Source of the DNA: Naegleria gruberi
Taxonomy: Eukaryota
Length of the DNA stretch: 1,151 bases
Assembly (NCBI GenBank): GCA_000004985.1
Contig: GG739527.1
Reading direction: 5' to 3' (one strand)
Within the stretch, counting starts at the first letter, position 1, and each line of letters opens with the position of its first letter. The notes below the pieces were generated by a model that made no database searches, was not told the origin of the DNA, and saw only the letters and a program-made list of their open reading frames with translations. Shown piece by piece: positions 1-1,151 of the stretch. The position numbers were made by a program, and so were the translations under genes.

Positions 1-267
1 TTTGTGTACAACACATTGGGCAGGTTGAATGTAGCTATGGCTGATGTGGAAGGAAGCAAAGGGAGAACTCTCCTCTGGTGGTACTGATGAAGGTTGTTAG
101 CAGGGTGGTGATGAAATCATGGGTGATTGTTGTTTGTTGTTTTTTTTGTTGAATATTTAACGGTCATAACATTCAACTTTCAGCGGTAACATATTTGTTG
201 GTGGTGAAAAAACTCAAATGCAGTGGCCAGGATTTGTTGGGACGATCTTACAGTGAGGTTGGGTGGG
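1..267 (-). other. Non-coding 3' flank, covering the 3' UTR and downstream intergenic DNA of the minus-strand gene.
   Basis: All three minus-strand frames have stops here: plus-strand TTA, CTA or TCA at 35, 97, 117, 157, 164, 173, 180, 214 and 248. There is no plus ORF longer than 17 aa apart from the overlapping 223..411 artefact. No tRNA-like or rRNA-like signatures are present. Confidence 0.7.
125..200 (-). terminator. Putative mRNA 3'-end formation and polyadenylation region. On the mRNA strand it has A-rich positioning-like tracts and AT-rich elements.
   Basis: The reverse complement of 121..200 reads ...caacaaatatgttaccgctgaaagttgaatgttatgaccgttaaatattcaacaaaaaaaacaacaaacaacaatcaccc. 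It contains 'aaatatgtta' and 'ttaaatatt' (AT-rich, efficiency-element-like but not a canonical TATATA) and an A8 run followed by (CAA)n-like A-rich sequence. It lies about 70-145 nt downstream of the stop. Yeast-type poly(A) signals are degenerate, so this is only suggestive. Confidence 0.3.
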
Positions 268-1151
268 TCAAAAAGTGAGGGTTGTAATTATGACAATCTT
301 CCTATTGTTATTCGAAAGTTGTTGAGCCAATCCATTAAAAAGAAGTGGAAAGTGAATGTTTGGAAGTTGAACATTCACCCAAGTAAATCCAGTAAATCCA
401 TTTCCATTTGAATTCATTGAGAAATGATTAATAGACGCATTATTGAATTGTTGTAAATGTGGTTGAACAATTAGGGATTGATTTTGGGGATGTCGCACCA
501 CTTGACCATTATTAATCGGTACATGATTCATCACTCTTTCATTTTGATTATTATTTCTTATAGGATTTATGTTTGCTTGCTGATTATTTCTAATAACATT
601 TTCATTCTGTTGTGGTTGATAGATAGTTTGATTTCTTGGTGGAGTATTATTCTGTTGTGTCTGTCGTGGTGGAGTTACATTCATCCTATTTCGTGGTGGA
701 CTATTAGTCTGTATCTGTCGTGTCTGTTGTGTCTGTTGTGGTGCTTGTGGACCTATTGGTGGTTGTGGTTGACCATTCACTTGAGCCTCCTCATTTTCAG
801 AGCCATTCTCTTGTCCATTTTCAACTCCAAATCTTTCCTGCAACTCCCTTGCTTTTCTATTAATTTTCAAATAGAAATTCTCCATCAAGTATGGAACATA
901 ATGTTGCCTGCAATGTTTCCAACTTTTTTCCTGAATATTTTCAATGAACTTCAACACCAAATTATCAATGAATGGAATGAGCTGGTTCTCGGTAATTAAA
1001 CGAGGAAGAGAAGGTTCTGAGAAAACTCTACGATTCTCCTCAGCAATGAAACATTTTACAATGTGAATTTTCTGGTATAGAGTAATGTGATGGTCGCAGT
1101 GGATATCGTTATAGTGACAGGATGGACATCGGCTAGAGGAGAGATGAGGTA
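268..1151 (-). CDS. 5'-truncated protein-coding gene. N-terminus lies beyond the window. Its product has a Cys/His cluster, a structured region and a long Q/N/P-rich prion-like C-terminal region. Likely a fungal nuclear regulatory protein of unknown identity.
   Basis: I checked in-frame plus-strand triplets for TTA, CTA and TCA, which would be minus-strand stops. There are none from 1149 down to the TGA stop at 270..268, which is the plus-strand 'tca' at 268..270. That gives at least 294 open codons in an AT-rich sequence where stops are frequent. The visible N-terminal translation is ...PHLSSSRCPSCHYNDIHCDHHITLYQKIHIVKCFIAEENRRVFSEPSLPRLITENQLIPFIDNLVLKFIENIQEKSWKHCRQHYVPYLMENFYLKINRKARELQERFG..., which is compositionally complex and protein-like. 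The track's 'M' at 958..960 is a TTG (plus-strand 'caa'), so it is not the true start. The first in-frame ATG in the window is at 885..883, but the frame stays open for 89 codons upstream of it. The other two minus frames over 1..267 carry several stops. Confidence 0.82.
   Translation of the reverse strand, partial: PHLSSSRCPSCHYNDIHCDHHITLYQKIHIVKCFIAEENRRVFSEPSLPRLITENQLIPFIDNLVLKFIENIQEKSWKHCRQHYVPYLMENFYLKINRKARELQERFGVENGQENGSENEEAQVNGQPQPPIGPQAPQQTQQTRQIQTNSPPRNRMNVTPPRQTQQNNTPPRNQTIYQPQQNENVIRNNQQANINPIRNNNQNERVMNHVPINNGQVVRHPQNQSLIVQPHLQQFNNASINHFSMNSNGNGFTGFTWVNVQLPNIHFPLLFNGLAQQLSNNNRKIVIITTLTF
634..702 (-). repeat. Three degenerate in-frame tandem units with a 27-30 nt period, each carrying an (S/T)PPR motif: NSPPRNRMNV, TPPRQTQQNN, TPPRNQTIYQ.
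   Basis: The plus strand has 'tcgtggtgga' at 691..700 and 664..673, and 'tcttggtgga' at 634..643. The spacings are 27 and 30 nt. The reverse complements encode S-P-P-R, T-P-P-R and T-P-P-R in the gene's frame. Confidence 0.7.
721..738 (-). repeat. Perfect 9-bp tandem duplication (tgtctgttg x2) encoding QQTQQT. A related copy, 'tctgttgtgtctgtcgtgg', lies at 651..669.
   Basis: The sequence 'tgtctgttgtgtctgttg' is read directly at 721..738. A similar 'tctgttgtgtctgtcgtgg' sits at 651..669. This is an in-frame microsatellite-like repeat inside the coding region. Confidence 0.75.
1051..1128 (-). other. Cys/His cluster (C-x2-C-x6-C-x-HH ... H ... C). Probably the C-terminal part of a zinc-binding module, such as the final CPxC pair of a RING, PHD or SP-RING-type finger, with the rest beyond the window.
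   Basis: Translation reads R-C-P-S-C-H-Y-N-D-I-H-C-D-H-H-I-T-L-Y-Q-K-I-H-I-V-K-C. That is four Cys and six His within 27 residues. 'CPxC' is a common terminal ligand pair in treble-clef and RING-type fingers. The module is cut by the window edge, so it cannot be classified. Confidence 0.35.

What the first reader, a model, noticed from the sequence alone, without database searches (positions are those of the whole stretch)
1051..1128. Truncated Cys/His metal-binding cluster (RCPSCHYNDIHCDHH...H...C) at the window edge.
There are four Cys and six His in 27 residues, with C-x2-C-x6-C spacing followed by HH. 'CPxC' is typical of the last ligand pair of RING, PHD and SP-RING fingers. The residues after it do not fit C2H2 or Zn2Cys6 spacing. 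If this is the end of a RING or PHD finger, the architecture would be an N-terminal Zn finger, then a helical region, then a Q/N-rich prion-like tail carrying CDK sites. That would suggest a chromatin, transcription or ubiquitin/SUMO-pathway regulator. I cannot assign a family.
Basis: partly seen in the sequence, partly recalled or inferred. Interest (0 to 1): 0.5.

Follow-up and report, generated by a model that had tools for sequence, protein, structure and literature searches.

The report
Small N-terminal zinc-knuckle-like motif, Naegleria orphan
The Cys/His cluster is real, but it is most likely a small self-contained zinc-binding motif at the start of an uncharacterised protein found only in the amoeba Naegleria gruberi, not the cut-off end of a RING or PHD finger.

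Summary
The window is a complete 1151-bp Naegleria gruberi contig. Its minus strand carries a 293-codon frame that is open from the contig edge (1149) to a stop at 270-268. The cluster is residues 8-33 of that frame. It holds 4 Cys and 5 His, not 6, and this density is not chance (p about 1.5e-4).

Exhaustive searches found one relative, the N. gruberi paralogue NAEGRDRAFT_65926 (35% identity over about 100 residues, E 2.6e-5). In the paralogue the cluster begins 12 residues after Met1, and those 12 residues contain no Cys or His. Only R-C-P-x-C-x2-N-x-I-x-C-x-H and one further His/Cys position are shared. The other four Cys/His of the window are not conserved.

No Pfam family matches. The only solved protein resembling the motif is zinc finger 1 of NDP52/CALCOCO2 (CPICKADDICDH), at a non-significant E of 0.03-0.19.

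The best reading is a compact CCCH zinc knuckle ahead of a helical module and a Q/N-rich tail. Zinc binding is inferred, not shown, and both structure predictions were uninformative. Interest is low to moderate.

The parts
268..1149 (-). Open reading frame of 293 codons plus the stop (270-268), running off the contig edge at its 5' end. This is the N. gruberi gene NAEGRDRAFT_55023.
   Evidence: Translation. 100% match to P0001, 'predicted protein [Naegleria gruberi]', whose longest contig is 1151 bp. ORF openness P about 6e-9.
1051..1128 (-). The Cys/His cluster as reported, ORF residues 8-33: CPSCHYNDIHCDHHITLYQKIHIVKC, with 4 Cys and 5 His.
1090..1131 (-). Conserved core motif R7-C8-P9-x-C11-x2-N14-x-I16-x-C18-x-H20. 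This is the proposed four-ligand CCCH zinc knuckle.
   Evidence: These positions are invariant between the window ORF and paralogue P0002. The same ligand order occurs in NDP52 ZF1 with a loop one residue shorter (not significant).
1063..1065 (-). His29, the only other position that keeps a ligand-type residue (Cys34 in the paralogue). It is a possible alternative fourth ligand.
   Evidence: Alignment.
1030..1050 (-). Invariant F34-x-A-E-E-N-R40 block immediately after the cluster.
835..1080 (-). Predicted helical region (residues 24-105) homologous to residues 29-103 of the paralogue.
   Evidence: AlphaFold2 secondary structure gives H24-42, H50-70 and H77-105, but mean pLDDT is only 52. Homology is shown.
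883..885 (-). Met89, the first in-frame ATG and the start of the deposited gene model P0001. That model therefore omits the cluster and most of the conserved module.
271..831 (-). Q/N/P-rich low-complexity tail (residues 107-293; 35% Q+N, 9.6% P). It has no counterpart in the paralogue.
634..702 (-). Three [ST]-P-P-R motifs (SPPR150, TPPR159, TPPR169) in a loose repeat. They fit the minimal proline-directed kinase consensus.
1133..1151 (-). Pyrimidine-rich 19 nt ending in TAG (TACCTCATCTCTCCTCTAG) at the extreme edge. This is a possible 3' splice acceptor, so residues 1-6 may be intronic.
   Evidence: Sequence and 79% pyrimidine content. This is inference only.

Best explanation
The cluster is a compact, essentially complete zinc-knuckle-like motif near the N-terminus of a lineage-specific Naegleria gruberi protein. 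The proposed mechanism is inferred. One Zn2+ is held by Cys8 and Cys11 on an R-C-P-x-C knuckle, and by Cys18 and His20 six residues later, just before the first predicted helix. His29/Cys is a possible alternative fourth ligand. The metal would pin the N-terminal tail onto a helical module of about 100 residues (knuckle, F-x-AEENR, three helices). That module is the only part shared with the paralogue NAEGRDRAFT_65926, and it probably serves as a protein- or nucleic-acid-interaction domain. A disordered Q/N/P-rich tail with three [ST]PPR motifs follows. The other Cys/His of the window (H12, H17, H21, C33) are not family features. What is shown: the ORF, the homology, the position of the motif next to the paralogue's predicted start, and which residues are conserved. 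What is inferred: zinc binding, the ligand set and the function.
For: The ORF is real. The window is a whole N. gruberi contig. A phmmer search of 1.84 billion representatives gave one hit, P0002, with E 2.6e-5, aligning query 4-101 to target 9-103. Pairwise BLASTP gave 35% identity and E 7e-12. In P0002 the motif is C13-C16-C23-H25, preceded only by MSSGVKKTDSNR. C8, C11, C18 and H20 are all invariant, and the block 5-40 is 53% identical against 26% for residues 41-106. The most conserved part of the family is therefore the motif plus AEENR. The Cys/His density and the C-x2-C-x5-7-C-x-H pattern are far above shuffle expectation. The only PDB sequence resembling the motif is NDP52/CALCOCO2 ZF1, CPICKADDI-CDH, which has the same ligand order. 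[quoted passage not shown]
Against: There are only two sequences, so conservation of four residues is weak statistics. AlphaFold2 gave pLDDT below 50 for the motif in both proteins. No Pfam model matched. The NDP52 match is not significant (E 0.031 for the profile, 0.19 for the motif alone). A six-residue loop between the ligand pairs is very short. The ligand set is ambiguous: P0002 also fits C-x2-C-x13-H-x3-C, although the window has Tyr25 at that His position. The paralogue's start codon is a prediction that I could not verify at the DNA level. Metal binding was not measured.
Confidence: 0.5

Rival explanations
1. One reading: the cluster is the C-terminal ligand pair or pairs of a larger cross-brace finger (RING, PHD or SP-RING), and the first half lies beyond the contig edge.
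For: CPxC is common as the last pair of RING fingers (established knowledge). The frame runs off the contig with no start codon. P0002 gives a sub-threshold Pfam hit to the RNF220 family (E 0.067, 13.4 bits against a cutoff of 26). An upstream exon cannot be excluded, because there is a possible splice acceptor at 1151-1133.
Against: The paralogue's model has only 12 residues before the CPxC, with no Cys or His. Conserved ligand-type residues follow the CPxC (C18, H20). No RING, PHD or MIZ Pfam match appears at E<=10 for either protein. Similarity between the two proteins starts at S5/S10, right before the motif.
Confidence: 0.1
2. There is no metal site. The Cys/His richness is a compositional quirk of a fast-evolving orphan protein, and the conserved residues serve ordinary packing or disulfide/redox roles.
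For: Five of the nine Cys/His in the window are not identical in the paralogue. No family or confident structure supports a finger. The NDP52 resemblance is not significant.
Against: All four residues of a canonical ligand pattern (CPxC ... CxH) are invariant at 35% overall identity. The paralogue keeps a similar Cys/His density, 8 in 28 residues. The pattern is very unlikely by shuffling.
Confidence: 0.25
3. It is a classical beta-beta-alpha C2HC finger (UBZ4- or ZNF512-like), with ligands C-x2-C ... H-x3-C on the first helix rather than C18/H20.
For: P0002 fits C13-x2-C16-x13-H30-x3-C34, exactly as the ZNF512 C2HC finger 2ctd_A aligns (E 0.47). The window has H29-x3-C33 one helical turn later.
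Against: The His position is Tyr25 in the window, and the window's C33 is Met in the paralogue. The two proteins would therefore need ligand pairs shifted by four residues. No Pfam C2H2, C2HC or UBZ model matched. The E-value is not significant.
Confidence: 0.1
4. It is a SWIM-like finger (C-x-C-xn-C-x-H), as found in MuDR/FAR1 transposase-derived proteins.
For: The C-x-H second pair preceded by [G/D]-I-x resembles the SWIM ending. The signature CxCxnCxH is quoted in PMC6130280. The rest of the resemblance is from my own recall.
Against: The first pair is C-x2-C, not C-x-C. Pfam SWIM (PF04434) gave no hit at E<=10. The paralogue has too few upstream residues for the SWIM beta-strands.
Confidence: 0.05

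Closest known systems
NDP52/CALCOCO2 zinc finger 1 (PDB 5aaq), the 'unconventional dynamic zinc finger'
   Same: It has the same ligand types and order in a very short span. NDP52 has K-C-P-I-C-x2-D-D-I-C-D-H (C-x2-C-x5-C-x-H). Here the motif is R-C-P-x-C-x2-N-x-I-x-C-x-H (C-x2-C-x6-C-x-H), followed in both by L-x-Q. It is the only PDB sequence retrieved by the family profile.
   Different: The E-values are 0.031 to 0.19, which are not significant. The loop is one residue longer here. In NDP52 the finger is C-terminal and is followed by a C2H2 ubiquitin-binding finger. Here the motif is N-terminal and is followed by a helical module with no second finger. SKICH and coiled-coil domains are absent. 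The resemblance is most likely convergent.
RING / PHD / SP-RING cross-brace fingers
   Same: They share a CPxC pair and Cys/His richness.
   Different: Those fingers need eight ligands (or a MIZ pattern) over 40-60 residues. The paralogue offers only 12 ligand-free residues upstream, and no Pfam match was found.
SWIM zinc finger (CxCxnCxH)
   Same: It has a C-x-H second ligand pair at the start of a helix and four ligands in total.
   Different: The first pair here is C-x2-C. There is no PF04434 match and no room for the preceding strands.
C2HC fingers (ZNF512 2ctd; UBZ4-type)
   Same: The paralogue has identical C-x2-C-x13-H-x3-C spacing.
   Different: The window protein has Tyr at the His position. 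The match is not significant (E 0.47).

Membership tests
RING finger (C3HC4 / C3H2C3) | Eight Cys/His ligands in cross-brace spacing C-x2-C-x9-39-C-x1-3-H-x2-3-[CH]-x2-C-x4-48-C-x2-C, so six ligands lie upstream of the last CxxC. | tested here: not met
   In the paralogue, the only residues before the CPxC are MSSGVKKTDSNR, with no Cys or His. The window shows one non-conserved His in the 7 residues available. Caveat: this relies on a gene-model start.
RING finger (C3HC4 / C3H2C3) | A match to Pfam RING-type profile HMMs. | tested here: not met
   There were no Pfam hits at E<=10 for the window ORF or its N-terminal peptide. P0002 gave only sub-threshold PAS_13, XPD_arch and RNF220 hits.
PHD finger (C4HC3) | C4-H-C3 ligands over about 50-60 residues, and a Pfam PHD match. 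| tested here: not met
   The evidence is the same as for RING: no upstream ligands in the paralogue and no Pfam hit.
SP-RING / MIZ finger | C-x-H-x(n)-C-x2-C type single-zinc RING-like domain with a zf-MIZ profile match. | tested here: not met
   There was no Pfam hit, and the upstream residues are lacking in the paralogue.
SWIM finger | The signature C-x-C-xn-C-x-H (PMC6130280) and a PF04434 match. | tested here: not met
   The first pair is C-x2-C in both proteins. There was no Pfam hit at E<=10.
NDP52/CALCOCO ZF1-like knuckle | Significant sequence similarity to the CALCOCO C-terminal zinc-finger region. | tested here: inconclusive
   It was the top or only PDB hit, but with E 0.031 (profile A1), 0.13 (P0002) and 0.19 (motif profile A2). 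The window sequence alone did not retrieve it.
NDP52/CALCOCO ZF1-like knuckle | The domain context: SKICH, then coiled coil, then a C-terminal ZF1-ZF2 tandem. | tested here: not met
   The motif is N-terminal. There is no second finger and no SKICH or CALCOCO Pfam hits.
C2H2 / C2HC beta-beta-alpha finger | C-x2-4-C-x12-13-H-x3-5-[HC], with all four ligands conserved. | tested here: not met
   P0002 fits this pattern, but the window has Tyr25 at the His position. There was no Pfam hit.
Any zinc finger | Stoichiometric Zn2+ binding by the proposed ligands. | not testable with these tools
   This needs metal analysis of recombinant protein. The AlphaFold2 models were too poor to judge geometry.
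PPR repeat protein | Tandem 35-residue helix-turn-helix repeats matching Pfam PPR models. | tested here: not met
   A single PPR-like stretch (residues 31-59) matched the designer protein 5iww_D only through three copies of one repeat, each with i-E about 60. It is not conserved in P0002, and there was no Pfam PPR hit.

The most novel reading that the evidence does not exclude
R-C-P-x-C-x2-N-x-I-x-C-x-H plus F-x-AEENR defines a previously undescribed N-terminal CCCH zinc-knuckle/helical domain. It would be confined to Naegleria gruberi (two paralogues) and resemble in form the 'dynamic' ZF1 of NDP52. It would be fused in one copy to a prion-like Q/N tail and in the other to an unrelated C-terminal beta-rich domain.
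Probability: 0.3. Interest if true: 0.35.

Novelty: new variant of a known kind. Interest (0 to 1): 0.22.

Why it matters
If zinc binding were confirmed, this would add a very compact CCCH spacing (C-x2-C-x6-C-x-H) to the list of minimal zinc knuckles, and would give a first handle on two N. gruberi orphan genes. In practical terms, the analysis shows that the deposited model NAEGRDRAFT_55023 is 5'-truncated and omits its only conserved domain. It does not bear on any major open question. No function in chromatin, ubiquitin or SUMO pathways can be claimed.

Tried and rejected
- **Pfam scans.** I scanned the full ORF, both N-terminal peptides and P0002. Nothing reached threshold.
- **PDB sequence searches.** I used the single sequences and two profiles. 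Only the non-significant NDP52 and ZNF512 hits came up, plus a repeat-inflated PPR hit that I reject.
- **Homologue searches.** I ran word-indexed searches with the window N-terminus, the two-sequence profile and P0002, and exhaustive phmmer. The family has two members only.
- **Upstream DNA.** The look-up of encoding contigs found nothing on record for P0002, P0001 or the 293-aa edge ORF. The viral and metagenome scans with the profile found no relatives. A degenerate DNA pattern encoding CPSCHYNDIHCDHH gave no match.
- **Structure prediction.** The AlphaFold2 models had mean pLDDT 52 for the window N-terminus with the two-sequence alignment and 38 for P0002.
- **Paralogue C-terminal domain.** tblastn of P0002 against the whole window found no such domain downstream of the stop.
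- **Other features.** Rfam and tRNA scans gave nothing real. The plus-strand ORFs have no Pfam hits and are antisense shadows.
- **Literature.** A search for the locus tags and accessions returned zero papers.

Full report
**What the window is.** The 1151 bases are an entire small contig of the Naegleria gruberi genome. The deposited protein P0001 (EFC35234 / XP_002667978, NAEGRDRAFT_55023, 205 aa, 'predicted protein') matches at 100% identity, and its only contig is 1151 bp long. The gene lies on the minus strand. The frame starting at base 1149 is open for 293 codons, down to a stop at 270-268. An open stretch this long has P of about 6e-9 for this base composition, and the longest open stretch in 2000 shuffles was 193 codons. 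The first in-frame ATG is codon 89 (window 885-883). The deposited model starts there, so it omits the Cys/His cluster altogether.

**Checking the observation.** Window 1128..1051 (minus strand) encodes CPSCHYNDIHCDHHITLYQKIHIVKC, preceded by Arg. The count is 4 Cys and 5 His. The density is not chance. Nine or more Cys/His in 26 residues arose in 0.015% of shuffles of the ORF. The pattern C-x2-C-x5-7-C-x-H arose in 0.0085% of shuffles.

**Relatives.** An exhaustive phmmer search with residues 1-106 against 1.84 billion cluster representatives returned one protein. This is P0002, N. gruberi NAEGRDRAFT_65926 (D2VAP3), 373 aa, on a 537-kb scaffold. The database-wide E-value is 2.6e-5. Pairwise comparison gives 35% identity and E 7e-12, aligning residues 4-101 of the window ORF to residues 9-103 of P0002. 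Three word-indexed searches found nothing more: the window N-terminus, a two-sequence profile, and P0002 itself. Scans of viral and metagenome contigs also found no relatives. This is therefore a two-member family so far seen only in N. gruberi. Only the N-terminal 100 residues or so are shared. The window encodes nothing like the paralogue's C-terminal domain.

**What the paralogue says about the cluster.**
- P0002 begins MSSGVKKTDSNR-CPIC-QRNGIV-C-T-H-GISLHQKCCLPRMFCAEENR. The motif therefore sits 12 residues from the predicted N-terminus, and those 12 residues have no Cys or His.
- The invariant positions are S5, R7, C8, P9, C11, N14, I16, C18, H20, I22, L24, Q26, K27, F34 and A36-E-E-N-R40.
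- This block (residues 5-40) is 53% identical, against 26% for residues 41-106. It is the best-conserved part of the family.
- Of the nine Cys/His in the window's cluster, four are invariant (C8, C11, C18, H20) and one keeps ligand character (H29 against Cys).
- The other four are not conserved: H12 is Gln, H17 is Val, H21 is Gly and C33 is Met in the paralogue.
- The paralogue has its own extra His30, Cys33 and Cys40.

**Interpretation.** The conserved set C-x2-C-x6-C-x-H supplies four ligands of the usual kind in 13 residues. The first pair lies on a CPxC knuckle, and the second lies just before the first predicted helix (helix 24-42). I therefore read it as a small, self-contained CCCH zinc knuckle capping a helical module. 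I do not read it as the tail of a larger cross-brace finger. That test is met by proxy in the paralogue.

No Pfam model (RING, PHD, MIZ, SWIM, C2H2, UBZ or PPR) matches either protein at E<=10. The only exceptions are sub-threshold PAS_13, XPD_arch and RNF220 hits for P0002. Zinc binding itself is inferred, not shown.

**Closest known thing.** A profile of the two sequences retrieved one zinc-finger entry from the PDB: 5aaq, the C-terminal zinc fingers of NDP52/CALCOCO2 (E 0.031). P0002 alone gave E 0.13, and the motif-only profile gave E 0.19. The alignment places CPICKADDI-CDH-TLEQQ of NDP52 ZF1 on CPxCxxNxIxCxH-xxLxQK. The ligand order is the same, and the NDP52 loop is one residue shorter. 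[quoted passage not shown] The E-values are not significant and the domain context is entirely different. This is a resemblance in form, not demonstrated membership.

**Alternatives considered.**
- **C2HC finger.** P0002 also fits C-x2-C-x13-H-x3-C, as does the ZNF512 C2HC finger 2ctd (E 0.47). The window has Tyr25 at that His position, so this ligand set is not conserved.
- **SWIM.** The SWIM signature is CxCxnCxH (PMC6130280). It shares the C-x-H ending but not the first pair, and the Pfam model does not match.
- **PPR repeat.** Residues 31-59 resemble a PLS-type PPR repeat in a designer protein (5iww). The whole-sequence E of 0.00099 comes from one query stretch hitting three identical repeats, each with i-E about 60. 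The resemblance is absent from the paralogue, so I treat it as chance.

**Structure prediction.** AlphaFold2 on the window N-terminus with the two-sequence alignment gave mean pLDDT 52, and below 50 over the motif. P0002 alone gave mean pLDDT 38. Structure therefore neither supports nor contradicts the proposal.

**Limits.**
- I could not obtain sequence upstream of the contig edge, nor the paralogue's genomic DNA.
- The paralogue's start is a gene-model prediction.
- The last 19 nt at the window edge (minus strand TACCTCATCTCTCCTCTAG) are 79% pyrimidine and end in TAG. An intron acceptor there, and hence an upstream exon, cannot be excluded.
- With only two sequences the conservation argument is thin.

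**Rest of the architecture.** After the helical module the protein has a 187-residue tail with 35% Q+N and 9.6% Pro. The tail carries SPPR150, TPPR159 and TPPR169. It says nothing about function.

**Verdict.** The Cys/His cluster is real and non-random. It is most likely a minimal N-terminal zinc knuckle of an N. gruberi-specific orphan family (confidence about 0.5). The RING, PHD and SP-RING tail reading is unlikely (about 0.1). This is a modest finding: a new variant of a familiar kind of motif, plus a correction to a gene model.

Noticed in passing
window 883-1149 (minus strand): The deposited gene model NAEGRDRAFT_55023 (P0001) starts at Met89. The 88 codons upstream are open to the contig edge and are homologous to the N-terminus of NAEGRDRAFT_65926. 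The model is therefore 5'-truncated and lacks its only conserved domain.
   Followed up: yes
window 1133-1151 (minus strand): The extreme edge reads TACCTCATCTCTCCTCTAG, which is 79% pyrimidine and ends in TAG. It looks like a 3' splice acceptor. If it is used, residues 1-6 (PHLSSS) are intronic and an upstream exon exists.
   Followed up: partly
window 634-702 (minus strand): Three [ST]PPR motifs (SPPR, TPPR, TPPR) lie 9-10 residues apart within a loose repeat in the Q/N/P-rich tail. Short 9-bp tandem repeats lie nearby at 710-769.
   Followed up: partly
window 973-1059 (minus strand; ORF residues 31-59): VKCFIAEENRRVFSEPSLPRLITENQLIP resembles one PLS-type pentatricopeptide repeat of the designer protein 5iww_D. 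The whole-sequence E of 0.00099 comes only from hitting three identical repeats. The resemblance is not conserved in the paralogue and there is no Pfam PPR hit, so I judge it chance.
   Followed up: yes
P0002 residues 13-34 (paralogue, not in window): The paralogue fits C-x2-C-x13-H-x3-C, like the ZNF512 C2HC finger 2ctd (E 0.47). It also gives a sub-threshold Pfam hit to RNF220 (E 0.067, 13.4 bits against a cutoff of 26). The window protein has Tyr at the His position.
   Followed up: partly
P0002 residues ~290-360 (paralogue, not in window): The paralogue has a C-terminal region predicted as beta-strands plus a helix (E303-312, E315-323, H325-333, E338-342, E349-357; pLDDT about 50-57). The window protein has no counterpart and there is no Pfam match.
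   Followed up: no
window 478-999 (+ strand): A 173-aa ORF on the opposite strand, rich in Leu, Ile and Trp, is the antisense shadow of the Q/N-rich coding region. It has no Pfam hit.
   Followed up: yes
window 121-151 and 140-334: A T/G-rich low-complexity run (TTGTTGT repeats) lies downstream of the stop, probably in the 3' UTR. The only Rfam match (HOXA11-AS1_6, 20 bits against a gathering score of 50) is chance, and there are no tRNAs.
   Followed up: yes

What the first reader, a model, noticed from the sequence alone, without database searches (positions are those of the whole stretch)
634..702. Three evenly spaced full-consensus CDK sites, (S/T)PPR, inside the Q/N-rich domain.
SPPR, TPPR and TPPR each match the complete proline-directed cyclin-dependent kinase consensus [S/T]-P-x-[K/R]. 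They recur every 9-10 residues, which is a 27-30 nt period at the DNA level ('tcgtggtgga', 'tcgtggtgga', 'tcttggtgga'). Clusters of full-consensus CDK sites in disordered regions are characteristic of multisite-phosphorylated cell-cycle and transcription regulators. That these are functional phosphosites is an inference from the motif alone.
Basis: partly seen in the sequence, partly recalled or inferred. Interest (0 to 1): 0.55.

Follow-up and report, generated by a model that had tools for sequence, protein, structure and literature searches.

The report
Duplicated S/T-P-P-R motifs, orphan Naegleria protein
Three real copies of a possible kinase target motif sit in the floppy middle of a protein found only in Naegleria gruberi; they arose at least partly by internal duplication, and nothing available shows whether they are ever phosphorylated.

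Summary
On the minus (coding) strand the window encodes SPPR (691-702), TPPR (664-675) and TPPR (634-645), spaced 27 and 30 nt apart, in an N/Q/P-rich segment with no predicted secondary structure.

The window is a whole 1151-bp Naegleria gruberi scaffold. It carries a fragmentary copy (NAEGRDRAFT_55023) of a 437-aa uncharacterised protein (NAEGRDRAFT_48002).

The three sites are not independent. Sites 1 and 3 lie in a 36-39-nt unit duplicated in frame (30 of 35 nt identical; 1 of 300 codon shuffles reaches the score). The middle site shares only the 12-nt core. S/T-P dipeptides are not enriched (3 seen, 2.3 expected).

The orthologue test cannot be run. An exhaustive search of 1.84 billion protein representatives and a metagenome scan found no relative outside N. 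gruberi. The one paralogue keeps all three motifs, but at about 89% identity in the linker that is expected by chance (p about 0.24).

I found no cyclin-docking or Cks1-optimal context, no Pfam domain, no fold match, no Naegleria phosphoproteome and no paper naming the protein.

Phosphorylation by a proline-directed (CDK-type) kinase remains the most likely mechanism, at about 0.4. A neutral repeat by-product is nearly as likely. Interest is low.

The parts
268..1149 (-). Open reading frame of 293 codons plus the stop at 268-270, cut at its 5' end by the contig end. It is a fragmentary copy of N. gruberi protein NAEGRDRAFT_48002. The annotated model NAEGRDRAFT_55023 (205 aa) starts only at the Met at 883-885.
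   Evidence: It is 87% identical with gaps counted (92% over aligned columns) to P0001 across 282-294 aa. Both indels are in frame (7 and 5 codons).
691..702 (-). Site 1: S150-P-P-R (AGT CCA CCA CGA)
664..675 (-). Site 2: T159-P-P-R (ACT CCA CCA CGA). It shares only the 12-nt core with the other two sites. Its P-R is also the first two residues of duplicated unit A'.
634..645 (-). Site 3: T169-P-P-R (ACT CCA CCA AGA)
688..723 (-). Duplicated unit A, aa 143-154, TRQIQTNSPPRN
   Evidence: 30 of 35 aligned nt identical to A', with one in-frame 3-nt gap. Self-alignment score 42 against 24.9 +/- 3.9 for codon shuffles; 1 of 300 shuffles reaches it. D3 finds the same pair.
631..669 (-). Duplicated unit A', aa 161-173, PRQTQQNNTPPRN
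   Evidence: D3
430..831 (-). N/Q/P-rich linker, probably disordered (about aa 107-240 of the fragment), which contains the motif block
   Evidence: Composition. The AlphaFold2 single-sequence model of the paralogue has no secondary structure and pLDDT below 50 over P0001 residues 138-270. The model is low confidence overall, so this is supportive only.
832..1080 (-). Predicted helical N-terminal domain (P0001 residues 55-137). It is the most conserved part between the two copies (96%).
   Evidence: No Pfam family.
1087..1128 (-). Cys/His cluster CPSCHYNDIHCDHH upstream of the helical domain. It may bind metal; this is untested.
   Evidence: Read directly from the translation. No family match.

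Best explanation
The 69-nt segment is the core of a decayed, in-frame internal duplication. It lies in the disordered N/Q/P-rich linker of a protein known only from Naegleria gruberi. The window is a fragmentary second copy, NAEGRDRAFT_55023, of the 437-aa NAEGRDRAFT_48002. The duplication multiplied a short linear motif, [S/T]-P-P-R. Shown: the motifs, their spacing, the coding strand, the duplication, the lack of relatives, and their retention in the paralogue. Inferred: the motif acts as an acceptor for a proline-directed CMGC kinase. CDK is the best fit because all three sites carry the +3 Arg and none has the MAPK -2 Pro. Up to three phosphates would then be placed next to Arg residues in an otherwise almost uncharged linker. 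That would change how the linker, or the helical N-terminal and beta-rich C-terminal parts it connects, interact with partners. I put the anatomical part at about 0.9 and in-vivo phosphorylation at about 0.4; the confidence given is for the phosphorylation mechanism.
For: All three S/T-P dipeptides of the fragment are full consensus [ST]-P-x-[KR]. They lie in a segment with no predicted secondary structure and pLDDT below 50 and with N/Q/P-rich composition. Three such sites within 23 residues occur in about 6e-5 of composition-matched shuffles. The block RQIQ...PPRNQ is 28/30 identical between the two N. gruberi copies. Its immediate flanks carry a 7-aa and a 5-aa indel, and the upstream flank is 75% identical. 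The two nucleotide differences among the three 12-nt cores, AGT/ACT and CGA/AGA, both keep the motif. Cdk1 with cyclins A, B, D and E is inferred for the last eukaryotic common ancestor and found in Excavata (PMC4862756). CDK site clusters typically lie in disordered segments (PMC4230602).
Against: Sites 1 and 3 are copies by descent, so clustering does not show selection. S/T-P is not enriched. Conservation in the paralogue is expected by chance (0.888^12 is about 0.24), and two motif-preserving changes out of two have a neutral probability of about 0.17 (my count: 15 of 36 single substitutions keep [ST]PPR). There is no RxL or LxxP docking motif in the window protein. No site has the hydrophobic or Pro -2 residue preferred by Cks1. 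The 9-10-residue spacing is at or below the roughly 12-16 residues I recall as optimal for Cks1 priming (Koivomagi 2013, from memory). Nothing is known about expression or localisation, and there are no phosphoproteomic data.
Confidence: 0.4

Rival explanations
1. Neutral by-product. The motif triplet is simply what in-frame duplication and slippage leave behind in a fast-evolving low-complexity linker. It has no selected function, whether or not a kinase occasionally touches it.
For: An internal duplication is demonstrated (D2, D3). The same linker holds other short repeats: a 9-nt array at 710-740, a 25-nt pair at 544-601 and a 9-nt pair at 382-400. The two copies differ by in-frame indels right at the block edges. 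S/T-P is not enriched. The protein is lineage-restricted with no detectable relatives. No docking motifs accompany the sites.
Against: The rest of the repeat unit has diverged beyond recognition around the middle site, while its 12-nt core stays 11-12/12 identical to the others. The motif block is better conserved between the paralogues (93%) than the segment upstream of it (75%). Neither contrast is statistically decisive.
Confidence: 0.35
2. Proline-rich docking ligand. P-P-R is the 'PPR' class of motif bound by group III WW domains (SH3-like or other proline-recognition modules are also possible). Three copies would give multivalent binding, and phosphorylation is not the point.
For: All three sites match PP[RK], the regular expression used for the PPR class of WW ligands in PMC1557994. 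Multivalent proline motifs in disordered linkers are a common binding design (general knowledge).
Against: PP[RK] is very short and matched promiscuously in that array study. There is no PxxP core at the sites. The invariance of S/T before P-P-R is not explained by this reading.
Confidence: 0.1
3. SPXX/SPKK-type beta-turn motif that contacts the DNA minor groove, as in histone H1 tails and some gene regulators.
For: S/T-P-x-x with a basic residue fits the loose SPXX definition (Suzuki 1989, from memory). AT-rich genome (37.5% GC in the window).
Against: There is only one basic residue per motif, and the surrounding linker is nearly uncharged, not lysine- or arginine-rich. No DNA-binding domain was recognised.
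Confidence: 0.03
4. The segment is not coding on the minus strand. The + strand ORF 478-999 (173 aa), in which the repeat reads S-W-W, would be the real product, or the region would be non-coding.
For: A 173-aa + strand ORF exists.
Against: The minus-strand frame is open for 882 nt to the contig end and continues through a non-repetitive domain. It matches a 437-aa protein encoded elsewhere in the same genome, with in-frame indels only. The + strand ORF is the L/I/W-rich mirror image of Q/N/P codons (TTG, ATT, TGG).
Confidence: 0.01

Closest known systems
Multisite CDK phosphorylation clusters in disordered regions (e.g. yeast Sic1 and Far1; ELM class MOD_CDK_SPxK_1)
   Same: [ST]-P-x-[KR] consensus. 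Several sites lie within a few tens of residues in a disordered segment. Two of the three acceptors are Thr.
   Different: No cyclin-docking motif and no Cks1-optimal context. The spacing is 9-10 residues. The sites are recent copies of one another. There is no phosphorylation evidence, and the host protein has no known function and no orthologues.
PPR-class ligands of group III WW domains (FBP21/FBP30 type)
   Same: P-P-R core, repeated, in a proline-containing disordered segment.
   Different: Known ligands are usually longer Pro/Arg-rich stretches. Here each P-P-R is isolated and always preceded by S/T. Binding was not tested.
SPKK/SPXX minor-groove-binding motifs of histone H1 and sperm histones
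   Same: S/T-P followed by a basic residue within the tetrapeptide, repeated.
   Different: One basic residue instead of two, in a neutral Q/N context instead of a basic tail.
In-frame repeat expansion in Q/N-rich low-complexity regions of protist proteins (as in Dictyostelium)
   Same: AT-rich genome, Q/N-rich linker, several short in-frame tandem repeats, and length differences between copies.
   Different: The repeated unit here carries a recognisable linear motif, not a homopolymer.

Membership tests
CDK full-consensus phosphosite cluster | Sequence matches [S/T]-P-x-[K/R] | tested here: met
   Three matches at aa 150, 159 and 169. These are the only S/T-P dipeptides in the fragment.
CDK full-consensus phosphosite cluster | Sites lie in an accessible, intrinsically disordered region | tested here: met
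   No secondary structure and pLDDT below 50 over P0001 residues 138-270, and N/Q/P-rich composition. The model is low confidence overall (mean pLDDT 41.6), so this support is moderate.
CDK full-consensus phosphosite cluster | Clustering beyond chance | tested here: inconclusive
   P is about 6e-5 against residue shuffles. But sites 1 and 3 are duplicates by descent, and S/T-P is not enriched.
CDK full-consensus phosphosite cluster | Cluster retained in orthologues while the surrounding sequence drifts | tested here: inconclusive
   No orthologue found. The only relative is a paralogue, 92% identical over aligned columns, which keeps 3 of 3 sites. That outcome is expected by chance with p about 0.24.
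CDK full-consensus phosphosite cluster | Accompanying cyclin docking (RxL, LxxP) or Cks1 priming context ([FILPVWY]-x-T-P) | tested here: not met
   None in the window protein. In P0001, the Cks1-type context occurs only at two other, minimal TP sites (T27, T334), and the single LxxP match lies in its C-terminal part. Docking motifs are common in CDK substrates but not obligatory.
CDK full-consensus phosphosite cluster | Residues are phosphorylated in vivo or by CDK in vitro | not testable with these tools
   No Naegleria phosphoproteome in the searched literature. No paper names either protein.
WW group III PPR ligand | PP[RK] core | tested here: met
   Three matches, using the regular expression from PMC1557994.
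WW group III PPR ligand | Binding to a WW domain | not testable with these tools
   No interaction data.
SPKK-type DNA-binding motif | S/T-P followed by two basic residues, in a basic tail | tested here: not met
   Position +2 is Pro, there is one Arg only, and the context is neutral Q/N.
Coding tandem repeat | Head-to-tail copies detectable at the DNA level | tested here: met
   The repeat finder families D2 (3 x 19 nt) and D3 (2 x 33 nt). Self-alignment is significant against codon shuffles. Tandem Repeats Finder does not call a 27-30-nt array at score 30 or above, so the repeat is decayed.

The most novel reading that the evidence does not exclude
The block would be a young multisite phospho-switch caught at birth. 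An in-frame duplication inside a species-restricted gene created a three-site CDK-type module, the middle site possibly forming across a repeat junction (...T-P | P-R...). Two N. gruberi copies of the gene already differ by in-frame indels exactly at the edges of the module.
Probability: 0.12. Interest if true: 0.35.

Novelty: new member of a known kind. Interest (0 to 1): 0.12.

Why it matters
If the sites are phosphorylated, this would be one more candidate substrate of a proline-directed kinase, in an uncharacterised, lineage-restricted protein of a non-model amoeboflagellate. It would also be a small example of linear-motif clusters arising by in-frame duplication. It opens no long-standing question. 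Its practical use is as a target to look for in a future Naegleria phosphoproteome, because the three sites fall on convenient tryptic peptides.

Tried and rejected
- **Pfam:** scans of the window protein and of the full-length paralogue gave no family. The only hit was a chance Olduvai match at E = 0.72.
- **Exhaustive phmmer:** P0001 against 1.84 billion representatives returned only the window's own protein.
- **Word-indexed searches:** the 114-aa N-terminal sub-sequence at E <= 10 returned nothing, not even P0001 itself. P0001 at E <= 10 returned only itself. That index is therefore patchy here.
- **Metagenome contig scan:** 600 pattern matches, none confirmed as a relative.
- **Exact-product look-ups:** the DNA encoding P0001 and P0002 is not on record, so no codon-level comparison of the two copies was possible.
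- **Structure:** the AlphaFold2 single-sequence model has mean pLDDT 41.6. Foldseek against the PDB gave nothing at E <= 0.001, and a PDB sequence search gave nothing at E <= 10.
- **Rfam:** only a sub-threshold lncRNA match, taken as chance.
- **Literature:** no Naegleria phosphoproteome. The accession numbers appear in no paper, nor in the supplements of the Naegleria pangenome paper.
- **Other motif readings considered and rejected from the sequence:** MAPK optimum P-x-S/T-P, DYRK-like R-x-x-S/T-P and Polo-box S-S/T-P.
- **Cdc4 phosphodegron:** rejected because of the basic residue at +3, which is disfavoured (from memory).

Full report
**What the window is**

The window is an entire 1151-bp scaffold of Naegleria gruberi. 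The 205-aa protein predicted from it (P0002 = XP_002667978.1 / D2W6R8 / NAEGRDRAFT_55023) matches at 100%, and its longest contig is 1151 bp.

The coding strand is the minus strand. One frame is open from 1149, the contig end, down to a stop at 268-270, giving 293 codons. The annotated model starts only at an internal Met (883-885). Upstream of that Met the frame is still open and still homologous to the second copy of the gene.

The second copy is P0001 = XP_002678854.1 / D2VAP2 / NAEGRDRAFT_48002, 437 aa, on a 537-kb scaffold. It is 87% identical with gaps counted and 92% over aligned columns. The two copies differ by two indels, of 7 and 5 codons, both in frame. Together with the 882-nt open frame in 37.5% GC DNA, this establishes the minus-strand reading. 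The 173-aa + strand ORF (478-999) is the L/I/W-rich mirror image of Q/N/P codons.

**Checking the observation**

- SPPR is aa 150-153, window 691-702.
- TPPR is aa 159-162, window 664-675.
- TPPR is aa 169-172, window 634-645.

The spacing is 9 and 10 residues. The repeat finder recovers the same three places independently, as a 19-nt family at 634, 664 and 691 with spacing 30 and 27 (D2). The fragment has 43 N and 35 Q among 293 residues.

**Is it more than chance?**

Shuffling the residues of the disordered segment gives three or more [ST]Px[KR] in about 6e-5 of trials, and three [ST]PP[KR] in none of 200,000.

That figure overstates the case, for two reasons:

- The number of S/T-P dipeptides is ordinary: 3 observed, 2.3 expected, P(>=3) = 0.41. 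What is unusual is only that all three are followed by P-R.
- That regularity has a simple cause. The best internal self-alignment of the linker's coding DNA pairs aa 143-154 (TRQIQTNSPPRN, window 688-723) with aa 161-173 (PRQTQQNNTPPRN, window 631-669). In it, 30 of 35 nt are identical, with one in-frame 3-nt gap. The score is 42, against 24.9 +/- 3.9 for codon-order shuffles, and 1 of 300 shuffles reaches it (D3).

Sites 1 and 3 are therefore copies by descent. The middle site shares only the 12-nt core with the others (ACT CCA CCA CGA, 11-12 of 12 identical), and its P-R is the first two residues of the second unit.

I cannot tell which history is right. One is three decayed 9-10-codon units. 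The other is a duplicated 18-19-codon unit whose junction (...V-T-P | P-R-Q...) made the middle site. The unit tails align no better than background.

All six Pro codons in the motifs are CCA, but CCA is also 12 of the 18 Pro codons elsewhere in the ORF, so that adds little.

The same linker holds other short in-frame repeats:

- a 9-nt array at 710-740 (QTQ-QTQ-QTR);
- a 25-nt pair at 544-601 (NPIRNNNQ / NVIRNNQQ);
- a perfect 9-nt pair at 382-400 (GFT-GFT).

**The host protein**

Neither copy matches a Pfam family. No PDB sequence matches at E <= 10.

The AlphaFold2 single-sequence model of P0001 is poor (mean pLDDT 41.6). It suggests helices at residues 55-137, nothing structured at 138-270, and a beta-alpha-beta unit at 343-427. 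Foldseek against the PDB gives no match at E <= 0.001.

The motif block therefore sits in a probably disordered linker between a helical N-terminal part and a beta-rich C-terminal part. The N-terminal part is preceded by the Cys/His cluster CPSCHYNDIHCDHH. The C-terminal part is present only in P0001. The function of the protein is unknown.

**Relatives and the conservation test**

- An exhaustive phmmer search of P0001 against 1.84 billion cluster representatives found only the window's own protein.
- The word-indexed search at E <= 10 found only P0001 itself among 2019 candidates.
- A scan of JGI metagenome contigs gave 600 pattern matches and no confirmed relative.

The gene is therefore, as far as these collections go, restricted to N. 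gruberi. That is not unusual in this genus, where the core genome is only about 25% of the pangenome (PMC9928731).

The only comparison is between the two N. gruberi copies, and all three motifs are kept. The block RQIQ...PPRNQ is 28/30 identical. The 43 residues upstream of it are 75% identical and carry a 7-aa indel. The downstream segment is 90% identical, with a 5-aa indel immediately after the block.

This agrees with constraint but does not show it. At 88.8% per-site identity in the linker, 12 conserved motif residues out of 12 has p about 0.24.

The two nucleotide differences among the three cores (AGT/ACT and CGA/AGA) both preserve the motif. By my count, 15 of 36 possible single substitutions preserve it, so two out of two has p about 0.17.

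The DNA of the second copy could not be retrieved, so no dN/dS comparison was possible.

**Context expected of CDK substrates**

No RxL or LxxP docking motif occurs in the window protein. None of the three sites has the hydrophobic or Pro residue at -2 that Cks1 prefers. There is no MAPK-type P-x-S/T-P, no DYRK-like R-x-x-S/T-P and no Polo-box S-S/T-P.

Among proline-directed kinases, the CDK consensus is the best fit, because of the +3 Arg at all three sites.

Cdk1 and cyclins A, B, D and E are inferred for the last eukaryotic common ancestor and are found in Excavata (PMC4862756). Multisite CDK networks typically lie in disordered segments and depend on site spacing, Ser/Thr choice and docking motifs (PMC4230602).

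The 9-10-residue spacing is at or below what I recall as the Cks1 priming optimum, about 12-16 residues (from memory, not checked).

No Naegleria phosphoproteome is in the searchable literature. No paper or pangenome supplement names either protein.

**Mechanism and rivals**

I commit to this reading: an in-frame duplication multiplied an [S/T]-P-P-R linear motif in a disordered linker. The motif most likely serves as an acceptor for a proline-directed, CDK-type kinase. Up to three phosphates would then sit next to Arg residues in an otherwise uncharged linker.

The anatomy is shown, at about 0.9. The phosphorylation is inferred, at about 0.4.

The rivals are:

- **Neutral by-product (0.35).** The triplet is what repeat turnover leaves behind in a fast-evolving low-complexity region.
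- **PPR-class ligand (0.1).** P-P-R also matches the class of WW-domain ligands defined as PP[RK] in PMC1557994. That motif is short and promiscuous, and this reading does not explain the invariant S/T.
- **SPKK-type DNA-binding turn (0.03).** This fails on the single basic residue and the neutral context.
- **Non-coding or + strand reading (0.01).**

**Verdict**

Its statistical support is weaker than it looks, because the sites are duplicates. This is at most a new candidate member of a well-known kind of feature, in an uncharacterised protein restricted to N. gruberi. Interest is low.

**Unresolved**

Window 1-297, downstream of ...QQLSNNN on the minus strand, does not encode the 120-aa C-terminal part of P0001, and the window's frame stops after 15 unrelated codons. 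It could be a truncated paralogue, an intron running to the contig end, or an assembly artefact. The DNA of NAEGRDRAFT_48002 is needed to decide.

Noticed in passing
window 1-297 (minus strand, downstream of aa 282): Homology to the full-length paralogue P0001 stops at ...QQLSNNN. The window's frame ends 15 codons later, and none of the 120-aa C-terminal part of P0001 is encoded in any frame. It could be a truncated paralogue, an intron reaching the contig end, or an assembly artefact.
   Followed up: partly
window 883-1149: The annotated protein NAEGRDRAFT_55023 starts at the Met at 883-885. The frame stays open and homologous to P0001 for 88 more codons up to the contig end, so the gene model is a fragment cut by the scaffold.
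   Followed up: yes
window 710-740: A 9-nt in-frame tandem array (3.4 copies, 86% matches) encodes QTQ-QTQ-QTR just upstream of site 1. The paralogue has a different sequence with 7 extra residues here.
   Followed up: partly
window 544-601: Two 25-nt copies 33 nt apart (80% identical) encode NPIRNNNQ and NVIRNNQQ. Arg recurs roughly every 7-15 residues along the linker, which hints that the S/T-P-P-R units belong to a longer, more decayed array of R-terminated units of about 10 residues.
   Followed up: partly
window 382-400: A perfect 9-nt tandem duplication (AGTAAATCC x 2.1) encodes GFT-GFT. It is identical in the paralogue.
   Followed up: no
window 1087-1128: The Cys/His cluster CPSCHYNDIHCDHH lies at the start of the conserved N-terminal part, with further C/H in WKHCRQH at aa 77-83. 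It is a possible metal-binding site with no family match.
   Followed up: partly
window 478-999 (+ strand): A 173-aa antisense ORF rich in L, I and W, in which the motif repeat reads S-W-W. It is the mirror image of Q/N/P codons, not a gene.
   Followed up: yes
window 127-151: A T/G-rich 7-nt repeat (TTGTTGT, 3.9 copies) lies in the part of the window with no assigned coding function.
   Followed up: no
window 140-334 (+ strand): A sub-threshold Rfam match to HOXA11-AS1_6 (20.2 bits against a gathering score of 50, E = 0.096). It is a vertebrate lncRNA family, so I take this as chance.
   Followed up: yes
tool behaviour: the search for homologous proteins did not return P0001 for a 114-aa exact sub-sequence of it, and did not return P0002 when queried with P0001. 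Negative results from that word index are therefore weak for these proteins. The exhaustive search is the negative that counts.
   Followed up: no

What the first reader, a model, noticed from the sequence alone, without database searches (positions are those of the whole stretch)
300..828. About 175-aa Q/N/P-rich prion-like low-complexity domain.
Q and N dominate this region. It also has proline-punctuated segments (QPQPPIGPQAPQQ) and N-rich runs (IRNNNQNERV, NNQQANINP). Composition of this kind is typical of yeast prion-forming or phase-separating domains in transcriptional and RNA-processing regulators. It also explains the extreme T/G bias of the plus strand over 480..780.
Basis: partly seen in the sequence, partly recalled or inferred. 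Interest (0 to 1): 0.5.

Follow-up and report, generated by a model that had tools for sequence, protein, structure and literature searches.

The report
Q/N/P-rich disordered linker, Naegleria protein
The window is a tiny Naegleria gruberi contig, and its minus strand encodes part of an uncharacterised, species-restricted protein with a real glutamine/asparagine/proline-rich low-complexity stretch; only the far half of that stretch scores as prion-like, and nothing links the protein to yeast prions, transcription or RNA processing.

Summary
Window 300-828 on the minus strand encodes residues 108-284 of an ORF that runs off the window edge. This stretch is 20% N, 17% Q and 10% P, and its best 80-residue window holds 36 Q/N. 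Codon choice (AAT, CAA, CCA) explains the plus-strand T/G bias.

The window is a 1151-bp Naegleria gruberi scaffold. A 437-aa paralogue or allele (P0001) on a large scaffold is 87-89% identical, with two indels, both in the P/Q-rich part. No relative was found outside N. gruberi, and there is no Pfam or PDB sequence match.

The prion-like reading is only partly supported:
- **PAPA:** I validated my re-implementation against a published control. The P/R/E-bearing proximal half scores negative (-0.12 to 0). The distal uncharged, aromatic-bearing Q/N half passes (0.105; 0.089 in P0001; threshold 0.05), but only where FoldIndex is close to zero.
- **Sequence features:** there are no long Q/N runs. 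There is no RNA-binding or DNA-binding domain.

The most likely identity is a slippage-evolved disordered linker between a helical N-terminal region and, in P0001, a weakly PB1/ubiquitin-like C-terminal domain. This is an ordinary feature in an AT-rich protist genome, so interest is low.

The parts
271..1149 (-). Partial coding sequence of 293 codons. Its 5' end is cut by the window edge. It corresponds to residues 32-315 of the 437-aa N. gruberi protein P0001. The annotated 205-aa model P0002 starts at an internal Met within it.
   Evidence: ORF. (P0002 100% identical, from a contig of 1151 bp; P0001 87% identical). (alignment).
829..1149 (-). N-terminal part of ordinary complexity (ORF residues 1-107). 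It contains a CPSCHYNDIHCDHH Cys/His cluster and predicted helices. Q+N is 11%.
   Evidence: composition. (helices at P0001 55-138, but pLDDT only about 40-52). (4 substitutions in 108 aligned residues against P0001).
784..828 (-). Acidic start of the low-complexity stretch, GVENGQENGSENEEA (residues 108-122).
610..783 (-). P/Q-rich, R-bearing segment (residues 123-180), QVNGQPQPPIGPQAPQQTQQTRQIQTNSPPRNRMNVTPPRQTQQNNTPPRNQTIYQPQQ. It scores negative in PAPA. Both indels relative to P0001 fall here.
   Evidence: PAPA -0.12 to about 0. (7-aa and 5-aa indels). (9-nt tandem arrays at 710-740 and 736-769).
634..709 (-). Three degenerate tandem units of 27-30 nt. Each encodes an [S/T]PPR motif: SPPR at 691-702, TPPR at 664-675, TPPR at 634-645. 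All three motifs are conserved in P0001.
   Evidence: family D2: 634-652, 664-682, 691-709. (motif positions 150, 159, 169 in the ORF; 188, 197, 207 in P0001).
544..783 (-). The richest 80-residue Q/N window (residues 123-202), with 36 Q/N.
520..609 (-). N-rich segment (residues 181-210), NENVIRNNQQANINPIRNNNQNERVMNHVP. It contains a duplicated IRNN(N)Q unit.
   Evidence: (family D5: 544-568 and 577-601, 33-nt spacing).
298..525 (-). Distal segment (residues 209-284): almost uncharged, Q/N/S/G-rich and bearing F/W/H residues. This is the only part above the PAPA threshold. It is well conserved between the two copies.
   Evidence: PAPA 0.105, FoldIndex-gated; 26 super-windows at or above 0.05. 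(0 charged residues in 221-280)..
268..297 (-). Nine-residue tail KIVIITTLTF plus the TGA stop, with no counterpart in P0001. Homology to P0001 ends here.
1..267 (-). Region downstream of the stop with no long ORF. It shows faint collinear similarity, in a shifted frame and with in-frame stops, to P0001 residues about 327-396.
   Evidence: frameshift-aware score 39 against 31.6 +/- 5.3 for shuffles. (one frame scores 40 against 28.1 +/- 5.4; 21 of 500 shuffles reach it). This is not significant after testing three frames.

Best explanation
The region encodes an intrinsically disordered, low-complexity linker of a species-restricted Naegleria gruberi protein of unknown function. In the full-length copy it joins a helical N-terminal region to a small C-terminal beta-grasp domain, possibly PB1-like.

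It has two different halves. The proximal half is P/Q-rich and carries R and E. It is built from cryptic 9-nt and 27-30-nt tandem repeats, changes length by replication slippage, and is not aggregation-prone. It most plausibly acts as a flexible spacer and a site for short linear motifs, including three conserved [S/T]PPR motifs. The distal half is uncharged, Q/N/S/G-rich and studded with F, W and H. Its composition resembles prion-like 'sticker-spacer' domains, so it could mediate weak multivalent self-association.

Shown here: the composition, the repeats, the indels, the predictor scores and the lack of detectable homologues. Inferred: disorder, linker function and self-association. Heritable prion behaviour is not expected.
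For: - **Composition and chance:**
- **Coding strand and identity as an N. gruberi predicted protein:**. The window length equals the 1151-bp contig of P0002.
- **Divergence from the second copy:**. Both indels lie in the P/Q half. The N-terminal part differs at 4 of 108 positions, and the distal half is also well conserved.
- **Cryptic tandem repeats at the DNA level:**
- **PAPA:** my re-implementation reproduces the published hnRNPA1-A score (0.0415 against 0.042). It gives -0.12 to 0 for the proximal half and 0.105 / 0.089 for the distal half of the window ORF / P0001.
- **Structure prediction:** AlphaFold2 predicts no secondary structure for P0001 139-356, with pLDDT 24-40.
- **Flanking domains:** helices at P0001 55-138. 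The C-terminal 96 residues fold as beta-alpha-beta-beta-alpha-beta with mean pLDDT 65.5. Weak top matches are PB1 and ubiquitin-like domains.
- **Genome context:** the N. gruberi genome is 35% GC (PMC9928731), which favours AAT and CAA codons.
Against: - The AlphaFold2 model rests on a two-sequence alignment and is low-confidence everywhere (mean pLDDT 39). Low pLDDT in the linker is therefore only weak evidence of disorder.
- FoldIndex is near or above zero across the distal half, so that part might fold.
- The distal half is as conserved between the two copies as the N-terminal domain, which could point to a sequence-specific function rather than a compositional one.
- No expression data, orthologue data or experimental data exist.
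- The window copy may be a pseudogene or a poor-quality single-read scaffold.
Confidence: 0.6

Rival explanations
1. This is a true prion-forming or amyloid-forming domain of the yeast type. On this reading the Q/N-rich region switches the protein into a self-templating aggregate.
For: There are 36 Q/N in 80 residues. PAPA reaches 0.105 (window ORF) and 0.089 (P0001), both above the 0.05 threshold and similar to my Sup35N and Ure2N controls at about 0.10. Residues 221-280 carry no charged residue.
Against: - The PAPA-positive windows are those where FoldIndex is barely negative, and the score is driven by I, V and F rather than by Q/N.
- The Q/N-richest part (residues 123-202) is PAPA-negative because of prolines and charges.
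- No Q/N run exceeds 5 residues.
- From general knowledge, composition predictors have many false positives, and Q/N-rich low-complexity regions are common in AT-rich protists.
- PLAAC was not run.
Confidence: 0.08
2. This is a neutral by-product. On this reading the low-complexity stretch is slippage-generated filler tolerated in an AT-rich genome, and the window copy is a decaying partial duplicate or an error-prone unplaced scaffold rather than a working gene.
For: - The contig is only 1151 bp, in a Sanger assembly of 1,977 scaffolds.
- The ORF lacks its start.
- Homology to P0001 stops abruptly at about window 298 and is followed by a stop after 9 unrelated residues.
- There is faint shifted-frame similarity with in-frame stops downstream.
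- Cryptic tandem repeats and indels are present.
- No homologue is found outside N. gruberi among 1.84 billion representatives.
Against: - 879 nt remain open.
- The three [S/T]PPR motifs and the distal half are conserved between copies that otherwise differ by 11-13%.
- The downstream similarity is not statistically significant.
- dN/dS could not be computed because the DNA of the P0001 locus is not available here.
Confidence: 0.25
3. The proximal half is a multisite phospho-regulated region. On this reading the three [S/T]-P-P-R motifs, spaced about 10 residues apart, are proline-directed kinase sites that tune the protein's interactions or assembly. [S/T]-P-x-[K/R] is the full CDK consensus, which is established knowledge.
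For: SPPR, TPPR and TPPR lie at ORF residues 150, 159 and 169. All three are conserved in P0001 at 188, 197 and 207, while neighbouring residues differ. They sit in a region predicted to lack secondary structure.
Against: The motifs derive from one tandem duplication, so their number is not independent evidence. With only two closely related sequences, conservation says little. There are no phosphoproteomic data.
Confidence: 0.1

Closest known systems
Yeast Q/N-rich prion domains (Sup35 N, Ure2 N) and prion-like domains as scored by PAPA
   Same: Q/N enrichment is 36 per 80 residues. The distal half is uncharged, and its PAPA score of 0.09-0.105 is comparable to my Sup35N and Ure2N controls.
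   Different: - Proline is 10% and charged residues about 10% overall.
- The Q/N-richest half is PAPA-negative.
- There are no long Q/N tracts and no oligopeptide repeats of the Sup35 type.
- The host protein is an orphan with no known function.
- The organism is a heterolobosean.
- Prion behaviour is untested.
Q/N-rich low-complexity regions of AT-rich protist proteomes (Dictyostelium, Plasmodium)
   Same: The genome is AT-rich (35% GC). The region is encoded by AAT/CAA-dominated codons, has cryptic tandem repeats, and varies in length between copies.
   Different: The bias is much milder than the homopolymeric N or Q tracts typical of those organisms, with a longest run of 5. How common such regions are in N. 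gruberi was not measured here.
PB1-domain scaffolds that combine a disordered, Q-rich or prion-like region with an oligomerising PB1 domain (plant ARF activators, p62/NBR1), recalled from memory as a lead

Membership tests
Q/N-rich prion-like domain (yeast type) | At least 30 Q/N within 80 consecutive residues (Michelitsch-Weissman criterion, quoted from memory) | tested here: met
   36 of 80 at ORF residues 123-202, and also 36 of 80 in P0001.
Q/N-rich prion-like domain (yeast type) | PAPA prion propensity >= 0.05 in a window that FoldIndex predicts to be disordered | tested here: inconclusive
   The distal half passes: 0.105 at residues 209-289, and 0.089 in P0001, but FoldIndex there is only -0.08 to 0. 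The proximal half fails, at -0.12 to 0. The implementation was validated on hnRNPA1-A, 0.0415 against the published 0.042.
Q/N-rich prion-like domain (yeast type) | Depletion of proline and charged residues across the domain | tested here: not met
   Over the 177 residues, P is 10.2% and R+K+D+E number 18 of 177. The feature is met only locally, at residues 221-280 with 0 charged residues.
Q/N-rich prion-like domain (yeast type) | PLAAC HMM core of at least 60 residues with a positive log-likelihood ratio | not tested
   PLAAC is not installed, and I could not reproduce its frequency tables reliably from memory.
Q/N-rich prion-like domain (yeast type) | Self-propagating amyloid or heritable aggregation shown by experiment | not testable with these tools
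   This needs a Sup35C-fusion assay, SDD-AGE or thioflavin-T assays.
Transcriptional or RNA-processing regulator carrying a prion-like domain | A recognisable DNA-binding, RNA-binding (RRM, KH, zinc finger) or transcription-factor domain in the same protein | tested here: not met
   Pfam gives 0 families for the window ORF at E <= 1. For full-length P0001 the only hit is a sub-threshold chance match (Olduvai, E 0.72). There is no PDB sequence match.
PB1-domain protein | A beta-grasp PB1 fold with significant sequence or structure similarity to known PB1 domains | tested here: inconclusive
   [not shown]

The most novel reading that the evidence does not exclude
The full-length protein is a heterolobosean-specific self-assembling scaffold. 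On this reading a PB1-like oligomerisation domain and the uncharged, aromatic-bearing Q/N-rich segment cooperate to drive condensate or filament formation, tuned by phosphorylation of the three [S/T]PPR sites. That would be an independently evolved analogue of the p62/NBR1 or ARF architecture in a deep-branching eukaryote.
Probability: 0.06. Interest if true: 0.4.

Novelty: new member of a known kind. Interest (0 to 1): 0.12.

Why it matters
It matters little as it stands. Q/N-rich low-complexity linkers are common in eukaryotes, and especially in AT-rich protists. This one sits in an orphan protein on a fragmentary scaffold.

Its limited value is as an example of a low-complexity region whose two halves behave oppositely in a prion-propensity predictor. 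It also flags that the annotated 205-aa N. gruberi model (P0002) is a truncated fragment of a gene family whose 437-aa member may carry a PB1-like domain.

If the distal half did drive assembly, it would be one of the few candidate prion-like or condensate-forming modules in Heterolobosea.

Tried and rejected
- **Plus-strand ORF 478-999 (173 aa) as the real gene:** rejected. It is the stop-free antisense shadow of the AAT, CAA and CCA codons, and the minus frame matches annotated N. gruberi proteins.
- **Pfam on the window ORF and on P0001:** nothing.
- **PDB sequence search:** only a chance PPR match at E 0.89.
- **Orthologue search:** phmmer of P0001 against 1.84 billion representatives returned only the window's own protein. 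Word-indexed searches with the N-terminal and C-terminal pieces returned nothing new. They also failed to return P0001 itself, so they carry little weight.
- **Fetching the DNA of the P0001 or P0002 loci for dN/dS and intron checks:** neither is on record.
- **Frameshift-aware alignment of the P0001 C-terminus to window 1-300:** not significant.
- **Intron beginning after the NNN codons:** I saw no canonical GT donor at the breakpoint when reading the sequence. This stays unresolved.
- **Rfam:** only a sub-threshold chance hit, 20 bits against a gathering score of 50.
- **Fold search against AFDB:** the library was not available.
- **PLAAC:** not run.
- **Literature search for prion-like or low-complexity surveys that include Naegleria:** nothing usable.

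Full report
**What is in the window**

The minus strand carries an open frame from base 1149 to 271, 293 codons, with a TGA stop at 270-268. The frame runs off the right-hand edge of the window, so the start of the gene is missing.

A search of 5.8 billion proteins returned two hits, both 'predicted protein [Naegleria gruberi]'. P0002 (205 aa) is 100% identical and comes from a contig of exactly 1151 bp, so the window is that contig. P0001 (437 aa) is 87% identical and comes from a 536,960-bp contig. P0002 is simply the part of this ORF that starts at the internal Met of MENFYLK.

N. gruberi NEG-M is a Sanger assembly of 40.9 Mb, 35% GC and 1,977 scaffolds (PMC9928731, Table 1). The window is therefore one of its many tiny unplaced scaffolds.

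**Checking the observation**

Window 300-828 corresponds to ORF residues 108-284, 177 aa.

| Measure | Value |
|---|---|
| N / Q / P in residues 108-284 | 20.3% / 16.9% / 10.2% |
| Q+N in residues 108-284 | 37% |
| Q+N in the preceding 107 residues | 11% |
| Richest 80-residue window (residues 123-202) | 36 Q/N |
| P(>=36 of 80) at 11-20% background | 1.6e-14 to 3.8e-7 |
| Q+N predicted from strand base composition | 11% |
| Entropy per 40 residues at 141-220 | about 2.9 bits |

The plus-strand T/G excess is real: T is 45% and G is 23% over 480-780. It follows directly from the dominant codons AAT (33 of 36 N), CAA (22 of 30 Q) and CCA (15 of 18 P).

Two qualifications apply. The longest pure Q/N run is five residues, and the last 45 or so residues are only moderately Q/N-rich.

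**Anatomy**

The stretch is not uniform.
- **Residues 108-122:** acidic (ENGQENGSENEE).
- **Residues 123-180:** P/Q-rich with arginines. They contain three degenerate 27-30-nt tandem units, each encoding [S/T]PPR (repeat finder family D2; motifs at residues 150, 159 and 169). They also contain 9-nt tandem arrays.
- **Residues 181-210:** N-rich, with a duplicated IRNN(N)Q unit (family D5).
- **Residues 209-284:** almost free of charge (0 charged residues in 221-280). This part is Q/N/S/G-rich with interspersed F, W, H, I and V.

**Comparison with the second copy**

P0001 aligns over its residues 32-315. The N-terminal part differs at 4 of 108 positions. The low-complexity part has more substitutions and two indels of 7 and 5 aa, both in the P/Q-rich half. 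The distal half and the three [S/T]PPR motifs are well conserved.

Homology ends abruptly after NNN, at about window 298. The window ORF then reads nine unrelated residues and stops. P0001 instead continues for about 120 residues.

Window 1-267 has no ORF. A frameshift-aware alignment to the rest of P0001 does not exceed shuffled controls (39 against 31.6 +/- 5.3). One shifted frame gives a collinear alignment containing in-frame stops, scoring 40 against 28.1 +/- 5.4, and 21 of 500 shuffles reach that score. This hints that the window copy is a decayed duplicate or has a poor-quality end, but it proves nothing. The DNA of the P0001 locus could not be obtained, so dN/dS and intron positions remain unknown.

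**Is it prion-like?**

I re-implemented PAPA, taking the Toombs et al. propensities, the 41-residue windows and the FoldIndex gate from my memory of the published code. I then checked it against a published value. hnRNPA1-A scores 0.0415 here against 0.042 in PMC6947906, which also gives the 0.05 threshold.

| Segment | PAPA result |
|---|---|
| Super-windows starting at residues 81-160 (spanning the proximal P/Q/R/E half) | -0.12 to about 0; mean propensity of residues 108-190 is -0.139 |
| Window ORF, super-windows starting at about residues 185-210 | above 0.05, best 0.105 at 209-289 |
| P0001, distal half | best 0.089 at residues 246-326 |

The result does not change when the non-homologous tail is removed. 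However, these are exactly the windows where FoldIndex climbs towards zero, and beyond them PAPA is gated out. The score there owes much to I, V and F.

The outcome is therefore mixed. The region passes the Q/N-count criterion, and one half passes PAPA. PLAAC could not be run.

**Context of the protein**

- Pfam finds nothing in the ORF or in P0001.
- The PDB sequence search finds nothing.
- phmmer against 1.84 billion representatives finds only the window's own protein.
- Two further word-indexed searches were uninformative, because they did not even recover P0001.

The gene family is thus restricted, as far as can be detected, to N. gruberi. There is no support for a role in transcription or RNA processing.

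AlphaFold2 was run on the two-sequence alignment and is low-confidence overall (mean pLDDT 39). It predicts helices at P0001 55-138 and no secondary structure for residues 139-356, with pLDDT 24-40. That is compatible with disorder but weak as evidence.

**Most likely explanation**

This is a slippage-evolved, intrinsically disordered linker with two functional flavours.
- The proline-rich half acts as a spacer bearing candidate proline-directed phosphorylation motifs. [S/T]-P-x-[K/R] is the CDK consensus, which is established knowledge.
- The uncharged, aromatic-bearing Q/N-rich half could mediate weak self-association.

Bona fide prion behaviour is unlikely (about 0.08). A purely neutral or pseudogene reading of this particular copy remains quite possible (about 0.25).

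**Novelty and score**

This is a new, undescribed member of a very well known kind of sequence feature. It would not surprise a specialist and does not open any long-standing question. Interest is 0.12.

The most novel reading the evidence does not exclude is a PB1-like domain plus a prion-like module acting as a self-assembling scaffold in a heterolobosean. Its probability is about 0.06.

Noticed in passing
window 1-298 (minus strand, downstream of the ORF): Homology to the 437-aa relative P0001 stops abruptly after the NNN codons at about 298. The ORF ends 9 residues later, and no ORF follows. One shifted frame shows faint collinear similarity to P0001 residues about 327-396, with in-frame stops (score 40 against 28.1 +/- 5.4; 21 of 500 shuffles reach it). 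Plus strand 1-299 is also 63% T+G. This may be a decayed duplicate, a frameshifted low-quality scaffold end, or an intron.
   Followed up: partly
window 1096-1125 (minus strand; ORF residues 9-18): A Cys/His cluster CPSCHYNDIHCDHH (CPSCHYNDTHCDHR in P0001) sits at the start of the visible ORF. It could be a small metal-binding knuckle. There is no Pfam match.
   Followed up: no
[not shown]
   Followed up: partly
window 634-709 (minus strand): Three [S/T]PPR motifs (SPPR, TPPR, TPPR) lie about 10 residues apart. They are encoded by a degenerate 27-30-nt tandem repeat, are conserved in both copies, and match the CDK consensus [S/T]-P-x-[K/R].
   Followed up: partly
window 478-999 (plus strand): A 173-aa plus-strand ORF rich in L, I, W and S overlaps the region. 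It is the stop-free antisense shadow of the minus-strand AAT, CAA and CCA codons, not a gene.
   Followed up: yes
window 271-888 (annotated protein P0002): The public 205-aa gene model for this contig starts at an internal Met (MENFYLK...). The open frame actually continues 88 codons further upstream to the contig edge, so the model is a truncated fragment.
   Followed up: yes
tool behaviour: Word-indexed protein searches using exact sub-sequences of P0001 did not return P0001 itself. Negative results from that tool with short queries are therefore unreliable.
   Followed up: no
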